Assembly (NCBI GenBank): GCA_034668565.1
Contig: JAXDPE010000044.1
Location: forward strand, 997-64,996
Origin: Sphingomonadales bacterium
GTDB lineage: Bacteria > Pseudomonadota > Alphaproteobacteria > Sphingomonadales > Sphingomonadaceae
Reading direction: 5' to 3'
Length of the DNA: 64,000 nt
In this document: piece by piece, positions 1-64,000 of the stretch
How the letters are laid out: the number at the start of each line of letters is the position of its first letter
Position numbering within the stretch: position 1 is the stretch's first letter
Notes under the pieces: generated by a model
Told to the model about the DNA's origin: nothing
Databases searched by the model: none
Seen by the model: the letters and a program-made list of their open reading frames with translations, nothing else
Position numbers and translations under genes: made by a program

Positions 1-1
1 G

Positions 2-310
2 CGGCCGATTACCTCGATCGCCCAATTTCCGAGCCTGGTCCCCGAGGCTCCACCCGAACGTCGGTGGAAGGGACTGTCGGCCGGCCTCGGGATCGTGACT
101 TTCGAGGGGCCGCAGGGGAGGGGTTTTTTCAAGGGGGGCCATAACGACAGCACGGCCAACATGTGGGCCTGCCTGGAGCGGGGCCGCCGCTGCGTCGTCA
201 TCCTCGCCAACGACGTCAGGGCCGAAGCCGCCTTCCCGGCTTTGGTCGACTCCATCCTCGGCGACTCCGGCCTCCCCTGGCACTGGGAATATTCGCGGCT
301 GCGCGATTGA
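2..310 (+). CDS. serine hydrolase / beta-lactamase-family protein, C-terminal fragment (5' end outside window)
   Basis: Frame open from nt 2 to the stop at 308-310. The tail GFFKGGHNDSTANMWACLERGRRCVVILAND resembles the C-terminal region of AmpH/class-C-type serine hydrolases. Confidence 0.55.
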   Translation, partial: RPITSIAQFPSLVPEAPPERRWKGLSAGLGIVTFEGPQGRGFFKGGHNDSTANMWACLERGRRCVVILANDVRAEAAFPALVDSILGDSGLPWHWEYSRLRD

Positions 311-374
311 GCCGTCGCTGCGGGTGACATGCCCGGCCGCGTCACTACATGTGAGCGATGATCGGGATGCCGGT

Positions 375-1031
375 ATGACAGTCGACCTTGACCCCGACCG
401 GCTCCTCGCGCTGAGCTACGTCCCGGCCCGGCGCCGCGCCGCCGTCGGCGCCTTGTGGCGGCTCGATTCGGCACTGGCGGCGGCTCTGACCGGAGGCCGC
501 GAGCCGCTGATCTCGCGGATCAAGCTGGCCTGGTGGCGCGAGGCTCTGGAGAAGCTCGACCGGGAGCCGGCACCGGCAGAGCCGGTGCTGGAAGCGCTGG
601 CGGAGCATGTCCTTCCCGCGGGCGTCAGCGGCGCCGAGCTTGCCGGGATGGAAGAAGGCTGGGCAATCCTCGCCAGCCCGGAAACCCTGACTCCGGACGA
701 GCTTGCCGCTTATGCCCGGGCCCGAGGGGCGCTGCTCTTCCGATTCACCGCGCGTCTGCTCGGCGAATCCGAAACGGCGAAGGAAGCCGGCGAGGCCTGG
801 GCGTTGGTCGACCTGGCGCGCCACTGCGGCGCGGCGGCCGATTCGGACGTCGCCTTGGCCGCGGCGCGACAGCGCCCTTTGCGCCGGCGCTGGCCCGCCC
901 GCTTGAGGCCGCTCGGAATGCTGGCCGTCCTCGCCGCTCGCGATCTCGATCCTGGGCGGCCGCCCTTCGAGACGCGCGGCGCGCCGGCCCGGATGTGGCG
1001 GATGCTTCGGCATAGAATTTCCGGATACTAG
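375..1031 (+). CDS. squalene/phytoene synthase family protein (small, non-carotenoid type)
   Basis: ORF 324..1031. ATG at 375 (MTVDLDPDRLLALSYVP) is the likelier start. The ISRIKLAWWREALEKLD motif is typical of this family. Confidence 0.6.
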   Translation: MTVDLDPDRLLALSYVPARRRAAVGALWRLDSALAAALTGGREPLISRIKLAWWREALEKLDREPAPAEPVLEALAEHVLPAGVSGAELAGMEEGWAILASPETLTPDELAAYARARGALLFRFTARLLGESETAKEAGEAWALVDLARHCGAAADSDVALAAARQRPLRRRWPARLRPLGMLAVLAARDLDPGRPPFETRGAPARMWRMLRHRISGY

Positions 1032-1110
1032 TCGTTTTCCATAAAAAGCAGTCGACTCGAAGCGCGTTTTTGAGTGATTTTGCTTCTTCTGATCAGGGAG
1101 GAGAGAGATC

Positions 1111-1557
1111 ATGGTTCGTTACATCGTCGCGGGCGCCTCGGCGCTGCTTCTGATCGCCGCGATATTCTTCATCTGGCGAAGCGGCGCCGAGGCTCAGGAT
1201 GCCATCCCGCCGGCGCCGCCCTCGACGGCTCGAAGCGGGGTCTACGAGACCGGCGCCGGCCCGCGGCTGCGGGCGCCGCCGGCAATGTCGGACCAGAGCC
1301 GGGAAGCGAAGCGCTTCGCCCGGGCCGACCGGAACCGCGACGGCCGGATCACCCTGGAAGAGCAGCTCCAGTCCCGCCGCAAGGCCTTCGCCAAGGCGGA
1401 TCGCGACGGTAACGGAAGCCTCAGCTTCGAGGAATGGACCGCGCCTTCCGCCGAGAAATTCGCCAAGGCCGACAAGGACCGCTCCGGCTGGCTCGACGCC
1501 GCGGAATATGAAGCGAGCCGGCCCAAGCCGAAGGCGAAGCCGAAATGTGCATGCTGA
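1111..1557 (+). CDS. EF-hand domain-containing protein with N-terminal membrane anchor/signal
   Basis: Three Ca-binding-loop-like motifs: DRNRDGRITLEE, DRDGNGSLSFEE, DKDRSGWLDAAE. Hydrophobic N-terminus VAGASALLLIAAIFFIW. Confidence 0.75.
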   Translation: MVRYIVAGASALLLIAAIFFIWRSGAEAQDAIPPAPPSTARSGVYETGAGPRLRAPPAMSDQSREAKRFARADRNRDGRITLEEQLQSRRKAFAKADRDGNGSLSFEEWTAPSAEKFAKADKDRSGWLDAAEYEASRPKPKAKPKCAC

Positions 1558-1582
1558 GCGAGGAAAATCGGCGGCGTCTCTG

Positions 1583-1637
1583 CCTCCCTGCGGCGAAGCC
1601 GCGGGGAGGGGGACCATGCGAAGCATGGTGGAGGGGT
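1583..1637. repeat. left terminal double-hairpin repeat of the DUF559 element
   Basis: CCTCCCTGCGGC-GAA-GCCGCGGGGAGG followed by GGGGGACC-ATGC-GAA-GCAT-GGTGGAGGGG. Its reverse complement recurs at 2009-2059, and related copies lie at 5707-5756 and 5793-5840. Confidence 0.8.
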
Positions 1638-1639
1638 AA

Positions 1640-2005
1640 ATGCCTCGGCCTGTGAACTGGAGCGACAGAAATGCTGCGATCCTTCGGGCGCGAGCGCTGC
1701 GACGGGCACCCACGCCACCGGAATACCGACTCTGGCTCTACCTTCAGCAGAGGCCCGACGGTCTGAAGTTCCGCAAGCAGCATCCGCTGGGGCCATACAC
1801 CCTGGATTTTTACTGCCCGAGCGCAAAACTCGGCATTGAAGGCGATGGCGATAGCCACAGTATGGGCGACAATCCGGCGCGGGACCGGCGTCGCGACGCC
1901 TGGCTGAGCGAGAAGGGACTTCAAGTGCTTCGATACGACGCGGCAGATGTGATGAGGGACGTGGAGTCGGTAGTCACGGCGATTGTTATAGCAGCGCGGC
2001 GCTAA
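1640..2005 (+). CDS. DUF559 (Vsr-like / PD-(D/E)XK-type) endonuclease domain protein
   Basis: 121 aa. [14 protein letters not shown]...[31 protein letters not shown]...[16 protein letters not shown] matches the DUF559 pattern. The ORF fills the space between the inverted repeats exactly. Confidence 0.85.
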
Positions 2006-3365
2006 TTACCCCTCCACCAGGCTTCGCCTGGTCCCCCTCCCCATCTTGCGATGGGGAGGCAAGCCATTGGTCCAGTGCCACTTTGGCTCTGTCGGTATAA
2101 GCCCGTTTCCGGTCCGCCTTCTTCGCCTTGGTGTCGACCGGCGGGAACAGGCCGAAATTGACGTTCATCGGCTGGTAGGTTGCCGCCTCGGCGCCGCCGG
2201 TGATGTGGCCGAGCAGGGCGCCCAGCGCGGTTTCGGGCGGGGGCGGGGCGAGAGTCGCGCCGCCAAGCTCGGCGGCGGCGAAGCGGCCGGCGAGAAGGCC
2301 GATGGCGGCGGATTCGACATAGCCTTCGCAGCCGGTGATCTGGCCGGCGAAGCGGATGTGCGGCGCCGCCTTGAGCCTGAGCGTTCCGTCCAGGAGCTTG
2401 GGCGAATTGATGAAGGTATTGCGGTGGAGGCCGCCGAGCCGGGCGAACTCCGCTTGTTCGAGGCCGGGAATGGTCCGGAACAGCCGGACCTGCTCGGCAT
2501 GCTTCAGCTTGGTCTGGAAACCGACCATGTTCCACAAGGTGCCGAGCGCATTGTCCTGCCTGAGCTGGACCACCGCCCAGGGCCAGTGACCCGTCTTCGG
2601 CTCATCGAGCCCAACGGGCTTCATCGGTCCGTAGCGCAAGGTGTCGAGACCCCGCTGCGCCATCACCTCGATCGGCATGCAGCCTTCGAAATAGGGCGTG
2701 TCCTTTTCCCATTCCTTGAACTCGGTCTTCTCGCCGTCGACCAGCCCCTGGTGGAAGGCGAGATACTGCGCCTTGGTCATCGGGCAATTGATATAGTCCT
2801 TGCCGCCTTTGTCCCAGCGCGCGGCCATCCAGGCGACGTCCATGTCGATCGAGTCCCGGTGGACGATGGGCGCGATCGCGTCGAAGAAGGCGAGGGCGTC
2901 GGAGCCGGTCGCCGCGCCGATCGACTCGGCGAGCTTCATCGCCGTCAGCGGACCGGTGGCGACGATGGTCGCGCCCGAGGCGGGGAGGGCGTCGACCCGC
3001 TCGCGGACCAGCTCGATATTGGGGTGGGCGGCGATCCGCTCCGTGACCGATTGGGCGAAGCCTTCACGGTCGACCGCGAGGGCGGATCCGGCCGGGACCC
3101 GGTGAGCGTCCGCGGCGGCCATGATCAGCGACCCGAGCCTTCGCATTTCGGCATGGATGAGCCCGACGGCATTGTGCTCGGCGTCGTCGGAGCGGAAGCT
3201 GTTCGAGCAGACCAGTTCGGCGAGGCTGTCGCCTTGATGCGCCGGAGTCGTCTCGCCCGATCCGCGCATCTCGGACAGGCGAACCTTCACGCCGGCTTCG
3301 GCGAGCTGCCAGGCCGCTTCGCACCCGGCGAGGCCGCCGCCGATGATATGGACCTGGAACGTCAT
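1986..3365 (-). CDS. trmFO: methylenetetrahydrofolate--tRNA-(uracil-5-)-methyltransferase TrmFO
   Basis: [29 protein letters not shown]-binding N-terminus and full-length TrmFO-like sequence. The last ~25 codons are read through the repeat at 2009-2059. Confidence 0.95.
2009..2059. repeat. right terminal double-hairpin repeat of the DUF559 element (inverted)
   Basis: CCCCTCCACC-AGGC-TTC-GCCT-GGTCCCCC followed by TCCCCATCTTGCGATGGGGAGG. This is the reverse complement of the 1583-1637 architecture with a different inner stem. Confidence 0.8.
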
Positions 3366-3407
3366 GGCGCGGCGATAGCCGCAGCCCGGCCGCCGGGAAA
3401 GGCTCGC

Positions 3408-3818
3408 TCACTCCCAATGACCCGAAAGCCGACAAATCCTCGCGCAGCAAGCGGAGGTGAAAATGAGTGCGAAGGCCGAAGGCGGTTGAGCGAAGGCCCC
3501 CGTCGCGCCGGCGATCGCAGCGCCTGCCAGGGCGCCGGCCGCGAACCATAGGGATCGCGCTCGGGCGGCAGGGAAGACTCCCCCGGTGAATTGCATGAGA
3601 TAGCTGCCTATCAGGTTGGGGATGATGGACAGGATGAAGCCGACGAAGACGGCCGGAATGAACAGCGCCATGCCGGGGAGGATCTGCGCGGGATCGATGA
3701 TCACGGGCCGGGGCAGCTCGAGATAGGCATAGGCCAGCGCTGTCGAGGCCAGGAAGATTGGGCCGGCGGCCAGCGAAGCCAGGCCGATCGAGCCGGAGAA
3801 TGAGTAGCCTGGGCGCAC
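3408..3818 (-). CDS. hypothetical membrane protein
   Basis: 136 aa with 3-4 hydrophobic segments and GC3-rich codon usage. No family recognised. Confidence 0.5.
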   Translation of the reverse strand: MRPGYSFSGSIGLASLAAGPIFLASTALAYAYLELPRPVIIDPAQILPGMALFIPAVFVGFILSIIPNLIGSYLMQFTGGVFPAARARSLWFAAGALAGAAIAGATGAFAQPPSAFALIFTSACCARICRLSGHWE

Positions 3819-3878
3819 GGCGTTTCCTCCACGAAAAAGTGAGGGCGCGGCCGGTGAAGGCCGCGCCCGTCCAAGGCG

Positions 3879-4253
3879 TCACATCGCGGCCGCGGCTCGC
3901 TGGTCGGAGAACCATTCGTTCACCTTGCGGCCGAAATGGGCGATCGCCGACATATTGAAGAAATGCATGCCGCCGAGCACGATTACGGCGAGGCCGACCT
4001 TGCTGCTGAGGAATCGGATCGCCTCGGCCGGGGTCGTCGGCTCGGCCCCCAGGCTGAGGGTCAGAGTGATGAAGCCGATATTGACGAGGTAGAAGCCGAC
4101 CACGAGCAGATGGTTGGTCGAATTGGCGAGCTCCTCGTTGTGGCCGAAGCACTGGACCAGGAAAACCTTGCCGTTGCGCGACAAAGTGCGGGCCACCCAG
4201 ATCGTGATGGCGAGGGTGATGAGCAGATAGAGGCCATAGGCGATCTCGACCAT
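3879..4253 (-). CDS. hypothetical small membrane protein (downstream of the GbsR-type regulator)
   Basis: 124 aa with 3-4 TM segments (LYLLITLAITIWV, LLVVGFYLVNIGFITLTL, VGLAVIVLGGM). An operator-like palindrome lies 25 nt upstream. Confidence 0.6.
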   Translation of the reverse strand: MVEIAYGLYLLITLAITIWVARTLSRNGKVFLVQCFGHNEELANSTNHLLVVGFYLVNIGFITLTLSLGAEPTTPAEAIRFLSSKVGLAVIVLGGMHFFNMSAIAHFGRKVNEWFSDQRAAAAM

Positions 4254-4277
4254 TCAAAGTTCCTTTCTCTTCGGTTG

Positions 4278-4295
4278 TTTCTGTAAACACTGAAA
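4278..4295. promoter_or_regulatory. operator-like palindrome TTTCTGTAAACACTGAAA
   Basis: Half-sites TTTCTGT/ACTGAAA match 6 of 7. Near-identical to the perfect palindrome at 4897-4914, just upstream of the regulator gene start. Confidence 0.4.
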
Positions 4296-4335
4296 ACTAC
4301 AGGCGTGGAAAAGGGCTGTGTGCGGTCTGTGGCTC

Positions 4336-4887
4336 CTATTTGGGGCTGGGCTTGCCGGCGCCGGGAATGAAGCGGGCGACCTTGCCGCCGAGCTTCATCA
4401 AGGTGACGAGGGTCGGCTTGGGCAGGCCGCGAACCTGCTCGTACCAATCGCCCAGGGTGGAAATGAATTCGTGCATCCGGGTGATGCGCTCGCGCACATG
4501 CCGCGGTGCGCTGTCGTCTTTCGCCAGCCTGGCCGAAAGCTCCGCGAGGAGGGCGACGGTCGGGTCGATCTCGCGCCGTTTACGCTCCGCGACGATCCGG
4601 CTCAGCATCTCCCACAGATCGGTCTCGGCCGTGAAATGATCGCGCCGGTCGCCCTCGATATGCACCCGGCGAACGATCCCGTAGCCCTGCAGCTCCTTGA
4701 GGCCGGTCGAGACGTTGGATCGCGCGAGCCCGAGCTGCTCGACGATATCGTCGGCGGGAAGGGCTCGGTCGGACAGATAGAGAAGGGCGTGGATCTGAGA
4801 TACCGACCGATTGACGCCCCATTGCGTGCCCATCTCTCCCCAATGGAGGACGAAGGCCTTGGCATCCGGATGATCGATCACGCTCAC
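4336..4887 (-). CDS. GbsR/MarR-type winged-helix transcriptional regulator
   Basis: WGVNRSVSQIHALLYLSDRALPADDIVEQLGLARSNVSTGLKELQGYGIVRR matches the wHTH of the GbsR/MarR class. GTG 4885-4887 is preceded by AAGGAA, and the ORF track ATG at 4938 is the alternative start. Confidence 0.8.
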   Translation of the reverse strand: MSVIDHPDAKAFVLHWGEMGTQWGVNRSVSQIHALLYLSDRALPADDIVEQLGLARSNVSTGLKELQGYGIVRRVHIEGDRRDHFTAETDLWEMLSRIVAERKRREIDPTVALLAELSARLAKDDSAPRHVRERITRMHEFISTLGDWYEQVRGLPKPTLVTLMKLGGKVARFIPGAGKPSPK

Positions 4888-4896
4888 TGCCGTTCC

Positions 4897-4914
4897 TTTC
4901 TGTAAAGACAGAAA
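4897..4914. promoter_or_regulatory. operator-like perfect palindrome TTTCTGT-AAAG-ACAGAAA
   Basis: 7+7 perfect inverted repeat, 10 nt upstream of the proposed GTG start of the regulator and overlapping its RBS region. Confidence 0.45.
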
Positions 4915-4960
4915 TAGCAGAACGGCCAAGGATGGCAAGCCTCATTTCCCTTGAACCAAT

Positions 4961-5053
4961 CCGTCATTGCGAGGAGCGAAGCGACGCGGCAATCCAGAAG
5001 CGGCGGCCGGGACGAACGCCGACCTGGATTGCTTCGCTTCGCTCGCAATGACG
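4961..5053. repeat. palindromic MITE/REP-like element, family A
   Basis: CCGTCATTGCGAGGAGCGAAGCGACGCGGCAATCCAG ... CTGGATTGCTTCGCTTCGCTCGCAATGACG. Other copies lie at 35905-35990 and 37947-38032. Confidence 0.85.
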
Positions 5054-5096
5054 CAATTCCAGGTAAGCCAGTCGGGGTTCAAGCGCGGAGGAAAGC

Positions 5097-5792
5097 ATGC
5101 GGACGAGTGCGTGGCTTTTGGTCACGACCAGCCTGGTCTTCGGACTTTCCTACCCCCTGCTGTGGGATCATCTGCCGAAGGCGGCGGACATCGCGGTGAA
5201 AGGGGCGGGGGTCGGCCTGCTCGCGCTTTCGGCGGCGCTGGGCCCGCGAGGCCCGGAGGGACGGCTGCTCGCCTTCGTGATGGCATTGGGAGCGATGGGC
5301 GACGTGTTGATCGAAGTTTCGCTTGCCGCCGGCGCCGCCGCCTTCGCCGCCGGCCATGTCGTCGCCATCCTGCTCTATCGCCGCAACAAGCGGGCGGGCG
5401 TCGGTCCAGCGGATTGGGCGATCGCCGCCATGATGCTGCTCGTTGCGGCGGCCGTGCCATTCCTTCTGCTCGAGGGTCGAGGGGAAGCCCTGCCTTTCAC
5501 CGTCTACGCCCTGCTCCTCGGGGGGATGGCGACGAGCGCCTGGCTAAGCCGTTTCCCGCGCGAGCTGGTCGCGCTCGGCGCGCTGCTGTTCCTCGCCAGC
5601 GACATGCTGATCGCGCTTCGAATGGGGAGCGGCCTCACCGGCCTCGGCGCGCCGATCTGGCTGCTTTACTATGTCGGCCAGCTGCTGATCTTCCTGGGAG
5701 TGACATCCTCCCCATCGAAGACGGGGAGGGGGACCGGGCGGAGCCCGGTGGAGGGGCAATTGGCGCCGATCTTTGAAAGTCCGCGCCGCTAA
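5097..5792 (+). CDS. lysoplasmalogenase (YhhN/TMEM86) family membrane protein
   Basis: Polytopic, 231 aa. GDVLIE...AAGHVVAILLY and LLFLASDMLIAL are YhhN-like. The last ~25 codons are encoded by the repeat at 5707-5792. Confidence 0.7.
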   Translation: MRTSAWLLVTTSLVFGLSYPLLWDHLPKAADIAVKGAGVGLLALSAALGPRGPEGRLLAFVMALGAMGDVLIEVSLAAGAAAFAAGHVVAILLYRRNKRAGVGPADWAIAAMMLLVAAAVPFLLLEGRGEALPFTVYALLLGGMATSAWLSRFPRELVALGALLFLASDMLIALRMGSGLTGLGAPIWLLYYVGQLLIFLGVTSSPSKTGRGTGRSPVEGQLAPIFESPRR

Positions 5793-5840
5793 CCCTCCAT
5801 CACACTTCGTGTGGTCCCCCCATGCTGTCGAATAGGGAGG
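5707..5840. mobile_element. cargo-less (MITE-like) derivative of the DUF559 element
   Basis: The same double-hairpin unit (5707-5756) and its inverted partner (5793-5840) are separated by only ~35 nt. That spacer retains the ...CGCCGCTAA end seen at the DUF559 stop. Confidence 0.7.
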
Positions 5841-5846
5841 ACGGAT

Positions 5847-8630
5847 TCATTCCTGGCTGTCCGGGAGCGTCTCCGGGCCGGTGCCGTCGTCGAGCTGGAC
5901 CGTGTCCGACGCCGCTTCGGGCGGCGCTTCGCCAAGCTCTTCGGCGACCAGCGCCTCGGCTTCGTTCTCGGGCTCCTCATCCTCGTCGATCCGCGCCGCC
6001 GAGACGACATGCTCGTCGTCGGCGACCCGGAAGAGGGTGACTCCCTGGGTGTTGCGCCCAGCGATCCTTATGTCGCCGACGGTGGTCCGGATGAGCTTGG
6101 CCTGATCGGTCACGAGCATCAGCTGCTGGCCGTTATGCGCCGGGAAGCTGGCGACGACGCAGCCGTTGCGGGCCGACGTCTCGATGTTGGTGATGCCTTG
6201 GCCGCCCCGCCCGGTCTGGCGATATTCATAGGCCGAGGTGCGTTTGCCGTAGCCGTTCTCGGTGACGGTGAGGATGAACTCTTCCGCCGCCTCGAACTCG
6301 GCCATGCGTTCCGGCGCGAGCGTCGGCGGATTCTCATTCTCCTTCCACGGCGCGGCGCGAAGATAGGCCTCGCGCTCGTCGGCGCTGGCGCCGAACCCCT
6401 TGAGAATGGACAGCGAAATGACCTCGTCGTCCTTCTGGAGCCGGATCCCGCGGACCCCGGCCGAAGTTCGCGACTGGAACTCGCGGACCTCGGTCGCGGC
6501 GAATCGGATCGCCTTGCCCTGCTTGGTCGCCAGCAGCGCGTCGTCCTCCTCGGTAAGCAGGGAAACGCCGATCAGCCGGTCGGTGGGATCGCCTTCCTCG
6601 TCATTGCCGAAGCGCATCGCTATCTTGCCGGCGGTGGGGACGTTGGTGAAGGCGTCCATCGAATTGCGCCGGACGGTGCCGTGCGCGGTGGCGAACAGGA
6701 TGTGGAGCTTGCCCCACTCGGCCTCGTCCTCGGGCAGCGGAAGAACGGTCGAGATGGTCTCGCCCTCGCCCAAAGGAAGCAGGTTGACCATCGGCCGGCC
6801 GCGGGCCTGCGGCTGGCCTTCCGGAAGCCGCCACACCTTGAGGCGGTAGACCTTGCCGGCCGTGGAGAAGAACAGGACCGGCGTATGGGTCGAGGTCACG
6901 AACAGGTTGGTGACCGCATCCTCGTCCTTGGTGGCCATCCCGGCCCGGCCCTTGCCGCCGCGGCGCTGGGCCCGGAAGGTGGCGAGCGGGGTGCGCTTGA
7001 TGTAGCCGCCGAGAGTCACGGTCACGACCATGTCCTCACGTTCGATCAGGTCCTCGTCCTCGATCCCGTCCCAGGCCGGGGCGATCTCGGTGGTGCGCGG
7101 AACCGCGAACTGCTCGATAATCTCGTCGAACTCGGCGCGCATCACCGCGTAGAGCTTGACCCGGTCGCCCAGGATATCGAGCAATTCGCCGATGGAGACG
7201 GCGAGCGTCTTCAGTTCGCCGGCGATCTCGTCGCGGCCGAGGCCGGTCAGGCGGTGGAGCCGGAGCTCGAGTATAGCCCGCACCTGGGTGTCGGAGAGGC
7301 GGTAGGTGTCGCCCTCGACCTCATGCTCGACCGCCTCCACCAAAGCGATATATTGGGCGATCTCGGCGATCGGCCAGTCGCGCGCGATCAAGGCGGCGCG
7401 GGCCTCGGCGGGAGACGCGGAGCCGCGGATGATCCGGACCACCTCGTCGAGGTTGGTGACGGCGATGACGAGGCCGAGCAGGATGTGGGCGCGGTCGCGG
7501 GCCTTGGCGAGCTCGAACTTGGCGCGGCGGGTGATCACCTCCTCGCGGAAGCGGACGAAGCTCTCGATGATGTCGCGAAGGTTCAAGGTCTCCGGCCGGC
7601 CGCCGCGGATGGCGAGCATGTTGGCCGGGAAGCTCGACTGGGCCGGGGTATGGCGCCAGAGCTGGTTGAGGACGACGTCGGGGGTCGCGTCGCGCTTGAG
7701 GTCGATGACGACCCGGACGCCCTCCCGGTTCGATTCGTCCCGGATGTCGGAGACGCCCTCGATGCGCTTGTCCTTGGCGGCCTCGGCGATCCGCTCGACC
7801 AGCGTGTTCTTGCCGACCTGGTAGGGGATGGAGGTGAGCACGATCGAGCGGCGGTCGCCGCGGCCTTCCTCGACTTCGTGGCGGGCCCGCATGATGATCG
7901 AGCCTCGGCCGGTATGATAGGCGCTGCGGGCGCCGGCCTGGCCGAGGATGAGCGGGGCGGTCGGGAAATCCGGTCCCGGGATGATCTCCATCAGCTGCTC
8001 GATGGTGATCGCGGGATCGTCCATATAGGCTTTGCAGGCGGCGACCACTTCGCCGAGATTGTGGGGCGGAATGTTGGTCGCCATTCCGACCGCGATCCCG
8101 CCCGCGCCGTTGACCAGCAGATTGGGGAAGCGCGCCGGAAGCACCTGAGGCTCCATCCGCGAGCCGTCGTAATTGGGCGTGAAGTCGACCGTGTCCTTGT
8201 CGAGGTCTTCGAGCAGGGTCATCGCGACCTTGGCGAGCCGCGCCTCGGTGTAGCGCATCGACGCGGGAGGATCGGGATCCATCGATCCGAAATTGCCTTG
8301 GCCGTCGATCAGCATCACCCGCATCGACCAGTCCTGGGCCAGGCGGGCGAGGGCGTCGTAGATCGCGCTGTCGCCGTGCGGGTGGTAATTGCCCATGACG
8401 TCGCCGACGATCTTGGCGCATTTGCGATAGGCGCGGCCGGGGACGAAGCCGCCTTCCTGGCAGGCGTAGAGGATCCGGCGGTGGACCGGCTTCAGGCCGT
8501 CGCGAACGTCTGGGAGGGCTCGGGCGACGATCACCGACATCGCATAATCGAGGTAGGAGGTCTTCATCTCCTCGACGATCTGGACCGGGGAAATATCGTG
8601 GCTGTCGATGGTCGGCGGGGCGCTGGCCAA
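5847..8630 (-). CDS. gyrA: DNA gyrase subunit A
   Basis: 927 aa. [29 protein letters not shown], the AAMRYTE-equivalent SMRYTEARL, and a C-terminal beta-pinwheel region. TTG start at 8628-8630. Confidence 0.97.
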
Positions 8631-8761
8631 GGGAGGTTTCCTGATTGTTGATCGTGATGCGCCGAAGCGCGGAAAGGGTCGTCTTATGCCTAGCGGAAGG
8701 GTCCGCCCGGCGCCACCCCGCGCACACGTACGCGTACGCGCGCGAGGCTTTTCCTAGATAG

Positions 8762-9520
8762 TCACGATCGGGAGAATCGCCAGCGGCCGATGTCGGAATT
8801 CATGGCATCGAAGACGTAGCCGTCGCTATCGAACCCCTTGAGCGCCTCCGGGTCGTCGAGTCGGTGCTCGCACAAATAGCGCGCCATCATCCCGCGGGCG
8901 CGCTTGGCGGCGAAGGTGTTGAAGCGCAGTCCGTCCGGCCCGATCTCGCGGAAGTCGATTTCGATCACTCGAACGTCGGCGGGCAGGCGGCCTTCGACCG
9001 CCCGCCAATATTCCCGGCTGGCGAGATTGATGACGACCCGGCTTCCCGCTTCGTCGAGATCGTCGGCGAGGGCGGCGGCGATCCGCCCCTCCCAGAAGGC
9101 GTAAAGGTTCTTTGCCCGCCCGGGAGCCCAGCGCGTTCCCATCTCCAGCCGATGGGGACGGATATCGTCGAGCGGACGGAGCAGGCCGTACAGCCCCGAG
9201 AGGATCCGCAAATGGCGCTGGGCGAAGTCGACGGCCTCCCGGTCGAGGCTGTGGACCTCGAAGCCCGTGTAGACGTCGCCGGCGAAGGCGTAGAGCGCCG
9301 GGCGCTCGGGCTGCTCGCCAAAGCCTCTGAAGCGGACCGCGTTGAGCTCGGCCAATGCGTCCGAAATGTGCATGAGATCGCCGAGCCGGCGCTTCGAAAT
9401 CTTCGCGGCGGCGCCGGCGAGCCGTCCGGCCTCCGCCTCGAAGCGCGGCGCGCTCGAGTCCAGCGGCGGCAGCGGGCGCCGATAATCGAGGCTTTTGGCG
9501 GGGGAGATCACGGCCAGCAT
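8762..9520 (-). CDS. yaaA: peroxide stress protein YaaA (DUF328)
   Basis: MLAVISPAKSLDY N-terminus with ATG at 9518-9520. The ORF track start at 9547 is probably too far upstream. Confidence 0.88.
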   Translation of the reverse strand: MLAVISPAKSLDYRRPLPPLDSSAPRFEAEAGRLAGAAAKISKRRLGDLMHISDALAELNAVRFRGFGEQPERPALYAFAGDVYTGFEVHSLDREAVDFAQRHLRILSGLYGLLRPLDDIRPHRLEMGTRWAPGRAKNLYAFWEGRIAAALADDLDEAGSRVVINLASREYWRAVEGRLPADVRVIEIDFREIGPDGLRFNTFAAKRARGMMARYLCEHRLDDPEALKGFDSDGYVFDAMNSDIGRWRFSRS

Positions 9521-9726
9521 GGCCGGTCCGGGTAGCCGCCGCGGCAAGCGCGGTCAAACCGCGCCAAATCGCTGAAATCCGTGTTCTTTTGAGTCCGGCG
9601 ACGGTTCAACGGCGGTTCAGCGCGCGGGCGCTAGAAACGATCTCCATTTGGCGGTAGAGGCCGCCTTCATACCCTTTTCGAACCCAGGGCCGCTTTGCTC
9701 AGGCGCGGTCAACAGGAGGCTCTTGT

Positions 9727-10989
9727 ATGAAATCCGTTTCCAGCTTCGCTCTCGCCGCCGCTCTCGTCATCGGCGGCGCCGTCGTGGTTGCCGCTCCGGT
9801 TGAAGCGAAGAAGAAACCGGAAGCCGCGCAGCCGTCGGCGTCGACCATCGTCCTGACCAAGGAAGAGCGGGCGGCGATGGCCCCCGTCCAGACCGCGATC
9901 ACCGCCAAGGATTGGGCGGCGGCCCAGGCCGCTCTGCCCACCGCGGCGGCCGCCGCCACCAGCCCGGGCGGGCGCTACGCCATCGGCCGCTTCCAGCTCG
10001 AGATCGGCGCCGCGACCAACAATGTCGCCCTGCAGTCGCAGGGCATCGATGCGCTGCTTGCCAGCGGCCAGGTCGGCGCCGTCGACCTCCCCAACATCTA
10101 CCGCAATCAGGGCATCCTTGCCGACAATGCCGGCAACAAGGCCAAGGCCGAGGCGGCCTTCGCCAAGCTGGTCGAGCTCAGCCCGAACGATCCGGAGGCC
10201 CTGATCAGCCTGGCGCGGGTCAAGAACGACCTCAAAAAGCCGGCCGAGGCGGTGCAGTACATTTCGCGGGCGATCGATATCAAGCGCGCCGCCGGCCAGC
10301 CGGTCGACGAGAGCTGGTACAAATATGCCCTGAAGCTGGCCTTCGACGGGCGCTCGAACCCGGCGCTTCGCGAGGCTTCCCAGAAGCTGAGCCGTGAGCT
10401 CGTCACCGCCTATCCGACCAAGGAGAATTGGCGCGACTCGGTGCTGATCTTCCGCGACACCAACAATCTCGATGCGGCGGCCGACCTCGACGTCCTGCGC
10501 TTCATGCGCGCCAGCGGTTCGCTGGCCGGCGAGCGCGACTGGTACGACCTCGTCGACGGCCTCTACAAAGCGGGCAATTACGCCGAGGCCAAGGCCGTTC
10601 TCGACGACGGCGCCGCCAAGCGGATGATCGACCTCAAGAAGCCGGCCTTCGCCGATCTCGTCCGGCTCGCCAACGCGCGCATGAACGGCGACCGCGCGTC
10701 GCTTCCCGGGGAGCAGACGAAGGCGATGGCGGCGGCGACCGGCGCCAGCGCGCTCAAGATCGGCGACGCCTTTTACGGCTACGGCGATCACGCCAAGGCG
10801 ATCGCCCTCTATCGCGCGGCTTTGACCAAGGGCGGAGTCGACGCCAACCTGGTCAACACCCGCCTTGCCATGGCGCTGCTCGCATCGGGCGATCGCGCCG
10901 GCGCCGAGGCCACGTTCAAGTCCCTGACCGGGCCGAGGCAGAATCTCGGCGCTTTCTGGCTCGCCTGGCTTGCGCGCTCGGGGGCTTGA
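9727..10989 (+). CDS. secreted TPR-like repeat protein
   Basis: Signal peptide MKSVSSFALAAALVIGGAVVVAAPVEA, followed by Ala/Leu-rich helical repeats (YRNQGILADNAGNKAKAEAAFAKLVELSPNDPEAL). Confidence 0.65.
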   Translation: MKSVSSFALAAALVIGGAVVVAAPVEAKKKPEAAQPSASTIVLTKEERAAMAPVQTAITAKDWAAAQAALPTAAAAATSPGGRYAIGRFQLEIGAATNNVALQSQGIDALLASGQVGAVDLPNIYRNQGILADNAGNKAKAEAAFAKLVELSPNDPEALISLARVKNDLKKPAEAVQYISRAIDIKRAAGQPVDESWYKYALKLAFDGRSNPALREASQKLSRELVTAYPTKENWRDSVLIFRDTNNLDAAADLDVLRFMRASGSLAGERDWYDLVDGLYKAGNYAEAKAVLDDGAAKRMIDLKKPAFADLVRLANARMNGDRASLPGEQTKAMAAATGASALKIGDAFYGYGDHAKAIALYRAALTKGGVDANLVNTRLAMALLASGDRAGAEATFKSLTGPRQNLGAFWLAWLARSGA

Positions 10990-11038
10990 AGCTGGTTCCG
11001 TGACGAAGGGATGGGGCGCTTCGGCGCCCCTTTTCTTG

Positions 11039-11104
11039 TTTCCCGGCGAAGGCCGGGGCCCAGTCGCACCGACTGAGAGCTGAGTCCCGGCCTTCGCCGG
11101 GAAG
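11039..11104. repeat. short palindromic element (CCCGGCGAAGGCCGG arms)
   Basis: TTCCCGGCGAAGGCCGGGGCCC ... GTCCCGGCCTTCGCCGGGAA inverted arms, related to the element at 30385-30481. Confidence 0.7.
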
Positions 11105-11238
11105 CACTGCTCCCGTCCCATATTGCGACGGCCCGCAAATGCCCCTCTTCCGCTGGCCGGGAGGCCGCGTTAACGATTGGCGGGGGCCGGCCTTCGGCCG
11201 CCGTTCACGAAGGGCTGGGCCGCTTGCGTTTCGACGAC

Positions 11239-12873
11239 ATGATCGCGACGGTGCTGAAGCAGAGCGAGGCGCGGCCGACCGCGCTTTCCGCGAAATGGCG
11301 CCAGCTCGTCGATCTCGTCGCCCAGGGGCGCAGCGAGGGGGAATATCATTCACAGGCTCTGGCCTGGCTGCGGGCGAACCGGGCTCGGATCCCGGCGGAG
11401 GCGAGGCGTGAAGTCGCCCGCGCTCTGGCCGGACGGCGACTGAGCCCGGCCGCGCTCGCTTTCTTCGCCGAGGACCTGCCCGCCGTCGCCGCCCCATTGC
11501 TCGCCGGCGCCCGGCTCGGCGCCGACGAATGGCTCGAGCTGCTGCCGAGCCTTGGACCGGTCGCCCGCGGCCTGCTTCGCCACCGGCGCGACCTTGACCC
11601 GGACGTGGTCCATGCCTTGGCGGGGTTCGGAGCCGGCGATTTCGCCCTCGGCGGCCAAGTAGCCGCTCCGGCCGATGAGGGCCTGAGCCCGGCGGCCGAA
11701 CGGAGCGAGGCGCAGATCCGCGACCTCGTCGCCCGGATCGAGAATTTCCGGCGACGGCGCGATGCGGCCGGCGCCGCCGCCGCGGCGGCCGCACAGCCGG
11801 CGCCCGTCGACGAGTTCCAGTGGGAGACCGGGCCGGACGGAGTGATCCTTTGGATCGAGGGCGCCCCGCGCGGACCCCTGGTCGGCCAGAGCATCGCCTC
11901 GATCGCCGAACGCGGCCAATATGGCGTGGACGGGCAGGCCGCCGGCGCCTTCGAGAAAAGGGCGCCGTTCCGCGACGCCCGCTTCAGCGTCCCCGGCGTC
12001 GGCGGCGCCTCCGGCGACTGGCGGATATCCGGGGTTCCCTTCTTCGACGCCGGTCAGGGCAATTTCCTCGGCTATCGCGGCAGCGCGCGCCGGCCCCGGC
12101 TCGACGAGGTCGCCCACGGCGCCGTGCCCGCGGAAGGCCCGACGGGACTGTTCGGGACCGATCTTCCCGCCGATTCCCTGCGCCAGCTGATCCACGAGCT
12201 TCGAACGCCCCTGAACGCGATCATCGGCTTCGCCGAGCTGATCGACGGCCAGTATATGGGTCCGGCCGCGCTCAGCTATCGCTCCCGGGCCTCCGACATC
12301 ATGGACCAGGCGCGGCGTCTGCTTTCGGCCGTCGACGATCTCGACACGGCGGCCCGGATCGAGACGCAGCGGCTCCAGCTCGCCGAAAGCTCAGTGGATG
12401 CGGTCGCCTTGCTCTGCCGCCTCCACGACGCTTACGAGCGGGTCGCCGCCCAGCGCGGGAGCCGGATCCTGATCGAGATCGAGCGCGACCTTCCCGACGC
12501 CAAGGTAGAGATCGACGCCGCCGAGCGGATGTTCGCCCGGATGCTCGCGGCGACGATCGGCCTCGCCCGCGAAGGCGAGACGATCACCGCCACCATGGCG
12601 ATGGGCGAGGACGGCGCCCGCAAGATGCTCTGCCTGGCAATCGACCGGCCCATGGCCATCGAAGGCCTCGACGAAAGCGCTCTGCTCGACCCCGGCTACA
12701 GCCCCGACGGCGACTGGCCGGGGGCGCCGGCGCTCGGCCTCGGTTTCGCCCTGAGGCTGGTTCGAAACCTCGCCGAGGCGGTTGGCGGGGCGCTCCAGAT
12801 CGGTCCCGCCCGCTTCTTCCTCTATCTTCCCTCGCTCGAGCCGGCGGAACGCTCTTCCGGCCGCAACGGTTAG
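11239..12873 (+). CDS. sensor histidine kinase (cytoplasmic, HisKA + HATPase-like)
   Basis: H-box LIHELRTPLNAIIGFAELI and a C-terminal ATPase-like region ending GLGFALRLVRNLAEAVGGAL. ATG at 11239 or TTG at 11224. Confidence 0.8.
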   Translation: MIATVLKQSEARPTALSAKWRQLVDLVAQGRSEGEYHSQALAWLRANRARIPAEARREVARALAGRRLSPAALAFFAEDLPAVAAPLLAGARLGADEWLELLPSLGPVARGLLRHRRDLDPDVVHALAGFGAGDFALGGQVAAPADEGLSPAAERSEAQIRDLVARIENFRRRRDAAGAAAAAAAQPAPVDEFQWETGPDGVILWIEGAPRGPLVGQSIASIAERGQYGVDGQAAGAFEKRAPFRDARFSVPGVGGASGDWRISGVPFFDAGQGNFLGYRGSARRPRLDEVAHGAVPAEGPTGLFGTDLPADSLRQLIHELRTPLNAIIGFAELIDGQYMGPAALSYRSRASDIMDQARRLLSAVDDLDTAARIETQRLQLAESSVDAVALLCRLHDAYERVAAQRGSRILIEIERDLPDAKVEIDAAERMFARMLAATIGLAREGETITATMAMGEDGARKMLCLAIDRPMAIEGLDESALLDPGYSPDGDWPGAPALGLGFALRLVRNLAEAVGGALQIGPARFFLYLPSLEPAERSSGRNG

Positions 12874-12879
12874 GGGAAG

Positions 12880-13893
12880 GTGGCTTTACCAAACCTCCTC
12901 GATCGGCTCGACCGTCCCCCGGCGGAGGAGCGCTATATCGCGCTCCCCGACAGCTTCGGCCGCCGCTTCACCGTCTTTTGCGACACCGAGGAGGAGTTCG
13001 ACTGGACCAAGCCCCGAAGCCGCGACAATCGCGCCACCACCCATATGGCGGCGATGCCCGACCTGCAGGAGCGGTTTCGCCGGCGCGGAGTCAAATGCGT
13101 CCATCTCGTCGATCATCCCATCGCCACCGATCCGGCCTCGATCGCCATGCTCCGCGAATGGCTCGAGCGGGATGAAATCTCGATCGGCACTCAGCTCCAT
13201 CCCTGGGTGAACCCTCCGCACGACGAAGACGTGAACACCTTCAACAGCTTCGTCGGCAATCTTCCGATCTCGCTGGAACGCGCCAAGATCCAGAACCTGA
13301 CCGAAACCCTCGAATCCGCCTTCGGCCGCCGCCCGGTCGTCTACCGGGCGGGCCGCTACGGAGTTGGCCCCAATACCGCCGGCCTGCTCGGCGACGCCGG
13401 CTATGAGGCGGACGTCTCGGTCCGAGCCCTTCATGATTATAGCGACGAGGGCGGCCCGGATTTCTCCAGGGTCAGGCCCTTTCCCTTCCGTCTCGGCGAT
13501 TCCGGCCTGATCGAGCTGCCCCTCAGCGCGGCCTATGTCGGACGATTGCGGGCGAAGGGACGGGCGCTCTACGGGGCCGCGGCGCGGGTGCCGCGGGGGC
13601 GGGGAATCCTGTTCCGGACCGGCCTTCTCAACCGTGTTCCGCTGACTCCCGAAGGCGTGCCGCTCGCGGAAGCGCTGGACGCCGTCCGGGCGCTGATCGG
13701 GGACGGCCTGCGCTGGTTCAGCCTGTCCTTCCATTCGCCCTCGGTAGAGCCGGGCCACACCCCTTTCGTCCAAACCGCGGAGGACCTGCGGACCTTCCAT
13801 GCGTGGTGGGACGGTATCTTCGACCTGTTCGAGCGCGAGGGCATCGCCCCGGCCTCGATCGAGGAGACGATCGCGGCGGCCAAAGCCGGCTGA
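12880..13893 (+). CDS. polysaccharide deacetylase-like protein (WalW-type)
   Basis: 337 aa. FTVFCDTEEEFDW, LHPWVNPP and YRAGRYGVGPNT resemble the WalW / polysaccharide deacetylase family. Confidence 0.65.
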   Translation: MALPNLLDRLDRPPAEERYIALPDSFGRRFTVFCDTEEEFDWTKPRSRDNRATTHMAAMPDLQERFRRRGVKCVHLVDHPIATDPASIAMLREWLERDEISIGTQLHPWVNPPHDEDVNTFNSFVGNLPISLERAKIQNLTETLESAFGRRPVVYRAGRYGVGPNTAGLLGDAGYEADVSVRALHDYSDEGGPDFSRVRPFPFRLGDSGLIELPLSAAYVGRLRAKGRALYGAAARVPRGRGILFRTGLLNRVPLTPEGVPLAEALDAVRALIGDGLRWFSLSFHSPSVEPGHTPFVQTAEDLRTFHAWWDGIFDLFEREGIAPASIEETIAAAKAG

Positions 13894-13946
13894 CCGCGCC
13901 TTGCCATCGCCGCCCGCCCTGCCTATCCGGCAAGGCCTGGAGTTAC

Positions 13947-14021
13947 GGGCCTGTAGCTCAATGGTAGAGCCGGCCGCTCATAACGGCTAGGTTGGGGGTT
14001 CGAATCCTCCCGGGCCCACCA
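13947..14021 (+). tRNA. tRNA-Met (anticodon CAT; elongator-like, tRNA-Ile2 not excluded)
   Basis: GGGCCTGTAGCTCAATGGTAGAGC...CTCATAA...GGGGGTTCGAATCCTCCCGGGCCCACCA folds as a cloverleaf. CCA is encoded and initiator-specific features are absent. Confidence 0.9.
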
Positions 14022-14027
14022 GAGTTT

Positions 14028-14050
14028 CGATCAAGGTGATACTTTGATCG
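14028..14050. repeat. mini-hairpin CGATCAAGGTGATACTTTGATCG
   Basis: TCAA(A/G)GT-N5-ACTTTGA hairpin. Related copies lie at 14093-14111 and 27473-27497. Confidence 0.55.
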
Positions 14051-14092
14051 AGGGAAGAGAGCGGAGCCTTTCCTCTTTCCTTCCTGCCCCGG

Positions 14093-14111
14093 GTCAAAGT
14101 AACACTTTGAC
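14093..14111. repeat. mini-hairpin GTCAAAGTAACACTTTGAC
   Basis: Same TCAAAGT-N5-ACTTTGA design as 14028-14050 and 27473-27497. Confidence 0.55.
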
Positions 14112-14120
14112 TCGATCCGT

Positions 14121-14197
<77 letters not shown>

Positions 14198-14217
14198 ACC
14201 GCCGCCCGGAAGCTTTG

Positions 14218-15594
14218 CTATTCCGCGGCCTTGGCCGGCAGCCTCACGATCTCCTCGGGCGCGTCGGCGATCAGGGACAGCATCGCCGTCCACGCCGCGA
14301 CATTCTGCGCCAGCTGCTCGCGATCGACCTTGTCGAGCGTGTCGTCGGGCGTGTGGTGGATGTCGAAATAGCGGGTTCCGTCCTGGTTGAGGTCGCCGCC
14401 GGCCACTCCGGCCTTGACCCAGGCGCCGAGGTCCGCCCCGGCCTCGACCTCGCCGGTGCCGCGATTGATCCCGAGCGGGAAGAGCGAAGCGGCGATTCGG
14501 TCGGAGAGCGGCTGGTTCGCTGGAGCGAAGGCGGATTCGAAGCGCCACACCCGGTCTGCGCCGAAGTCGCTCTCCGCGACGAAGACGACCTTCTCGGCTT
14601 TGTGCGCAGCGAAATAGGCCTTGCTTCCGGCCCCTCCGGTCTCCTCGTCGCCGAACCAAATGACCCGGATCGTCCGGCGCGGCCGGCCCTGATCCATCAC
14701 CCGCTTGGCCGCCGCCGCGACGATGGCCACGCCCGAGGCGTCGTCGATCGCTCCGGTACCCAGATCCCAGCTGTCGAGATGGCCGCCGACCAAAATCATT
14801 CCCGCTTTGGGATCGGTGCCGGGAACGTCGGCGATGACGTTGCCGGTCGGCTGGTCGCCGAGGAAGCGGGGGGTGAGGACGAGGTGCAGGCTCACCTTCT
14901 GCTTCCGCTTCAGCATTCGCTGCAGATTCTCGGCGTCCGGGATGCTGAGCGCCGCCGCGGCGATCGGCGTGACGTCGCCCCAGTTGGTGAGTCCGGTATG
15001 CGGATTGCGGTGATAGTCGGTGCCGAGCGATCGGATGACGACGGCGGCCGCGCCTTTCTGGGCCGCGATCGCCGGCGCCGAACGACGGACCGCGCCGTAA
15101 TAGCCATAGCCCGAGCCGTCCTGGTTAGGCTGCATGGCGTGGCTGACGAAGACGATCCGGCCTCGCACGGCCTCGGCGGGGGCCGCCTTCAGATCGTCGA
15201 TGCTGTCGAAGCCGACGACTTCGGCGGTGAGGCCCTGCGGCAGGGTGGCGCCGCTTCCGCCCAAAGCGGTGAGGACGAGCCGCTGCGGGAAGGGCGCGAC
15301 GATCTCGGCTGTCTCGGCGCCGCGCACCCAGGTCGGCATCGTCGTCATCTCGACATGGACGTTCTTGAAGCCCAGCGCCTTGAGCCTGCGCACCGCCCAG
15401 TCTCGCGCCCGGGCCTCCGCCTCGGTTCCGGCGAGCCGAGGCCCGACCTCCGTCGTCAGCCCCTCGACGATGTCGTAGGCGACCTCGTCCTTCAAGGCGG
15501 CATCGCGAAGCCGCCCCGCCTCGTCGGCGCCCTGCGCGAAGGCGGGGGAGGAGAGAAGAGCGGCAGCGGCGGCGAGCAGGAGGGTCTTTTTCAT
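14218..15594 (-). CDS. M28 family metallopeptidase (secreted aminopeptidase)
   Basis: Signal peptide MKKTLLLAAAAALLSSPAFA. GGHLDSWDLGTGAIDDASG and WFGDEETGG zinc-ligand motifs. ATG at 15592-15594. Confidence 0.85.
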   Translation of the reverse strand: MKKTLLLAAAAALLSSPAFAQGADEAGRLRDAALKDEVAYDIVEGLTTEVGPRLAGTEAEARARDWAVRRLKALGFKNVHVEMTTMPTWVRGAETAEIVAPFPQRLVLTALGGSGATLPQGLTAEVVGFDSIDDLKAAPAEAVRGRIVFVSHAMQPNQDGSGYGYYGAVRRSAPAIAAQKGAAAVVIRSLGTDYHRNPHTGLTNWGDVTPIAAAALSIPDAENLQRMLKRKQKVSLHLVLTPRFLGDQPTGNVIADVPGTDPKAGMILVGGHLDSWDLGTGAIDDASGVAIVAAAAKRVMDQGRPRRTIRVIWFGDEETGGAGSKAYFAAHKAEKVVFVAESDFGADRVWRFESAFAPANQPLSDRIAASLFPLGINRGTGEVEAGADLGAWVKAGVAGGDLNQDGTRYFDIHHTPDDTLDKVDREQLAQNVAAWTAMLSLIADAPEEIVRLPAKAAE

Positions 15595-15663
15595 GCGGCC
15601 TGCCCTAGCCACTCTCCTATTGCCGCGAAAGCGGGAATCCGGACCGCGGTGCCGCACGCGCCG

Positions 15664-15898
15664 CCCCTCCACCGCGAAGCGGCTCGAACCTTCTCTACGT
15701 TGTGCCTTCGTGCCTTTGTGCCTTCTCTCAAAATGAGTCCGGCGCTTCGTTTGGGGGAAAACGTCGGATGCATCGGCATCGCACTCGGTCGGGCGTCAGC
15801 TCATTGTACCGGACGCTCTAACACCCGACTTCAAGAGAAGGCACGAAGGCACGAAGGCACAACGTAGAAAGGGAGGTTTGCCGCTTCGCGGGGAGGGG
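15664..15898. mobile_element. ~235-bp MITE-like element with CCTTCGTG octamer repeats in its arms
   Basis: Arms CCCCTCCACCGCGAAGCGG...GTGCCTTCGTGCCTTTGTGCCTTCTCTCAAAA and their reverse complement. A second, inverted copy lies at 19998-20233. Confidence 0.75.
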
Positions 15899-15978
15899 AG
15901 GTGACATTCGCCCGCCGCCTCACTAACTAGGCGCCAAACCCGCATTCCCGCACAGATTCTTCCGGAGACCGCGCCGCC

Positions 15979-17658
15979 ATGGCTGCACAGTATAGCTTCG
16001 TCATGAAGAGCATGACCAAGACCTTCCCGGGCGCTGCCAAGCCCATCCTCAACAACATCAACCTGCAATTCTACCCGGATGCGAAGATCGCGATCATCGG
16101 GCCCAACGGCTCGGGCAAGTCGACCCTGATGAAGATCATGGCCGGCCGCGACAAGGAATATGTCGGCGAGGCCTGGCCGGGCGAGCATATCCGCGTCGGC
16201 TATCTCGAGCAGGAGCCCCAGCTCGATCCGACCAAGACGGTCAAGGAGAACGTCATGGACGGGGTCCGCGCCACCGCCGACATGATGGACCGATTCAACG
16301 AGATCTCGACGATCATGGGCGATCCGCCCGAGGACGCCGACTTCGACGCCTTGATGACCGAGATGGGCGAATTGCAGGAAAAGATCGACGCCGTCGACGG
16401 CTGGTCATTGGACAACCAGCTCGAAATCGCCATGGACGCGCTTCGCTGCCCGCCCGGCGACAGCCCGATCGACAATCTCTCGGGCGGCGAGAAGCGCCGC
16501 GTCGCGCTCACCAAGCTGCTGCTCGAAAAGCCCGACATCCTCCTCCTCGACGAGCCCACCAACCATTTGGACGCCGAGAGCGTGCAATGGCTCGAAAAGC
16601 ACCTCGTCGACTATGCCGGCAACGTCATCCTCGTCACCCACGACCGCTACTTCCTCGACAATGTGGTCAACTGGGTGCTCGAGCTCGATCGCGGCAAATA
16701 TTACATCTATGAATCCAATTATTCCGGATACTTGGACAAGAAAGCTAAAAGGCTTCAGCAGGAAGAGCGCGAGGACGAGGGCAAGCAGAAGGCCATCCAG
16801 GAGGAATTGGACTGGATTCGCCGCTCTCCCAAGGCCCGCCAGACCAAGTCCAAGGCCCGGATCAAAGCGTTCGACGAGCTCGTCGAGGCGCAGGAGAACC
16901 GGACGCCCGGCAAGGCCCAGATCCTCATCCAGGTCCCCGAGCGGCTCGGCGGGACCGTGATCGAGGCCAAGGGCCTGACCAAGGCCTATGGCGACAAATT
17001 ATTGTTCGACGATCTCAGCTTCAGCTTGCCGCCAGGCGGCATCGTCGGCGTGATCGGCCCGAACGGCGCCGGCAAGACGACCTTGTTCAAGCTCATCCGC
17101 GGCGAGGAGCAGCCCGACGAGGGCTCGGTTCGGATCGGCGAGACGGTGCGCCTGGGCTATGTCGACCAGTCCCGCGACGCGCTCGACTCGACCAAGAACG
17201 TCTGGGAGGAGATTTCGGGCGGCTCCGACGTCTTCCGCTTCGGCAAGCACGAGGTCGGCACCCGCGCCTATGTCGGCGCCTTCAACTTCCGAGGCCAGGA
17301 CCAGCAGAAGAAGGTCGGGCAATTGTCCGGCGGCGAGCGCAACCGCGTCCACATGGCCAAGATGCTCCAGCAGGGCGGCAACGTCCTGCTGCTTGACGAG
17401 CCGACCAACGACCTCGACGTCGAGACTCTGCGCGCCCTCGAGGAGGCGCTGGAGAGCTTCGCCGGCTGCGCCGTCGTCATCAGCCACGACCGCTTCTTCC
17501 TCGACCGCCTCGCCACCCACATCCTCGCCTTCGAAGGCGACAGCCACGTCGAATGGTTCGAAGGCAATTTCGAAGCCTATGAAGAAGACAAGCGGCGGCG
17601 GATGGGCCCGGAGGCGGACAGGCCGCATCGTATGACCTATCGGAAGCTTACGCGGTAA
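15979..17658 (+). CDS. ettA: energy-dependent translational throttle protein EttA (ABC-F)
   Basis: Two ABC cassettes (GPNGSGKSTLMKIMAG, LSGGEKRRVAL, GPNGAGKTTLFKLI, LSGGERNRVHMAKML). 559 aa, collinear with EttA. Confidence 0.95.
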   Translation: MAAQYSFVMKSMTKTFPGAAKPILNNINLQFYPDAKIAIIGPNGSGKSTLMKIMAGRDKEYVGEAWPGEHIRVGYLEQEPQLDPTKTVKENVMDGVRATADMMDRFNEISTIMGDPPEDADFDALMTEMGELQEKIDAVDGWSLDNQLEIAMDALRCPPGDSPIDNLSGGEKRRVALTKLLLEKPDILLLDEPTNHLDAESVQWLEKHLVDYAGNVILVTHDRYFLDNVVNWVLELDRGKYYIYESNYSGYLDKKAKRLQQEEREDEGKQKAIQEELDWIRRSPKARQTKSKARIKAFDELVEAQENRTPGKAQILIQVPERLGGTVIEAKGLTKAYGDKLLFDDLSFSLPPGGIVGVIGPNGAGKTTLFKLIRGEEQPDEGSVRIGETVRLGYVDQSRDALDSTKNVWEEISGGSDVFRFGKHEVGTRAYVGAFNFRGQDQQKKVGQLSGGERNRVHMAKMLQQGGNVLLLDEPTNDLDVETLRALEEALESFAGCAVVISHDRFFLDRLATHILAFEGDSHVEWFEGNFEAYEEDKRRRMGPEADRPHRMTYRKLTR

Positions 17659-17746
17659 CCTGACGGACGATCACACGACGGAGACGGTGCTGCTTGCTAT
17701 ATGCAGTTACGCTGCTGTAGAAAGTTGAGGCTTCGGGGGGAGCGCA

Positions 17747-18511
17747 ATGCGGGTCGGTGCAAGATTCTATTTACTTGTCTTTGCAAGTCTTTTTATTGGC
17801 GCCCAAGTCGGGGCACAAACTGTCCCGGAGCCTTCGATCGGCACACTCTGGCGCGATCTGCAGTTCGGTCAATCTCTTCAGGCCGTGTCCGCTCAGTTGG
17901 CACAATATTCGGAAGTTGCGAATGTTAAACCGAAGCCCGGAAAAAAGGGCAAGCCGTCCTCGCTGAAGATCGGCATGAACAAGGGTGGAATCCCGATCTA
18001 CGACAGCGCCTTTTCGCTGCAGACGACCTTTGGGGCGGACGAGCGGTTGCGCGAGGTGACCTTGGTCAGCGGAAGCGAATGCGCCAATGAGGCCACCGGC
18101 AAGTTCGACAAGATTTCCGATGCGTTGGCATCAAAATATGGCGACGAGCTCACCGAGCGCGGCGCGTTGGACCCACTGATGGTGTCGTCGGCGCTGTCCG
18201 AATCCTACGGAAGCCAGCGCGCCGAAACGATCACTTACGGTTATGCCAACGACTCTGTGGCGGTCGCCTTCGTTCTGGCCTTCAGCAAAACCCGGCCTCC
18301 CGAATATGTCGGTGGTGGGTCCCTGGCACGTGCGCTCTCCGGCATCGCTAAAGGGATCTACGATTCGCAGCGCCAGAAATGCCGGAATAGCGGCGATGAA
18401 ACAGTCGTCTACGCAATCAAATATCTGTCCCGGGCAGATTTCGATGCACGCGCGGCGAAGTTGGATGAGGAGCGCGATGCCGACGATGAGGAAGCGGACA
18501 AGAGCCTCTGA
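17747..18511 (+). CDS. hypothetical secreted protein (lower-GC islet)
   Basis: Signal-like N-terminus FYLLVFASLFIGAQVGAQ and acidic tail EERDADDEEADKSL. No family recognised. Local GC is visibly lower than the flanks. Confidence 0.55.
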   Translation: MRVGARFYLLVFASLFIGAQVGAQTVPEPSIGTLWRDLQFGQSLQAVSAQLAQYSEVANVKPKPGKKGKPSSLKIGMNKGGIPIYDSAFSLQTTFGADERLREVTLVSGSECANEATGKFDKISDALASKYGDELTERGALDPLMVSSALSESYGSQRAETITYGYANDSVAVAFVLAFSKTRPPEYVGGGSLARALSGIAKGIYDSQRQKCRNSGDETVVYAIKYLSRADFDARAAKLDEERDADDEEADKSL

Positions 18512-18767
18512 CTCGCTGAGCGAGGGCGGGGGGGTAACTCCGGTGTCCCGGGCTATCGATTTACGACGACGGCGCGACGAACCCTGTCTCTTGAAAATCC
18601 ATAAGGTTTTGCGCGTCGGCTCGCGCTGCTTCGTCGGGACCGAGCGAAGAATGGGATCGAAACTGGCGATCGACGGCCCGAGCTGCCTATGAACGGTTCG
18701 GCGATCACTGGGCGGCCGCGGTAGCCTATCACTTCTAAGTGGCAGACCGTGAACAGGAGGTAAGCGA

Positions 18768-19392
18768 GTGGCAGCGAGAATAGGCCTTTGGGAGCATTTC
18801 CGGACGCTCGCGAGCTTCAAGGGCCGGGAGGACCGGGCGAGCTTCTGGCCTTATGCGGCGCTGGTGCTGGGGATCGTCATGATCGCGAGCGCGGTCATGA
18901 CGATCCCGATCATGGCGCATTCGATGCGGGCGATGCACAATTTCCACGTCCAGAACCCGGGCGACTTCAACTTCGCCGTGGACCCGGACGAATTCAATTT
19001 CGCCGCGGACCCCGACAATTATTCCCTGTCGGTGCCGCCGCAGGCGGCCGCCCTGATGCCGTCCGCCGGCTCGCTGTCGGCTTATCTGGCCGTGACCCTT
19101 GGCCTGGCGGTGCTGCTTTACGCCGCCGCGGTCGCCCCGCCGGCTTCACGATCGCGGCCGGTCCGGCGCTTGGGGCCTGATGCCGCTGCCCTTCATCGCT
19201 TATTCGGCGGTCCAGATGCTTCGGCTGTTCGAAGCGATGGGCCGAGGCGGGCCGCTGAATGACAGCCTGTTCCTCACCATCGCGATCAGCAACATTCTCT
19301 ACTGGGCCGCGCTCCTGACCCTGGTCGTGCTGCTCGCGGGAGCGAGCGATCCAGAACCCAACCGCTACAACATGGACGACCGCACCTTATAA
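18768..19392 (+). pseudogene. DUF805 family inner-membrane protein, interrupted by a +1 frameshift
   Basis: The N-terminal DUF805 motif FKGREDRASFWPYAALVLGIV is in frame 18768. The signature RRLHDRGRSGAWG and the remaining TM segments are in frame 19099..19392. The frames join at the C-run 19135-19138. Confidence 0.7.
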
Positions 19393-19396
19393 AAAT

Positions 19397-19411
19397 GTTC
19401 TTGACTTGTTC
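19397..19411. promoter_or_regulatory. GTTC-N7-GTTC, alphaproteobacterial SOS (LexA) box-like, overlapping a TTGACT -35-like hexamer
   Basis: GTTCTTGACTTGTTC in an AT-rich stretch right after the DUF805 stop. An 8-nt match of this kind is expected by chance about twice in a window this size. Confidence 0.3.
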
Positions 19412-19861
19412 TCACCAATCGACTAGGAAGGAAGCCTGCCCGAGTCGTCTTGATCAAACGGCGGAGGCGGGGATCCGGCCGAGGGGTTCGCCTTAAGGCC
19501 GGGCGGCCGGCGCGAAGTCATCCGGGAACGTTTGAGCTCGCGTCTACCGAAGAGTCGGGACTGCGATTTGTCCTTACCGGAAAAAGGAGCCCGAAGGGCT
19601 TCCGACCCGGGTGACGCGTGGGCTTTTCGAGAGCCGAGGCGTTTGCCACCTGTCCTTCGCAAGAAGGATTTGGAGCCTCCTGAACAAGGAGGATAGGACC
19701 CGCCGGCTCTTCACTTAAGTCTGGACGCTTTCGAGTAACGACGAAAGCATACAAAAAGTCGTCCAGCCCCGGGTGCCGGTGGCAAGGACGCGCCGGCCGT
19801 ATTTTCCCACCGTGCTCCAGCGGACGCACAACCGCGCCCGCGCGCGCCCGTCATCCCATAA

Positions 19862-19975
19862 CCGTCATGCTGAACTCGTTTCAGCATCCAGTCCCGAGCC
19901 GCTCTATCGCCCGGCCATCATCTCCGAACACCGAGCCGCCCCACCATGGACCCAGAAACAAGTTCAGGGTGACGG
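19862..19975. repeat. palindromic MITE-like element, family D
   Basis: CCGTCATGCTGAACTCGTTTCAGCATCC ... GGACCCAGAAACAAGTTCAGGGTGACGG. A related copy lies at 24131-24217. Confidence 0.7.
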
Positions 19976-19997
19976 CGGTTGGGCGAGACCCCTCGCG

Positions 19998-20233
19998 CCT
20001 CCCGGCATTCCCGCGAAGCGGAATTCCCTCCTTTCCCTTGTCCCTTCGTGCCTTCGTGCCTTCGTGCCTTCTCTCAAAACGAGGGTGCCGAAACGACCGC
20101 GAGCAGGCACAAACGCCTGACCGAGTGCGAGGCCGCGCATCCGGCGTTCAGCTTCCAGCGACGTGCCTGGCTTTTTTGGGCAGAGCAGGCACGAAGGCGC
20201 AACGTTGTAAAGGGGATGGAGCCGCTTCGCGGT
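19998..20233. mobile_element. second copy (inverted) of the CCTTCGTG-repeat MITE-like element
   Basis: (CCTTCGTG)x3 at 20043-20066. The core ...CGCCGGATGCGCGGCCTCGCACTCGGTCAGGCGT (reverse strand) matches ...CGTCGGATGCATCGGCATCGCACTCGGTCGGGCGT in copy 1. Confidence 0.7.
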
Positions 20234-20317
20234 TGGCCTGAATTGCGCAAGCCCTCGATTAACTTCCTTATAACCATGTCCCGCTAGATCGGGCGCCCTG
20301 TCGAGGGGCGCGCGCGG

Positions 20318-21223
20318 ATGTTGAACAAGTCGATGCTGGGTCTTCCCGTGCTGCTGCTGGGGGCGTCCTGCGTGCCTCCGGTCGCGGCAGGGCAGGGGGT
20401 TGTCAGCCCGGGCTCGGCGCCCGTCAGCGCGCTCGGCGCCCGCGCCGTTCCGCTGCCGCCGGTCGAGGCGATCGCTCCGGGCGAGGCGGCGGAGCCGTTC
20501 GTCGTCGGCAAGCGAAGCGAGGCCGATCTCGCGGCGTCGCTGCAATGCCTCACCGCCGCCGTCTATTACGAAGCGCGCTCCGAATCGTTCGAGGGCCAGC
20601 GCGCCGTCGCCCAGGTCGTCCTCAACCGGGTTCGTCACCCCGCCTTTCCAAAGAGCGTCTGCGGAGTCGTCTATCAGGGCTCGCAGCGCCGCACCGGCTG
20701 CCAGTTCAGCTTCACCTGCGACGGCTCGCTCCGAGCCCGCCGCGAGCCCGCGGCCTGGGCGGTTGCACGGCGGATCGCCGGAGCGGCGCTGGCCGGAAGC
20801 GTCTACGGACCGGTCGGCCAGGCCACCCATTATCACGCGTCCTACGTCCATCCCTGGTGGGCGGCGTCGCTGAAGCGGGCGGTGACGGTAGGCTCCCACA
20901 TCTTCTATCGCTGGCGCGGCGACTGGGGCGATCCCAAATCCTTCCGCCGTCCCTATCTCGCGGCCGAAATCGTCGAGCGCCCCGGACCGGCGGCACGGCC
21001 CGTCGTCCGAACGGCCGAGAAGGCCGATTCCGGCGAGACGAGCCGGACCTTCGGAGTCACCGTCCGCCGCGGCGGCCCGCCGCCGCGCTTCTTGGCGTCG
21101 GCCACGGAAGAGCCGCCGGAACGCTCGGCAAACGCCGCCGGCGTTCGAGTCCATAGCGGGCTTCCGGACTTCGTCAGCGTCGACGACGACGCCGGGCAGG
21201 GGGACAGCGCCCCGGCCAGCTGA
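20318..21223 (+). CDS. cell wall hydrolase, SleB family
   Basis: LTAAVYYEARSESFEGQRAVAQVVLNRVRHPAFPKSVCGVVYQG...CQFSFTCDGS...THYHASYVHPWW is the Hydrolase_2/SleB core. N-terminal signal peptide present. Confidence 0.85.
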   Translation: MLNKSMLGLPVLLLGASCVPPVAAGQGVVSPGSAPVSALGARAVPLPPVEAIAPGEAAEPFVVGKRSEADLAASLQCLTAAVYYEARSESFEGQRAVAQVVLNRVRHPAFPKSVCGVVYQGSQRRTGCQFSFTCDGSLRARREPAAWAVARRIAGAALAGSVYGPVGQATHYHASYVHPWWAASLKRAVTVGSHIFYRWRGDWGDPKSFRRPYLAAEIVERPGPAARPVVRTAEKADSGETSRTFGVTVRRGGPPPRFLASATEEPPERSANAAGVRVHSGLPDFVSVDDDAGQGDSAPAS

Positions 21224-21226
21224 GGC

Positions 21227-21955
21227 CTAATTCACCCGCTTCACATAGACCCGCCCGTCCTCGCGCCTTTCGGTCGCGAAATTGGGCACCGCGTCGATCA
21301 GCTCGTGAAGGCCGGCATAGCCGTAGCTCCGGGCGTCGAACGAGGAGCGATTGCCGGCGCGCTGGCCGACCTCGGAGAGGCTGGCATAGCCGCGGCCGTC
21401 GCGCTTGGAGGCCCGGAAGGCCGCTCCGAGCAGCTTGACAAGCTCTTCGTCGACCTTGCGCTTGGGCGGGGCAGGGGCCGCCTCGGGTGCGGCGTCATGC
21501 TCCTGGCCCTGGGCGAGCGCCCCGACGTCGATGAACCGGCTGCAGGCCTGCTGGAAGGAGACCGGCGCCCGCGACGTCCCGAAGCCGTAGACCGGGACCC
21601 CGTCCTGCCGGATCCGCATCGCCAGCGGCATGAAGTCGCTGTCGCTCGACATGATCCCGAAGCCGTCGACCCGGGCTCCGAACAGGAGATCCATGGCGTC
21701 GATCGTCATCTTCATGTCGGTCGCGTTCTTGCCCTTGGTGATGTCGAACTGCTGGTGCGGCTCGATCGCATGGCGGTGGGTCATCTCCGCCCAGCCCTTG
21801 AGCCCAGGCTTGCTCCAATTCCCGTAGGCGCGTCGGATGTTCACCGTGCCGAGCTCGGCGAGCACCGTCAGCACCGAATCGAGATGGTCGGACGAGGCGT
21901 TGTCGGCGTCGATCAGGAGGGCGATGTTGCCGTCCTGGCGGTCGGTGTCGGCCAT
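21227..21955 (-). CDS. NYN (LabA/DUF88) domain protein with C-terminal OST-HTH/LOTUS-like domain
   Basis: IALLIDADNAS, ATDMKMTIDAMDL and IMSSDSDFMPLAMRIRQDGVPVYGFG match the NYN core. The C-terminal ~70 aa (GYASLSEVGQRAG...) look OST-HTH-like. Confidence 0.85.
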   Translation of the reverse strand: MADTDRQDGNIALLIDADNASSDHLDSVLTVLAELGTVNIRRAYGNWSKPGLKGWAEMTHRHAIEPHQQFDITKGKNATDMKMTIDAMDLLFGARVDGFGIMSSDSDFMPLAMRIRQDGVPVYGFGTSRAPVSFQQACSRFIDVGALAQGQEHDAAPEAAPAPPKRKVDEELVKLLGAAFRASKRDGRGYASLSEVGQRAGNRSSFDARSYGYAGLHELIDAVPNFATERREDGRVYVKRVN

Positions 21956-21956
21956 G

Positions 21957-22385
21957 CTAGCGCCGGCGTCCGCGGTCGAGGCCGGCGTCGACGCTCCACG
22001 GTCCGGCCCCGGCGGCGGCGATGTAGAGGAAGATGAAGCAATAGAGGATCGCGGCGTCGCCCATGTTGACCGCCGGAAACATCGACTTCGGGGCGTGGAA
22101 CATCCAGTAAGCGACCGCCATCTCGCCGGCGAGGATGAAGGCCGCGGGCCGGGTGAACAGGCCGATCAGAAGCAGCGCGCCCCCGACCAGCTCGAGGATT
22201 CCGCCGAACCAGAACAGGCTGAAGGCTGGCGGGATCATCCCCGGAGGCGGCATCGGCGGGAAGCCGAGAAGCTTCTGAGCGCCATGCTCCAGGAACAACA
22301 GCCCCGAGACGATCCTGAGAACGCTGAGCAGGCGGGGCGCCCAGGCCGTCGGCAGTCCCAGATCGCGCATCGACATTCCTTCCAT
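21957..22385 (-). CDS. DoxX family membrane protein
   Basis: LRIVSGLLFLEHGAQKLLGFP motif, 4 TM segments, 142 aa. Confidence 0.8.
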   Translation of the reverse strand: MEGMSMRDLGLPTAWAPRLLSVLRIVSGLLFLEHGAQKLLGFPPMPPPGMIPPAFSLFWFGGILELVGGALLLIGLFTRPAAFILAGEMAVAYWMFHAPKSMFPAVNMGDAAILYCFIFLYIAAAGAGPWSVDAGLDRGRRR

Positions 22386-22512
22386 TCAAGCTTGCGGCCA
22401 GTGCCTAACACCCCCGCGCCATGCGCGAAAGCCGCGACCGGCAAACCCTTGAGCCCGCGAGATTATTCGACGCTGGCGCTTTCCGGCTTTCTGCGGCAGA
22501 AGGTTTCGCGCC

Positions 22513-23181
22513 ATGGCCGGTCTTCGAAGCCTCTACGACGTCCTCAATGTCGCTCCCGAAGCGGAGCCGGTCGTCGTCGAGGCGGCCTACAAGGCGCTGA
22601 TCAAGAAATATCATCCCGACCAGGCGGTCGAGGCGCCGGTCCCCAAGGACGCGACCGCGATCAACGAGGCCTTCGCGATCCTCAAGGATCCGACCAAAAG
22701 GGCCGATTACGACCATCGTCTGTGGACCAAGCAGCAGGCGATCCGCCTCGCGGAGGCCCAGGTCGCCAGCGCCGGCCGGCCGCCGCGCTTCGTCGCGGTC
22801 AGCGGCTGGCTGATCGCCGGCCTGCTCGCCGCCGCGCTCGCCGCGGTCGCCATGGGCAAGAGCCTGGTGCCGCCCCGGATGAGCGAGATCGCCGAAGCCG
22901 CCGAAGTCCAGGATTCGGAAGCGCCGGCGCGCGCCGCCGCCTTCAAGGCCGCCGCCGCCGAAGCCGCGCAGGACCGGGTCGCGATGCCTTCGTCGGCGTC
23001 GGTGATCGCCCGGGTCCGGGGCGAGCAGGGACTGAGCGTGGCAGCGCCCGCCCGCCCGGCCCCCGCGGTTCGCGTGGTTTCCGGCGGCGGCCGGGCTCGA
23101 AAGGCGCGCCCTATGGCCCGGTCGAGGTCGCAGCCGCGCAAGGAAGGCGATTTCCTCGAGCGCCAGGGCTATATCTACTAG
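22513..23181 (+). CDS. J domain-containing membrane-anchored protein
   Basis: LYDVLNVAPEAEPVVVEAAYKALIKKYHPDQ (HPD motif), followed by one TM segment (VSGWLIAGLLAAALAAVAM) and a low-complexity tail. Confidence 0.75.
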   Translation: MAGLRSLYDVLNVAPEAEPVVVEAAYKALIKKYHPDQAVEAPVPKDATAINEAFAILKDPTKRADYDHRLWTKQQAIRLAEAQVASAGRPPRFVAVSGWLIAGLLAAALAAVAMGKSLVPPRMSEIAEAAEVQDSEAPARAAAFKAAAAEAAQDRVAMPSSASVIARVRGEQGLSVAAPARPAPAVRVVSGGGRARKARPMARSRSQPRKEGDFLERQGYIY

Positions 23182-23504
23182 CGTCCTCGGCAGGGCACCG
23201 CGCAGGGCTTTTGCGGCTCGCCCCGGTTGCGCCGCCGCACCCGGTCCGCTCCGGCCGAGCGCTCGACCTGCGCCTTCAGCCCGCTCCTCTCCTTGCGGTA
23301 GCCCATGGCCTCCAGGCAGTCATAGGCATTGAGCAGGGCCGCCACCGGATCCATCCAATATTTGTGGTTCGCCTCGCGGGTGCAGGAATCGATATCGACC
23401 TGCTGCTCGGCCAGCGTCTTCGTCGGGTGCGACACCTGTGCTGTGCAGGCCACCAAAACCGAGAGCGGGGCGAGGGCAAGCAGCGCGATCGGGACGAGCT
23501 TCAT
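23178..23504 (-). CDS. hypothetical lipoprotein
   Basis: Lipobox-like LSVLVAC after MKLVPIALLALAP. 108 aa, with a convergent 4-nt overlap with the J-domain gene. Confidence 0.5.
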   Translation of the reverse strand: MKLVPIALLALAPLSVLVACTAQVSHPTKTLAEQQVDIDSCTREANHKYWMDPVAALLNAYDCLEAMGYRKERSGLKAQVERSAGADRVRRRNRGEPQKPCAVPCRGR

Positions 23505-23549
23505 TCCCGCCTTCTTGCATCAGGCGCTCCGGATCGCAACTTTGGGGCT

Positions 23550-24119
23550 GTGAAACGCGCCGCCGCCGCCCTTGCCGCAATCCTTTTCCTCGCCGCCTGC
23601 AGCTCCGAATCGCGGCCGCCCTGGGCCGATGGCCGGATGGTCACCGAAGAGGTGCGACGCGGCGTCGAAGCGCAGGATCTCTCCGGGTTCGAACGGCGGC
23701 TGCTCGCCGTCCACAATCGCGAGCGGGCGGCTATCGGAGCGCGGCCGCTGGTCTGGGATCCCGGCCTCGCCGCCGCCGCCGCCGCTTACGGGCCAGCTCT
23801 GGAGCGGCTCGGCAAGCTCGCCCACTCGCCTCCCGAGGCCAGGCCCGGGCAGGGCGAGAATCTGTGGATGGGCACTCGCGACGCCTATGAGCTGGAGGAG
23901 ATGGTGGGAGGCTGGGCGGCGGAGAAGAGCCTGTTCCGGCCCGGAAACTTTCCGGCAGTCAGCACCAGCGGCAATTGGAGCGACGTCGGCCACTATACGC
24001 AGATGATCTGGAAGGACACGACCCGGATCGGCTGCGCCGTCCACAAGAGCCGTCAATGGGATTTCCTCATCTGCCGCTATTCGCCGCCGGGCAATGTCGT
24101 CGGGCAGCGCGTTCCTTGA
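23550..24119 (+). CDS. CAP/SCP/PR-1 domain lipoprotein
   Basis: GTG 23550 gives VKRAAAALAAILFLAAC (lipobox). HNRERAAIGARPLVWD, GENLW and HYTQMIWKDTTRIGCA are CAP-domain motifs. This is only the 3' part of the long track ORF 21837..24119. Confidence 0.8.
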   Translation: MKRAAAALAAILFLAACSSESRPPWADGRMVTEEVRRGVEAQDLSGFERRLLAVHNRERAAIGARPLVWDPGLAAAAAAYGPALERLGKLAHSPPEARPGQGENLWMGTRDAYELEEMVGGWAAEKSLFRPGNFPAVSTSGNWSDVGHYTQMIWKDTTRIGCAVHKSRQWDFLICRYSPPGNVVGQRVP

Positions 24120-24130
24120 ACGGTGCCGAC

Positions 24131-24217
24131 CCGTCATAGTGAGCTTGTTTCAGGATCCAGGGTAGAGCCGCCTCGCGGGCGAAGAACGGGACCTGCGAAA
24201 CGAGTTCAGGGTGCCGG
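24131..24217. repeat. palindromic MITE-like element, family D (degenerate)
   Basis: CCGTCATAGTGAGCTTGTTTCAGGATCC ... GGGACCTGCGAAACGAGTTCAGGGTGCCGG. Confidence 0.6.
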
Positions 24218-24295
24218 CAGAGGACCGGACTTTCACCCTTGTCCGCCTCGCCCGAATCGTTTCAACGTGCGTCCACAAATAGGGGAGGGCGCTTG

Positions 24296-25696
24296 ATGAA
24301 CCTGTTCGCGCGCAAGGCGGTCGTCGCCGACGAGGATATGGCGCCGGAGCACCGGCTCCACCGGAGCCTCGGGTGGCCGCATCTCGTCGCGCTCGGCGTG
24401 GGTGCCATCGTCGGCACCGGAATCCTCACCCTGATCGGAGTCGGCGCCGCCAAGGCCGGGCCGGCGGTGATCCTCTCCTTCGCCATCGCCGGCCTGATCT
24501 GCGCCTGCGCGGCGCTCGCTTATGCCGAGATGGCGACGATGATCCCGGCCTCGGGCAGCGCCTATACCTACTCCTACGTCGTCATCGGCGAGCTCGTCGC
24601 CTGGATCATCGGTTGGAGCCTGATCCTCGAATATTCGCTGGTGGTAAGCGCGGTCGCGGTCGGCTGGTCAGGCTATGCGGCGCCTTTGCTCCACGAGCTT
24701 GCAGGCTATCCGATGGCGCTCGCCCAGGGGCCGGAGCTGGGCGGGATCGTGAACCTCCCCGCCATCTTCATCATCGCCCTCGTCGCCGGCCTGCTCATCT
24801 ACGGGACCAAGGAGAGCGCGACGATCAACGCCGTGCTCGTCCTCGTCAAGATCGTCGCCCTCATCGTCTTCGTCGCCGTCGCCTTGCCCTATTTCAACGC
24901 CGCCCATTTCGAGCCGTTCATGCCCAACGGCTTTCCCAAGAGCGGGCTTCCCGGCAAGGAGGTCGGGGTGATGGCCGCCGCCGCCATCATCTTCTTCGCC
25001 TTTTACGGATTCGACGCCATCGCCACCGCGGCCGAGGAGGCCAAGGATCCCGGCCGCGACCTCGCCATCGGCATCGTCGGCTCGATGATCGCCTGCGTCA
25101 TCATCTACATGGCGGTCGCCGCGACCGCGATCGGGGCGCTCGCCTACACCCGCTTCGCCAACAGCCCGGAGCCGCTCGCCCTGATCCTGCGCGAGCTCGA
25201 CCAGCCCTGGGCGGCCCGCTACCTCGCCGCTTCCGCCGTGATCGCGCTTCCGACCGTGATCCTCGCCTTCTTCTACGGCCAGAGCCGGATCTTCTTCGTC
25301 ATGGCCCGCGACGGCCTGCTTCCGCGAAGCCTGGCGAAGGTGTCGGGCCGCGGGTCGCCGGTGCGGATCACCTTGTTCACCGCCTTGATCGTCGCCGCTC
25401 TGGCCGGGATCATCCCGCTCGCCGAGCTTGCGGCCCTGGCCAATGCCGGAACCCTCACCGCCTTCATCTCGGTCTGCGTGTGCATGCTGATCATGCGGGT
25501 GCGCGCCCCGGACGCGAAGCGCCGGTTCAGCACCCCCTTGCCCTGGCTGGTCGGGATCTTCGGGATCCTCGGCTGCCTCTATCTGCTCTACAGCCTGCCC
25601 TGGGCGACCCAGCGCTACTTCATGATCGCGCAGGTCGTCGGACTGGCGATCTATTTCGCCTACGGTGCGAGGCGGAGCGTGGCGTCGCAGGCCTAG
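24296..25696 (+). CDS. amino acid permease (APC superfamily)
   Basis: 12-TM profile. HLVALGVGAIVGTGILTLIGVGAAKAGPAVILSF is typical of APC/CAT-type permeases. ATG 24296 follows GGGGAGGG. Confidence 0.9.
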   Translation: MNLFARKAVVADEDMAPEHRLHRSLGWPHLVALGVGAIVGTGILTLIGVGAAKAGPAVILSFAIAGLICACAALAYAEMATMIPASGSAYTYSYVVIGELVAWIIGWSLILEYSLVVSAVAVGWSGYAAPLLHELAGYPMALAQGPELGGIVNLPAIFIIALVAGLLIYGTKESATINAVLVLVKIVALIVFVAVALPYFNAAHFEPFMPNGFPKSGLPGKEVGVMAAAAIIFFAFYGFDAIATAAEEAKDPGRDLAIGIVGSMIACVIIYMAVAATAIGALAYTRFANSPEPLALILRELDQPWAARYLAASAVIALPTVILAFFYGQSRIFFVMARDGLLPRSLAKVSGRGSPVRITLFTALIVAALAGIIPLAELAALANAGTLTAFISVCVCMLIMRVRAPDAKRRFSTPLPWLVGIFGILGCLYLLYSLPWATQRYFMIAQVVGLAIYFAYGARRSVASQA

Positions 25697-25780
25697 CCGT
25701 CATCCCGGCGAAAGCCGGGACCCCAAGACGAGAAGTCTCGGCGGGTCTCCCCGAGGTCCCGGCTTTCCGCCGGGATGACG
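25697..25780. repeat. palindromic MITE-like element, family B
   Basis: CCGTCATCCCGGCGAAAGCCGGGACCCC ... GGTCCCGGCTTTCCGCCGGGATGACG. It fills the gap between two convergent stop codons. Confidence 0.85.
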
Positions 25781-25784
25781 AGGC

Positions 25785-26408
25785 TCAGGCCGGCGCGAAT
25801 GCCCCGCTCGCTTCGTCAAGCAGGTGAAGCACGCCGTCGGCGATGGCGAAATAGGCGCCGTTGAGCTTCAACCGACCGTCCGCCTCGCGCTCGCGCACCC
25901 AAGGGAAGGTGCGCAGATTGGCGAGGCTGACCCGGACGGCCTCGAGCTCCATCGCCTTGAAATCCTCGCCATGCTCGGCTCTGACCTTGTCCCGGGCGCC
26001 GCGGAGCATCTCGATCCAGTCGGCGATGAAATGGCCCTCGCCATGGGCGGCGTCGTCGAACTGGCCGGTCAGCGCCGCCGCGCAGCCGCCGCAAAAGCCA
26101 TGGCCCATCACCACCAGCTCCTCGACCTGGAGCTGGGTGACGGCGAATTCGAGGGCGGCCGAAACTCCGTGATAGCCGCCGGTCGTCTCATAAGGCGGGA
26201 TCAGGGCCGCGACGTTCCGGACGACGAACATCTCGCCCGGGCCGGAATCGAAAATCTGGGTGGGGTCGACCCGGCTGTCCGAGCAGGCGATCACCATCAC
26301 CTTGGGGCTCTGCCCCTCGGCCAGCTGCGACCAGCGCTCGCGCTGCGGCGCCCAGCCGGTCTCGCGGAAGCGGCGATATCCGTCGATCAGGGTGTCCAGG
26401 CTGTCCAT
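25785..26408 (-). CDS. beta-class carbonic anhydrase
   Basis: [20 protein letters not shown] and [11 protein letters not shown] are the zinc-ligand motifs of beta-CA. Confidence 0.9.
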
Positions 26409-26437
26409 GGCTCGCCGCTAGCGGCAAGAGGGGAGGG

Positions 26438-27427
26438 GTGGCAAGACCCGCTTCGGATCGCTATCTGGCCGTCATGAGCGAAGCCGACCCGATCCTCACT
26501 CCGCCGCCGCGCCAGCGCAAGCCCGACTGGATCCGGGTCAAGGCGCCGACCAGCACCGGCTTCGCCGAGACCAAGAAGCTGATGCGAAGCCTCAACCTCG
26601 CCACCGTCTGCGAGGAGGCGGCCTGCCCCAATATCGGCGAATGCTGGACCAAGAAGCACGCCACGGTGATGATCCTGGGCGACACCTGCACGCGGGCCTG
26701 CGCCTTCTGCAACGTCAAGACGGGCATGCCGCGTGCCGTCGACCCGCTCGAGCCCGAGCATGTCGCCACCGCCGCGGCCGAGCTCGGCCTCACCCATATA
26801 GTCGTCACCACGGTCGACCGCGACGATCTTCCCGACGGCGGCGCCAGGCAGTTCGTCCGGGTGATCGAGGCCCTGCGCCGGACCACCCCGTCGACGACGA
26901 TCGAGATCCTGACGCCCGATTTCCGCAACAAGCCGGAAAGCGCCGTCGAGGCGATCGTCGCCGCCCGGCCCGACGTCTACAACCATAATCTCGAGACGGT
27001 GCCGAGGCTCTATCCGACCATCCGCCCGGGCGCGCGCTATTATGCGTCGCTTCGCCTGCTCGAGAGCGTCAAGCGCCAGGATCCGACCATCTTCACAAAG
27101 TCGGGGGTGATGGTCGGGCTCGGCGAGCAGCGCCTGGAGGTCCACCAGGTGATGGACGACATGCGCTCGGCCGACGTCGATTTCCTGACCATGGGCCAGT
27201 ATCTCCAGCCCACTCCGCGCCATGCCAAGGTCGACGAGTTCGTCACCCCAGCCGCTTTCTCCGCCTACGGCGCCATCGCCCGCGCCAAGGGCTTTCTTCT
27301 CGTCGCCGCCTCGCCTTTGACCCGGTCGAGCTACCATGCCGGCGACGACTTCGCGAAGATGAAGGCGGCGCGCGAAGCGAAGCTCTCTCCTCGTCACCCC
27401 GGCGAAAGCCGGGGCCTCGTCGGGTGA
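26438..27427 (+). CDS. lipA: lipoyl synthase
   Basis: [13 protein letters not shown] and [10 protein letters not shown] cluster motifs. An alternative ATG lies at 26474. The last ~12 codons lie inside the repeat at 27392-27514. Confidence 0.95.
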
Positions 27428-27514
27428 AGAGCTCGGCGCCTTTGCTCGCTGGGGTCCCGGCTTTCGGGTTCCCATCAAAGTATTACTTTGATGGGGTCCC
27501 TCCCGGGATGACGG
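27392..27514. repeat. family B-type palindromic element carrying a nested mini-hairpin
   Basis: CGTCACCCCGGCGAAAGCCGGGGCC ... GGGTCCCGGCTTTCGGG + CCCATCAAAGTATTACTTTGATGGG (27473-27497) + CCCGGGATGACGG. Confidence 0.7.
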
Positions 27515-27522
27515 GTTAAGCC

Positions 27523-27984
27523 ATGCCCCGCCACACCGAAACGCGGCGAATGCCCTACACGCCCGAGCAGATGTTCGATCTCGTCGCCGACGTGAAGCGC
27601 TACCAGGAATTCCTGCCCTGGGTGGCCGCGACCCGGGTGCGCTCCGACAGCGATACCCTGATGATCGCCGACCTCGTCGTCGGCTTCAAGGCGATCAAGG
27701 AGACCTTCGCCTCGCGGGTCGAGAAGCAGCGGCCGGTCCGCATCCACACCGAATATATCGAGGGTCCGCTCAAATATCTTCACAACAGCTGGGTCTTCAA
27801 GCCGGACGGGGAGGGCGGCACCGAGATCGATTTCTGCGTCGACTTCGCCTTCAGGAACCGGCTGTTCGAAAGCCTTGCCGGCCAGATGTTCGACCGCGCG
27901 CTGAGGCGGATGATCGGGGCGTTCGAGGACCGGGCGAGGGAGCTTTATGGGGAAAGCGGGTCGGACGCGCAAAGGGTGGCCTAA
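27523..27984 (+). CDS. SRPBCC-fold protein, RatA / COQ10-like
   Basis: MPYTPEQMFDLVADVKRYQEFLPW...FKAIKETFASRV matches the RatA/COQ10 (polyketide cyclase fold) family. It sits in the usual lipA-adjacent position. Confidence 0.85.
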   Translation: MPRHTETRRMPYTPEQMFDLVADVKRYQEFLPWVAATRVRSDSDTLMIADLVVGFKAIKETFASRVEKQRPVRIHTEYIEGPLKYLHNSWVFKPDGEGGTEIDFCVDFAFRNRLFESLAGQMFDRALRRMIGAFEDRARELYGESGSDAQRVA

Positions 27985-27986
27985 AG

Positions 27987-28069
27987 CCGTCATCCCGGCG
28001 AAAGCCGGGACCCCAGAACGAGAAGTCTCCACGGGTCTCCCCGAGGCCCCGGCTTTCGCCGGGGTGACG
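27987..28069. repeat. palindromic MITE-like element, family B
   Basis: CCGTCATCCCGGCGAAAGCCGGGACCCC ... GGCCCCGGCTTTCGCCGGGGTGACG, between convergent stops. Confidence 0.85.
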
Positions 28070-28070
28070 A

Positions 28071-28604
28071 TCAGCCGTCGGCCCCGCTCTCCACAGGCAT
28101 CAGCAGCTCCAGCGCGCAGAGCGCCGCCTCAAGCCGCACTCCGCCGCGGCCGCGGTCGCCGAAATGCCTGGTGTCGGCGACGATCTCCTTGGGGTCGGCG
28201 CCGCGGCGGGCCCGCGCGAAGATCACGGTCCCAACCGGTTTCTTGTCGCTTCCGCCGCCCGGTCCGGCGATCCCGGTGACCGCCACTGCGGTGTCGGCGG
28301 CGGTGCGCTTCAGGGCCCCCTGCGCCATCCCCCAGGCGACGGCGATCGAGACCGCCCCGAACGTCTCGACGACGTCCTCGCTGATCCCGAGCAAGGCTAT
28401 TTTCGACTCGTTCGAATAAGTGATGAAGCCGGCTTCGAGGACGTCCGACGATCCGGGAATCTCGGTCAAGGCGGCCGCGACGAGGCCGCCGGTGCAGCTC
28501 TCGGCCACCGCCAGCCTCAGCCCGGCGGCCCGGCTGGCCTCGACCACCCGGCGCGCCGCATCGAGCAGCTCGGGGGGAAGGACGGAGTCGCGCGTCTCGC
28601 TCAC
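28071..28604 (-). CDS. CinA-family nicotinamide-nucleotide amidohydrolase (PncC-like, C-terminal domain type)
   Basis: LAVAESCTGGLVAAALTEIPGSS and VTGIAGPGGG motifs. GTG 28602-28604 overlaps the upstream stop (GTGA). Confidence 0.85.
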   Translation of the reverse strand: MSETRDSVLPPELLDAARRVVEASRAAGLRLAVAESCTGGLVAAALTEIPGSSDVLEAGFITYSNESKIALLGISEDVVETFGAVSIAVAWGMAQGALKRTAADTAVAVTGIAGPGGGSDKKPVGTVIFARARRGADPKEIVADTRHFGDRGRGGVRLEAALCALELLMPVESGADG

Positions 28605-29128
28605 GGGCGGGTCGCGGGACACATGAAGGGGCGCTTGCCCTTCTTCCCGGCCGCCGCCGCTTTGCCGTCTTCCTCGCTCGCGATCTCGACGGCGAGGACG
28701 ACGAGCCCCGCCAGGTTTTGCGGGGGAAGGGGCGAAAGCAGGTCCGCGGCGCGGTTGATCCGCCCACATTGCGCCTGGCCGCCCTTGGCCGCCAGCCCGG
28801 CGGCGGCGAGATCGTGGAGCAGGCCCCGGGCCGTCGTCTCGCTAAGCCCGGCCGGGAACTTGTCGCCGGCCATCGTCGAAAGGGTCGAGCTGGCCCGGGC
28901 CCAGCGGGCCGAGCTTTCCGACGCAACCGTCCGGGCCAGAGCCCGGCCCTCGTTCACGAGATAGGCATCCGCGGGAAGCGCGGGAGCGCAGGCGGTCGCG
29001 GCGGCTTCGAGCAGCGGCGGCAATGCGAACAGCGCCATGTCCTCGACCTGGGCCTGGGTGAGGCAGGGGGGCGCCGCCGGCTGGGCGGGCGCGGTGGCGA
29101 GCATTGCGGCGATGAGGGCTGATTTCAC
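28601..29128 (-). CDS. hypothetical exported protein (between ispDF and cinA)
   Basis: MKSALIAAMLATAPAQP signal-like N-terminus, 175 aa, Cys at 4 positions. Start and stop are both in GTGA overlaps with the neighbours. Confidence 0.55.
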   Translation of the reverse strand: MKSALIAAMLATAPAQPAAPPCLTQAQVEDMALFALPPLLEAAATACAPALPADAYLVNEGRALARTVASESSARWARASSTLSTMAGDKFPAGLSETTARGLLHDLAAAGLAAKGGQAQCGRINRAADLLSPLPPQNLAGLVVLAVEIASEEDGKAAAAGKKGKRPFMCPATRP

Positions 29129-30282
29129 GAATATTCCTCCGGGAGTCGGACAGTGGCGATCGCCTGGGCGGCCATGCCTTCGCCGCGTCCGGTGAAGCCG
29201 AGGCGCTCGGTGGTCGTGGCCTTGATGCTAACCCGCTCCGGAGAAAGCCGCAACAACGCCGCGACCGAGGCCCGGATCGCCTCGCGATGCGGCCCGATTC
29301 GGGGCGCCTCGCAGATCAAGGTGGCGTCGACATGGTCGATCCGGCCGCCGCGCGCCTCAATGAGGGCCCGCGCATGCTCGACGAAGCGGGCGGAAGCGGC
29401 GCGGCGCCATTGCGGGTCGCTGGGCGGGAAATGGTCGCCGATGTCGCCGGCGCCGATCGCTCCGAGCAGGGCGTCGGTGATCGCGTGGAGGAGCACGTCG
29501 GCGTCGCTATGGCCCTTGAGCCCGCGCTCGCTCGGGATGAGCAGCCCGCCCAGCCACAGCTTTTCGCCGGCCGCGAAGGCGTGGACGTCGAAGCCCATTC
29601 CGGTTCGGCTCGTCATCGCCGCCGCCAGCCGGGCCTCGGCCCGGGCGAAATCCTCGTCATGGGTGATCTTGTCGAGTGCTTCCTCTCCGGCGACCGTCGC
29701 GACTTTGAGCCCGGCGGCGCGGGCGACCTGGGCGTCGTCGGTGGCGGCCGGGCCGCTCCATTGGCGATGCGCGGTGAGGATCGCCTCGAAGCGGAAGGCC
29801 TGCGGGGTCTGTACCCGCACCAGGCCCTCGCGGCTCACCGGATCGCCGAGCGCGCCGTCGGCGCGGGCGAGCGTGTCGACCACCGGAAGCACCGGCACCG
29901 CGCCGTCGGCTCCGGCCAGAGCGTCCCGAAGCCGGGCGACGACCGCCGCCGGGAGGAAAGGACGGGCGGCGTCGTGGATGAAGACCAGGTTCGCCCCGCC
30001 TTCGGCCGCGATCGCTTCCAGCCCGTTGCGGACGCTGTCCTGCCGTTCGCCGCCGCCGGCGACCGGGGAGGGGAGGGCCCGGCTTCCGATCGCCGCGAAG
30101 TAGAGCGCCTCCTGGCCGGAGCCGATCACGACCCGGATCTCGCTCATTCCGGAACGCTCCAGCCCTTCCAGGGCATGGACCAGCAGGGGCTTGCCGGCGA
30201 GACGGCGATATTGCTTGGGCAGCCCGCCGCCGGCGCGGCTCCCGCTCCCCGCCGCGACCACCAGGGCGACCATCCTCTCCAT
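29125..30282 (-). CDS. ispDF: bifunctional 2-C-methyl-D-erythritol 4-phosphate cytidylyltransferase / 2,4-cyclodiphosphate synthase
   Basis: The IspD part (VVAAGSGSRAG, VLVHDAARPF-like IHDAARPFL) is fused to the IspF part (GFDVHAF, GHSDADVLLHAITDALLGA). Start is ATG 30282 or 30273. Confidence 0.93.
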   Translation of the reverse strand: MERMVALVVAAGSGSRAGGGLPKQYRRLAGKPLLVHALEGLERSGMSEIRVVIGSGQEALYFAAIGSRALPSPVAGGGERQDSVRNGLEAIAAEGGANLVFIHDAARPFLPAAVVARLRDALAGADGAVPVLPVVDTLARADGALGDPVSREGLVRVQTPQAFRFEAILTAHRQWSGPAATDDAQVARAAGLKVATVAGEEALDKITHDEDFARAEARLAAAMTSRTGMGFDVHAFAAGEKLWLGGLLIPSERGLKGHSDADVLLHAITDALLGAIGAGDIGDHFPPSDPQWRRAASARFVEHARALIEARGGRIDHVDATLICEAPRIGPHREAIRASVAALLRLSPERVSIKATTTERLGFTGRGEGMAAQAIATVRLPEEYS

Positions 30283-30384
30283 CGAGGAGCGTCCTAGAAC
30301 ATTGGCGGCCGAATTGTACCCCAATAGCGTCGCCACCCTCGTCATTCCGGCCCTTCGACGCCGCCTGCGGCGGCGCTCAGGATA

Positions 30385-30481
30385 AACTTCGGCGAAGCCG
30401 AAGGCCGGAATCCATGAACACGGCCGGTCGACATCCTGACACGCCGGTGTTCATGGATCCCGGCCTTCGCCGGGATGACGG
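30385..30481. repeat. short palindromic element (CCGGCCTTCGCCGGG arms, nested GAACACCGGCG hairpin)
   Basis: ...GGCGAAGCCGAAGGCCGGAATCCATGAACACGGCC ... CGCCGGTGTTCATGGATCCCGGCCTTCGCCGGGATGACGG. Confidence 0.65.
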
Positions 30482-30535
30482 CTCCTGCCGCCCACCTTGC
30501 CCGCCGGCGCCTTTGCCCTTATCTCCCGGCCTCCC

Positions 30536-31534
30536 ATGAACAAAGTCGCGCCCATCCAGATCGGCCCCGTCCGGATCTCGTCGCCGGTCATCCTGGCGCC
30601 GATGACGGGCGTCACCGACCGGCCGTTCCGAAAGGCGGTCAAGCGCTACGGCGCCGGGCTCACCGTCACCGAGATGATCGCCAGCCAGGCGATGATCCGC
30701 AAGACCCGCCAGTCGCTCCGGAAAGCCGACTGGGACCCGATCGAGGATCCGGTCTCGATGCAGCTCGCCGGCTGCACTCCGCTCGAAATGGCCGAGGCGG
30801 CGAAGCTCAACGAGGATCGCGGCGCGGCGATCATCGACATCAACATGGGCTGCCCGGTCCGCAAGGTCGTCAACGGCGACGCCGGCTCGGCGCTGATGCG
30901 AGACTTGAAGCTGGCGGCCGAAATCGTTGATTCGACGGTGAAAGCCGTGAAGGTCCCGGTCACGCTCAAGATGCGCATGGGCTGGGACCATTCGAGCCTG
31001 AACGCCCCCGAGCTCGCCCGGATCGCCGTCGATCTCGGCGTCCGGATGATCACCGTCCACGGCCGCACCCGCAACCAGATGTACAAGGGCGAGGCCGACT
31101 GGGCCTTCGTCCGCCGGGTCAAGGAGGCGGTCGAGGTGCCCGTCATCGTCAACGGCGACATCTGCACCCTCGACGACGTCGAGACGGCGCTCGCCCAGTC
31201 GGGTGCCGACGGCGTGATGATCGGCCGAGGCGCCTACGGCCGCCCCTGGCTTCTCGCCCAGGCGATGCACTGGCTGGCGACCGGCGAGCGCCTCCCCGAT
31301 CCCAGCCTCGACGAGCAGTTCGCGGTGCTGATCGAGCAATATCGCGACATGCTCACGCTCTACGGTCCGGAGGTCGGCGTGAACTGCGCCCGCAAGCACG
31401 TCGGCTGGTATACTCGCGGCCTCCACGGCAGCGCCGAGTTCCGCAACGCCTTCAACAAGGAAGGCGATGCGAAGCGGGCCGAGGCGATGCTGTATGAGTT
31501 TTATGCGCCGTGGCCGAACCGCGCCGCCGCCTGA
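30536..31534 (+). CDS. dusB: tRNA-dihydrouridine synthase B
   Basis: [25 protein letters not shown] and TVHGRTR motifs. ATG at 30536. In the usual position upstream of ntrY/ntrX. Confidence 0.93.
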
Positions 31535-31551
31535 ACTGCACGGAAACAGCT

Positions 31552-31576
31552 CGGCCCGACGACAATCTTCGGGCCG
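31552..31576. terminator. 8-bp GC-rich hairpin between the convergent dusB and small ORF
   Basis: CGGCCCGA-CGACAATCT-TCGGGCCG. There is no strong T-tract, so function as a terminator is uncertain. Confidence 0.3.
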
Positions 31577-31594
31577 CCAGACTGCCTACGAATT

Positions 31595-31744
31595 TTATGG
31601 GATTTGTGTGCAGCCGTCTGGGGTGCAGTAAAAAGTCATGCAACCGCTCTCATTACAGATTGTGATTAATCTGCCTGTCCGCTGTGCATAGGTCGGCGCC
31701 AAGGGCAACGCCAAGGCCACTAATGCGAAAAGAGCCTTTCTCAT
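31595..31744 (-). CDS. candidate small secreted cysteine-rich peptide (49 aa; below the ORF-track cutoff)
   Basis: My translation: MRKALFALVALALPLAPTYAQRTGRLITICNESGCMTFYCTPDGCTQIP*. GGGGA lies 7 nt before the ATG. Signal-peptide-like N-terminus with TYA-Q site, and a regular CX4CX4CX4C spacing. Confidence 0.45.
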   Translation of the reverse strand: MRKALFALVALALPLAPTYAQRTGRLITICNESGCMTFYCTPDGCTQIP

Positions 31745-31824
31745 ATCTAATTCCCCATTGATTAGAGCTCAAATGCCCTGAGGCAATGTGACATAAGATT
31801 CTTATTGCTTCAACAGATCAGTTA

Positions 31825-32006
31825 CTGGCTCGGGCGTTACCGCAGCGCGATTGGAATGAACTGTGCCCGCACGCATGTCGACTGGCACATCTCCGGGTTT
31901 CAGGGCTCGGCCGAGTTCCGCAACGCCTTCAACAAGGAAGGCGAAGCGGGCGGAGGCGATGCTCTACGAGTTTTACGCGCCCTGGCTGAGCCGGGCGGCG
32001 GCTTAG
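31825..32006 (+). pseudogene. decayed duplicate of the dusB 3' end
   Basis: [32 protein letters not shown] parallels dus[34 protein letters not shown] 35-nt identical core (GCCGAGTTCCGCAACGCCTTCAACAAGGAAGGCGA) is followed by a 5-nt deletion that shifts the frame. Confidence 0.75.
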
Positions 32007-32032
32007 CGCATCGGGCGCTGAAATCCGCATCG

Positions 32033-32119
32033 CCGTCATGCCGGGCTTGACCCAGCATCCACCTTCTTCCGGACACTGGCGGAAAGAAAGGTGGACCCCG
32101 GGTCAAGCCCGGGGTGACG
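32033..32119. repeat. palindromic MITE-like element, family C
   Basis: CCGTCATGCCGGGCTTGACCCAGCATCC ... GGACCCCGGGTCAAGCCCGGGGTGACG. Confidence 0.8.
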
Positions 32120-32235
32120 ATCCAGGTTCTGCGCATTCCATCCTTGCGGCTCCATCCGTCCGCACTGCGGCCAAAGGAGCCTTTGACGCTACATACTGTG
32201 TTCTTTTTGCCACAATGTTGTGGTAGCGCGGTTGT

Positions 32236-34512
32236 GTGAACGCGGAACTTCCGATCCTCCCCGAATCCAACCCAAGGTGGCGCCGGCGGCTTTCGGTGGC
32301 ATTGAGGCGCGGACGTTTCATGCCGCTGGTCGAGGCTGCGACCCTGATCGCGCTACTTGCCGTGGCGACAGTCAGCTACTTCATCATCACCGAGGAAGGG
32401 TCGCCGGAAACGCTGCTGACCCCGCCCATGGTCGCGGCCCTGCTGGTGGCGAACCTCGTGCCGGCGATGGCGCTGATGGTCCTAGTGGCGCGCCGCTTGG
32501 CCATGCGCCGAGCGGCGGAGTCGCCGATCGGGGGCAGGGGACGATTGCACGTCAGGCTAGTGGCGCTATTCTCGGTCATCGCCAGCGTACCGACCCTGCT
32601 CGTCGTGATCTTCGCATCCTTGCTGTTCCAGAGCGGACTGAATTTCTGGCTATCGAACCGTGCGCAGACTGTGATCAAAAATGCTCAGGAGGTGGCAACC
32701 CACTACCGAAATGATCAGCGCAACGAAGTTCAGCTCGAAGTTCAGACCATGGGTAAGGACGTCGTGGGATGGGTCAACGAGCGTGGGTTCGACGATCCGC
32801 AGTTCGACGATTTCATGGTCGATCAAACCTCTCGACGTTATCTCCTCGAGACTGCACTTCTAACGATAACCCGCACCGGAGAGATCCAGATGCAGGGCGG
32901 GGTGAATTTGTATGATCGGCCGCTCGAGGATCGTTTTCCCGCGTCTACCTTGACGAAATTGAAGGCGGGGCAGGCAATAGCGAAAGAGGCAGGCGGCGAT
33001 CGAGTCGAAGCGGTTGTCCGGTTAGACCCGCAAGCGCTGGTATTCGTCTACGGGGCTCGCAAGGTAAATGCGCGGCTCCTGAAGCTGGCCGAAGAAGCTC
33101 AGAGCGCGGCCAGCGACTATCAGAAGACGCTCGCGCGAGCGCGCACTCTGCAGTTCCGGTTCAACGGTATAATGCTGCTTGTGTCGCTGCTGATCGTGGG
33201 TCTTTCCATCTGGATCGCTCTCAAGCTGGCCGATCGCCTGGTTCGGCCGGTCGGCGAGTTGGTCGATGCCGCCCGGCGGATCACCGCGGGCGATCTCACC
33301 ACCCGAGTCACCGCCGGCGAGCTGACCAGTCGGGTCACCGGCATGCGCGTGCAAGACGAGATCGGCATATTAGGGCGGGCGTTCAACCGGATGACCAAGC
33401 GCCTGGAGGAACAGACCGGCGATCTCGTTTCCGCCAACGCCCAGCTGGAAAGCCGACGCACCTTCATCGAGGCCGTGCTGTCCGGGGTGACCGCCGGTAT
33501 CATATCGGTCGATCAGGAGCGAAACGTCCGCCTCATCAACAGCTCGGCCGAGGCGTTGCTCAAGACCGAGCGGGGCCAGGCCGTCGGCCACAAGCTCGCC
33601 GAGCTCGCGCCGGAGCTCGACGCCCATCTCGACGGCGATCTGCGCGAGGACATCATCCAGTTCGCGTCCGGGGGCGAGCCGCGTACACTGGCCGTCAAGC
33701 GGGTGCGCGTGGAAGGAGGGCACGTCCTCACCTTCGACGACATCACCGAGCAATTGCTCGACCAGCGCCGGGCCGCCTGGTCGGACGTCGCCCGGCGGAT
33801 CGCCCACGAGATCCGCAACCCGCTGACCCCGATCCAGCTCGCCGCCGAACGGCTGCAGAGGCGCTACGGCAAGGAGATCACGTCCGACGCGGGAACGTTC
33901 GAGAAGCTCACCGGCACGATCATCCGCCAGGTCGGCGACCTTCGCCGGATGGTCGACGAATTCTCGTCATTCGCGCGGATGCCCAAGCCGGTCTTCCGCG
34001 AAGAGAAGATCGCCGACATCGTCGGGGAATCGCTCTTCCTCCATCAGGTCGCCCATCCCGACATCGCCTTCAGGCTCGACTCGCCCGATCCTTCGCCTCT
34101 GCTCGTCTGCGACCGCCGCCAGCTCGGCCAGGCGCTGACCAACGTCATCAAGAACGCGGTCGAGGCGATCCAGCAAAAGCGGGAGGACGGACGCAAGAGC
34201 GGCGACGACCGGGTCGCGGTCGCCATCCGCGACACCGAGAACCGGATCGTGATCGAGGTCGCCGACACCGGCATCGGCCTGCCCGCCGAGCGCGGCCGGC
34301 TGACCGAGCCCTATATGACGACCCGAGTGAAGGGCACCGGCCTCGGCCTCGCCATCGTCAAGAAGATCGTCGAGGAGCATTTCGGCAATATCGAGTTCGA
34401 CGATTCGGCCGGGGGCGGCACGCTCGTCAGGCTCGTCTTCGACGCCGAAGCCCTCGCCCGACTCGCCGGCGCCGCCGCCGAGCAACCCCAGAGCATATCG
34501 GCAGACGGATAG
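32236..34512 (+). CDS. ntrY: two-component sensor histidine kinase NtrY
   Basis: N-terminal TM block, HAMP, PAS, H-box AHEIRNPLTPIQLAAERL, and an ATPase domain with GTGLGLAIVKKIVEEH. The GTG 32236 start is uncertain, with an alternative ATG at 32320. Confidence 0.9.
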   Translation: MNAELPILPESNPRWRRRLSVALRRGRFMPLVEAATLIALLAVATVSYFIITEEGSPETLLTPPMVAALLVANLVPAMALMVLVARRLAMRRAAESPIGGRGRLHVRLVALFSVIASVPTLLVVIFASLLFQSGLNFWLSNRAQTVIKNAQEVATHYRNDQRNEVQLEVQTMGKDVVGWVNERGFDDPQFDDFMVDQTSRRYLLETALLTITRTGEIQMQGGVNLYDRPLEDRFPASTLTKLKAGQAIAKEAGGDRVEAVVRLDPQALVFVYGARKVNARLLKLAEEAQSAASDYQKTLARARTLQFRFNGIMLLVSLLIVGLSIWIALKLADRLVRPVGELVDAARRITAGDLTTRVTAGELTSRVTGMRVQDEIGILGRAFNRMTKRLEEQTGDLVSANAQLESRRTFIEAVLSGVTAGIISVDQERNVRLINSSAEALLKTERGQAVGHKLAELAPELDAHLDGDLREDIIQFASGGEPRTLAVKRVRVEGGHVLTFDDITEQLLDQRRAAWSDVARRIAHEIRNPLTPIQLAAERLQRRYGKEITSDAGTFEKLTGTIIRQVGDLRRMVDEFSSFARMPKPVFREEKIADIVGESLFLHQVAHPDIAFRLDSPDPSPLLVCDRRQLGQALTNVIKNAVEAIQQKREDGRKSGDDRVAVAIRDTENRIVIEVADTGIGLPAERGRLTEPYMTTRVKGTGLGLAIVKKIVEEHFGNIEFDDSAGGGTLVRLVFDAEALARLAGAAAEQPQSISADG

Positions 34513-34515
34513 ATC

Positions 34516-35904
<1,389 letters not shown>

Positions 35905-35990
35905 CCGTCATTGCGAGGAGCGAAGCGACGCGGCAATCCAGCTTCCGGCCTCGGCGCCACTGGATTGCTTCGCTGCGCTCGCAATGACGG
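35905..35990. repeat. palindromic MITE/REP-like element, family A
   Basis: Starts 1 nt after the ntrX stop, with the same arms as 4961-5053 and 37947-38032. Confidence 0.85.
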
Positions 35991-36124
35991 GAGAGGGGGG
36001 GCTAAGCTGGCGCCCGGCCTCCACCGATGCTATTGTTTCCGGCAAGGCTGCGCTCCACATTATGAACGACGCCCTTCGCGGGCGCCTGAAGCGGACAACG
36101 ATCCGCCAATAAGGAGAGTGGGAT

Positions 36125-36622
36125 ATGGCCGACAAGGTCAACAACCTCCAGGATCTGTTCCTGAACGGCCTTCGCCGGTCGAAGACTCCGGTGACCATGT
36201 TCCTGGTCAAGGGCGTGAAGCTGCAGGGCATCATAACCTGGTTCGACAATTTCTCGGTGCTCCTGCGCCGGGACGGCCAGGCCCAGCTCATCTACAAGCA
36301 CGCCATCTCGACGATCATGCCCGCCCATCCGATCGACATGGGCGAGATCGAGCGCGCCTTCGACGAAGGCGGCGCCGTCAAGAAGCCGGCCTTGCTCCAG
36401 GAAGCCTTTCTCGGCGCCGTCCGCCGCTCGGGCGAGCCGGTCACCATGTTTCTGGTCAACGGCGTGATGCTTCAGGGAGAAATCGCCGCCTTCGATCTGT
36501 TCTGCATGCTACTCCAGCGCGACGGCCTGTCGCAGCTCGTCTACAAGCACGCCATCTCGACCGTGCAGCCGGAACGGCCTGTGAGCTTCATGGAGCAGGA
36601 TGACGAGGAGCCGGCCGCCTGA
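36125..36622 (+). CDS. hfq: RNA chaperone Hfq, tandem two-domain form
   Basis: Two complete Sm-like modules: [57 protein letters not shown] and [57 protein letters not shown]. Confidence 0.9.
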
Positions 36623-36690
36623 GTTTCACCGAACATTCTTCCGACGGCGAGTTCAGCCGCGGCGCCAGGGCGATCGTCGCCCTTCCCGAC

Positions 36691-37926
36691 ATGAAGGCGG
36701 GGAGGGGACGGCGCGATATCGACGCTCGCCTCGAAGAGGCGGCCGGCCTCGCCGAAGCGATCGGGGTCGAGGTCTCGGACCGGCTCCACTTCAGGATCCG
36801 CTCGCCCAGGCCCGCGACCCTATTCGGATCGGGCCAGGTCGAATCGATCGCCGAGGCGGTAGTTCGCGACGAGGCCCAGCTGGTCATCGTCGACGCGCCT
36901 ATTACGCCCATCCAGCAGAAGAATCTGGAAACCGCGACCAAGGCCAAGGTGATCGACCGGACGGGCCTCATCCTCGAGATTTTCGGCGAACGGGCGGCGA
37001 CGGCGGAGGGCCGGCTCCAGGTCGAGCTCGCCCATCTCGACTATCAGGCGGGCCGGCTGGTCCGGAGCTGGACCCACCTCGAGCGCCAGCGCGGCGGCTT
37101 CGGCTTCCTCGGTGGCCCGGGCGAGACTCAGATCGAGGCCGACCGCCGGCTGATCCGCGACCGGATGGCCAAATTGAAGAAGGAGCTCGAGCAGGTCACC
37201 AGGACCCGCGCCCTTCATCGCGCCCGGCGCCAGCGGGCGCCCTGGCCGGTCATAGCCCTCGTCGGCTACACCAATGCCGGCAAATCGACCCTGTTCAACC
37301 GGCTGACCAAGGCCGACGTGATGGCGGAGAACCTGCTGTTCGCGACCCTCGATCCGACGATGCGCGAAATCCCGCTGGCCGGCTTCGACAAAGCGATCCT
37401 CTCGGACACGGTCGGCTTCATCTCGGAGCTTCCCACCCAGCTCGTCGCGGCTTTCCGGGCGACGCTGGAAGAGGTGATCTCGGCCGACCTCATCGTCCAT
37501 GTCCGCGACATCTCCCATCCCGACAGCGACGCCCAGCGCGAGGACGTCGAGACCGTCCTTACCGAGATCGGCGCCGGAGGGGAGGGGGGCGCCCCTCTCG
37601 TCGAGGCGTGGAACAAGATCGACCTGCTCGAGCCGGAGGAAAGCGAGCGGGTTCAGGCGGAGGCGGTCCGGCGCGACGATGTGATCCGCATCTCCGCCTT
37701 GACCGGCGAGGGGCTGGAAGCGCTTCTGGAATGCGCATCCGCCAAGCTCAGCAAGGGCGCCATGCTGCGCACCGTCACGCTCGGAGCATCCGACGGGGAA
37801 GCGATCGCCTGGCTCCACGCCAATGGCCGGATCGAGGGCCAGCGGACCGATGGGGTTGAGACGGTGTTCGAGGTTCGCTTGTCGGAAGCCGACTGGGCGC
37901 GGCTGCAGAGCCGGCAGCGAGTTTAG
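36691..37926 (+). CDS. hflX: GTPase HflX
   Basis: G1 motif GYTNAGKSTLFNRLT, DTVGFI and NKID. The frame is open back to 36604 with no SD before ATG 36691, so the true start may be CTG 36619 (see findings). Confidence 0.9.
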   Translation: MKAGRGRRDIDARLEEAAGLAEAIGVEVSDRLHFRIRSPRPATLFGSGQVESIAEAVVRDEAQLVIVDAPITPIQQKNLETATKAKVIDRTGLILEIFGERAATAEGRLQVELAHLDYQAGRLVRSWTHLERQRGGFGFLGGPGETQIEADRRLIRDRMAKLKKELEQVTRTRALHRARRQRAPWPVIALVGYTNAGKSTLFNRLTKADVMAENLLFATLDPTMREIPLAGFDKAILSDTVGFISELPTQLVAAFRATLEEVISADLIVHVRDISHPDSDAQREDVETVLTEIGAGGEGGAPLVEAWNKIDLLEPEESERVQAEAVRRDDVIRISALTGEGLEALLECASAKLSKGAMLRTVTLGASDGEAIAWLHANGRIEGQRTDGVETVFEVRLSEADWARLQSRQRV

Positions 37927-37946
37927 GGCGTAGCAGGCTTAGCAGA

Positions 37947-38032
37947 CCGTCATTGCGAGGAGCGAAGCGACGCGGCAATCCAGCGGGCCTCGGAGGCCGC
38001 ACTGGATTGCTTCGCTCCGCTCGCAATGACGG
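37947..38032. repeat. palindromic MITE/REP-like element, family A
   Basis: Lies between the convergent hflX and mazG stops, with the same arms as 35905-35990. Confidence 0.85.
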
Positions 38033-38038
38033 TGAGGC

Positions 38039-38788
38039 TCAGACCAGCCTCTTCGCCTTCTGCCAGAGCGCCTCCAGAGCCTCGATATCCATATCCTTCA
38101 ATGGCTTGTCCGTAATCTCTTCCACTTTACGGAAACGCCGTTCGAACCGTTTCGAAGCCTCCCGCAAGGCCGTTTCGGGGTCGATGTCGAGGTGGCGGGC
38201 GTAATTGACGACGCTGAACAGCAGGTCGCCGAGCTCGGCCGCGCGCTCTTCGGCGGTGGCCGCGGCGTCGATCTCGGCCAGCTCCTCGTCGATCTTGGCC
38301 CGCGGTCCGCCTGGGTCGGGCCAGTCGAAGCCGATCCGTGCGGCGCGGCGCTGGAGCTTCTCGGCACGCTTGAGGGCCGGCAAAGCCATCGCGACTCCGG
38401 CGAGTGCGCTCTTGTCCTGCTCGCCATGGCGCTCGGCGGCCTTGAGCGCTTCCCAGCCGGGGCTGGCCGCTTCGTCGCCGAAGATATGCGGGTGACGGCG
38501 GATCATCTTCGCGCAGATCGACGCCATGACGTCATCGAGCGCGAATGCGCCAATCTCTTCGGCCATTCGCGAATGATAGACGATTTGGAGCTGGAGGTCG
38601 CCGAGCTCGTCCTTGAGCGCCTCAAGATCCTGGCGCTCGATCGCGTCGGCGACCTCATAGGCTTCCTCGATCGTATAAGGCGCGATCGTCGCGAAGCTCT
38701 GGGCGACGTCCCATTCGCAACCGCTCGCCGGGTCGCGCAGCCGGCGCATGATTTCGACGAGGTCGGAGAGGGAGGAAGAACCGGTCAA
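38039..38788 (-). CDS. mazG: nucleoside triphosphate pyrophosphohydrolase MazG
   Basis: Tandem MazG domains: TIEEAYEVADAIE..ELGDLQLQIVYH and EELAEIDAA..ELGDLLFSVVNYARH. Confidence 0.9.
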   Translation of the reverse strand: MTGSSSLSDLVEIMRRLRDPASGCEWDVAQSFATIAPYTIEEAYEVADAIERQDLEALKDELGDLQLQIVYHSRMAEEIGAFALDDVMASICAKMIRRHPHIFGDEAASPGWEALKAAERHGEQDKSALAGVAMALPALKRAEKLQRRAARIGFDWPDPGGPRAKIDEELAEIDAAATAEERAAELGDLLFSVVNYARHLDIDPETALREASKRFERRFRKVEEITDKPLKDMDIEALEALWQKAKRLV

Positions 38789-38858
38789 AGCCTCAGCCTT
38801 TAAGTGTGATAATATACATTATGTAAAATCCCAAGTGAAAGCGGACGAGGCATCCCCC

Positions 38859-39455
38859 TCACGGCTTTAGCACCAGCCACTGGCCTTCCACGCTCCAGCC
38901 CGAAAGCGACGACAGGAAGTTCATTCCCAGAACCTGGGTGTCGCCAAAGGAATCGGAGACCTGGACGGCCAGATTCCGGCGCTCGATCGATCCGACCTTG
39001 AGCCGTTCGGCACGGCCGAGCCTGGCCTCCACCATTCCGTTCGCCGTCTGCACCAGCACCGGAAAGCCATCGGTCTCGATTCCGGCCGCAGCGGCAGTCC
39101 TGGCCGAGATGCTGGTCACCGTCGCCCCGCTGTCGACCAGGAAGCGGATCTTCCGGCCATTGAGGTCGCTGTTCACCCAGAAATGACCGTCCATCGACTT
39201 GCGAATCCGAAGCGCCTTGCCGACCGCGACCACCTCCCCCTCGCCTCGGCTCTCCGCCAGAACCCGCTTGCCGAGCGCCATGAAATCGTCCTTGAGCGTG
39301 AAGGCGACGAAGGCGGCTAGGAAGATCAGTACCCAGCCGGCGAACATCTTGAGACCCCGACCGAGCGGAATCCGGCGCACCAGAAGCGCGCTGACGACGA
39401 GGACCAGGACTCCGATCAGATAGACGAAGCTGAGCGCCTGGTCGCCGTCGTTCAC
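38859..39455 (-). CDS. retropepsin-like (clan AA) aspartic protease, membrane-anchored
   Basis: Two N-terminal TM segments followed by FLVDSGATVTSIS (DSG catalytic motif). The GTG start sits in a GTGA overlap with the upstream gene. Confidence 0.8.
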   Translation of the reverse strand: MNDGDQALSFVYLIGVLVLVVSALLVRRIPLGRGLKMFAGWVLIFLAAFVAFTLKDDFMALGKRVLAESRGEGEVVAVGKALRIRKSMDGHFWVNSDLNGRKIRFLVDSGATVTSISARTAAAAGIETDGFPVLVQTANGMVEARLGRAERLKVGSIERRNLAVQVSDSFGDTQVLGMNFLSSLSGWSVEGQWLVLKP

Positions 39456-40216
39456 AGCTCGATTTCCATGCCGTCATAAGCCGGCTCGACGCCGTCGGGC
39501 AGCTCTTCGATCAGGGTGTCGTAATCCATGCTGTTGTCCAAATGGGTCAGCAAAGCGCGTTTCGGCCCAAGCCGGGCGATCCACTCGAGCGCGAGGTCGA
39601 GATGCGGGTGAGTCGGGTGTGGCCGGCGCCTAAGGCTGTCGACGATCCACAGGTCCACCCCTTGGAAACGAATTTCCATCTCCGGAGTCAATTCGTTGAA
39701 ATCGGTTGAATAAACTATGGATGCTCCGCCCGCGTCGAAGCGCAGGCCGGCGGTCGTGATGTCGCCGTGCGGCTGGTCGACCACCTGCACCGACACGCCA
39801 TTCAGGTTCATATGGTCGGGAAGCAGGCTCCCGGTGGCGACGGCGGGATAGCCGCTCTTGCCGTCGAAGGCGTAGGCGAAGCGCTGCTTCAGGCTTTCCA
39901 GGGTCTCGAGCCGGGCAAAACCGGCTACCGGCTGGCGGCGGGCGTGGTAGAGCTGGCGAAGGTCGTCGATTCCGTGGCAATGGTCGGCATGGTCGTGGGT
40001 CCAGATCACGCCGTCCACGCCGGTCACGTTGGCGTCGAGCAACTGCTCGCGAAGGTCGGGGCCGGTGTCGACGAGGATCCGGGCCTTTTCGTGGGTGACC
40101 AGGATCGACACCCGGCGCCGGCGATTCCTCGGGTTGGCGGGATCGCATTCGCCCCAATCGTTGCCCACACGGGGCACTCCGCTCGAAGTGCCGGAGCCCA
40201 ATATGGTAACCTTCAT
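39452..40216 (-). CDS. MBL-fold metallo-hydrolase (PhnP/GPP-like)
   Basis: THDHADHCHGIDDL (HxHxDH motif), 254 aa. Its start overlaps the tatD stop by 1 nt. Confidence 0.85.
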   Translation of the reverse strand: MKVTILGSGTSSGVPRVGNDWGECDPANPRNRRRRVSILVTHEKARILVDTGPDLREQLLDANVTGVDGVIWTHDHADHCHGIDDLRQLYHARRQPVAGFARLETLESLKQRFAYAFDGKSGYPAVATGSLLPDHMNLNGVSVQVVDQPHGDITTAGLRFDAGGASIVYSTDFNELTPEMEIRFQGVDLWIVDSLRRRPHPTHPHLDLALEWIARLGPKRALLTHLDNSMDYDTLIEELPDGVEPAYDGMEIEL

Positions 40217-40989
40217 CAGGCCACCTTACTGAAAAGCTTGCGGAAATTGCCGCTGGTCCGCTCGGCCAGAACCTCGAGCCCCTCCCCCCGCAATTCGGCC
40301 AGGAAACGAGCGGTGTCGGCGACGAACGCGGGCTCGCAGGGGCGGCCGCGGTTCGGAACGGGCGCCAGGAAGGGCGCGTCGGTCTCGATGAGCAGGCGGT
40401 CGGAAGGGATCATTGTCGCCGAAGATTGCAAGTCTTTGGCGTTTTTGAAGGTCACGATGCCGGAAATCGATACATAAAGTCCCAGCGCCAGCGCCTTGTC
40501 GGCGAAAACCTGGCTCGCCGTGAAGCAGTGGATCACGCCCGAATAGGTGCCCTTCGCCATCTCTTCCGCGAGGATGGCGTGCGTGTCCGCCTCGGCCTCG
40601 CGGGTGTGGACGATGATTGGAAGGCCGGTTTCGCGGGCGGCGGCGATATGGGCCCGGAAACTGGCCCGCTGCGCTGCGCGGTCGCTATGGTCGTAATAAT
40701 AATCGAGGCCGCTTTCGCCGATCCCGACCACTCGGGGATGGGCGGCGCGCTCGACCAGGGTCGCGGTCTGGACGTCGGGATGGGCGTCGGCTTCGTGGGG
40801 ATGGATCCCGACCGAGGCCCAGACGTCGCTCTCGCGTTCGGCCAGCCCGATGACTTCGTCCCATTCCGACCGGCGGGTGGAGATGTTGAGCATGGTCGAG
40901 ACGCCGGCGGCGCGAGCACGGCCGAGCACCGCCTGCTGCTCCTCCACCAGTCCTTTGTAATTGAGATGGCAATGGCTGTCGGTGAACAT
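40216..40989 (-). CDS. TatD family metal-dependent hydrolase (DNase)
   Basis: MFTDSHCHL, GESGLDYYY, HCFT and IETDAPFLAP motifs. ATG 40987-40989 follows AAGGAA. The rest of track ORF 40216..42075 is a shadow. Confidence 0.9.
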   Translation of the reverse strand: MFTDSHCHLNYKGLVEEQQAVLGRARAAGVSTMLNISTRRSEWDEVIGLAERESDVWASVGIHPHEADAHPDVQTATLVERAAHPRVVGIGESGLDYYYDHSDRAAQRASFRAHIAAARETGLPIIVHTREAEADTHAILAEEMAKGTYSGVIHCFTASQVFADKALALGLYVSISGIVTFKNAKDLQSSATMIPSDRLLIETDAPFLAPVPNRGRPCEPAFVADTARFLAELRGEGLEVLAERTSGNFRKLFSKVA

Positions 40990-41181
40990 GGCTTTCCTTA
41001 GCCCCATCCCCTCCCCTTCGCGCAAGCGCCGTCTCGGTTTTCCCGACTCGGGCCGTCCTCCCCGCGCGCCGAACGGGCAATCAGGGCGCTGGTACGGAAC
41101 GGCATTTCTGCTACGAGGCGGCGCGGCGGGCTGATCTAAATCAGGTCTTCGACGCGTAGGGGGCTGCGGGACGGTAATTCG

Positions 41182-42231
41182 ATGAAGCGGCCTGACGAGT
41201 GGCGTAGCGCAGACTGGATCGATCCCGCTCACGGACCGCCCGCAAGCGAGGATCCGCGCGTCGCCGTCGTCATCCCCTCTTTCCGGGCGGCGGCCACGAT
41301 CGGCGCCGTGCTTCGGGCGATCGGTCCCGAAGTGAAGCATATCTACGTGGTCGACGACGGCTGCCCCGATGCCACCGGCGAGCGGGCGCTGAAGGATCAT
41401 CGCGATCCCCGCCTCATCGTCCTCCATAACCGCCGCAATCTCGGCGTGGGCGGGGCGATGAAGCGCGGCTATGCGCGCGCCCTCGCCGACGGCGCCGAGA
41501 TCATCGTCAAGGTCGACGCCGACGGCCAGATGGATCCGCGCCACATATCGCGCCTGATCGCACCGATCCTCGAAGGCCGGGCCGATTATTGCAAGGGCAA
41601 CCGCTTCGCCCCGGCGCGGCTGATGCCCTCGGGCAGCTCCCCGAGCGCTCTCAAGGCGATGCCGCCGGCCCGCCGGGCCGGCAACATGGCCTTTTCGGTG
41701 CTCCACAAGGCGGCTACCGGCTATTGGCGGATCGGCGATCCAGCCAACGGCTATACCGCCATCCACGCCCGCGCCCTCGAACGGATCGGGCTGGACGCCC
41801 TGGCGGACTGCTTCTTCTTCGAGACCGACATGCTCTTCCGGCTCAACCTGGTCGACGCGGTGGTCGCGGACGTCCCGCTTCCCGCCTGCTATCCCGGGTC
41901 CGGCAGCAGCCTCAGGCTTCGCCGGGTCGCGCCCCGCTTCGCCGTCATGACCGCGAGCCGGCTGGTTCGCCGCCTGCGCTCGAAATATTTCACCGGCGAG
42001 TGGAATCCAGGCTCGGTCAAGCTCGCGGCCGCGCTGGCGATGATCGCCGCGTCGGCGGGGCTGGCGGGGTGGCATTGGCTCGCGGCCGCGAAGGGCGGCG
42101 CCGCTTTCGGCGCCAGCGCCGCGGCGCTGGCCTGCCTGGCGCTGGGTCTCGCCTTGCTCGCGGCGGCCGGCCTGTACGATGCTCGAAGGACCGCTCGCGA
42201 GCCCCTGTCGAGCCGCAGCTCGACCTGCTGA
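41182..42231 (+). CDS. family 2 glycosyltransferase, polyprenyl-phosphate sugar synthase-like (GtrB/ArnC/DPM1 layout)
   Basis: VAVVIPSF, VVDDGCPDATGE and VKVDADGQMDP...CKGNRF, plus two C-terminal hydrophobic helices (LAAALAMIAASAGLAGW, ALACLALGLALLAAAGLY). Confidence 0.8.
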   Translation: MKRPDEWRSADWIDPAHGPPASEDPRVAVVIPSFRAAATIGAVLRAIGPEVKHIYVVDDGCPDATGERALKDHRDPRLIVLHNRRNLGVGGAMKRGYARALADGAEIIVKVDADGQMDPRHISRLIAPILEGRADYCKGNRFAPARLMPSGSSPSALKAMPPARRAGNMAFSVLHKAATGYWRIGDPANGYTAIHARALERIGLDALADCFFFETDMLFRLNLVDAVVADVPLPACYPGSGSSLRLRRVAPRFAVMTASRLVRRLRSKYFTGEWNPGSVKLAAALAMIAASAGLAGWHWLAAAKGGAAFGASAAALACLALGLALLAAAGLYDARRTAREPLSSRSSTC

Positions 42232-43419
42232 ATGGCGGCTTCAAGGTCGTTCTCGCCTTTCCTGGCCGCCGCCAGGGCGCCGTCCTGGTGGGTGGCGGCG
42301 CTGCTGGTCGGGGCCTGCCATGGCCTCTTCACGCTCGTCGCGGGGGTCGAGATGGCGCCCGACAGCCAGGCTTACGCTTATTTTTCGGCCCGTCTGATCG
42401 AGACGGGCTTCGACTATCCGACGCTGATCGACGAAGCGAGCGGCGGCTTTCCCGCCATCCTCTACGCCTTGTTCGCGACTCTCCTGGCCGGCCTGCGCCT
42501 CGCCTTCGGCGCCGAGTGGGGGACGGCCCTCGTCACGCTCAACCTGGTGGCCCACGTCGCCGTGGGGGCGATGGTCGTCCGACTGGCGGCGCGGCTTACC
42601 GGCGTCGGACTCGCCGCGTGGGGAGCGCTGATCCTCTATCTGATCTGCTTCGATCTGCTCATGTGGGTGCCCTTCATTCTCTCCGATGCGACGTTCGTCT
42701 TCATCGCCTTCGGCATCTTCACGCTCGCCGCCGCGAGAATCCTCGGCGATGCGCGAAGCTGGCTGGCCGTGGCGGCGCCGGCCGTGGCCGGAATCTTCTA
42801 CCGCCCGACGGGAATGGTCCTGATCCCCGACCTCGCCTGGGCGGTCTATCTGTCCAGGACCGGCACCGGGGCGATCCGGCGAGGACGGGCGCTGGCCGCC
42901 CTCGCCGCCGCCCTCGTAACCGGGGCCATGGCCTTTGCCTGGGTGATCCAGGATCCGGCGCGCTGGCCGTTCAACGCCCTGTCGGGCGCCTTCCGCAACG
43001 TCGCGGGGGAATATGCGCTCGGCCAGGTGGTGAGCGGCCGGCCCGAGACCAATCACGCCCCACCGGCCGCGCTGGGCGACTTCCTGCTCCTCTCGGCCGA
43101 CCGCTTCGTCCATTTCTTCGCCATCGGGGCGGCCGGCTACAGCGCAGGCCACTGGCTCGCCGGGCTGGCCTTCTTCCTCCCCTGCTACGCTTTGGCGGGC
43201 TGGCTGGCCGTCGCTTTGTGGCGCGGCCGAACGGCTTTCGGCGCGACCGAGCGCAAGGTGTTCCTGGCGGCGTTCGGCGCCCTTCTCTCCTACGCCGTCT
43301 TCCACGCTTTGGTTCAGGTCGATTTCGATTGGCGCTACCGGACCCCGATCCTGCCCCATCTCATCCTACTCGCGGCCGGAGGCCTTGCGGACCTCGTCCG
43401 GCGGATCGACCGACGGTGA
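42232..43419 (+). CDS. polytopic membrane protein, possible GT-C-fold glycosyltransferase
   Basis: 395 aa with at least 9 hydrophobic segments. The first loop APDSQAYAYFSARLIETG resembles the acidic loop of ArnT/PMT-type GT-C enzymes. ATG immediately follows the upstream TGA. Confidence 0.45.
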   Translation: MAASRSFSPFLAAARAPSWWVAALLVGACHGLFTLVAGVEMAPDSQAYAYFSARLIETGFDYPTLIDEASGGFPAILYALFATLLAGLRLAFGAEWGTALVTLNLVAHVAVGAMVVRLAARLTGVGLAAWGALILYLICFDLLMWVPFILSDATFVFIAFGIFTLAAARILGDARSWLAVAAPAVAGIFYRPTGMVLIPDLAWAVYLSRTGTGAIRRGRALAALAAALVTGAMAFAWVIQDPARWPFNALSGAFRNVAGEYALGQVVSGRPETNHAPPAALGDFLLLSADRFVHFFAIGAAGYSAGHWLAGLAFFLPCYALAGWLAVALWRGRTAFGATERKVFLAAFGALLSYAVFHALVQVDFDWRYRTPILPHLILLAAGGLADLVRRIDRR

Positions 43420-44264
43420 CCCGGCCCGCTTATCTCTTCAGCGTCGACGTCGAAGATCCCCGTCTAGATCTGCCGGACGGGGACAGGTTTCCGGCGCGGG
43501 TCCCCGCTCTGGTCGACACCTATCTCGATTTCCTTCGACGGCATGAGGCCAAGGGGAGCTTCTTCGTCGTCGGCGAAGTGGCCCGGCGGCACCCCGAGAT
43601 GATCGCCAGGATCGCCGCTGAGGGGCATGAACTCGGCTGTCATTCGGACTCGCACGTTCCGCTCGACCGGCTCGGCCAGGCCCGCTTCCGCGACGATCTT
43701 CTGCGCAACCTCGAGGCGCTCGATCGGGCCGGCGCCGGCGCGATCAAGGGCTATCGAGCGCCCTGTTTCTCGATGACGGCGCAGACGGGCTGGGCCTATG
43801 AGGCGCTGGCCGAACTGGGCTTCGCCTATTCGAGCTCGGTGCTTCCGGCGCGAAGCCCGCTCTACGGCCAGCCGGGCTTCGGCGCCCGGCCGCGGCTGAT
43901 CGAGGACGTGGTCGAGCTGCCGGTGACCTTGCTCCCGTTCCGTTGGCTGAAAGTGCCGGTCGGCGGCCTCTATTTCCGGGTGTTGCCCCGCTTCGTCCTG
44001 CGCCGGGCGCTGGCCAGGCGGCGGCGGGCCGGCGAGACCGTCGCAAGCTACCATCATCCCTACGACATCGACACCGAGCAGGCGTTCACCCATGCCGGCT
44101 TTCGCCGCTGGGGCGCCTTCGACCTGTTGATGCGGGCCAATCGCGGCTCGGTTCTGCCGCGGCTGGAAATGGCGAAATCGCTGGGCTTCGCCTTCACCGC
44201 TTATGGCGATCATGCCCGCCGGATCGGCGAGGAACTGCGCTCGAATCGAGGTGAGAATGGCTGA
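43416..44264 (+). CDS. polysaccharide deacetylase family protein (DUF3473-type)
   Basis: YLFSVDVEDP, SFFVVGEVARRHPEMIARIAAEGHELGCHSDSH, GYRAPCFSM and LGFAYSSSVLP. The GTG start is in a GTGA overlap. This is only the 3' part of track ORF 41589..44264. Confidence 0.85.
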   Translation: MTRPAYLFSVDVEDPRLDLPDGDRFPARVPALVDTYLDFLRRHEAKGSFFVVGEVARRHPEMIARIAAEGHELGCHSDSHVPLDRLGQARFRDDLLRNLEALDRAGAGAIKGYRAPCFSMTAQTGWAYEALAELGFAYSSSVLPARSPLYGQPGFGARPRLIEDVVELPVTLLPFRWLKVPVGGLYFRVLPRFVLRRALARRRRAGETVASYHHPYDIDTEQAFTHAGFRRWGAFDLLMRANRGSVLPRLEMAKSLGFAFTAYGDHARRIGEELRSNRGENG

Positions 44265-45105
44265 CCCCTACCGTTTCGAGATGCTCGAGCATACCGAACG
44301 CGGCTATGCCCGGATCTCCGCCCTGATGCGGGAGGTCTTTCCCAAGGCCCGGCACCTCACGCCGCGCTATTTCGAGTGGCATTACGGCCGCAATCCGGAC
44401 GGCCGGGCGATCGGCTGCAACGCCTTTGCCGGGGACAAGCTTGTCGGCCATATGGCCGCCATCGTCTTTCCCTGCCGGATCGAAGGCGAAGTGCGCCGGG
44501 CGATGTACACGGTGAACGGCTCGGTCCACCCCGAGCATCGCGGCCGCCGACTGCAGAGCCGGATCAGCGCCGCCATGTTCGAGGAGGCGGTCCGCCTCGG
44601 CTACGACTTGTGCCTGGCGACCGGCAACAAGTGGAGCACCGGCCCGCTCCTCACCCGGTTCGAGATGGTCCGGCCGCTCGGCGCGCGCCTCGGCATCGGC
44701 CTACCCGGGCGACGCGAGCCCGATCGGCCGCCGGCCTTCGAACGGATCTGGAGCGACGAAGCCTTGCGCTGGCGAATGGCGAACCCCGAAGCCCGATATT
44801 CGGCCGTCCGGCGGCACGGCGACCTGTCGCTACTCTCGGCGACCGGCACCCCCGGCATCGGCGCGATCCTCTATCAGGGCCCCGATTGCGATTCGCTTCC
44901 CGATTCGGGCCCCGCTGCCGGCCCGCTGCGCGTGTGGCTCGGGCTCGACCCGGGAACCGAGTGGAGCAGCTCGGCCTTTGTGCGCATCCCGATGCGCCTT
45001 CGCCCCTCCCCGCTCAACCTCGTCTGCAAGGATCTGACCGGGGGCGGCTTCGTCCCCGATCCGGACCGGGTCGTCTTCCGCGGAATCGACTTCGACGCTT
45101 TCTGA
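44257..45105 (+). CDS. GNAT-like acyltransferase (FemAB/Acetyltransf-like)
   Basis: GHMAAIVFPCRIEG...YTVNGSVHPEHRGRRLQSRISAAMFEEAVRLGYDL resembles a GNAT acetyl-CoA-binding core. ATG 44257 follows GAGGTGAGA and overlaps the upstream gene by 8 nt. Confidence 0.6.
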   Translation: MADPYRFEMLEHTERGYARISALMREVFPKARHLTPRYFEWHYGRNPDGRAIGCNAFAGDKLVGHMAAIVFPCRIEGEVRRAMYTVNGSVHPEHRGRRLQSRISAAMFEEAVRLGYDLCLATGNKWSTGPLLTRFEMVRPLGARLGIGLPGRREPDRPPAFERIWSDEALRWRMANPEARYSAVRRHGDLSLLSATGTPGIGAILYQGPDCDSLPDSGPAAGPLRVWLGLDPGTEWSSSAFVRIPMRLRPSPLNLVCKDLTGGGFVPDPDRVVFRGIDFDAF

Positions 45106-45164
45106 GCGGGTGGTTACGCGGCCCGCCTGCTGGGCTATGCAGCGGGAAGACCAGGGAGAGCGCC

Positions 45165-45530
45165 ATGACCGAAGATCGTTTCGATCCTTCCGCGACCGAA
45201 GGACGCTCGCCGGGGCTGGGCGCCGCCATCGACGCCGCGGTGGGCAAGATCACCACGGGGATCGTCATCGCCGGCGCGATCATCGGCCTCGCCGTTTACG
45301 CCCGGCCCGGTCCGCCGCGTTTCGAAGCCTTCGCCTTCGGCAACCGGATCGTCCGGGTCGACTCGCGCACCGGCTCGATCATCGCCTGCGAGGGGCAGCA
45401 GACCTGCGAGCTGGTCCTTCGCAAGGGCCAGCGCCTGACCCGGATCAAGAGGACCGATGCTTTGCCCGCCCCCAGCGCCGCCCCCGTCGCCGCTACGCCT
45501 CTGCCGGCAGCTCCAGCCGCGGGAAAATAG
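45165..45530 (+). CDS. hypothetical single-pass membrane protein
   Basis: 121 aa with TM segment ITTGIVIAGAIIGLAVY and a Pro/Ala-rich tail. The 3' end overlaps the metG 3' end by 38 nt. Confidence 0.4.
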   Translation: MTEDRFDPSATEGRSPGLGAAIDAAVGKITTGIVIAGAIIGLAVYARPGPPRFEAFAFGNRIVRVDSRTGSIIACEGQQTCELVLRKGQRLTRIKRTDALPAPSAAPVAATPLPAAPAAGK

Positions 45531-47055
45531 GCGTCGGCGGTTCCAGAATGAAGCCGGAGGCGGCCAGCCGGGCGTAGCGGCCGGTGTCGGCGAGGATCGT
45601 GAAATCGCGCTCGCCGGCCGGAACGCCCATCTGGTCGAGAAGCTTCGCCGCCGAGGCCGGCACGACGGGGGCGATGGCGATAGCGAGGTCGACAATGGCT
45701 TCGCACAGGCAGGCGAGGACGGCGGTCATCCGCTCCGGATCGGTCTTGCGCAGGGTCCAGGGCGCCTGGGCGTCGATATATTGGTTGCAGGCGAAGACGG
45801 CGCGGATCCAGGATTCGATCCCCTGGCTGAGGCCGAGGTCGGCGAACTGGCTGGGGAGGTCGACCGCCGTGGCCCGACGGACGAGGGCGAGAAGCTCGTC
45901 GTCGGCCCCCTCCCCCCGGCCGCCGGCGGGCAGGATCCCGCCGCAATTCTTGGCGATGAACGACAAGGTGCGCTGGGCGAGGTTGCCGAAGCTGTTGGCG
46001 AGGTCGGCATTGACCCGGGCGACGATCGCCTCGGGGCTGTAGCTTCCGTCCTGGCCGAACGTGACGTCGCGCATCAGGAAATAGCGCACGGCGTCGGCGC
46101 CGAAGCGGTCGATCAGATCGGCCGGGGCGACGACGTTGCCGGCCGATTTGGACATCTTCTCGCCGCGCAGGAGGACATGGCCGTGGCCGAACACCATCCT
46201 GGGAAGCTCGATCCCGGCCGACATCAGGAAGGCGGGCCAGTAGACGGCGTGGAAGCGGACGACGTCCTTGCCGATGATGTGGATGTCGGCTGGCCAGAAC
46301 TTCCTGTAAGCCTCTGATTCCGTGTCCGGATAGCCGACGCCGCTAAGATAGTTGGTGAGCGCGTCGAGCCAGACGTACATGACGTGGCGTCCGTCGCCCG
46401 GCACCTTCACGCCCCAGTCGAAGCTGGTCCGCGAAACCGAGAGATCCGACAGGCCGCCCTCGACGAAGCGGAGCACCTCGTTGCGGCGGCTTTCGGGGCG
46501 GATGAAGCCGGGATTGTCTTTATAATAAGCGAGCAACCTGTCCTGATAGGAGGAGAGGCGGAAGAACCAGCTTTCCTCTACCGTCCATTCGACCGCGGTG
46601 CCCTGGGGCGACAGCTTCTCGTCCCCTTCGCCGGGCGCGAGCTCGCTTTCATCGTAATAAGCTTCGTCGCGAACCGAGTACCAGCCTTCGTACCGGCCGA
46701 GATAGAGATCGCCGCGATCGGCCATGGCCTTCCAGATCGCCTGGCTGGCGCGGTGGTGGGCGGGCTCCGTGGTTCGGATGAAGCGATCGAAGCTGATCTC
46801 AAGCCTGCGATCCATGTCCTTGAACATCGAGGACATTTCATCGGCGAGCGCGGCCGGACTCATGCCTCTCTCGCGCGCGGCCTGAGCCATTTTGAGGCCA
46901 TGCTCGTCGGTTCCGGTCTGGAAGAAGACCTCCCGGCCCATGGCGCGCTGGAACCGGGCGATGACGTCCGTGGCTACCGCTTCGTAGGCGTGGCCGATAT
47001 GGGGCGGCCCGTTGGGATAGTTGATCGCGGTGGTGACGTAGAAAGGCTCGGACAT
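45493..47055 (-). CDS. metG: methionine--tRNA ligase
   Basis: YVTTAINYPNGPPHIGHAYE (HIGH) and KMSKSAGNV (KMSKS). 520 aa. Confidence 0.96.
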   Translation of the reverse strand: MSEPFYVTTAINYPNGPPHIGHAYEAVATDVIARFQRAMGREVFFQTGTDEHGLKMAQAARERGMSPAALADEMSSMFKDMDRRLEISFDRFIRTTEPAHHRASQAIWKAMADRGDLYLGRYEGWYSVRDEAYYDESELAPGEGDEKLSPQGTAVEWTVEESWFFRLSSYQDRLLAYYKDNPGFIRPESRRNEVLRFVEGGLSDLSVSRTSFDWGVKVPGDGRHVMYVWLDALTNYLSGVGYPDTESEAYRKFWPADIHIIGKDVVRFHAVYWPAFLMSAGIELPRMVFGHGHVLLRGEKMSKSAGNVVAPADLIDRFGADAVRYFLMRDVTFGQDGSYSPEAIVARVNADLANSFGNLAQRTLSFIAKNCGGILPAGGRGEGADDELLALVRRATAVDLPSQFADLGLSQGIESWIRAVFACNQYIDAQAPWTLRKTDPERMTAVLACLCEAIVDLAIAIAPVVPASAAKLLDQMGVPAGERDFTILADTGRYARLAASGFILEPPTPIFPRLELPAEA

Positions 47056-47064
47056 GATCAGGCC

Positions 47065-48042
47065 TTAGCGGTTCGGCGCCAGCGATGCGAGCATGCCGGC
47101 AAGCTCGAACACGACGCTCTCGGGCTCGAGCGAGAGGCCGCGGGCGCTGGAGGCCAGATCCTGGGCCCGCTCCCACGTCGCCAGCGCCTGGGCCAAAGCC
47201 GGTCCGCGGCGGTCTTTGGCCTCGGCCGCGATGACCGACGGGGCGCGGGCGAGAAAGGCTTCGTAACGGGGCTGGGCGGATTTGAGGGCAAGGCTCTGGG
47301 CCAGCGCCGAGCGGCGGGCATTGGCCGGATCGCCTTCGCGCAGGAGCTCGGCCATGGCCCGGTCGAGGGCGGCGACGTCGAGGCCCCGCCATGCCAGCGC
47401 CCGCCCCGGCGAGCCCGCGCCGGCCGCCCGCAGGTCCTCGATTTCCCGGTCGTCCGCGTCGGGAAGGGCTGTGCGCAGGGCTGACGTCATGGCGTCGTCG
47501 TCGAGCCTGGAAAGACGGAGCAGGCGGCAGCGCGAACGGATCGTCGGCAGCAATCGCTCAGGCGCGTGGCTGATCAGGAAGAAGACGCTGCTCGGCGGCG
47601 GTTCCTCCAGATTCTTCAGCAAGGCGTTGGCGGCGTTGCGCTCGAGGTCGTCGATCGAATCGACGATCACGGCCCGCCATGGGGACATCGAAGCGGTGGT
47701 GTTGAACAGCCGCTGCAGGGACCGGACCTGATCGACGTTGATGTTGCGGGCAAGCTCGCCGGTGGCGCTGGTCTCGCGCGGCAATCGTTCGAGCCGCATC
47801 AGATCGGGATGGCTGCCGGCCGCGATCAGGTGAGCGGCCGGGTGATCGTCGGGAACGTCCAGGCCGGGAGCCTCCACGCTCTTCTGGCCGTGGGCGAGCA
47901 CCCGGAGCGCGGCCTTGGCGGCGAACAGCGCCTTGCCGATGCCCTTCGGCCCCGAGATCAGCCAGGCGTGGTGGAGCCGCCCCGAATCGAACGCGTCGCG
48001 GAAGTCGGCGACGGCGGCGTCGTGGCCGTGGAGGGGGGTCAC
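47065..48042 (-). CDS. holB: DNA polymerase III subunit delta'
   Basis: HAWLISGPKGIGKALFAAKAA and LKNLEEPP motifs. In the usual tmk-holB-metG position. Confidence 0.85.
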   Translation of the reverse strand: MTPLHGHDAAVADFRDAFDSGRLHHAWLISGPKGIGKALFAAKAALRVLAHGQKSVEAPGLDVPDDHPAAHLIAAGSHPDLMRLERLPRETSATGELARNINVDQVRSLQRLFNTTASMSPWRAVIVDSIDDLERNAANALLKNLEEPPPSSVFFLISHAPERLLPTIRSRCRLLRLSRLDDDAMTSALRTALPDADDREIEDLRAAGAGSPGRALAWRGLDVAALDRAMAELLREGDPANARRSALAQSLALKSAQPRYEAFLARAPSVIAAEAKDRRGPALAQALATWERAQDLASSARGLSLEPESVVFELAGMLASLAPNR

Positions 48043-48662
48043 AGCAGATCCTCGACGGCGGCGAGCAGCCTTGCCGTCACCTCCTCCGCGGAGCCGCTCG
48101 CGTCCACGCGCCGGAACCGCTCCGGCTCGGCCTCGGCGAGCTCGGCGAAGGCGAGCGCGACCCGGTCATGGAAGCCGCCTCCCCTGCCCCCGATCCGGTC
48201 CGAGCCGGCCGAGTCCCGGACTTTCAGGCGCTCGCAGGCCGCCTCGGCCGGCAATTCGAGCAACAAGGTGCGATCGGGCAGGAAGCCCCGGCTTCCGATC
48301 TCGTGAAGCGCCCGCACCGCCTCGATCCCGACTCCGGCGGCGCCGCCCTGATAAGCGAGCGAGCTGTCGAGGAATCGGTCGCTGAGTACCCAGGCGCCCC
48401 GTTCGACCGCGGGGCGGATGGTCCTGGCGACATGGTCGGCGCGGGCCGCCGCGAACAGAAGCGCTTCCGCCTCGGGGGTCCAGCGGTCGTCGCGGCCCTC
48501 CAGAAGCAGCCGCCGGATCGCTTCGGCCCCGGGGCTTCCGCCCGGCTCCCTCGTCTCGATCACTTCGAGGCCGCGGCCGCGCAGCGCCAAAGCCAGCGCC
48601 TTGAGCTGGGTCGACTTGCCGGCCCCCTCGCCGCCTTCGAGGCTGATGAAGCGGCCTTTCAC
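48039..48662 (-). CDS. tmk: dTMP kinase
   Basis: ISLEGGEGAGKSTQ P-loop, TREPGGSP and DRFLDSSLAYQG. Confidence 0.93.
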   Translation of the reverse strand: MKGRFISLEGGEGAGKSTQLKALALALRGRGLEVIETREPGGSPGAEAIRRLLLEGRDDRWTPEAEALLFAAARADHVARTIRPAVERGAWVLSDRFLDSSLAYQGGAAGVGIEAVRALHEIGSRGFLPDRTLLLELPAEAACERLKVRDSAGSDRIGGRGGGFHDRVALAFAELAEAEPERFRRVDASGSAEEVTARLLAAVEDLL

Positions 48663-48663
48663 C

Positions 48664-49833
48664 TCAGCCGAACAGTGACGTCAGGCCGTTCCACATGCGC
48701 CCGAAGAAGCCGGCCTCGCCGACCGCTTCGGAAGCGACGAGCGGCATGGACTGGGGCGGCGTATCGGCCGTCGTGACGACGAGGTCGGCGACATGCTGGC
48801 CCTTGGCGATCGGCGCCTTCAGAGGGCCGTTATAGACGACCTTGGCCCGGATGCTCCCGGCCGATCCCGCCGGCAGGGTCACGGCAATACTGCGCGGGGC
48901 GACCAGGGGCACCGTATCCTCGCCACCGCCCTGGACCTGGGCGTCGGCGACCTTCTCGTTCTGGTTGAACAGAGGCTGCGACTTCCAGGCGCGGAAGCCC
49001 CAGTCCATGAACTTGACCGATTCCTCGATCCTGGCGTTGAAGCTGGGCAGCCCGGCGACGACCATGATGATCCGGCGACCATTCTGATCGGCCGAGCCCG
49101 TGAAGCCGTAGCCCGCCTCGTCGGTGTGGCCGGTCTTGAGGCCGTCGGCGCCGGGCACGCGCCCGAGCAGCGGGTTGCGGTTGCCCTGGGTGATCGGACT
49201 GCCGGCGCCCAGGGTCTTGCCCCAGGTGAATTCGGTCTGGGTATAGAATTGCTTGTAGAAATCGGGCGTCGTCTCGATCGTCGCCCGGGCGAGGGTCGCG
49301 AGGTCGCGGGCGGTGGTGTAGGTGACGCCCGCGTCGGGCCAGCCGTTCGAATTGCCGAAGTTGGAATTCGTCATTCCAAGCCGCTTCGCCTCCTGGTTCA
49401 TCAGGGCCGCGAAGGCGGGCTCGGTGCCGGCCAGGCATTCCGCGAGGACGACGCTGGCGTCGTTGCCGGACAGGGTGACGACGCCGTGGAGGAGGTTCTG
49501 GATGCTGACCTGCTCGCCCGGCGAGAGGAACATGGTCGAGCCGGCCTCGGGGCCGTGCCACTGCTTCCAGGTCTCCGGGCGGACCTGGCAGACGTCGCTC
49601 AGCTTCTTGTCGCCATGCTTGATCATGTTGAAGGCGATGTGCACCGTCATCATCTTGGCCATGGAGGCCGGCGGCATGCGCACGTCGGCGTTCTTCGCGT
49701 AGAGGACCGCGCCGGACGAGGTGTCGATCATGAAGGCGACCTTCGCCTCGGTCTCGAAAGGCGGCGCCGCGGCGGTTGCGGGAAGCGACGAAGCCGCGGC
49801 GAAAGCTATGAGAAACAGGCTTTTGCGGATCAT
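48664..49833 (-). CDS. D-alanyl-D-alanine carboxypeptidase (PBP5/6-type serine hydrolase)
   Basis: SxxK (PASMAKMMT), SGN (TLSGNDAS) and KTG (LKTGHTDEAG) motifs, with a signal peptide. Confidence 0.9.
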   Translation of the reverse strand: MIRKSLFLIAFAAASSLPATAAAPPFETEAKVAFMIDTSSGAVLYAKNADVRMPPASMAKMMTVHIAFNMIKHGDKKLSDVCQVRPETWKQWHGPEAGSTMFLSPGEQVSIQNLLHGVVTLSGNDASVVLAECLAGTEPAFAALMNQEAKRLGMTNSNFGNSNGWPDAGVTYTTARDLATLARATIETTPDFYKQFYTQTEFTWGKTLGAGSPITQGNRNPLLGRVPGADGLKTGHTDEAGYGFTGSADQNGRRIIMVVAGLPSFNARIEESVKFMDWGFRAWKSQPLFNQNEKVADAQVQGGGEDTVPLVAPRSIAVTLPAGSAGSIRAKVVYNGPLKAPIAKGQHVADLVVTTADTPPQSMPLVASEAVGEAGFFGRMWNGLTSLFG

Positions 49834-49920
49834 GGTTGAGACGAGTCCCCTGACGGTAAGATGCTTCGGCTGGAGCGTTGGGTCGTGCTTAACCCTTCCC
49901 CTCGGATCGCGCCAGACCGA

Positions 49921-50979
49921 TCAGCGCGCGATCGCGTCGGCGAGAAGGACGACCGAGAGGGCGTAGAAGTTGGAGCAATTATAGTCGAGGATGGTGCGGT
50001 AGTTGCTGGTGAGCAGGTAGGCGGTTGCGCCCGGGCCGTCGGGCTCGATCAACGAGGCCATCTCGGTGTCGCTCGGCCATGTGCCGTAGGAGGAGACGAT
50101 CCCGAGCCGGCGCCATTCGCCGATCGTCAGCGGGCGGCTGTGACGCTCGAAGACCCGGGGGCAGCGCGGCGCCCGGACGTCGTTGCGGATCCGGCTCCGG
50201 TCGAAGCCCTGCGGGACCCGGACGGCGAAGCCCCAGGGCACGCCTGGCCGCCAGCCGGCATTGTTGAGGTAATTGGCGATCGAGGCGAGCGCGTCGGGTT
50301 CGCTCCGCCAGATGTCGGCGCGGCCGTCGCCGTCGCCGTCGGCGCCGAGCCGAAGCCAGACCGAGGGCAGGAATTGCGGATAGCCGGTGGCGCCCGCCCA
50401 GCTGCCCTTCAATCGGGAGCGGGGGACGCCGCGGTCGATCATCTTGAGGGCGGCGATGAACTCGTCCGAGAAGAGCTGCCGCCGGCGCCCGTCATAAGCG
50501 AGCGAGGCGAGCGAGTTGAGAAGATCGAAATTGCCGGTGACGGCGCCGTAGCTTGTCTCATGACCCCAGATGGCGACGAGCACCGACGGGTTCACGCCAT
50601 AGCGCCGCCCGATTTCGCGAAGACGGGTCAGGTTGGCGTAATAATGGCGCTGCCCGTTGGCGATGAGCTGCGGGGTAACATGCTGAGCACGATAGGGAGC
50701 GAAGGGCGGATTGGCATTACTTCCGGGCCGCCCACCCGGCTGGGCGCGGTCCAGCTCGACCGTCCGCCGGCTGAAAACCAGGTTCGGGAAAACGCTTGCG
50801 ATCGTCGCGGGGCTGACCCCGGCGCGCCGGGCCTGGGCCTCGAGCTGGGGCAGATAGGCCTGAAAGCCCGACTCGAGCGAGCCCGACCCGCTGAACCCGG
50901 ATTGGGCCGGAGCCGAGTTCGACAGCGGAATCATCGCCGCCGCCACGGCCAAGGCCGCTATTCCCCTCACCAAACGCAT
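49921..50979 (-). CDS. lytic murein transglycosylase (MltB/Slt35 family)
   Basis: AIWGHETSYG, GAWAGATGYPQFLPS-like SWAGATGYPQFLPSVW and SNFYALSV. ATG 50977-50979 follows GGAAGGAAG. Confidence 0.85.
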   Translation of the reverse strand: MRLVRGIAALAVAAAMIPLSNSAPAQSGFSGSGSLESGFQAYLPQLEAQARRAGVSPATIASVFPNLVFSRRTVELDRAQPGGRPGSNANPPFAPYRAQHVTPQLIANGQRHYYANLTRLREIGRRYGVNPSVLVAIWGHETSYGAVTGNFDLLNSLASLAYDGRRRQLFSDEFIAALKMIDRGVPRSRLKGSWAGATGYPQFLPSVWLRLGADGDGDGRADIWRSEPDALASIANYLNNAGWRPGVPWGFAVRVPQGFDRSRIRNDVRAPRCPRVFERHSRPLTIGEWRRLGIVSSYGTWPSDTEMASLIEPDGPGATAYLLTSNYRTILDYNCSNFYALSVVLLADAIAR

Positions 50980-51093
50980 ACACTTCCTTCCGCTCGCCGT
51001 CCCTGATGCCACAGGGCCGCGGCCGCCGATACTCGGCTCGGCGCACCGCTTGCACGAGCGGCCCCGCCGCGACTAGAGCGGCCGGACGTCGAG

Positions 51094-51180
51094 GGACAGG
51101 TGGCCGAGTGGTTTAAGGCAGCGGTCTTGAAAACCGCCGTGGGTTCACGCCCACCGTGGGTTCGAATCCCACCCTGTCCG
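51094..51180 (+). tRNA. tRNA-Ser (anticodon TGA)
   Basis: GGACAGGTGGCCGAGTGGTTTAAGGCAGCGGTCTTGAAAACCGCC + long variable arm + GGGTTCGAATCCCACCCTGTCCG. CCA is not encoded. Confidence 0.9.
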
Positions 51181-51184
51181 CCGT

Positions 51185-52477
51185 TCAGCCCGGGCCCGCC
51201 GGCGGGGCAGCCTTGCCGAGCTGGCGAAACTGGACGTTTTTCGCGCCGTTGACGATGAACCGGTCGACCCAGCCGACATTGCCCTGGACGACGTGCCAGT
51301 TGACGAAGCCTCGGGCCGCGTTTTCGGGGTCGCGGAAATCTTCCCGGGTGACCTGATAGCCGTTGCCGAGGCTGAGATCGGCCGGATCGGTGGCTTCCGC
51401 CGCGGTGATCGAATGCTCCACATCGAGCTGCTCGATCGAGAAGCTGTGGCGGCCGGCGAAGGTGACGGGCGTCGTGACCCGATAGGCCAGGACCCGCCCG
51501 AACCTCGAGGCATGATAGCCCGCGTTGAACAGCAGGCCATTGCATCCGGCGCCGAGGTTGATCTCGTCGGCGTCGGTATGCTCGTTGACCTCGAGCAGGT
51601 TGAAATAGCCGGTGATGTTGATGTTCCGAAGCCAGGTGAGCGCCGCATTGTCGTTGCGCGGCGTGACGAGCCCCGAAGTGCCATGGGTGGGCCGGGCCGC
51701 CTGGACCGGGTAGATTCCGGTGTCGATCTGAAGGTTGGCGGCGGTGAGCTGAGACGCGTTGCCCATGTCCACGGCGCCGATCCCCGGATCGTCGTAGGTT
51801 CGGAAGTTGAGGTCCTCGAGCACGACATGGTACCCGGAAAAGCCGCCGAATCCATCGGAGGCGGCGACCTTGAGGATTGCCCCGCCGGTCTTCGCCGACG
51901 ATTTGATGATCGTCCCGGCGTTGCTGACCGGGATCGAACCCACGGACCCGAACTGGGTGACGGGCATCGAGGTGCCGCTGATCTCGATCACCTTGAGCGA
52001 ATTGCCGCCGGCAAGCGGGTAGGCCGGAATCGTCAGATTGGTGACGTTGTAAACGCCGGGCGGAACGACGATCCCGCCGCCGCCGCTTTTGACGACATAA
52101 TCGATCGCCCGCTGCAGCGCGGCGGTGTCGTCGCTTGCTCCGTCGCCTTGGGCGCCGAACCATCTGGCGTCGAGCTTGCCCGAATAGATCCGGACCCAGG
52201 TGCCGCCGGCGCCGGGGACGAACAGAGCCTGGCCGGAGTCGGCGGCGATGTCGGCGGCGCGGGGCCGCCGTTCGAAGCGAAACCACCCTTCCCGGCCCGG
52301 CTCGGTGAGATAGGCCCCCTGGCCCTCCGCAGGACCGGCGAGGGCGGCGAGGAGCGGCCGGCTGGCGACGCTGAGCGCGAACGAGGTCCCCGGCGGCTGG
52401 GCCAGCGTGCCTTCCGGCGCCGCTCCGACCCCGGCCAAGGCCAGCAGAGGCGCCCATCGCCATCGCGCTTTCATCAC
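51185..52477 (-). CDS. right-handed beta-helix protein (pectate lyase superfamily / tailspike-like glycosidase)
   Basis: Signal peptide, then [22 protein letters not shown] (Pectate_lyase_3-type N-terminal motif) and Gly/Asn-rich repeats. The stop lies 4 nt from the tRNA-Ser 3' end. Confidence 0.65.
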
Positions 52478-52573
52478 CGTCTCCTTTGCCGCAACTATGG
52501 CGGAGCGGCGCGGGAGTGGACAGCCCGCTTGCGATTGGCGAAAGGGAGCGATCCGAAGCCGCCGAGGATTTCC

Positions 52574-53764
52574 ATGGCCGATTCACGCCCCCTTCCCTTC
52601 GACTGGGCCGATCCGTTCGCGCTCGAGTCCCAGCTTACGGACGAGGAGCGCCTGGTCCGCGACACGGCCGAGGCCTATGCGCAGGAGAAGCTCCAGCCGC
52701 GGGTCACCGAAGCCTTTCTCGACGAGCGTTTCGACCGCGAGATCATGAGCGAGATGGGGGAGCTCGGACTGCTCGGAGCGACCATCCCGGAAGCTTATGG
52801 CGGGGCCGGCCTGAATTACGTCAGCTACGGCCTCGTCGCCCGGGCGGTGGAGCGGGTCGACAGCGGCTATCGCTCGGCGATGAGCGTCCAGTCCTCGCTC
52901 GTCATGTTTCCGATCCATGCTTACGGTTCGGAGGAACAGAAGCGCAAATGGCTTCCCGGGCTGGCGAGCGGGGCCCTGATCGGCTGCTTCGGGCTCACCG
53001 AGCCTGACGCCGGCTCCGATCCGGGCGGGATGCGGACCCGGGCCGCGAGGATCGATGGCGGCTATCGCCTGTCGGGCTCGAAGATGTGGATCACCAATTC
53101 GCCGATCGCCGACGTCTTCGTGGTCTGGGCCAAGTCGGACGCCCATGACGGCGCGATTCGCGGCTTCCTGCTCGAGAAGGGCATGAAGGGCCTTTCGGCG
53201 CCGAAGATCGGGATGAAGCTGTCGCTTCGCGCTTCGATCACCGGCGAGATCGTCATGGACGGAGTCGAGGTGCCGGAAGAGGCGCTCCTGCCCGAAGTCT
53301 CCGGCCTCAAGGGTCCGTTCGGCTGCCTCAACCGGGCGCGCTACGGGATCGCCTGGGGCTCGATGGGCGCGGCCGAGGCCTGCTATCACGCCGCCCGCAC
53401 CTACACGCTGGACCGCAAGCAGTTCGGCCGGCCGCTCGCCGCCACCCAGCTCGTGCAGATGAAACTTGCCAACATGGTCACGGAAATCACGCTGGGGCTT
53501 CAGGCGGCGCTCAGGGTCGGGCGGCGGATGGACGAAGGCGAGCTTGTCCCGGAGACGATCAGCCTGATCAAGCGCAACAATGTCGGCAAGGCGCTCGACA
53601 TCGCCCGGACGGCACGCGACATGCACGGCGGCAACGGCATCTCGGCCGAATTCCAGGTGATGCGCCACGCGATGAACCTCGAGACGGTCAACACATACGA
53701 GGGGACCCACGACGTCCACGGCCTGATCCTGGGGCGGGCGATCACGGGGATTTCGGCGTTCTGA
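52574..53764 (+). CDS. gcdH: glutaryl-CoA dehydrogenase (acyl-CoA dehydrogenase family)
   Basis: [41 protein letters not shown] and [21 protein letters not shown] at 52574. This is only the 3' part of track ORF 51293..53764. Confidence 0.88.
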
Positions 53765-53780
53765 CGGTGCGCGAGTTCTC

Positions 53781-53863
53781 CGTCGTCCCTGCGAAAGCCG
53801 GGACCCCAGGACGAGACGTCGCGGCGGGTCTCACCGAGGTCCCGGCTTTCGCCGGGATGACGG
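53781..53863. repeat. palindromic MITE-like element, family B
   Basis: CGTCGTCCCTGCGAAAGCCGGGACCCC ... GGTCCCGGCTTTCGCCGGGATGACGG. Confidence 0.8.
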
Positions 53864-53872
53864 TTCAGCGCC

Positions 53873-54982
53873 GTGGATAAGCCCCTCGCCGGCCTCAAGG
53901 TGGTCGAGCTGGCCCGGATCCTCGCCGGTCCCTGGGCCGGGCAGCTGCTCGCCGATCTCGGCGCCGAGGTGGTGAAGGTCGAGCGGCCGGGAAGCGGCGA
54001 CGATACGCGGCACTGGGGCCCACCGTTCGCGCCCGACGGCGCTTCGGCCTATTTCCACAGCTGCAACCGCGGCAAAAGCTCGGTGGCGATCGACCTCGAG
54101 ACTTCGCAGGGCCAGGCGCAGGTGCGCGGGCTCGCGGCCGAAGCGGACGTCCTCATCGAGAATTTCAAGGTCGGCGGGCTCGCCCGCTACGGGCTCGATC
54201 ACGCTTCCCTTTCCGCGCTCAACCCGAAGCTGGTCTATTGCTCGATCACCGGTTTCGGTCAGACCGGGCCCTACGCCCACCGGGCCGGCTACGACTTCAT
54301 CATCCAGGGGATGGGCGGTGCGATGTCGCTGACGGGGGAGCCGAACGGGCCGCCTCAGAAGTCGGGGCTGGCCTATGCCGACCTTTTCACCGGCCTCTAC
54401 GCCAGCGTCGCCATCCTCGCGGCACTGCGGGAGCGAGAGCGGACCGGGCACGGCGCCCATATCGACATGGCCCTGCTCGACACCCAGGTCGCCGTGCTCG
54501 CCAACCAGGCGTTGAACTGGATGGTGTCAGGGGACGTTCCCACCCGCATGGGCAACGGCCACGCCAATCTCGTTCCCTACCAGGCCTTCGCGGTCGCCGA
54601 CGGCGACATCATCGTGGCGGTCGGCAACGATGCCCAGTTCGAGAGGCTGTGCGGGACCCTGGGCCTCGAACCGCTCGCTCGGGACGACCGCTTCCGGACC
54701 AATCCGGGCCGGGTCGTGAACCGGGCGACGCTGATTCCCCTGCTGGAGCGGGCGATGCTGCGACGCGGTCGTCAGGAGCTGGCCGACGCGCTCGAAGCCG
54801 CCGGGATCCCGGCCGGACCGATCAACGCCGTCGACAAGGTCTTCGCCGATCCGCAGGTCGTCCACCGCGGCCTCCGGATCGAAAGCGAGGCGCCCGGCCT
54901 CGCCTCCCCCATCGTCATCGACGGCAAGCGCCAGGTCGCGGAGGCGCCGGCGCCCCGGCTCGGGGAGCCCGGCCGATGCTGA
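53873..54982 (+). CDS. CaiB/BaiF family (type III) CoA-transferase
   Basis: GLKVVELARILAGPWAGQLLADLGAEVVKVE N-terminus and YADLFTG. It follows gcdH directly. Confidence 0.88.
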   Translation: MDKPLAGLKVVELARILAGPWAGQLLADLGAEVVKVERPGSGDDTRHWGPPFAPDGASAYFHSCNRGKSSVAIDLETSQGQAQVRGLAAEADVLIENFKVGGLARYGLDHASLSALNPKLVYCSITGFGQTGPYAHRAGYDFIIQGMGGAMSLTGEPNGPPQKSGLAYADLFTGLYASVAILAALRERERTGHGAHIDMALLDTQVAVLANQALNWMVSGDVPTRMGNGHANLVPYQAFAVADGDIIVAVGNDAQFERLCGTLGLEPLARDDRFRTNPGRVVNRATLIPLLERAMLRRGRQELADALEAAGIPAGPINAVDKVFADPQVVHRGLRIESEAPGLASPIVIDGKRQVAEAPAPRLGEPGRC

Positions 54983-55395
54983 CCCAATATGGAGTCATTC
55001 CGGTCCGGCGGACGGCCCAGGGCGGGGTCGAAATCCTGCTGATCACCTCTCGCGAGACCCGGCGGTGGGTCGTCCCTCGAGGCAATCCGATCCCCGGCAA
55101 GAATTTCCTCGCGTCCGCGGCGCAGGAAGCTTTCGAGGAAGCCGGAATAAGCGGCCTCACCGAGCCCAAGCCGCTGGGCCGCTACCGCTATGCCAAGCGG
55201 CGACGCGACGGCACCTCGGTCGAGGCCGAGGTCATGCTCTTCCGGATGACGGTGCAGAAAGTCGCCAAGCATTGGCCGGAAATGCGGCAGCGTGAGCGAC
55301 GCTGGTTCGCGGTCGAGGAGGCTGCGGTCGCGGTCCACGAACCCGACCTCGCCGAACTGATCCGGAACGCCGGCAAGGACCCATCACAAAATTGA
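54976..55395 (+). CDS. NUDIX hydrolase
   Basis: Nudix-box-like GNPIPGKNFLASAAQEAFEEAGI. ATG 54976 overlaps the upstream stop by 7 nt. Confidence 0.75.
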   Translation: MLTQYGVIPVRRTAQGGVEILLITSRETRRWVVPRGNPIPGKNFLASAAQEAFEEAGISGLTEPKPLGRYRYAKRRRDGTSVEAEVMLFRMTVQKVAKHWPEMRQRERRWFAVEEAAVAVHEPDLAELIRNAGKDPSQN

Positions 55396-55447
55396 AACAA
55401 AGCCGCGGCGCCGTGCTAGGGAGCCGCGACCGCGCAAGGGGGACAAG

Positions 55448-56092
55448 ATGTTCAAGTGGTTCCGGACGATCATGCCCCAGGAGGCGGGCTTCTTCGACAT
55501 GTTCGAGCGCCACGCCGTGACCTTGGTCGGCGGATCCGAGGTGATGAGCCGGATGTTCGCCAAGGAGGAAGGCATCCAGGAGGCCTGCCGCCAGATCTCG
55601 AACTTCGAGGAGCAGGCCGACGAGGTCACTCGCGAGGTCCTCCACGCGGTCCGGCGGACCTTCATCACGCCGTTCGACCGGAGCGCGATCACCGATCTCA
55701 TCTCCTCGATGGACGACGCGATCGACGAGATGCAGAAGACGGCGAAGGCGATCACCCAGTTCGAGGTCGCCCATTTCGAGCCGCAGATGCGCGACATGGC
55801 CGCGCTCGCTGAACAAGGCGCGAGGCTGGTCGCCGAGGCGATGCCGCTGCTCCGCAGGATCGGAAGCAACGGCGGCAAGCTCGACGAGATCACCGAGAAG
55901 ATCGTTCACCTCGAGGAGGAGGCGGACAGCCTTCACGACGCCGGCATGAAGGCGCTCTTTCTAAGGCATCGCGACGGCAATGCGATGGGCTATATCGTCG
56001 GCCGCGAGATCTACAGCCATCTGGAGAGGGTCCTCGACCGGCTCGAGGATGTGGCGAACGAGATTTCCGGCGTCGTCATCGACCACGCCTGA
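55448..56092 (+). CDS. DUF47 (PhoU-like, YkaA-type) phosphate transport regulator
   Basis: 214 aa helical protein directly upstream of the PiT transporter. FFDMFERHA...EEQADEVTREV is the typical DUF47 pattern. Confidence 0.85.
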   Translation: MFKWFRTIMPQEAGFFDMFERHAVTLVGGSEVMSRMFAKEEGIQEACRQISNFEEQADEVTREVLHAVRRTFITPFDRSAITDLISSMDDAIDEMQKTAKAITQFEVAHFEPQMRDMAALAEQGARLVAEAMPLLRRIGSNGGKLDEITEKIVHLEEEADSLHDAGMKALFLRHRDGNAMGYIVGREIYSHLERVLDRLEDVANEISGVVIDHA

Positions 56093-56106
56093 GGAGCGCA
56101 ACAGCA

Positions 56107-57120
56107 ATGCACGAGCTGGCCCTGCCGCTGCTCATCGGCCTCATCGCCATCGCGCTCGCGTTCGATTTCCTGAACGGGCTCCACGATGCCGCGAACTCCA
56201 TCGCGACCGTGGTCGCGACCCGGCTGCTCAGCCCGGTGCAGGCCGTCGCCTTCGCCGCCTTCTTCAACTTCGCGGCCTATTTCCTCTCGTTGGCGGTGCC
56301 GAGCCTCCACAAGGTCGCGGACACGATCGGCAAGGGCCTGATCGACAAGGATCTGATCACGCCCGCCGTCGTGTTCGGGGCGCTGATCGGGGCGATGTTC
56401 TGGAACGTCGTCACCTGGCTCAAGGGCATCCCCTCCTCCTCCAGCCACGCTTTGGTCGGCGGCCTGGTCGGCTCGGGGGTCGCCCATGCCGGGCTGACCG
56501 GGGTGCAATGGACCGGGCTCAACAAGACCCTGATCGCGATCGTCCTGTCGCCGATGCTGGGAATGATGCTGGCGATGCTGCTCATGCTCGCGACGAGCTG
56601 GATGGCGGTGAAGGCCAGCGCCCGCGGCGCCGAAAGAAGCTTCCGTTCCCTCCACCTCGTCTCCTCCGCCGCCTACTCGATCGGCCATGGCCTCAACGAC
56701 GCCCAGAAGACGATGGGGATCATCACCGTCCTCCTCTACTCGACCGGCTATTTGACGGGCGAGTTCCACGTCCCTCACTGGGTGGCCATCAGCTGCTATG
56801 TCGCGATCGGCCTCGGCACGCTCAGCGGCGGCTGGCGGATCATCAAGACGATGGGGTCAGGAATCACCAAGCTTTCCCAGCACCAGGGCTTCAGCGCTTC
56901 GGCCGCGGGCTCCGTGATGCTGTTCGCGGCTTCCTGGCTCGGCATCCCGGTTTCGACCACCCACACGATCACCGGCTCGATCATCGGCGCGGGCGTCGCC
57001 CGCCGCCAGTCCGCGGTTCGCTGGGGAGTCGCCCAGAACGTCGTGCTGGCCTGGATCATCACGATCCCGGCCTCGGCGACGGTCGGGGCGATCTTCTACG
57101 GGGTGACTACCCTGTTCTAG
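56107..57120 (+). CDS. pit: inorganic phosphate transporter, PiT family
   Basis: Duplicated signature GLHDAANSIATVV and GLNDAQKTMGII. Polytopic, 337 aa. Confidence 0.92.
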   Translation: MHELALPLLIGLIAIALAFDFLNGLHDAANSIATVVATRLLSPVQAVAFAAFFNFAAYFLSLAVPSLHKVADTIGKGLIDKDLITPAVVFGALIGAMFWNVVTWLKGIPSSSSHALVGGLVGSGVAHAGLTGVQWTGLNKTLIAIVLSPMLGMMLAMLLMLATSWMAVKASARGAERSFRSLHLVSSAAYSIGHGLNDAQKTMGIITVLLYSTGYLTGEFHVPHWVAISCYVAIGLGTLSGGWRIIKTMGSGITKLSQHQGFSASAAGSVMLFAASWLGIPVSTTHTITGSIIGAGVARRQSAVRWGVAQNVVLAWIITIPASATVGAIFYGVTTLF

Positions 57121-57649
57121 ACCGCGCCGGGCGGCGGAAAAGCAGGATCGGCTCGCCCCTGTAGACCGCCTCCTCGCGGACGGTGAAACCGCCTTTCTCC
57201 GCGATCCGGATCGACGGCGCGTTGGCGTGATTGATGATCGCGACGATCTCCCGCCCGCCCAGGGCCTCGTCGGCCCAGGCCAGAGCGGCGAGGACGGCTT
57301 CCGTTGCATAGCCCTTCCCCTGCACCTCCCGGCCCAGGATCCAGCCCATTTCAGGGATACCCTCTATCGACGGCTCCATATCGCGCTTGAAGTCGGCGAA
57401 GCCGATCTGCCCGACATAGGCGCCGCCCTCGCGCCGCTCGGCGGCCCAATAACCGTAGCCGAGCAGGACCCACAGCCCCGGGGACGCGAGTATCTTGCGC
57501 CAGGTCTCCTCGCGAGTCGCCGGAGACCCGCCAAGATGGCGGTAGACCTCCGGATCGGTCATCGCCGCCAGTTGCGCATCGAGGTCCGACGCCTGGAAGC
57601 CGCGAAGCCGGAGCCGCGGGGTTTCGATCGTCGGGGCCGCCCCGGTCAT
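57107..57649 (-). CDS. GNAT family N-acetyltransferase (RimJ/RimL-like)
   Basis: IETPRLRLRGF, GWILGREVQGKGYATEA and NAPSIRIAEKGGF. ATG at 57647-57649. Confidence 0.8.
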   Translation of the reverse strand: MTGAAPTIETPRLRLRGFQASDLDAQLAAMTDPEVYRHLGGSPATREETWRKILASPGLWVLLGYGYWAAERREGGAYVGQIGFADFKRDMEPSIEGIPEMGWILGREVQGKGYATEAVLAALAWADEALGGREIVAIINHANAPSIRIAEKGGFTVREEAVYRGEPILLFRRPARSRTG

Positions 57650-57660
57650 GTCAGCGAGGC

Positions 57661-57891
57661 TTACTTCTTGCCGAGGGTGAGCCCGCCGAAGCGCTTGTTG
57701 AAGCGGGCGACCTGGCCGCCGCTGTCGACCATCTTGCCGTGGCCGCCGGTCCAGGCCGGGTGCACCTTCGGATCGATGTCGAGGGTCAGGGTGTCGCCTT
57801 CCTTGCCCCAAGTCGAGCGGGTGTCGAAGGTGGTGCCGTCGGTCATCTGCACCTTGATCATATGGTAATCGGGATGGGCGTCGGTCTTCAT
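57661..57891 (-). CDS. rpmE: 50S ribosomal protein L31
   Basis: [50 protein letters not shown]...RFNKRFGG. 76 aa, and only the 3' part of track ORF 57661..58218. Confidence 0.93.
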
Positions 57892-58011
57892 GTCGCTGAT
57901 TTCCTTGCGATGTGGCTGGTTCCGACCAGCCTCGAGCGAAGTCGAATGCGGGCCTGTACCCAATGCGCCCGAATTTGACAAGGCGACGCGCCGCCGACTA
58001 ACCCTGCGCCC

Positions 58012-58237
58012 AGCGAAGGTGCCCTTCACGCCGAAGCTACGGCGGGGGAAGGGTGAAAAGGGAAGCCGGCGGAAATCCGGCGCTGTGCCCGCAACTGTGA
58101 ACGGCCCCGGCCGCAAGTCAGGAACCTGCCTTCGCCGTCGTCCGCATCCGGCCGGGACCAGCCGAAATGCGTGGCGTCGGGGACGGACGATCCGGCCGCG
58201 ATTCCTCCGAGACGACAAATCGTCGTTGAAAGGAGGA
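58012..58237 (+). promoter_or_regulatory. cobalamin (AdoCbl) riboswitch with RBS-sequestering expression platform
   Basis: GGTGCC...AAGGGAAGCCGGCGGAAATCCGGCGCTGTGCCCGCAACTGTGAA...GTCAGGAACCTGCC matches the B12-box core. TCCTCC (58203-58208) can pair with the SD GGAGGA (58232-58237). Confidence 0.85.
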
Positions 58238-58242
58238 TCCCG

Positions 58243-60111
58243 ATGAATTTAATCCTGTTACTGGCCGCCGCCGCAACCCCCGCCCCGGCTTCCGGCGAGA
58301 CGATCGTCATCACCGCGTCGCGAGAGCCGGTGAGCCGATCGCAGGCCGCCGTCTCCACCGATATCGTGGACGAGGAAACGCTCGCAGCGCTGGCGCTGCC
58401 CGCCGCCGCCGACGTTCTGCGTCTGGTCCCGGGCGTCTCGGTCGGCGTCAGCGGACCACGGGGATCGCAGACCCAGATCCGAATCCGCGGCGCCGAGGCC
58501 AATCATACCTTGCTGTTCGTCGACGGCATCCGGTTCAACGATCCCGCCGCCGCCAACGAAGCCCGATTCGAGTTGCTGACGACCGATGCGCTCTCGCGGG
58601 TCGAGGTCGTTCGAGGCCCGCAATCGGCGCTGTGGGGCTCGGAGGCGCTCGGCGGCGTGGTCGCCGTCGAGACCGCGAATGCAAGGGAAGGGACGGATCT
58701 CAGCGCGCTCGCCGAATATGGCAGCCTCGACAGTTTCCGAGTCTCCGGCCAAAGCGCGATCCGGGCCGGAGCCCTCGGCCTTTCCGGTTCGGCGACCTGG
58801 CAGGGAAGCGAGGGCATCGACAGCTTCGCGGGCGGGCCGGTCGAGCGCGACGGCTTCGCCAACCGCTCAGGGCACCTGAAAGCCATCTACGGGCTAGGCG
58901 AAGGTTCGGAGCTCGGGATCGTCGGCCATTGGGTCGAGGGCCGGAGCGAATATGACGGCTTCGACCCGGCCACCTTCCGCCGAGCCGATACCGGCGACGA
59001 GACGAGAAACAGGATTGGCGCGGTTCGCGGCTGGGGACGCATCGAACGCGGCGCATGGACCGCTTCGGCCGATTTGTCCTTCCTCGACAGCGCCAACCGC
59101 AACCGGCTGGACGATGCGCCGCTCAACCGGACCGCCGGCGAGCGGCTGACCGGCGGCGCGCAGATCTCTCGGACCCTCGGCCGCCACCGCCTGACGGCCG
59201 CGCTCGAACATCAGGCCGAGTCCTTCCGGGCCCGCGACCAGAGTTCCTTCGGCGCCACCGACCAGGATCGTTCCCGGCACCTCACGGCGGCGATCGCGGA
59301 ATGGCGCGCGCAATGGCTTGGGGTCCTGACGACGGACGTTGCCGTGAGGCACGACGATTTCAGCGCCTTCGCCGACGCCACGACGGTGCGCGCCTCGGCG
59401 CTGCTCCGCCCGGGGAGGGGATTTCAAATCCACGGCGGCTACGGCGAGGGCATCGCCCAGCCCAGCTTTTACGACCTTTTCGGCTTCTTCCCGGGCAGCT
59501 TCGTCGGCAACCCGGCTTTGACCCCGGAAAGATCGAGCGGCTGGGAGGCGGGTATCGGCTGGCGCAGGTCGGGGCTGGAGCTCGGCCTCACGGGCTTCAC
59601 CCATCGCCTGAACGACGAGATAATCGACACGTTCGACCCGCTTACCTTCACCGCGGGCGCCGCCAACGCGACCGGAACGAGCCGCCGGCGCGGAGTCGAG
59701 GTCGAAGCGGCGTATCGCCCGGCCGAGCGGATTCATTTCGCCTTCAACTACACCTTCCTCGACTCGGAGGAAGGAAGGGTGGCGGGCGGAAGCTCGGTGC
59801 GCGAGGTGCGCCGCCCCAGGCACAGCGCGAACGTCGTCGCGGCAGGGGAAGCGGGAGCGCTGAGTTGGGGGGCGACCCTGGCTTATGTCGGAAAGCGTCG
59901 CGACACGGACTTCGACGTCTTTCCCTCGCAAGCCGTAACGCTCGACGATTATTGGCTGGGCTCGGTGAGGCTCGGCTGGAGGTTTGCCAAGCGGCTCGAA
60001 GCCTTTGCCCGGGTCGAGAACCTGCTCGACTCGCGCTACCAGGACGTGGTCGGCTATCGGACCGCGGGGAGGACAGCCTATGCGGGCCTTCGTTTTCGTT
60101 TCCGCGATTAG
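58243..60111 (+). CDS. btuB: TonB-dependent receptor, BtuB-like (cobalamin)
   Basis: TonB box ETIVITASR, plug motif [22 protein letters not shown] and terminal [11 protein letters not shown] 58243 follows AGGAGG and lies downstream of the B12 riboswitch. Confidence 0.85.
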
Positions 60112-60865
60112 CCTTGCCCTTGCCGGCGCGGCGGAGGCGGCGCCCCGACGGGTCGCTTCGCTCAATTTGTGCACCGACGAGCTGCTGCTGATGCTCGCCG
60201 AGCCGGCGCAGGTCGTCTCGGTCACCCACCTCGGCCAGCAGCCGGCCGAGACGACGCTGTGGCGGCAGGCTCGCCGCTATCGAAGCAATGACGGCAGCCT
60301 GGTGTCGGTGGCCGGCCTCCGCCCGGATCTGGTCCTGACCATGGGCGGCGGCGGCCGCGACGGGAGCCGGATCGCCCAGCGTCTCGGCATCCGGATGCTC
60401 GACCTTCCCTATCCCCAATCCCTGGGCGATATCGAGCAAGCGGTGCGCAGAGTGTCGGCCGCGCTGGGCCGGCCCGCCGCCGGACGGGTAGTGCTGGCCC
60501 GGATGGAAAGACTGGAACGCGGCCGACCCGCGCCGGCTATCGATACGATCTGGCTGAGCGGCGGCGGGCGCACGGTCGCGGCCGGAGGCCTGGCGGCGCA
60601 ATGGATGGCGCTCGCCGGTTTTCGCCAGCGATCCCTGGCCGGAGACCGAGTGTCGCTGGAATATCTGCTTCTCCGCCCGCCTTCGGTGATCCTTCGCAGC
60701 GACTATCGGCAGGGCCAATATTCAGGCGAGCAGCGATGGCTGTCGCATCCGCTCGCGCGGCAGGTTCGCGGCGCTCGAACCCTCGTCACGGACGGTCGCC
60801 CCTGGACCTGCATGGGGCCCCTCCTCGCGACCGAAATCGAACGGCTGCGGACGGCCCGGCAGTGA
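60080..60865 (+). CDS. ABC transporter periplasmic binding protein (BtuF/FecB-like)
   Basis: Signal peptide [20 protein letters not shown], then RVASLNLCTDELLLML and PDLVLT. The start overlaps the receptor gene by 32 nt. Confidence 0.7.
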   Translation: MRAFVFVSAISLALAGAAEAAPRRVASLNLCTDELLLMLAEPAQVVSVTHLGQQPAETTLWRQARRYRSNDGSLVSVAGLRPDLVLTMGGGGRDGSRIAQRLGIRMLDLPYPQSLGDIEQAVRRVSAALGRPAAGRVVLARMERLERGRPAPAIDTIWLSGGGRTVAAGGLAAQWMALAGFRQRSLAGDRVSLEYLLLRPPSVILRSDYRQGQYSGEQRWLSHPLARQVRGARTLVTDGRPWTCMGPLLATEIERLRTARQ

Positions 60866-61830
60866 AGGCCCTCCCCCTCGCCCTCCTCTGCCTGGCGACG
60901 CTGGCGGCCTTCGCCGCGTCGCTGCTGATGCCGTGGGCTCCGATCGCCGCCTTGCTCGGCGAAGACCGGCCGCTCGCGCTCGCTCTGCTTTGGGAGCTTC
61001 GGCTGCCGAGAGCGCTGCTCGCGCTCGCCTACGGCACCATGCTGGGAGCGTCCGGAGCGGCAATCCAGGGTCTGTTCGCCAATCCTCTCGCTTCGCCGGA
61101 CCTCACAGGAACGACCAGCGGAGCGGCGCTCGGCGCGGTGGTTACCGCTTATGGGTTCGGCTTCACCGCGCCGCTGGCATTGGCGTTCGGAGCGGTCGGC
61201 GGAGCCTTGAGCGCCCTGTTGCTCCTGCTCGCGCTCGCCGGGCCTCGCGCCGAGACCGCGACCCTGCTTCTGGCCGGCCTGGCGATCAGCGCCCTGGCGG
61301 GGGCGCTGACCACCCTCGCCTTGGCGCTCGCCCCCTCCCCCTTCGCTTTTTACGACGCCTATGAATGGCTGATGGGCTCGCTGGTCGACCGAAGCCTCGA
61401 GCAGGCCGCCTTCGCTGCGGGGCCGGCCGTCGCGGCGATCGCACTGCTGCTCCGGCTCGCGCGTCCGCTCGACAGCCTTACCCTCGGCGAGGAAGTGGCC
61501 CAGTCGTTCGGCCACGACGTCCGCCGCCTGAGAATCGAGATCGTCTGCCTGACCGCCTTCGGAGTCGGCACGTGCGTCGCCATTTGCGGAGCGATCGGCT
61601 TTGTCGGGCTGGTCGCGCCCATCTTCGCCCGCCGGCTGACCGGCGGCCATCCCGGCCGGGCGATAGCCCCGGCGGCTCTGATCGGCGGCCTTTTGCTGCT
61701 CGTCGCCGACCTCGTGGTTCGCGCCGCCCCGCTCGGCCGGACGCTTCCGATCGGAGTCGTCACCGCCTTGCTCGGGGCTCCCTTCTTTCTCTGGCTGGTG
61801 GCCCACATGCGCTGGAGGCTGGCTCGATGA
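60862..61830 (+). CDS. FecCD-family ABC permease (BtuC-like)
   Basis: LRLPRALLALAYGTMLGASGAAIQGLFANPLASPDLTG and IGVVTALLGAPFFLWL. The GTG start is in a GTGA overlap. Confidence 0.88.
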   Translation: MKALPLALLCLATLAAFAASLLMPWAPIAALLGEDRPLALALLWELRLPRALLALAYGTMLGASGAAIQGLFANPLASPDLTGTTSGAALGAVVTAYGFGFTAPLALAFGAVGGALSALLLLLALAGPRAETATLLLAGLAISALAGALTTLALALAPSPFAFYDAYEWLMGSLVDRSLEQAAFAAGPAVAAIALLLRLARPLDSLTLGEEVAQSFGHDVRRLRIEIVCLTAFGVGTCVAICGAIGFVGLVAPIFARRLTGGHPGRAIAPAALIGGLLLLVADLVVRAAPLGRTLPIGVVTALLGAPFFLWLVAHMRWRLAR

Positions 61831-62552
61831 CCGCGCTTCTGATCGCCCAGAAAGTGGGGCTCGCTGGGCGGCTCGATCCCGCCGATTTCCGAATGGATGG
61901 GCCGGAGCTGGTCTGCCTTGTCGGGCCCAATGGAAGCGGCAAGACCAGCCTGCTCCACGCTTTGGCCCGGATCGGCGGCGCCACCGGTGAGGTCAGGATC
62001 AACGGCCGGCGGCCCGAAGGCCTCGCCCCCGCCCAACGGCGACGGCTTCTGTCCTTCTTGCCCGCCTCGCGCGACGTTGCCTGGCCGCTCGCCGTTCAGG
62101 ACGTCGTCCGGCTGGGCGCGGACGAGGAGGAGACAAGCCAGGCGATGGCGGCGCTCGATCTCGACTCCTTTGCACGCCGCCGGGCCGACCGCCTCTCGAC
62201 CGGGGAGCGGAGCCGGGTCCTGATCGCCCGGGCATTGGCGCCGAAGGCGCGCCTGCTTCTGCTCGACGAACCCGTCGCCAACCTCGATCCGCTCTGGCAG
62301 CTCAGGCTGATGGAGCGGCTTCGCGCCTCCGTCCGCGACGGCCAGGGCGCCATCGTGGCAATGCACGACCTCGATCTCGCGGCGCGCTATGCCGACCGGC
62401 TCGTGCTGATGGCGAAAGGCCGGATCGTCGAGGATGGCGAGCCCCGGGCCATGCTCGGCTCGGAGCGGTTGGAGCGGGTGTTCGGGATCAGCAAGGCCGG
62501 CGGCGAATGGCGGCCGCTCAGTCGGCGGGAGGATCCGCGATCATCGCCGTGA
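61827..62552 (+). CDS. ABC transporter ATP-binding protein (BtuD/FecE-like)
   Basis: [20 protein letters not shown] and LLLLDEP. The ATG is in an ATGA overlap with the permease stop. Confidence 0.88.
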
Positions 62553-62994
62553 AGTTGGTTTCCGCGGCGACCTTGCCGTCGATCAGTACCCGGCCGGCGA
62601 ACTTGCAGACGCTGCCGCGGTCCTGGACGAGCTCGACCTCGATCCGAAGAAGCACTCCGGGCTCGACCGGGCGCCGGAACTTGGCGCTGTCGATCGCCAT
62701 GAAATAGACGAGCTTGCCGGTGCCGGCGAGACCGAGGGATTCGACCGCGAGAACGCCCGAAGCCTGCGCCATCGCTTCGACGAGGAGCACTCCGGGCATG
62801 ATCGGGCGGCCCGGAAAATGGCCCTGGAAGAAAGGCTCGTTGATCGTCACCGCCTTGATCGCGACGATCCGCTTCTTCGGCACCAGCTCCTCGATCCGGT
62901 CGATGAGCAGGAAGGGATAGCGATGCGGCAGCGCCGCCATCACCCGCCGGATATCGAGCGGGCCGATGGCGGCGGTTGCCGGGTCGGAGCTCAC
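62518..62994 (-). CDS. fabZ: 3-hydroxyacyl-ACP dehydratase FabZ
   Basis: [13 protein letters not shown] and [26 protein letters not shown] 62992-62994 is in a GTGA overlap with the skp stop. Confidence 0.95.
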
Positions 62995-63605
62995 CGGCCC
63001 TGGGGCTGCTGGGCCGGCTGCTGTCCGGCGGGCAGAGGCACAACGCTGACGGAGGGCAGCGACGCGTTGAGGGCGGTCAGGACGTCGTTGGTGACATCGA
63101 TAGCGCCGGCACGGGCCAGAGTGGCGTTGACGTCGAGAGCAACGTTGGCGCCGCGGGCGGTCATTACCTGGGTGATGACCGGATTGAGCTTGACGTTGAT
63201 CTGGCGAAGAACGTTCTGCTGGGTCGAGGTGATGTTCTGCTCGAGCCGCGCCAGCTCCTGCTGGGCGCTGGTCTGCTTCGCCTGGAACGCCTGGACTCGG
63301 GTGTTGAGGGCGGTCTCGGCGGCGGCCCGGGCCGCGCCGCTCTGGTTGCGAAGCGCCGCGCCCGCCTGTTCGATCGACTGCGCCTCCGTCTGGAGGGGCT
63401 GGCCGAGCTGGGTGCTGCGGGTACGCGCCGAGGTCAGCAGGCCCTGGAGCTGGGTCTGGGCCGCCTTGCAGGCGTTGCACTCGCGATAAATGCGGTCGGT
63501 ATCGACGACGACGATGACGGCGTCGGGAGCTTTTTGCGCCTGGGCAATGCCAGGCAACGCAAGCGAAAGGGCGGCCATGGCCGCTCCGAGAGCGATTTTG
63601 TTCAT
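62991..63605 (-). CDS. OmpH/Skp family periplasmic chaperone
   Basis: Signal peptide [23 protein letters not shown] and a Gln/Ala-rich coiled region. Sits in the bamA-skp-fabZ position. Confidence 0.85.
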
Positions 63606-64000
63606 CAGAATGCGGTTCCTACGTTGAAGGTGATCAGCTTGGTGTCGTCGCCCTTAGCCTTTAAGAGCGCTTTGGCTATATCGATCCTGAACGGACCGAA
63701 TGGCGAGTTCCAATTGACTCCGAAGCCTATCGAGAGCCGGGGCTTGGCGGTGTCGCCGAGATATTGCTCGTCGAAGGCCGTGATGCCCGGCACGAGGGTG
63801 GTTGTCGGATCGCAGCTGCCGCCTTCAGGGCGCAGCGTGAAGTTGCCGCTGGAGTCGAAGCAGCGATCCTTGGTGAGCGGGGTGCCCGGAAGGATCGGAT
63901 TGACCTGCGGATTCCTGAGGCCGAACAGAGCGCCGGCGTCGACGAAGATGGACGGCCGCAGGCCCATTTCCCGGATGCTGGAGCTTACCGGTATCTCGAG
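63605..64000 (-). CDS. bamA: outer membrane protein assembly factor BamA, C-terminal fragment (5' end outside window)
   Basis: The frame is open to the window edge. Terminal beta-barrel strands ...[25 protein letters not shown]...ITFNVGTAF end in aromatic F. Confidence 0.9.

Follow-up and report, generated by a model that had tools for sequence, protein, structure and literature searches.

REPIN-RAYT systems combine short structured repeats, dispersed as singlets and inverted doublets, with a single-copy gene that lies between or next to the copies of its own repeat family, is long kept at one site and shows signs of purifying selection. There is one such gene per family, its product is an HUH/Y1 (IS200/IS605-like) transposase, and the repeats are REP palindromes with a GTAG head. 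Repeats of the BoxC/PIT/TM type have been known since the 1990s from hundreds of genomes and have been linked to genome instability. The family of the DUF559 proteins is very large; a structure has been solved (3HRL), and most members are without an assigned role. The BoxC/PIT/TM_ECO motif of E. coli consists of a C-block, a loop, a G-block, a further loop and a mirror G-block; such motifs are G/C-rich and intergenic and are present as single units and inverted pairs in tens of copies per genome (Holder et al. 2015, PMC4666352). The same study found no mobility gene for triplex motifs and reports no cognate protein.

The stretch of DNA analyzed in this work, 64,000 nucleotides of a Sphingomonadales bacterium (the window), contains a locus that shares features with both systems. 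An intact 121-codon DUF559 ORF (1640-2005) is surrounded by a two-hairpin unit in two inverted copies, at 1583-1639 and 2006-2059, and the whole repeat-gene-repeat unit comprises 477 bp. The features of this locus are as follows.

1111..1557, forward strand: EF-hand-like gene, upstream, given for context
1583..1609, forward strand: left unit, hairpin A (hpA), with the C-block CCTCCCT plus stem, a GAA loop and the G-block GGGGAGG, which are blocks 1 and 2 of the triplex type
1613..1629, forward strand: left unit, hairpin B (hpB), ACCATGC-GAA-GCATGGT, a C-GNA-G mini-hairpin in the position of loop 2
1630..1639, forward strand: left mirror G-block GGAGGGG (block 3, 1630-1636), followed by a TAA that is inside the inverted repeat
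1640..2005, forward strand: DUF559 ORF, 121 aa, with a Vsr-like PD-(D/E)XK endonuclease fold, assigned from Pfam match, fold and residues
1986..3365, reverse strand: trmFO, convergent; TrmFO homology ends near 2065
2006..2059, reverse strand: right unit, the inverted copy, with TTA, CCCCTCC, hairpin B' ACCAGGC-TTC-GCCTGGT and hairpin A' CCTCCCCATC-TTGC-GATGGGGAGG

The sequence-only reading had claimed that inverted two-hairpin repeats exactly frame the DUF559 ORF, and this was confirmed: the ORF is separated by 3 nt from the G-rich tail at its start and by 3 nt from CCCCTCC at its end, and the arms of the inverted repeat (1603-1639 versus 2006-2042) are 95% complementary over 37 nt. The left hpA reads CCTCCCTGCGGC-GAA-GCCGCGGGGAGG with one T.G wobble, and the inner stem of the right unit (AGGC/GCCT) differs from that of the left but is still self-complementary. 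The core pattern was matched four times in the 64 kb (at 1608, 2009, 5728 and 5792), as compared to 0.28 matches expected by chance. Folding as ssDNA, which modelled hairpins only, resulted in two hairpins for both flanking units (z = -6.1 and -5.7), and none of 200 shuffled sequences folded as well. The inner stems vary among copies with complementarity kept (ATGC/GCAT, AGGC/GCCT, GGGC/GCCC and ACAC/GTGT).

Both hairpins of the repeat are predicted to fold, but its earlier description as a double hairpin was incomplete. The G-arm of hpA and the tail are mirror images (GGGGAGG and GGAGGGG), so that the unit is a three-block motif of the intrastrand-triplex type and more than two hairpins, its layout being C-block, loop, G-block, mini-hairpin with a GNA loop and mirror G-block (CCTCCCC..GGGGAGG..GGAGGGG). 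A pyrimidine block, a complementary purine block and a mirror purine block are all present in the window's family, and a strict three-block finder returned matches at 2009-2059 and 5707-5756 of the window and none in 20 shuffled windows. This layout is that of BoxC/PIT/TM_ECO, from which the window's family differs in that loop 2 is a 20-26-nt hairpin, as compared to the 1-6 nt of the ITxF short-loop criterion; in other DUF559-flanking repeat families loop 2 is short. Stem mismatches are strand-biased (89 G.T versus 15 A.C), and the hpB loop is C-GNA-G in 183 of 217 units (84%), which together indicate selection on the single-stranded fold. Within family 1, the family of the window, the third block varied too little for a covariation analysis and the loose regular expression was noisy, so a cross-family comparison was used instead. 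A known RNA family was also considered for the repeat, but the only Rfam matches above the gathering threshold in the window were three tRNAs and a cobalamin riboswitch.

The ORF at 1640-2005 matches Pfam family PF04480 (DUF559) with 87.9 bits against a cut-off of 20.6 (E=4.9e-25), with 102 of the 109 profile positions covered, and this Pfam search returned no second family except MTES_1575, which was below its cut-off. The protein consists of one domain of 121 aa, and its gene contains neither intron nor intein. Foldseek searches with its AF2 model (pLDDT 86.5) retrieved 3HRL (TM 0.86), which was also matched at the sequence level (1.2e-12), then 3R3P (TM 0.74), the catalytic domain of the homing endonuclease I-Bth0305I, and, more weakly, 1VSR. 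Residues E28, D56, E67 and D69 are invariant in 30 relatives and H73 is at least 90% conserved, a pattern that is kept across clades. The spacing of these catalytic-type residues matches the E73/D102/D115/H119 set proposed for VsrA (PMC12907096), to which they would correspond. The DUF559 ORFs are intact, and pairwise dN/dS values of about 0.04-0.19, which are rough because dS is saturated, are signs of purifying selection.

Copies of the repeat of the window are scattered over Alphaproteobacteria, some Firmicutes MAGs and IMG/VR contigs, most of them being solo units or cargo-less doublets. The genome scan returned at least 120 blocks, including 41 cargo-less doublets (40 in fetched blocks and the one of the window) and many solo units, and the IMG/VR scan returned 187 units on 120 contigs. 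Contamination is an unlikely source of the Firmicutes matches, which are genuine units on contigs of 47-64% GC. Among the approximately 240 loci listed, DUF559 is the only gene framed by units. Six of the nine DUF559 genes in these loci directly adjoin units (L042, L098, L123, L254, L295 and L327); the ends of one more, L022, carry another repeat family. The window contains a second, cargo-less copy of the doublet.

5707..5756, forward strand: left unit of the cargo-less doublet, a strict three-block motif, into which the upstream YhhN-family ORF reads through
5757..5791, no strand: 35-bp doublet spacer without significant DUF559 similarity (z = -0.2)
5792..5840, reverse strand: right unit, degenerate, with 2 core mismatches, an eroded hairpin A and a fold z of -1.2

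The cargo-less pair at 5707-5840, which had been noticed in the sequence-only reading, is real and has an orthologous copy in a relative (L001), but its right arm is degraded. The gene-end look of 5757-5791, and that of 57-bp spacers in L028 and L025, prompted a shuffle-controlled local alignment of 43 doublet spacers against 20 cassettes, in which the maximal z was 2.6 and nothing was above the null. The idea that cargo-less doublets are internally deleted DUF559 elements was therefore dropped, and the doublets are not demonstrably cassette-derived. MITEs and their parent insertion sequences share with this locus the terminal inverted repeats of about 55 bp, the abundance of cargo-less copies and rarity of cargo copies, and an ORF that takes up the interior and relies on signals located in the repeat; however, a transposase domain and a target-site duplication are absent here, and the cargo-less spacers are unrelated to the gene.

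Lineage-specific three-block motifs were found at the ends of DUF559 genes in Sphingomonadales, Azospirillum, Deinococcus, cyanobacteria, Neisseria, Sinorhizobium, Photobacterium and E. coli (ycjD), and carriers of other motifs of this design also include L022, Qipengyuania and Pseudanabaena. Strict three-block matches are present at the gene ends in 13 of 16 DUF559 loci. As to whether other DUF559 genes carry flanking repeats, this is the case for the syntenic orthologs, for six further genes at other loci in two pattern-selected samples, and, on at least one side, for all but one of the 15 genes sampled from a plasmid collection. Repeats are present on one side only in E. coli, Photobacterium, Azospirillum TSH58 and Sinorhizobium; in E. 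coli the repeat family abuts ycjD, with TM_ECO no. 9 located in the fabI-ycjD spacer. Another example is Sphingomonas parapaucimobilis YK209, which possesses three DUF559 paralogs, each framed by a different repeat family. In the at least 3.5 Mb of YK209 sequence covered, these families occupy at least 73, 115 and 99 places, with one DUF559 gene per family. The proteins flanked by family 1 all group in a single clade of the DUF559 tree, and repeat family and DUF559 clade co-vary. No description of this association was found in the literature, the coverage of which was incomplete here.

The REPIN/RAYT-like layout suggested from the sequence alone is therefore real and general, with about one gene per approximately 100 repeat copies and a long-kept site, and several gene-repeat pairs may coexist, as in YK209. 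The interpretation that accompanied it, namely, that DUF559 is the mobilising or maintaining nuclease of a REPIN-like repeat family, is supported by the data as far as the layout is concerned, but the repeats are better called BoxC/PIT/TM-type (PMC4666352) than REP, and the enzyme has no relationship to RAYT. The HUH/Y1 transposase is replaced here by a Vsr-fold PD-(D/E)XK nuclease of about 120 aa without obvious strand-transfer chemistry, the REP palindrome by a three-block triplex-type motif with a GNA mini-hairpin, and, unlike RAYT, the DUF559 gene is present or absent between close relatives. Since DUF559 is not an HUH tyrosine transposase, the system is an analogue of REPIN-RAYT and not a member.

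The element is located among pdh genes, an SQS_PSY gene, the EF-hand gene, trmFO, a YhhN gene and gyrA. In most relatives the EF-hand gene is 5-40 bp from the trmFO stop, which corresponds to an empty site, and about 70 loci of close relatives are empty at this position. L191 contains the doublet only, so that this site is found in three states, occupied, empty and with the doublet alone. L214 and L185 are 95-96% identical over 7.5 kb, and one has a 479-bp element where the other has 27 bp. No target-site duplication was found, as the occupied and empty pairs L214/L185 and L177/L178 show replacement of a short segment and not a clean insertion; the AAT|CC...GG|ATT flanks were considered as a duplication and rejected, because they are a continuation of the palindrome. 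The exact framing is kept in every syntenic ortholog looked up (63-86% aa identity), with compensatory stem changes, and synteny at the trmFO site persists down to 63% aa identity. A recent insertion at the trmFO locus was rejected because element and flanks diverge together (L214 versus L155, 81% through both) and synteny is conserved, and no recent transposition event was caught in the loci compared. The element of the trmFO site is old and shows signs of purifying selection, and it is present or absent between genomes that are 95% identical. The last 25 or so codons of the trmFO open frame are the right repeat and the 3' end of DUF559. Spurious C-terminal tails are added by the repeats to the trmFO and YhhN-family ORFs in the window and to DUF559 itself in relatives. 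Three outcomes had been set beforehand as speaking against the pairing, namely, a lack of flanking repeats at DUF559 paralogs elsewhere, a distribution of the repeats independent of DUF559 and an absence of polymorphic sites, and none of them was observed.

The preferred reading, to which a probability of about 50% is assigned, is that nuclease and repeat are partners in a system analogous to REPIN-RAYT, of which the 477-bp unit represents one copy. A family of strand-specific folding repeats of about 55 nt is spread genome-wide as solo units and inverted doublets, and one doublet per family encloses the compact gene of a Vsr-fold DUF559 endonuclease, the ribosome-binding site of which would be the third block of the repeat. 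The GGAGG of block 3 is Shine-Dalgarno-like and located 4-8 nt 5' of the DUF559 ATG (1640), and the orthologs share the start context ...GGTGGAGGGGTA[A/G]ATG. The DUF559 protein may act on the repeats: it would recognise its cognate repeat, either folded or as a palindromic duplex, and then nick or cut, upon which host repair synthesis and recombination would copy or homogenise the repeat units and the cassette. A PD-(D/E)XK nuclease has no strand transfer of its own, so that any copying step must be the host's and is hypothetical. The part of the DUF559 gene in this system would correspond to that of RAYT with REPINs. As for the cassette at the 3' end of trmFO, it would have resided there for a long time under selection, with recombination between related genomes leading to its exchange or loss. 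Observations that speak against the preferred reading are the missing target-site duplication, the doublet spacers that bear no trace of DUF559, the one-sided cases described above, and the Caulobacter DUF559 protein VsrA, for which experiments support a link to a cytosine methyltransferase (PMC12907096).

A less probable alternative, which would suit the geometry of the locus equally well, is that a free-standing homing-type DUF559 endonuclease cuts empty alleles or cargo-less doublets and is copied in via the approximately 55-bp arms or the flanking genes; the repeats would multiply otherwise, and DUF559 would be a parasite or hitch-hiker and not the mobiliser. The closest characterised structural relative, with its EDxHD Vsr-like catalytic fold, is the catalytic domain of I-Bth0305I (PMC3239194), and homing endonuclease genes are likewise small, selfish-looking genes at a fixed site by a conserved gene that are polymorphic in presence, as seen here between genomes that are 95% identical. 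The DUF559 genes located at trmFO belong to a single clade but are found, surrounded by empty relatives, in two TrmFO clades distant from each other, and DUF559 divergence levels off at about 60-65% whatever the host divergence, as cassette exchange would give. Insertions between operon genes (sufB|sufC and pntA|pntB) would also agree with homing, and a palindromic doublet would suit a dimeric nuclease. However, spread among sites would be expected, whereas there is one DUF559 gene per family despite some 70-120 potential landing sites in YK209, and one ycjD as compared to about 18-23 BoxC copies in E. coli. Framing by dispersed repeats and the lack of introns, inteins and the extra DNA-binding domains of I-Bth0305I also set this single-domain protein apart. 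Furthermore, the L214/L185 polymorphism concerns repeats and gene as one block and not a gene entering a pre-existing doublet, and all copies seen are intact, so that the decay phase of a homing cycle is not evident.

It is improbable that DUF559 is a housekeeping endonuclease of the VSP type, acting on T:G for a cytosine methyltransferase encoded elsewhere, and that the repeats merely accumulate around its gene. The protein belongs to the superfamily of the very-short-patch repair endonucleases Vsr and VsrA and has the same conserved acidic and histidine residues, G.T pairs, the substrate of Vsr, are abundant in the hairpin stems, and the locus is vertically kept. The SOS response of a Caulobacter cytosine-methyltransferase mutant is due to VsrA, a DUF559 protein, the gene of which is unlinked to that methyltransferase gene (PMC12907096). 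The neighbourhood of the DUF559 locus contains no methyltransferase, which differs from the Vsr-Dcm linkage to a cytosine-5 methyltransferase but, given the Caulobacter case, is compatible with such a function. On the other hand, the gene is dispensable in most relatives, as judged from the approximately 70 close relatives without it at the trmFO site, and it is embedded in repeats. At a unit density of about 1 per 13 kb, framing of one gene on both sides has a probability below 1e-4 (a rough estimate), chance cannot give three YK209 paralogs each framed on both sides by its own family, and the same gene-repeat pattern is found across phyla.

Even less probable is that the repeats are cis-regulatory or insulating structures for a toxic gene, the hairpins of which terminate convergent transcription and sequester the ribosome-binding site, or general terminator or mRNA-stabiliser modules like REP. 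The GGAGG before the ATG can pair with the CCTCC of block 1, the 'sense' unit that carries the G.U-tolerant side is met first on each strand, and units are frequent at gene ends, all of which would agree with such a role. Most units, however, are without a following T-run, and earlier work cited in PMC4666352 found the E. coli motif to be without promoter or terminator activity. A regulatory role also leaves unexplained why DUF559 is the only framed gene in the loci listed and why each paralog has its own repeat family. Programmed inversion of the DUF559 segment by its inverted repeats is very improbable because, although DUF559 is 14-fold enriched among predicted programmed-inversion targets (PMC9881135), this enrichment is expected from flanking inverted repeats alone, no recombinase gene is nearby, and the orientation of DUF559 relative to trmFO is constant in all of the roughly 20 occupied loci found.

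The link to DUF559 is the new element in this work, the BoxC/PIT repeats themselves being already known. Starting from the nuclease-repeat partnership preferred here, a broader proposal can be made tentatively, at clearly less than even odds: DUF559 proteins may be the missing cognate enzymes of BoxC/PIT/TM triplex repeats throughout bacteria, with YcjD-BoxC as the model pair. Enzymes and repeats together would then form a second class of genome-nested replicator, mechanistically unrelated to REPIN-RAYT, in which a nuclease of the Vsr fold recognises, possibly via G.T pairs, a non-B DNA structure such as a hairpin or triplex and drives the copying or homogenisation of the repeats. If true, the cross-phylum pairing would provide DUF559 and the BoxC/PIT/TM repeats each with a candidate partner, and the REPIN-RAYT concept, in which a population of repeats depends on a single-copy nuclease gene, would be extended to another enzyme fold and another DNA structure.

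The sequence-only reading had described a 121-codon DUF559 ORF framed exactly by inverted two-hairpin units, and this description was accurate; its second pair, at 5707-5840, was likewise found, with a short spacer and one eroded arm. The window has a G+C content of 67%, and the organisms named for its close homologs led to the judgment that it comes from an Allosphingosinicella relative.

Repeat and gene features of the window
1583-1639, + strand: left unit, CCTCCCTGCGGC-GAA-GCCGCGGGGAGG GGG ACCATGC-GAA-GCATGGT GGAGGGG TAA
1640-2005, + strand: DUF559 ORF, 121 codons; ATG at 1640, directly 3' of the left unit, stop codon at 2003-2005
2006-2059: right unit, reverse complement of the left-unit architecture; inner stems differ yet are self-complementary
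5707-5840: second repeat pair, 35-bp spacer, right arm eroded

The inverted-repeat arms (1603-1639 and 2006-2042) are 95% complementary across 37 nt, the core pattern occurs four times in the 64 kb against 0.28 expected by chance, and folding as single-stranded DNA predicts two hairpins in each flanking unit (z of -6.1 and -5.7). The ORF is a clear DUF559 member (Pfam E value of 4.9e-25) that fills the interior of a compact cassette, its Shine-Dalgarno sequence being supplied by the third block of the repeat; in several relatives it continues into the far repeat. The open frames of trmFO and a YhhN-family gene also extend into repeats (1986-2064 and 5700-5792), which encode their C-terminal tails (..SSPSKTGRGTGRSPVEGQLAPIFESPRR in the YhhN-family frame); such tails probably reflect faulty annotation, or else true replacements of recent date. 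The window also contains a cobalamin riboswitch (58000-58147) and three tRNA genes (13947-14018, 14121-14194, and 51094-51180), which bear no relation to the element.

Unit statistics were derived from 217 distinct units, pooled from the loci fetched up to that stage. The loop of hairpin B reads C-GNA-G in 183 of them, and 92% of the pairs in its variable inner stem are Watson-Crick. GCGAAGC-type GNA mini-hairpins are unusually stable in DNA. The non-Watson-Crick pairs in both stems are strand-biased (89 G.T against 15 A.C on the strand reading from hairpin A to hairpin B), which points to selection on the fold of one particular single strand rather than on a duplex palindrome. The tail (GGAGGGG) mirrors the G-arm of hairpin A (GGGGAGG), so that the unit consists of a pyrimidine block, a loop, a purine block, a loop, and a mirror purine block. 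A class II intrastrand-triplex design has been reported for the E. coli BoxC repeats, also termed PIT or TM_ECO (PMC4666352). Judged by block order, the window's repeat is of this predicted design and departs from it in one way, namely, the expansion of loop 2 into the long, structured hairpin B. A strict three-block finder matched the window at 2009-2059 and 5707-5756 and gave zero matches in 20 shuffled windows. In every family compared, the third block repeats in mirror image the place at which an A or T interrupts the purine block (GGGGAGGGG / GGGGGTGGGG, GGGAGGGG / GGGGAGGG, GGGGGAGG / GGAGGGGG, and C5 / G5 / G5 are examples), which at the sequence level is cross-family covariation in favor of the three-block design. 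Since the G-rich strand of most families carries four G-tracts with short loops, e.g., GGGGAGGGGCCGGGGGTGGGG, a G-quadruplex could form in place of the hairpin or triplex; such units were seen in families 2 and 3, Qipengyuania, and Azospirillum TSH58 (loci L228 509-545, L230 528-566, L219 498-531, and L222 493-529).

The repeat is widespread. When one genome per species was scanned for the exact pattern, at least 120 blocks were returned, and the matches listed belong to Sphingomonadales, Caulobacterales, Hyphomicrobiales, and a few Firmicutes MAGs. Units of the latter are genuine (L026, L047, L058, L076, L077, and L116, on MAG contigs of 47-64% GC, with a hairpin A loop of TGAAA), and the composite motif is thus conserved at the sequence level across phyla. 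A scan of IMG/VR contigs classed as viral (L232-L351) yielded at least 120 contigs with at least 187 units and at least 18 doublets; the repeat is thus frequent on such contigs, which may be genuine phage DNA or host sequence flanking prophages. In Hyphomicrobiales and Phenylobacterium, units tend to pair head-to-head (-/+), with hairpin A ends facing (L029, L040, L053, L063, L084, L094, L104, and L119), opposite to the +/- doublets of Sphingomonadales. Several Allosphingosinicella doublets at different loci have a spacer of about 20 bp in common, which suggests that doublets multiply as units.

The repeats are associated with DUF559. Six close homologs that were looked up (63-86% identity) all lie between the EF-hand gene and convergent trmFO, with both units kept. 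The matches listed in the relaxed scan include many solo units and 41 inverted doublets devoid of cargo, of which 40 lie in the fetched blocks and 1 in the window (spacers of 19-95 bp), and no gene except DUF559 was framed by units among the matches listed in either repeat-side sample (genome scan and IMG/VR, about 1.9 Mb). These samples contain nine DUF559 genes among the matches listed: six abut units of the window's family at other genomic sites (L042, L098, and L123, together with L254, L295, and L327 on IMG/VR contigs), and a seventh, the 40% identical gene of L022, has another motif at both ends, CCTCTCCC..GGGAGAGG..GGTGAGGGG. In a neighbor-joining tree, the DUF559 proteins that have the window's family at their flanks together make up a single clade, within which the trmFO-site genes are a subclade. 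In an independent sample, obtained by tblastn against a plasmid collection, three-block motifs particular to the lineage accompany, on one side or on both, each of the DUF559 genes from Novosphingobium, Sphingobium, Sphingomonas (three), Qipengyuania, Azospirillum (two), Deinococcus, Pseudanabaena, Sinorhizobium, Neisseria, Photobacterium, and E. coli. The Synechocystis B12 gene had no flanking inverted repeat and a single strict three-block match, near the ORF 3' end.

E. coli K-12 has a sole DUF559 gene, ycjD, the 3' end of which lies inside BoxC-like sequence (L224 890-1140 and L231 3041-3420). TM_ECO no. 9 of Holder et al. (1,351,204-1,351,239; PMC4666352) sits in the fabI-ycjD spacer, 168 bp downstream of ycjD. 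Of 5426 E. coli genomes, 5419 contain the BoxC-type repeat, and the median number of places is 18. Holder et al. found no mobility gene near these motifs (PMC4666352).

Another example is S. parapaucimobilis YK209 (L220, L228, and L230; NZ_CP155749-CP155761), whose assembly is split in PLSDB into more than ten "plasmids", the largest reaching 880 kb and all together at least 3.5 Mb. These are effectively the chromosome in pieces, so that a near-whole-genome count was possible. Its three DUF559 paralogs are each accompanied by a different repeat family, with copies at no fewer than 73, 115, and 99 places, respectively.

DUF559 paralogs of YK209
Paralog 1: between pntA and pntB, framed by the window's family
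Paralog 2: between sufB and sufC, framed by a second family
Paralog 3: before dnaG, flanked by two doublets of a third family

RAYTs, the REP-associated tyrosine transposases, are typically present in one copy per genome (PMC5581495), and YK209, with a single DUF559 gene for each family of about 100 repeats, shows the arrangement known from RAYTs.

Sites lacking the element, which the sequence-only reading had proposed to look for, are common. Among 80 metagenomic trmFO loci (72-87% TrmFO identity, tblastn), most kept the trmFO/EF-hand synteny with merely 5-40 bp between the genes; three carried the DUF559 element, one a doublet without the gene (L191), and one a hairpin-A-like stem alone (L138, 5310-5350). 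Otherwise empty sites of relatives vary, with such a stem only (CCTCCCC..GGGGAGG; L138 and L194, ~7800-7830), a full unit (L177, 2107-2155), or nothing (L178); the lone stem is either what a decayed unit has left behind or a starting point at which units insert. Loci L214 and L185 are 95-96% identical across 7.5 kb, and where L214 has the 479-bp element, L185 has 27 bp that encode the ancestral TrmFO tail common to other empty relatives. No target-site duplication was seen in comparisons of occupied with empty sites. L214 and L155 are 81% identical through both flanks and the element, which is therefore old in that clade, though polymorphic at the species level. In the TrmFO tree, occupied loci form one main clade including the window, plus lineages scattered among empty ones. 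DUF559 identity plateaus near 60-65%, with an overall span of about 58-69%, whatever the TrmFO identity (77-91%; the window, L001-L015, L136, L155, and L214), as though hosts had traded cassettes of old lineages or the gene had evolved very fast. Scatter and plateau together fit a vertically inherited cassette that recombination exchanges or removes, and would also be expected from a homing-type element.

All DUF559 copies are intact, with pairwise dN/dS of 0.04-0.19 at saturated dS. E28, D56, E67, and D69 do not vary among relatives, and H73 hardly does. The AlphaFold model (pLDDT 86.5) matched, in this order, 3HRL, the catalytic domain of the homing endonuclease I-Bth0305I, 5hmC-specific restriction enzymes, and Vsr. 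A Caulobacter DUF559 protein causes DNA damage in vivo in a methyltransferase mutant (PMC12907096), which suggests that at least some family members can act as nucleases in cells.

We infer that the DUF559 nuclease acts on its own repeat family. A RAYT-like role is considered most likely, because the gene is single-copy among about 100 potential sites, long-lived, intact, and co-varying with the repeat family; nicking of the folded or palindromic repeat by DUF559 would lead to host-mediated copying or homogenization. The chief competing reading, a homing cassette for which the repeats would serve as landing pads and homology arms, is favored by the site polymorphism and by the predicted structural kinship to I-Bth0305I; the single-copy state of the gene and the block-wise polymorphism, which involves repeats and gene together, speak against it. 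A housekeeping repair role with incidental repeats, purely regulatory hairpins, and an inversion switch all fit poorly. The sole literature hint of the link is an enrichment of DUF559 genes among predicted inversion targets (PMC9881135), an effect that results from the inverted repeats around these genes; no paper was found that connects DUF559 with BoxC/PIT-type repeats.

The DUF559-repeat arrangement would work like REPIN-RAYT systems and is, by analogy, their counterpart outside that class, since the DUF559 enzyme is not an HUH transposase. Repeats of the BoxC/PIT design were known before; their link with DUF559 appears to be new.

Follow-up and report, generated by a model that had tools for sequence, protein, structure and literature searches.

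What stands behind the sequence GTTCTTGACTTGTTC in the genome of a Sphingomonadales bacterium, where hairpin-dense DNA follows a promoter-like hexamer? We analysed a stretch of 64,000 nucleotides (the window) in which the original prediction had seen a LexA-type box of the form GTTC-N7-GTTC, overlapping TTGACT and followed after a 17-nt spacer by TAGGAA (19424-19429). All of these are present at the positions given. The main reading offered then, a structured non-coding RNA behind a LexA-type box, is supported: the region is a conserved unit with several copies, the same type of box stands at SOS genes of the same genome, and the helices covary. We think it probable that the element is a self-contained gene for a LexA-repressed large structured RNA, which may associate with itself.

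Copies and distribution of the element

The window carries, at 19394-19850 of the + strand, one of three copies in its own genome (100, 80 and 76% identity). Across the family the element is 370-560 nt long. Homology among the copies begins exactly at ATGTTCTTGACnTGTTCT (position 19394) and fades past about 19850; the start is sharp at ATGTTCTTGAC, and the flanks of the copies are unrelated. The region first proposed is no random spacer; it had been ended at about 19830, and the conserved unit reaches about 19850. That the element is multicopy had been missed.

At a threshold of E ≤ 1e-8, we found the element in 35 of 156 genomes of the genus, whose members are titled Allosphingosinicella, and in 19 of the 86 high-quality genomes among them. 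More distant relatives of the element occur in at least four other genera of Sphingomonadaceae, with up to 9 copies per genome. An exact 31-nt core is present in 55 stretches of public genomes, and all of these are MAGs titled Allosphingosinicella sp., Sphingomonadales bacterium or uncultured Alphaproteobacteria bacterium. Weak matches in six genomes (G282, G269, G189, G304, G301 and G259) were left out, as they look like coding sequence, and single pattern matches with one mismatch were not counted, as they were at the level of a reversed-pattern control (about 9 matches).

Copies adjoin unrelated housekeeping genes in either orientation, and the downstream genes differ and are often on the opposite strand. 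Neighbours of the 3 + 14 copies that we inspected include EF-P-side, aldolase, GAPDH, guanylate kinase, ExbD, PGI, ligase and similar genes, and no protein gene, transposases included, recurs beside these copies. Since the copies adjoin unrelated genes in both orientations, the element is not a long leader, which the original prediction had kept as an alternative.

Could the element instead be a non-autonomous mobile DNA element (MITE- or PATE-like), whose hairpins serve a transposase or recombinase encoded elsewhere and whose promoter-like end is incidental or faces outward? The dispersal of its copies among housekeeping genes would fit, as would the frequent location of MAG copies at contig ends and the similarity of the copies in G191 (84-94% identical to one another, some of them 92-94%). 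At one orthologous site the element is filled in six relatives and empty in G005, by gain or loss, and the copy at this site has the short variable domain (see below) in this genome and the long one in G011 and G022. The element also sits among other repeats, a REP-like repeat (B) and an inverted-repeat element (C). However, the 21 aligned copies with flanks have no terminal inverted repeats and no target duplication, and comparing the filled and empty sites did not reveal a target duplication either. The boundaries coincide with the candidate promoter and the 3' tail, the copies in this genome differ by 20-24% while their cores are invariant, a plasmid collection contained no match to the element, and the inspected copies have no transposase or other recurrent gene beside them. 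Covariation over several internal helices and the asymmetry of G·U pairs (see below) argue for selection on one strand as RNA. We consider a mobile element quite unlikely on balance, although the two readings are not exclusive, as recombination can also spread an RNA gene. If the element is mobile, then it lacks the usual ends and would itself need explanation. Repeats B and C of this genome are, like the element, multicopy, intergenic and rich in hairpins, but each is short or has inverted repeats at its ends, and their matches lie on both strands, whereas the element has no inverted ends and a single orientation-specific architecture, with a candidate promoter and helix covariation.

The LexA-type box and the candidate promoter

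GTTC-N7-GTTC is the consensus of the LexA box in Alphaproteobacteria. By itself, the box does not reach significance in the window: it occurs three times on the two strands, where 1.49 occurrences are expected, and 18 of 100 shuffled sequences contain as many; the chance rate estimated in the original prediction was about right. The box is kept in 54 of 58 distinct copies of the genus and in all three copies of this genome. It overlaps the -35 and the spacer of the candidate promoter (Table 1). The first GTTC may owe its conservation to the promoter; the second, located in the spacer at positions that sigma-70 does not require, is also kept in 54 of the 58.

In the same genome, GTTC-N7-GTTC is found 27 nt before lexA, 46 nt before uvrA, and in tandem 20-45 nt before imuA-imuB-dnaE2. 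It is also upstream of a SRAP gene, whose box TTTGTTCTTTATTTGTTCTCA shares 17 of 21 positions with AATGTTCTTGACTTGTTCTCA of the element, and of a PA0069-type radical-SAM gene. As judged from these sites, GTTC-N7-GTTC is the LexA operator type of this genome. The motif does not mark every SOS gene, as recA has no GTTC-N7-GTTC within 400 nt upstream. With an operator of this type that overlaps its candidate promoter and is conserved among its copies, the element is a predicted member of the alphaproteobacterial LexA (SOS) regulon.

We propose a sigma-70-type promoter (TTGACT, 16-17 nt, then CTAGGA or CCATAT) that is overlaid by GTTC-N7-GTTC. Because the promoter is overlaid by the organism's own type of LexA operator, we infer that LexA keeps the gene off until DNA is damaged. 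A simple sigma-70 scan of positions 19000-20500 gave no promoter-like sites, since TAGGAA has no T as its sixth base; the + strand of the same region contained no terminator-like site.

In support of LexA control, GTTCCGCATTTGTTC abuts the -35 in G382, a relative from another genus. Control by LexA would not be a trait of the whole family. None of the 15 distinct copies inspected from other genera has GTTC-N7-GTTC; they carry a palindrome, AACC-N5-GGTT, or TTACGTAA in its place. This difference in operator between genera was not part of the original prediction.

The genes beside a frequent extended motif, GTTCGTGCTATGTTCC, are non-SOS genes, and we did not use this motif to trace the SOS regulon.

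Coding potential and predicted fold

By its sequence, the body of the element is non-coding. The region has only ORFs that are short or lie on the minus strand, and the copies share none of them. Conserved blocks contain indels of 1-2 nt, and blocks of 40-60 nt show no variation at any of the three codon positions. With no shared ORF and with indel lengths that are not multiples of three, the micro-ORF (SidA-like) that the original prediction had also suggested does not hold up. More broadly, the element might be a long leader or the mRNA of a small protein (SidA-like or a type I toxin), with a structure that controls a missed micro-ORF or a downstream gene. Other bacteria have small SOS-controlled toxins whose mRNAs are highly folded and closed by 5'-3' pairing, and + strand ORFs of 33-54 codons occur in this copy. 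However, no ORF keeps its place or frame among the copies, the frame opened by the ATG at 19395 ends after 7 codons in C66, one of the copies, and the indels, the invariant blocks and the varied downstream genes all argue against this explanation, which we regard as very improbable.

Rfam names no family for the region, in keeping with the original prediction. A search of 19300-20320 with Rfam 15 at gathering scores gave no match, and at E ≤ 10 the 4227 models gave only 6 noise matches (9.7-16.2 bits) to this copy. In 7 + 8 loci of relatives (E ≤ 0.1 and 0.5), nothing overlapped the element. The models include tmRNA, RNase P, 6S, SRP, group I and II introns, HEARO, ROOL, GOLLD, OLE, raiA and alphaproteobacterial sRNAs. 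ARAGORN found no tmRNA, and the literature listings and abstracts that we searched contained nothing on the element. A search for sequencing runs that contain the stretch gave three DNA-type runs and no RNA run. The best reading is that it represents a novel, previously undescribed multicopy gene family for a large structured RNA of soil Sphingomonadaceae.

Table 1. Positions of the box, the candidate promoter and the parts of the predicted RNA within the window
Feature	Positions	Strand	Basis
GTTC-N7-GTTC direct repeat, LexA-type operator overlapping the -35	19397..19411	+	sequence; copies of the genus; SOS genes of the same genome
-35 hexamer TTGACT	19401..19406	+	TTGAC nearly invariant in genus alignment; TTGACA at the same place in other genera
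Candidate -10, CTAGGA/TAGGAA (CCATAT in most copies)	19423..19429	+	alignments; inferred only
Body of predicted RNA, about 420 nt in this copy, both ends inferred	19432..19850	+	homology limits; G·U pairs fit + strand only
P1 (CCUGCC/GGCGGG) enclosing P1a (GUCGU/ACGGC)	19435..19471	+	covariation
P1a loop with palindrome UUGAUCAA (19450-19457)	19449..19457	+	loop palindrome statistics
P2 hairpin CCGGCC-GA-GGGG-UUCG-CCUU-AA-GGCCGG	19475..19502	+	all 10 pairs change on both sides
5' strands of long-range P3 (GCGGCCGGCGCG) and P4 (AUCCGGG), AAGUC between	19503..19526	+	RNAalifold; 98% of cells paired
Second self-complementary stretch UGAGCUCG, GAGCUC core, role uncertain	19533..19540	+	invariant in genus
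P5 (GAAGAGUCGG / CCGGCUCUUC) closing the variable domain (19559-19702)	19549..19712	+	alignment, RNAalifold
P6 nested hairpin CUGGACG[CUUUCG-AGUAACGA-CGAAAG]...CGUCCAG	19721..19766	+	invariant in 33 genus sequences
3' strands of P4 (CCCGGGU) and P3 (CGCGCCGGCCGU), GGCAAGGA hairpin between	19768..19800	+	RNAalifold, fold, pair counts
CU-rich tail, small variable hairpin, GCGCCCGC; probable 3' end region	19801..19850	+	alignments

In the predicted fold, two hairpins, P1/P1a and P2, make up the 5' domain of the transcript; the core that follows would be closed by P3 (12 bp) and P4 (7 bp), which join the 5' and 3' halves (Table 1). Within the core, P5 would close a domain of variable size, and the P6 hairpin would come next. 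The variable domain is either short (about 100-140 nt) or long (about 230 nt). It holds the three capped hairpins of the original prediction, TCCTTC-GCAA-GAAGGA (19653-19668), AGCCC-GAA-GGGCT (19588-19600) and CCTCC-TGAACAA-GGAGG (19676-19692). These are where they were described, as is the nested CTGGACG[GCTTTCG..CGAAAGC]..CGTCCAG (19721-19766) that corresponds to P6.

The + strand is predicted to fold at -194.4 kcal/mol (z -3.04; 0 of 100 shuffles as stable), versus a z of -2.30 for the - strand. Compensatory changes and strand-specific G·U pairs mark the element as a structured RNA, with a 5' alignment that was fitted to the structure model: in 76 distinct 5' modules, 86.6% of cells pair, versus 69.8% in shuffles, and the covariation score is 0.421, versus 0.155 in shuffles (0 of 500 reach the real score) and 0.05-0.16 in slid controls. 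Changes on both sides are seen in 20 of the 21 pairs of the 5' helices. In P1 and P1a, 93-94% of cells are paired and 10 of 11 pairs have changes on both sides; P2 varies in sequence and length among the copies. Three positions are dominated by G·U (UG in 54 and 53 of 76; 35 of 53), and as these pairs would be A·C on the other strand, they fit the + strand only.

The long-range core of P3 and P4 is near-invariant. Across 53 sequences from five genera, 98% of its cells are paired, versus 34-42% when the strands are slid. Thirteen of the 19 pairs never vary, and one is compensatory, from G-C to A-U across genera (GC 39, AU 13, GU 1), which is possibly a single event. A local alternative to the long-range pairing exists (GGCGCGA with UCGCGUC). 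Pairs in P5 read AU 28, GU 5, GC 1 and GC 13, UG 12, CG 1. P6 has no covariation because it is invariant in the 33 sequences of the genus; in another genus (g27), its outer stem is kept and its inner part is different.

The TATTTT tract of the original prediction is present, but at 19800-19805, with its start one base off. It ends the 3' strand of the long-range helix instead of following a terminator hairpin, which had been overlooked. Other genera have GCGCCCGCAAAUCC(U)AUUUU in the corresponding 3' region, which is terminator-like.

The palindromic loop and comparison with known RNAs

The P1a loop contains a palindrome in 73 of 74 distinct rows, compared to a mean of 19.8 and a maximum of 31 for shuffled sequences. 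The central tetramer is GATC in 51 of them, GGCC in 9, GCGC in 8 and GTAC in 5. All paralogues within a genome share one palindrome (for example, GTAC in five copies, GCGC in three or GGCC in eight), and this holds even where their closest relatives in other genomes carry GATC. Gene conversion could account for this sharing within genomes. The concerted change among paralogues amounts to a natural compensatory-mutation experiment and points to RNA-RNA pairing. Because the loop is consistently palindromic and its palindrome is common to all paralogues of a genome, we infer that the RNAs join loop to loop through these 4-8 nt, as dimers or larger assemblies.

A further proposal, which we make only tentatively, is that the element represents a new class of RNA, derepressed under stress, whose members assemble with one another through a concertedly changing palindromic loop (GAUC, GUAC, GCGC or GGCC), with 3-9 strong promoters that fire together upon DNA damage. 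LexA in this genus, and another repressor elsewhere, would release the promoters. The second self-complementary segment might help to join homo- or hetero-oligomeric particles, which would act in the damage response in their own right. Near this segment, other genera carry CGAAGCUUCG, CGAUGCAUCG or CGGAGCUUCG.

Alternatively, the same gene could encode a trans-acting regulator or sponge of a conventional kind. Its CU-rich tail (UUCUUCCCC) or other unpaired segments would bind the Shine-Dalgarno regions of target mRNAs, or the RNA would titrate a protein, and the palindrome would have no role in self-pairing. Nearly all copies have a pyrimidine-rich tail after P3, there are several loops that contain GGA, and Alphaproteobacteria are known to have multicopy sRNA families that carry CU-rich anti-SD motifs. 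However, a size of 370-560 nt and a near-invariant core of several helices far exceed what a base-pairing sRNA needs, and the palindrome statistics and the concerted changes within genomes would be left unexplained, so this explanation seems unlikely. As for a protein sponge of the CsrB/RsmZ type, we rejected it, as this genome, at 95.25% completeness, yielded no CsrA (PF02599).

ROOL, GOLLD and OLE are large structured bacterial RNAs that form homo-oligomers and whose function is unknown. The element resembles them in its length of several hundred nt, its many conserved helices, its lack of coding capacity and its possible self-association. Unlike them, it belongs to another phylum and matches none of their Rfam models, its genes stand alone behind promoters that are predicted to be covered by a repressor, and its self-association is suggested by the palindromes only. 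Large structured RNAs that have no known function are rare in bacteria, and every new class so far has led to new biochemistry. The element offers unusually testable handles: a promoter with a predicted repressor, several copies per genome, an invariant core and a loop whose palindrome differs between genomes but not among paralogues.

The HIV-1 DIS hairpin is a kissing-loop dimerisation site whose natural variants swap palindromes. The P1a loop is similar in that about 9 nt hold a self-complementary tract flanked by unpaired A, and its variants also swap palindromes. The element differs in being bacterial and chromosomal, its palindromic core is mostly 4 nt (6-8 nt in some copies), and its pairing is predicted from sequence.

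E. coli istR/tisB is an example of a LexA-regulated small RNA. LexA sites at sRNA genes are also reported for Mycobacterium tuberculosis (PMC3381160). The element, as known from its sequence, shares with such genes a core promoter for a non-coding RNA that is covered by the LexA operator of the species. It differs in that its predicted RNA is about 420 nt instead of roughly 100 nt, it is multicopy (3-9 per genome) with a closed multi-helix core and a palindromic loop, and it has no partner toxin ORF; also, its LexA box is confined to one genus and one relative, and other genera have another operator. Should DNA damage induce the RNA, the alphaproteobacterial SOS response, known chiefly from protein genes, would gain a large non-coding component.

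We also considered the avoidance of restriction sites as a cause of the genome-specific palindromes and rejected it, as GATC is not depleted: the loci of the GTAC and GCGC genomes contain 33 GATC sites versus 19 expected and 25 versus 13 expected.

A probable multicopy structured RNA gene in a mosaic spacer

A spacer of 925 nt separates a DUF805 gene from a gene for a cell-wall hydrolase (Hydrolase_2); when searched against the window's own assembly, it proved to be a patchwork of three kinds of repeat, A, B, and C (see the table). The best-supported reading of our sequence comparisons is that element A, a hairpin-rich repeat, encodes a large structured RNA as a gene in its own right, with a repressor-covered promoter. 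It would be a member of a multicopy RNA family of the Sphingomonadaceae that is absent from Rfam 15: no Rfam 15 family matched element A or its relatives, and no account of the family turned up in those portions of the literature that our search covered. The original prediction was of a DNA-damage-inducible structured RNA, and all of the strings that it listed are where it had placed them.

Features in and around the spacer (window coordinates) and predicted helices of the element A RNA
Feature	Position	Strand	Source	Remarks
Spacer	19393-20317
DUF805 frames	18768-19262, 19099-19392			overlapping
Element A	~19394-19850	+
Box, GTTC-N7-GTTC	19397-19411	+	sequence	GTTCTTGACTTGTTC
-35, TTGACT	19401-19406	+	sequence	17-nt spacer to TAGGAA
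TAGGAA	19424-19429	+	sequence	17 nt past TTGACT
P1a loop palindrome	19450-19457			UUGAUCAA
Three capped hairpins	19588-19600, 19653-19668, 19676-19692		sequence
Nested hairpin	19721-19766		sequence	P6
TATTTT tract	19800-19805		sequence
Element B	19862-19979
Element C	20010-20233
CCTTCGTG tandem	~20044-20067			within element C
GATTAACTTCCTTATAACCATG	20255-20280			precedes Hydrolase_2 gene
P1			RNAalifold	CCUGCC/GGCGGG
P1a			RNAalifold	GUCGG/CCGGC
P2			RNAalifold	hairpin
P3			RNAalifold	long-range, GCGGCCGGCGCG/CGCGCCGGCCGU
P4			RNAalifold	long-range, AUCCGGG/CCCGGGU
P5			RNAalifold	GAAGAGCCG/CGGCUCUUC, closes variable domain
P6			RNAalifold	nested hairpin of the original prediction
tRNA-Met	13947-14021			ordinary
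tRNA-Pro	14121-14197			ordinary
tRNA-Ser	51094-51182			ordinary
Cobalamin riboswitch	58000-58147			78.9 bits, ordinary

The window's genome has three copies of element A: the window copy, C4:46290-46748 (80%), and C66:4586-5034 (76%). In alignments of 21 and 34 copies, homology starts sharply at (A)ATGTTCTTGACnTGTTCT and the flanks are unrelated. A variable -10 region (mostly CCATAT; CTAGGA in the window copy) is followed by conserved 5' and 3' blocks, which flank a middle that differs in size, and then by a tail that fades at ~19850. The whole unit is 369-560 nt, owing to the variable middle; the ends of the predicted RNA are ones that we infer. No position varies within blocks of 40-60 nt, and the remainder differs by 20-30%. 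As there are indels of 1-2 nt within the conserved parts, size varies, and no ORF is common to the copies, element A is not a coding gene.

Element A is present in 35 of 156 genomes of the window's genus (relatives titled Allosphingosinicella; E ≤ 1e-8) and in 19 of 86 high-quality genomes; the carriers of the family are mostly MAGs and are related to each other, so copy and genome counts are not independent. In these genomes the two conserved blocks often enclose a differing middle, and element A is frequently at contig ends, as a repeat would be. An exact 31-nt core gave 55 stretches in a collection of species-representative genomes, with up to 8 loci per assembly, and all of the carriers are MAGs (Allosphingosinicella sp., one Sphingomonadales bacterium, and uncultured Alphaproteobacteria bacterium).

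R1, a covariance model built from the 5' module, had weaker full-length matches in other genera of the family. On inspection, those in four genomes (G226, G191, G181, and G291) proved to be genuine relatives; a further six weak matches were coding-like and were dropped. We also ran a 19-nt core pattern, with at most one mismatch, over 401 genomes of the family. There were 9 copies in G191, 7 in G291, 6 in G323, 5 in G459, 4 in G274 (not inspected), and 2 each in G226 and G553, excluding single one-mismatch matches, which were at the level of the reversed-pattern control (~9 matches). G382 and G498 have one exact match each that looks genuine. The 8 full copies in G191 are 84-100% identical.

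Element B (~118 nt) lies directly 3' of the tail of the element A RNA and has dozens of copies in the genome, with matches on both strands. Its two ends (~30-40 nt each, such as GTCATGCTGAACTCGTTTCAGCATC) recur dozens of times in this genome and its relatives, and it looks REP/BIME-like. Element C (~224 nt, ~6 genome copies) has internal inverted repeats (GCCTTCGTGCC... / ...GGCACGAAGGC) and a short tandem. One copy of element C abuts the element A copy on contig C4, and in relatives without element A other copies precede the hydrolase gene.

A predicted promoter covered by a putative repressor site

The box had been described as weak evidence by itself, and we agree: it occurs 3 times in the window versus 1.49 expected, and 18 of 100 shuffles had at least 3. 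GTTC-N7-GTTC is the alphaproteobacterial LexA box. In the window's genome it occurs 96 times on both strands, versus ~58 expected from base frequencies. It lies 27 nt upstream of the lexA ORF, 46 nt upstream of uvrA, 210 nt upstream of an SRAP gene, and 25 nt upstream of a PA0069-family radical-SAM gene; two overlapping boxes lie 20-45 nt upstream of an imuA-like ORF, and beyond that ORF come a Y-family polymerase-like ORF and a second dnaE. Since the same motif is in the lexA promoters of four other genera, we take it to be the LexA operator type of these bacteria. For recA, there is no such motif within 400 nt upstream; a palindrome-like GTTCTCATGGAAC lies ~100 nt upstream (contig C1). An extended form of the motif, (T/C)GTTCGTGCTATGTTC(C/T), occurs at least 10 times in intergenic DNA of this genome (such as C3:19095, C21:23567, C27:134432, C35:41930, C46:36154, and C81:66407). 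Its neighbors are unrelated (glycerate-kinase-like, sulfatase, DUF2339, aminotransferase, GST, and methyltransferase genes), and there were no SOS genes among those that we inspected.

The box is in all 3 of the genome's own copies of element A and in 54 of 58 distinct copies from the genus. The second TGTTCT is invariant even though it is in the promoter spacer, where RNA polymerase makes no sequence demand, which argues for a bound factor. We predict that in this genus the repressor is LexA. None of the 15 distinct copies that we inspected from other genera has the box, which counts against a general SOS role for the family. Copies from four of those genera (g27, g72, g46, and g36) have TTGACA, then an AACC-N5-GGTT palindrome, and then TATAnn. 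Copies in G191 have a TTACGTAA core in place of the box, the G382 copy has the AACC-N5-GGTT operator with GTTCCGCATTTGTTC abutting the -35, and the AACC...GG(C)T type persists in one copy from the window's genus (L052).

The pattern AACCANNNNGGTTA had 27 matches in five genomes, versus 6 for the reversed control. By their coordinates, 16 of these (15 sites) are promoters of core-pattern matches, and four more head divergent relatives of the RNA. One more operator match (L281) is upstream of a protein ORF. The AACC-N5-GGTT operator is thus almost private to this RNA family. Three divergent relatives in G323 and G459 (L271, L272, and L278) lie behind the same TTGACA/AACC-N5-GGTT promoter and keep the P1a hairpin with its GAUC/UGAUCA loop. 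They lack the AAGUCAUCCGG core, so the family is broader than the core pattern shows.

The theme that is common to these lineages may be a near-consensus promoter covered by a repressor site, with the identity of the repressor probably differing by lineage. A strict scan of 19000-20500 accepted no promoter sites and found no terminator on the + strand. On balance, we consider the gene-and-regulation part of our reading to be probable.

Predicted fold and a palindromic loop

The helices come from RNAalifold on the full alignment of element A. The + strand folds at -194.4 kcal/mol (z = -3.04); for the - strand, z = -2.30. The 5' domain (P1, P1a, and P2) is well supported. In an alignment of 98 matches (76 distinct), 86.6% of the cells in its 21 pairs are paired, versus 69.8% in shuffles, and 20 of the pairs have two-sided changes. 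The covariation score was 0.421 versus 0.155, with no score as high in 500 shuffles and 0.05-0.16 in slid controls; this alignment was fitted to the model, which favors structure, and the slid controls have the same bias. G·U is the commonest state at P1 column 7-44 (54/76), at P1a column 16-35 (53/76), and in P4 (35/53). These pairs would read A·C on the other strand, which points to selection on a + strand RNA structure.

Support for the long-range core comes mainly from conservation, and we regard it as plausible. When 53 sequences from five genera are aligned with MAFFT alone, P3 and P4 are 98.0% paired, versus 34-42% in slid controls, and P3 also forms in the MFE fold of the window copy alone. 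We consider this core weaker than the 5' domain because 13 of the 19 P3 and P4 pairs are the same in every sequence, P6 does not vary within the genus, and part of the 5' strand of P3 has a local alternative pairing. The one compensatory pair (GC 39, AU 13, GU 1) may be a single event. The TATTTT tract comes immediately after the 3' strand of P3, which it overlaps by one base; it is not a terminator-hairpin tail.

In 73 of 74 distinct rows, a 4-8 nt palindrome occupies a constant position within the P1a loop, which is 9-11 nt long. In 1000 trials with shuffled loops, the number of rows with a palindrome averaged 19.8 and never exceeded 31. Among distinct loop sequences, 22 of 23 have one, versus 8.2 expected. 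The central tetramers are GATC (51), GGCC (9), GCGC (8), and GTAC (5); the inner dinucleotides are all four of the self-complementary ones and none besides. Longer palindromes include UGAUCA, UUGCGCAA, GGAUCC, UGGAUCCA, and that of the window copy, and newly inspected genera have UGGCCA, GCGC, GGCC, and CUGAUCAG. P2 loops had a palindrome in 0 of 64 cases, but these loops are short. We infer that the P1a loop may be a kissing-loop site for RNA-RNA pairing.

All of the copies in a genome have the same palindrome (such as GTAC in 5, GCGC in 3, GGCC in 8, or GATC in 6). Outside the loop, identity among the three copies in the GCGC genome is just 71-86%, and the copies closest to them in other genomes (85-89%) carry GATC, as do the nearest relatives (93-95%) of the copies in the GTAC genome. 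Selection for loops that are complementary among the copies in one cell would explain these switches; gene conversion would explain them too. We rejected avoidance of restriction-type sites, because GATC is above expectation in the sampled loci of the GTAC and GCGC genomes (33 versus 19 expected and 25 versus 13 expected). In the GTAC genome, 5 of the 7 GTAC sites in 6.2 kb of sampled loci fall in P1a loops. Relative to base composition, the window's genome as a whole has 3.2 times the expected number of GATC sites and 0.15 times the expected number of GTAC sites; for GCGC and GGCC the ratio is close to 1. A second self-complementary stretch, 3' of P4, is UGAGCUCG in the window and CGAAGCUUCG, CGAUGCAUCG, CGGAGCUUCG, or CGAUGCUUCG elsewhere. 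We give it little weight because the genus alignment is ambiguous there and MAFFT puts the stretch on P5.

Most likely, DNA damage would induce expression of element A, and the transcripts would then associate with each other through their P1a loops. Self-association of these RNAs is possible but less likely than not. An ordinary base-pairing or sponge RNA, acting via the CU-rich tail, is compatible with this and seems unlikely; we found no CsrA in the window's genome, which speaks against a sponge.

Neighboring genes and mobility

The 3 own copies and 14 copies from other genera lie beside housekeeping genes that are unrelated to one another and occur in either orientation; no protein recurs among these neighbors, and none is a transposase or a reverse transcriptase. 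A leader or micro-ORF mRNA is very improbable, given that no ORF is shared. We compared the orthologous site, in front of the hydrolase gene, in the ten closest relatives. Six of them have element A there (G011, G113, G088, G127, G014, and G022), and two have an intact locus without it: G005 has DUF805, 220 nt, and the hydrolase gene, and G098 has only element C. In the other two (G009 and G135) a contig begins within the locus. Element A is missing from all 14 of the more distant loci. The comparison shows gain or loss of element A at this locus. A mobile DNA element without classical ends could also account for this, and we saw neither terminal inverted repeats nor a target duplication; we consider such an element improbable, and we prefer the RNA gene.

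The DUF805 gene codes for a membrane protein. Its two frames match different portions of the Pfam model, so the split reflects a frameshift or an assembly error. The DUF805 stop codon is 2-3 nt upstream of the start of element A, and the C-terminus is unlike that of the G005 orthologue. The Hydrolase_2 gene is preceded by GATTAACTTCCTTATAACCATG in the window and by GGTTAACCATC in G005 and G098 (L194 and L193), which we take to resemble the CtrA motifs TTAA-N7-TTAAC and TTAACCAT.

Follow-up and report, generated by a model that had tools for sequence, protein, structure and literature searches.

The stretch of DNA analysed here (the window, 64,000 nucleotides) belongs to a 93-kb contig of a JGI metagenome (3300044739, Ga0467042_0000126), and a DusB protein identical to the one that it encodes is recorded at NCBI as MEA3010069.1. 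On the basis of DusB similarity, the host is assigned to Allosphingosinicella (Sphingomonadaceae). DusB homologues span 83-94% identity, the closest matches being 91% identical at species level and 94% among metagenomic sequences. The genes of the region are ordered ispDF (minus strand), dusB (30536-31534, plus strand), ntrY (32236-34512) and ntrX (34516-35904). The dusB gene is an intact reading frame of 332 amino acids, as long as in relatives, and is separated from ntrY by 701 bp. The last part of this interval (32166-32235, plus strand) is the ancestral dusB-ntrY spacer, delimited by blastn and by alignment with the related loci L081, L083, L086 and L001. Its conserved ntrY-proximal sequence (...TGACGCTACATACTGTGTTCTTTTTGCCACA...) is placed 3' of a second copy of the dusB end, and a conserved motif (...TGACGCTACATACTGTGTTCTTTTTGCCACAATGTTGTGGTAGC) stands immediately 5' of the ntrY GTG start at 32236.

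A strongly conserved motif, ACTGTGTTCTTTTTGCCACA(N)TTGTGGTAGC, was also observed at 32190-32232, ending about 10 nt upstream of the ntrY GTG. It is found at the homologous place of L001-L009, L081, L083, L086, L090 and L093 and displays dyad symmetry (TGTG...CACA and CCACAA..TTGTGG); a role as ntrY promoter or operator is probable. Further along, a low-G+C stretch (0.52) at 32636-32876 falls within the N-terminal sensor region of ntrY, the least conserved part of the gene among relatives (57-76% identity), and a direct repeat of 167 nt with 71% identity (36146-36312 and 36395-36561, 249 nt apart) lies 3' of ntrX. A candidate tRNA-linked island near 14 kb was discarded, only an ordinary peptidase gene and an ABC-F gene being present there.

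The last ~184 nt of dusB (31351-31534, copy 1) are repeated in direct orientation at 31828-32006 (copy 2), 477 or 472 nt further on depending on the side of a short deletion in copy 2. Positions 31351-31471 and 31828-31948 are 74% identical, and positions 31469-31530 and 31941-32002 are 84% identical; a repeat of 180 nt with about 75% identity is far above chance expectation. Both copies include an identical block of 35 nt, GCCGAGTTCCGCAACGCCTTCAACAAGGAAGGCGA, which the window contains in exactly two places (31433-31467 and 31910-31944, plus strand), with no extension on either side; the 78 nt to its left align ungapped at 62% identity. Directly after the block, five nucleotides (TGCGA) are missing from copy 2, which shifts the frame. 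Since this deletion sits between GCGA repeats, it resembles the product of replication slippage. An initial annotation of the window, made from the sequence alone, had described the second, diverged dusB terminus, the identical 35-nt core and the frame-shifting 5-nt deletion, and alignment bore out all three.

The block of copy 1 contains a perfect 7-6-7 palindrome, CGCCTTC-AACAAG-GAAGGCG, at 31447-31466. The number of such palindromes expected per 35 nt is 0.015, a figure that applies to a palindrome spotted post hoc; its form, that of a tyrosine-recombinase core site, counts in favour of the crossover proposed below. Around the block, in the zone 31427-31495, only six of 64 positions differ between the copies, and both carry the codons AAG CGG, which are present in no relative. 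The shared codons and near identity of this zone do not fit the crossover proposed below neatly, and require of it either gene conversion nearby or a donor element already adapted to this lineage. An 81-aa gene called by JGI at 31805-32050 (plus strand) corresponds to the displaced dusB frame continuing beyond the 5-nt deletion; it gives a weak match to the Pfam Dus profile (positions 250-292) and is almost certainly no real gene.

Between the two copies lies a spacer of 293 bp (31535-31827, G+C 0.491) without similarity to 80 related loci, plasmids or phages. A foreign composition is supported: nowhere else in the 64 kb is G+C as low as in the insert (0.45 at its minimum over 200 nt), and the third-position G+C of its small open reading frame is 0.58, against 0.91 for dusB. 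For positions 31561-31860 the low value given initially stands, with the hand count of 148 corrected to 147 of 300 (0.490); the corresponding values are 0.675 for dusB and 0.671 for the whole window. The small reading frame itself (31595-31744) is indeed present, on the minus strand, and is the only cargo of the insert. It is a putative gene, uncalled by the JGI gene caller, with a GGGGA motif 8 nt upstream of its ATG, and its 49-aa product is predicted to consist of a Sec-type signal peptide, MRKALFALVALALPLAPTYAQ, and a mature part of 28 aa with four cysteines, RTGRLITICNESGCMTFYCTPDGCTQIP.

No homologues of this 49-aa product were found by word-index search, in Pfam or in PHROGs. A scan of metagenomes with back-translated patterns gave 600 pattern hits and no confirmed one, the signal-peptide patterns having probably saturated the scan. 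An exhaustive HMMER search of 1.84 billion proteins returned four hits, all of them long proteins (484-1756 aa), three of which matched in 7-8 separate stretches; all four were judged spurious. RNA folding revealed a G+C-rich hairpin of 8 bp (CGGCCCGA...TCGGGCCG) at 31552-31576, 18 nt past the dusB stop and 19 nt past the stop of the small reading frame. It is possibly a two-way terminator; it has no T-run and was left unflagged by a terminator scan. The folding z-scores of the insert (-1.7 and -2.1) were unremarkable, and no promoter was detected by a sigma-70 scan of 31300-32400. The ends of the insert show no inverted repeats (best local score 6). An IS element or MITE was accordingly rejected as a candidate, terminal inverted repeats being absent and the duplication being 180 nt long and diverged, not of the short target-site type.

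On the far side of copy 2, an 86-nt REP-like palindrome occupies 32034-32119 (-65.7 kcal/mol, z -6.1). The only hits of the Rfam search, sub-threshold and miRNA-like, fell on it. The palindrome is missing from the spacers of relatives, as is the whole 138-nt segment 3' of copy 2 that includes it, and it is probably a separate insertion, judging from its resemblance to other elements of the window. Intergenic palindromes ending in CCGTCAT...ATGACGG, belonging to several families of 70-90 nt, were indeed observed at 25697-25779, 27987-28069, 30399-30469, 35905-35990, 37947-38032 and 53780-53862; one of them directly follows the ntrX stop and another lies just 5' of dusB.

Comparison with sister genomes shows that the segment is an insertion. 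The spacer between dusB and ntrY measures 80-90 bp in 15 related Allosphingosinicella loci (including L001, L004-L007, L009, L081, L083-L087, L091 and L092), among them the three closest relatives, whose DusB is 94% identical. These empty sites agree with the proposal that an insertion splits the dusB-ntrY junction. Two readings that the initial annotation had named as contrary to its own can also be set aside: an ancient duplication common to all relatives, since none of the 90 related loci checked carries a second dusB tail, and a low-G+C segment conserved as a universal dusB-ntrY spacer, since no match to it occurs in 80 loci. Across 80 Sphingomonadales species, dusB is tightly followed by ntrB or ntrY, and no integrase or island was found at its 3' end. 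In most Sphingomonadales, ntrBC stands between dusB and ntrYX; dusB is directly followed by ntrYX in L001-L009, L017, L020, L025, L041, L043, L048, L050 and L051, that is, in Allosphingosinicella and a few others. Two apparent exceptions were rejected as candidates. Locus L058, without ntrY after dusB, has a different gene order and no integrase, and the odd DusB C-terminus of protein P0137 is not a junction, its contig L087 (Ga0456421_02183) being ridden with frameshifts. In this apparently error-rich assembly, ntrY, ntrX and the dusB tail are split into several reading frames.

As the source is a metagenome contig, the structure could have arisen during assembly, with a short sequence, either circular or a strain variant, threaded into the chromosome path through the shared 35-mer. 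The contig of the closest relative, L081, stops 86 nt past dusB, which hints at local assembly trouble. However, the final k-mers of standard metagenome assemblers are longer than 35 nt, so that a repeat of this length falls below them. L086 is no nearer to one flank than to the other, the DusB with the WPN tail is recorded in both NCBI and JGI, and the junctions from insert to left arm to core must in any case occur in real DNA. An artefact is therefore considered highly improbable.

Copy 2 is a chimera. When its substitutions were compared with 11 relatives and copy 1, those unique to it numbered 15 in the 78 positions left of 31904 and two in the 103 positions on its other side. Likelihood is highest for a change point at 31904, six bases upstream of the identical block; its likelihood ratio was reached in three of 2000 permutations (Fisher p = 1e-4). 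The left arm (31828-31903, plus strand) is a dusB-like pseudogene fragment by both its divergence and its codon-position pattern. Of its 78 positions, 30 differ from copy 1 and about 25-29 from each relative examined, and DusB residues found unchanged throughout 135 homologues are altered in it (ARKH to ARTH, GWY to DWH). Its mismatches to copy 1 are spread 9/9/12 across codon positions (19.2 nonsynonymous, 10.8 synonymous), which is the pattern of untranslated DNA drifting as a pseudogene. The core and the tail to its right are undecayed. Apart from the 5-nt deletion, the displaced dusB tail (31945-32006, plus strand) encodes the ending of nearly all relatives, and with nine of 63 nucleotides differing from each of L081, L086 and L001 it is typical of the clade. 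The description of the second copy as decayed thus holds for its left arm and fails for its core and tail.

The differences between the two tails are of another kind. Nine are synonymous and two nonsynonymous (pS 0.59, pN 0.04), and 10 of the 14 mismatches fall on third codon positions. Being nearly all silent, these differences indicate that both tails diverged as working gene ends, in separate lineages. This weighs heavily against a tandem duplication that arose locally at the dusB end, with filler DNA between the copies, and was followed by decay of the downstream copy. The direct orientation of the repeats, just 477 bp apart, would suit such an origin, but a ratio of nine synonymous to two nonsynonymous changes is impossible for a non-coding copy, the decay is very uneven along copy 2 with its change point at 31904, the filler would have to be of foreign composition, and the arrangement is absent from close relatives. 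A tandem duplication is barely credible on these grounds.

An almost undecayed displaced tail beside a decayed arm implies that the decay of the arm preceded the joining of the two. The same order of events follows from the amount of divergence: the arm has accumulated at least 0.19 unique changes per site, while the synonymous divergence of the whole gene from L081 and L086 is 0.24 in total, so that the arm has diverged more than the host branch allows since its split from these two relatives, both of which have empty sites. The unevenness of copy 2 also bears on one-sided homologous recombination completed by illegitimate joining, in which a linear fragment from a related bacterium, arriving by transformation or through a gene-transfer agent, would have paired by homology within the dusB tail, been joined illegitimately upstream at its other end, and left copy 2 as the residual native 3' fragment. 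The identical block of 35 nt is long enough for RecA pairing, no integrase is present, and sister species with unrelated small genes in the spacer show that donors with extra DNA after dusB exist. A residual native copy should nevertheless have decayed evenly, whereas 15 of 78 positions of the arm carry unique changes and only two of 103 in the rest, and the insert is unlike any known spacer content. This origin is regarded as quite unlikely.

Evaluation of which tail is native could not be based on the gene tree, which is nearly a star, nor on synonymous sites, neither of which singled one out. The tail of copy 1 differs from L081 at eight of 63 positions and that of copy 2 at nine; copy 1 has the synonymous states CTG/TAT/TAT, as in L081 and L093, and copy 2 has CTC/TAC/TAC, as in L001 and L083. 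Since the synonymous sites are non-discriminating, the assignment is made from the topology, which designates copy 1 as the foreign tail and copy 2 as the native one. The ending of copy 1 (WPNRAAA) is found in none of the 135 DusB homologues, and the ending encoded by copy 2 (WLSRAAA), which adjoins the ancestral spacer, is common to nearly all of them. According to this assignment, dusB would be native as far as about 31426-31467, and its last 22 codons (31468-31534) would have been supplied by the inserted DNA. The full-length dusB frame and the displaced tail beside the ancestral spacer fit the earlier proposal of a replacement 3' end with the displaced original left behind.

Taken together, these data make it probable, in our view, that a single reciprocal exchange of the Campbell type left this locus as its scar, the partners being the chromosome and a foreign circle of DNA with an old dusB end truncated on its 5' side. 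The insertion, the chimeric make-up of copy 2 and the contrast in selection between its two sides are shown by the data; from the present anatomy we infer that the donor was circular, where the exchange fell, that a deletion followed later and what kind of enzyme acted. The donor would have consisted of its own arm, core and tail (arm', core and tail') and the 293 bp, and the exchange would have taken place inside or right beside the identical 35-nt block, for which the copy at 31433-31467 marks the likely crossover region. As a result, dusB would be native until the block and would then continue into the incoming tail' (31468-31534, WPNRAAA). The incoming DNA after tail' would comprise the hairpin, the minus-strand 49-aa reading frame, the region upstream of this frame and arm' (31828-31903). 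Beyond arm' the block would appear a second time, joined to the original tail (WLSRAAA) and, ahead of ntrY, the original spacer. The remaining unit of 472-477 bp could be what was left when a larger element was later deleted, or a tiny non-autonomous element from the start. A later slippage deletion of 5 nt in the displaced tail would effectively have locked the insert in. Recombination from block to block would now give a frameshifted DusB of 345 aa, and because such recombination would disrupt dusB in this way, the insert is probably fixed.

A different history would place the event further back in time. The insertion would be old and would have decayed in place at its arm, its right part (core, tail, spacer and ntrY) having been overwritten from a relative, or the whole structure would have been imported from a sister species through allelic replacement. 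Several observations are in line with this: the tail of copy 2 is an ordinary clade member and not clearly of its own lineage, the 138 nt after copy 2, palindrome included, are likewise missing in relatives, L081 and L093 share synonymous states with the tail of copy 1, and relatives could have lost the insert cleanly through recombination across the repeats. Yet at least two extra events are required, and 15 empty sites against a single occupied one would imply many precise losses. A sliding identity analysis detected no switch of the nearest relative across the insert. An initial insertion with a dusB fragment would still be needed. An old event of this kind is therefore judged unlikely.

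For the preferred Campbell-type crossover, a tyrosine integrase and RecA acting on the longest identical stretch are about as likely as one another. Thirty-five identical bases within a segment of 25-40% divergence are also where RecA would cross over, and one RecA-driven exchange within the block accounts for the anatomy just as well. Classical attP sites can do without homology upstream of the crossover, and the 78-nt arm' therefore looks more like a captured piece of gene than like a streamlined attachment site. On the other hand, a tail under purifying selection joined to a decayed upstream arm is the expected mark of DNA that occupies this gene end again and again, which speaks for a mobile element rather than for a chance piece of chromosome. 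Neither in nor beside the insert was an integrase or any other mobility gene found. No further copy of the insert, of arm' or of the WPN tail surfaced in the collections consulted, and blastn of the insert produced no match among plasmids and phages. Degenerate patterns of the WPN tail and of the peptide gave no match in IMG/VR. In JGI metagenomes, the WPN tail pattern gave two chance hits outside dusB; the collection searched lacks the window's own contig, which makes this a weak negative. The initial idea of a miniature or eroded integrated element is consequently upheld for the anatomy and not for a mobile element or integrase as the agent, none having been found, and the donor element or full-length island that blastn was expected to reveal did not appear among plasmids, phages or the 80 related loci.

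It is also conceivable, although very unlikely, that the 0.47-kb unit is complete and represents a non-autonomous miniature cassette made of a secreted-peptide gene and a dusB-tail attachment site, with its recombinase encoded elsewhere. If so, the secreted-protein genes found in the same spacer of sister species would be related cargo of the same system. In L002, L003, L090 and L093, the dusB-ntrY spacer is about 390-480 bp long, low in G+C, and contains a small gene for a predicted secreted protein on the plus strand (L002:5072-5386, L003:5088-5345, L090:4357-4620 and, frameshifted, L093:~4073-4370). The products are 72-93 aa long and share a motif of the form ~YTSVTVN..ST..Y.Y.DG..FT. This family, to which proteins P0139-P0142 are assigned, counts six members (L002, L003, L090, L093, P0141 and P0142) among 5.8 billion protein clusters. 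As far as these searches indicate, it is apparently confined to the genus and, for the four members with known loci, to the dusB-ntrY locus.

The 49-aa product of the window shows a faint resemblance to this family, scoring 2.5 bits against its profile, a score equalled or exceeded by 31 of 2000 shuffled sequences and 12 of 3646 background chunks, and its reading frame lies on the strand opposite to that of the sister-genome genes. No duplicated dusB tail is present in L002, L003, L090 or L093. After the inserts of L002 and L003, no displaced dusB tail was detected above the shuffled background, nor were direct repeats. In L002, the last ~25 nt of dusB (within 4950-4999; ...APSLMKTAA*) stand out from the remainder of dusB by their unusual divergence and A+T-richness; another residue takes the place of the conserved Trp, and the low-G+C insert follows without a break. 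This dusB end may be another replaced tail, here without a displaced copy.

SGI1 in trmE exemplifies islands that target a protein-coding gene at its 3' end and supply it with a substitute terminus (PMC8409611), and cis-mobilizable elements (CIMEs) have been defined as decayed derivatives of integrative elements that lack an integrase (PMC5704250). As in both, foreign DNA in the dusB insert is flanked by direct repeats derived from the target. As with 3'-end islands, dusB is kept intact by a supplied tail under purifying selection, with the displaced end on the far side, and, as in CIMEs, genes for integration and transfer are absent. The insert thus has the structural features of a CIME: its flanking repeats come from the target, relatives have empty sites, and the replacement end is coding. 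CIMEs described so far measure kilobases, whereas this insert is ~0.47 kb long with one orphan reading frame. Unlike short identical att sites, its repeats extend over ~180 nt and are diverged, with a decayed upstream arm, and, in contrast to 3'-end islands and CIMEs, neither a cognate integrase nor a parent element was found in the collections searched. It is a small example that works like a known kind, and not a demonstrated member of a named family.

The dusA-associated integrase (DAI) islands offer a second comparison. They enter the 5' end of dusA through attachment sites of 19-28 bp, always with an integrase, and rare relatives occur in dusB and dusC (Farrugia et al. 2015, PMC4482086). 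The target is likewise a tRNA-dihydrouridine synthase gene, kept whole by a replacement end within the inserted DNA, but the insert described here lies at the 3' end, has no integrase reading frame and shows no sequence relationship that we could find. RecA-dependent Campbell integration and homology-facilitated illegitimate recombination resemble it in the single crossover, placed where a diverged homologous segment has its longest run of identity, and in the duplication of that segment around the incoming DNA. Unlike a random fragment integrated by RecA, the incoming segment combines a long-decayed arm with a selectively maintained tail, which suggests a carrier already associated with the dusB end in the past rather than a random piece of chromosome. 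Integron cassettes are similar in being ~0.5 kb long, with a single small reading frame and a recombination site and no recombinase of their own; here, however, no attC-like structure and no nearby integron integrase or attI are seen, and the end of a housekeeping gene is targeted. The likeness to gene cassettes is one of scale only. The event is of an ordinary kind, unusual here in its small size and in the missing integrase.

The reach of this finding is limited, and no long-standing open question is affected by it. The locus nevertheless provides a small and clean example in which an imported gene end and a decayed one can be told apart by their codon-position pattern. The dusB-ntrY spacer of Allosphingosinicella emerges as a variable spot, repeatedly occupied by small low-G+C genes for predicted secreted peptides. 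In the present genome, two strong hairpins now separate dusB from ntrYX, the nitrogen/redox two-component genes, and could uncouple their transcription. More generally, the 3' end of dusB joins the ends of housekeeping genes known to accept foreign DNA together with a replacement tail.
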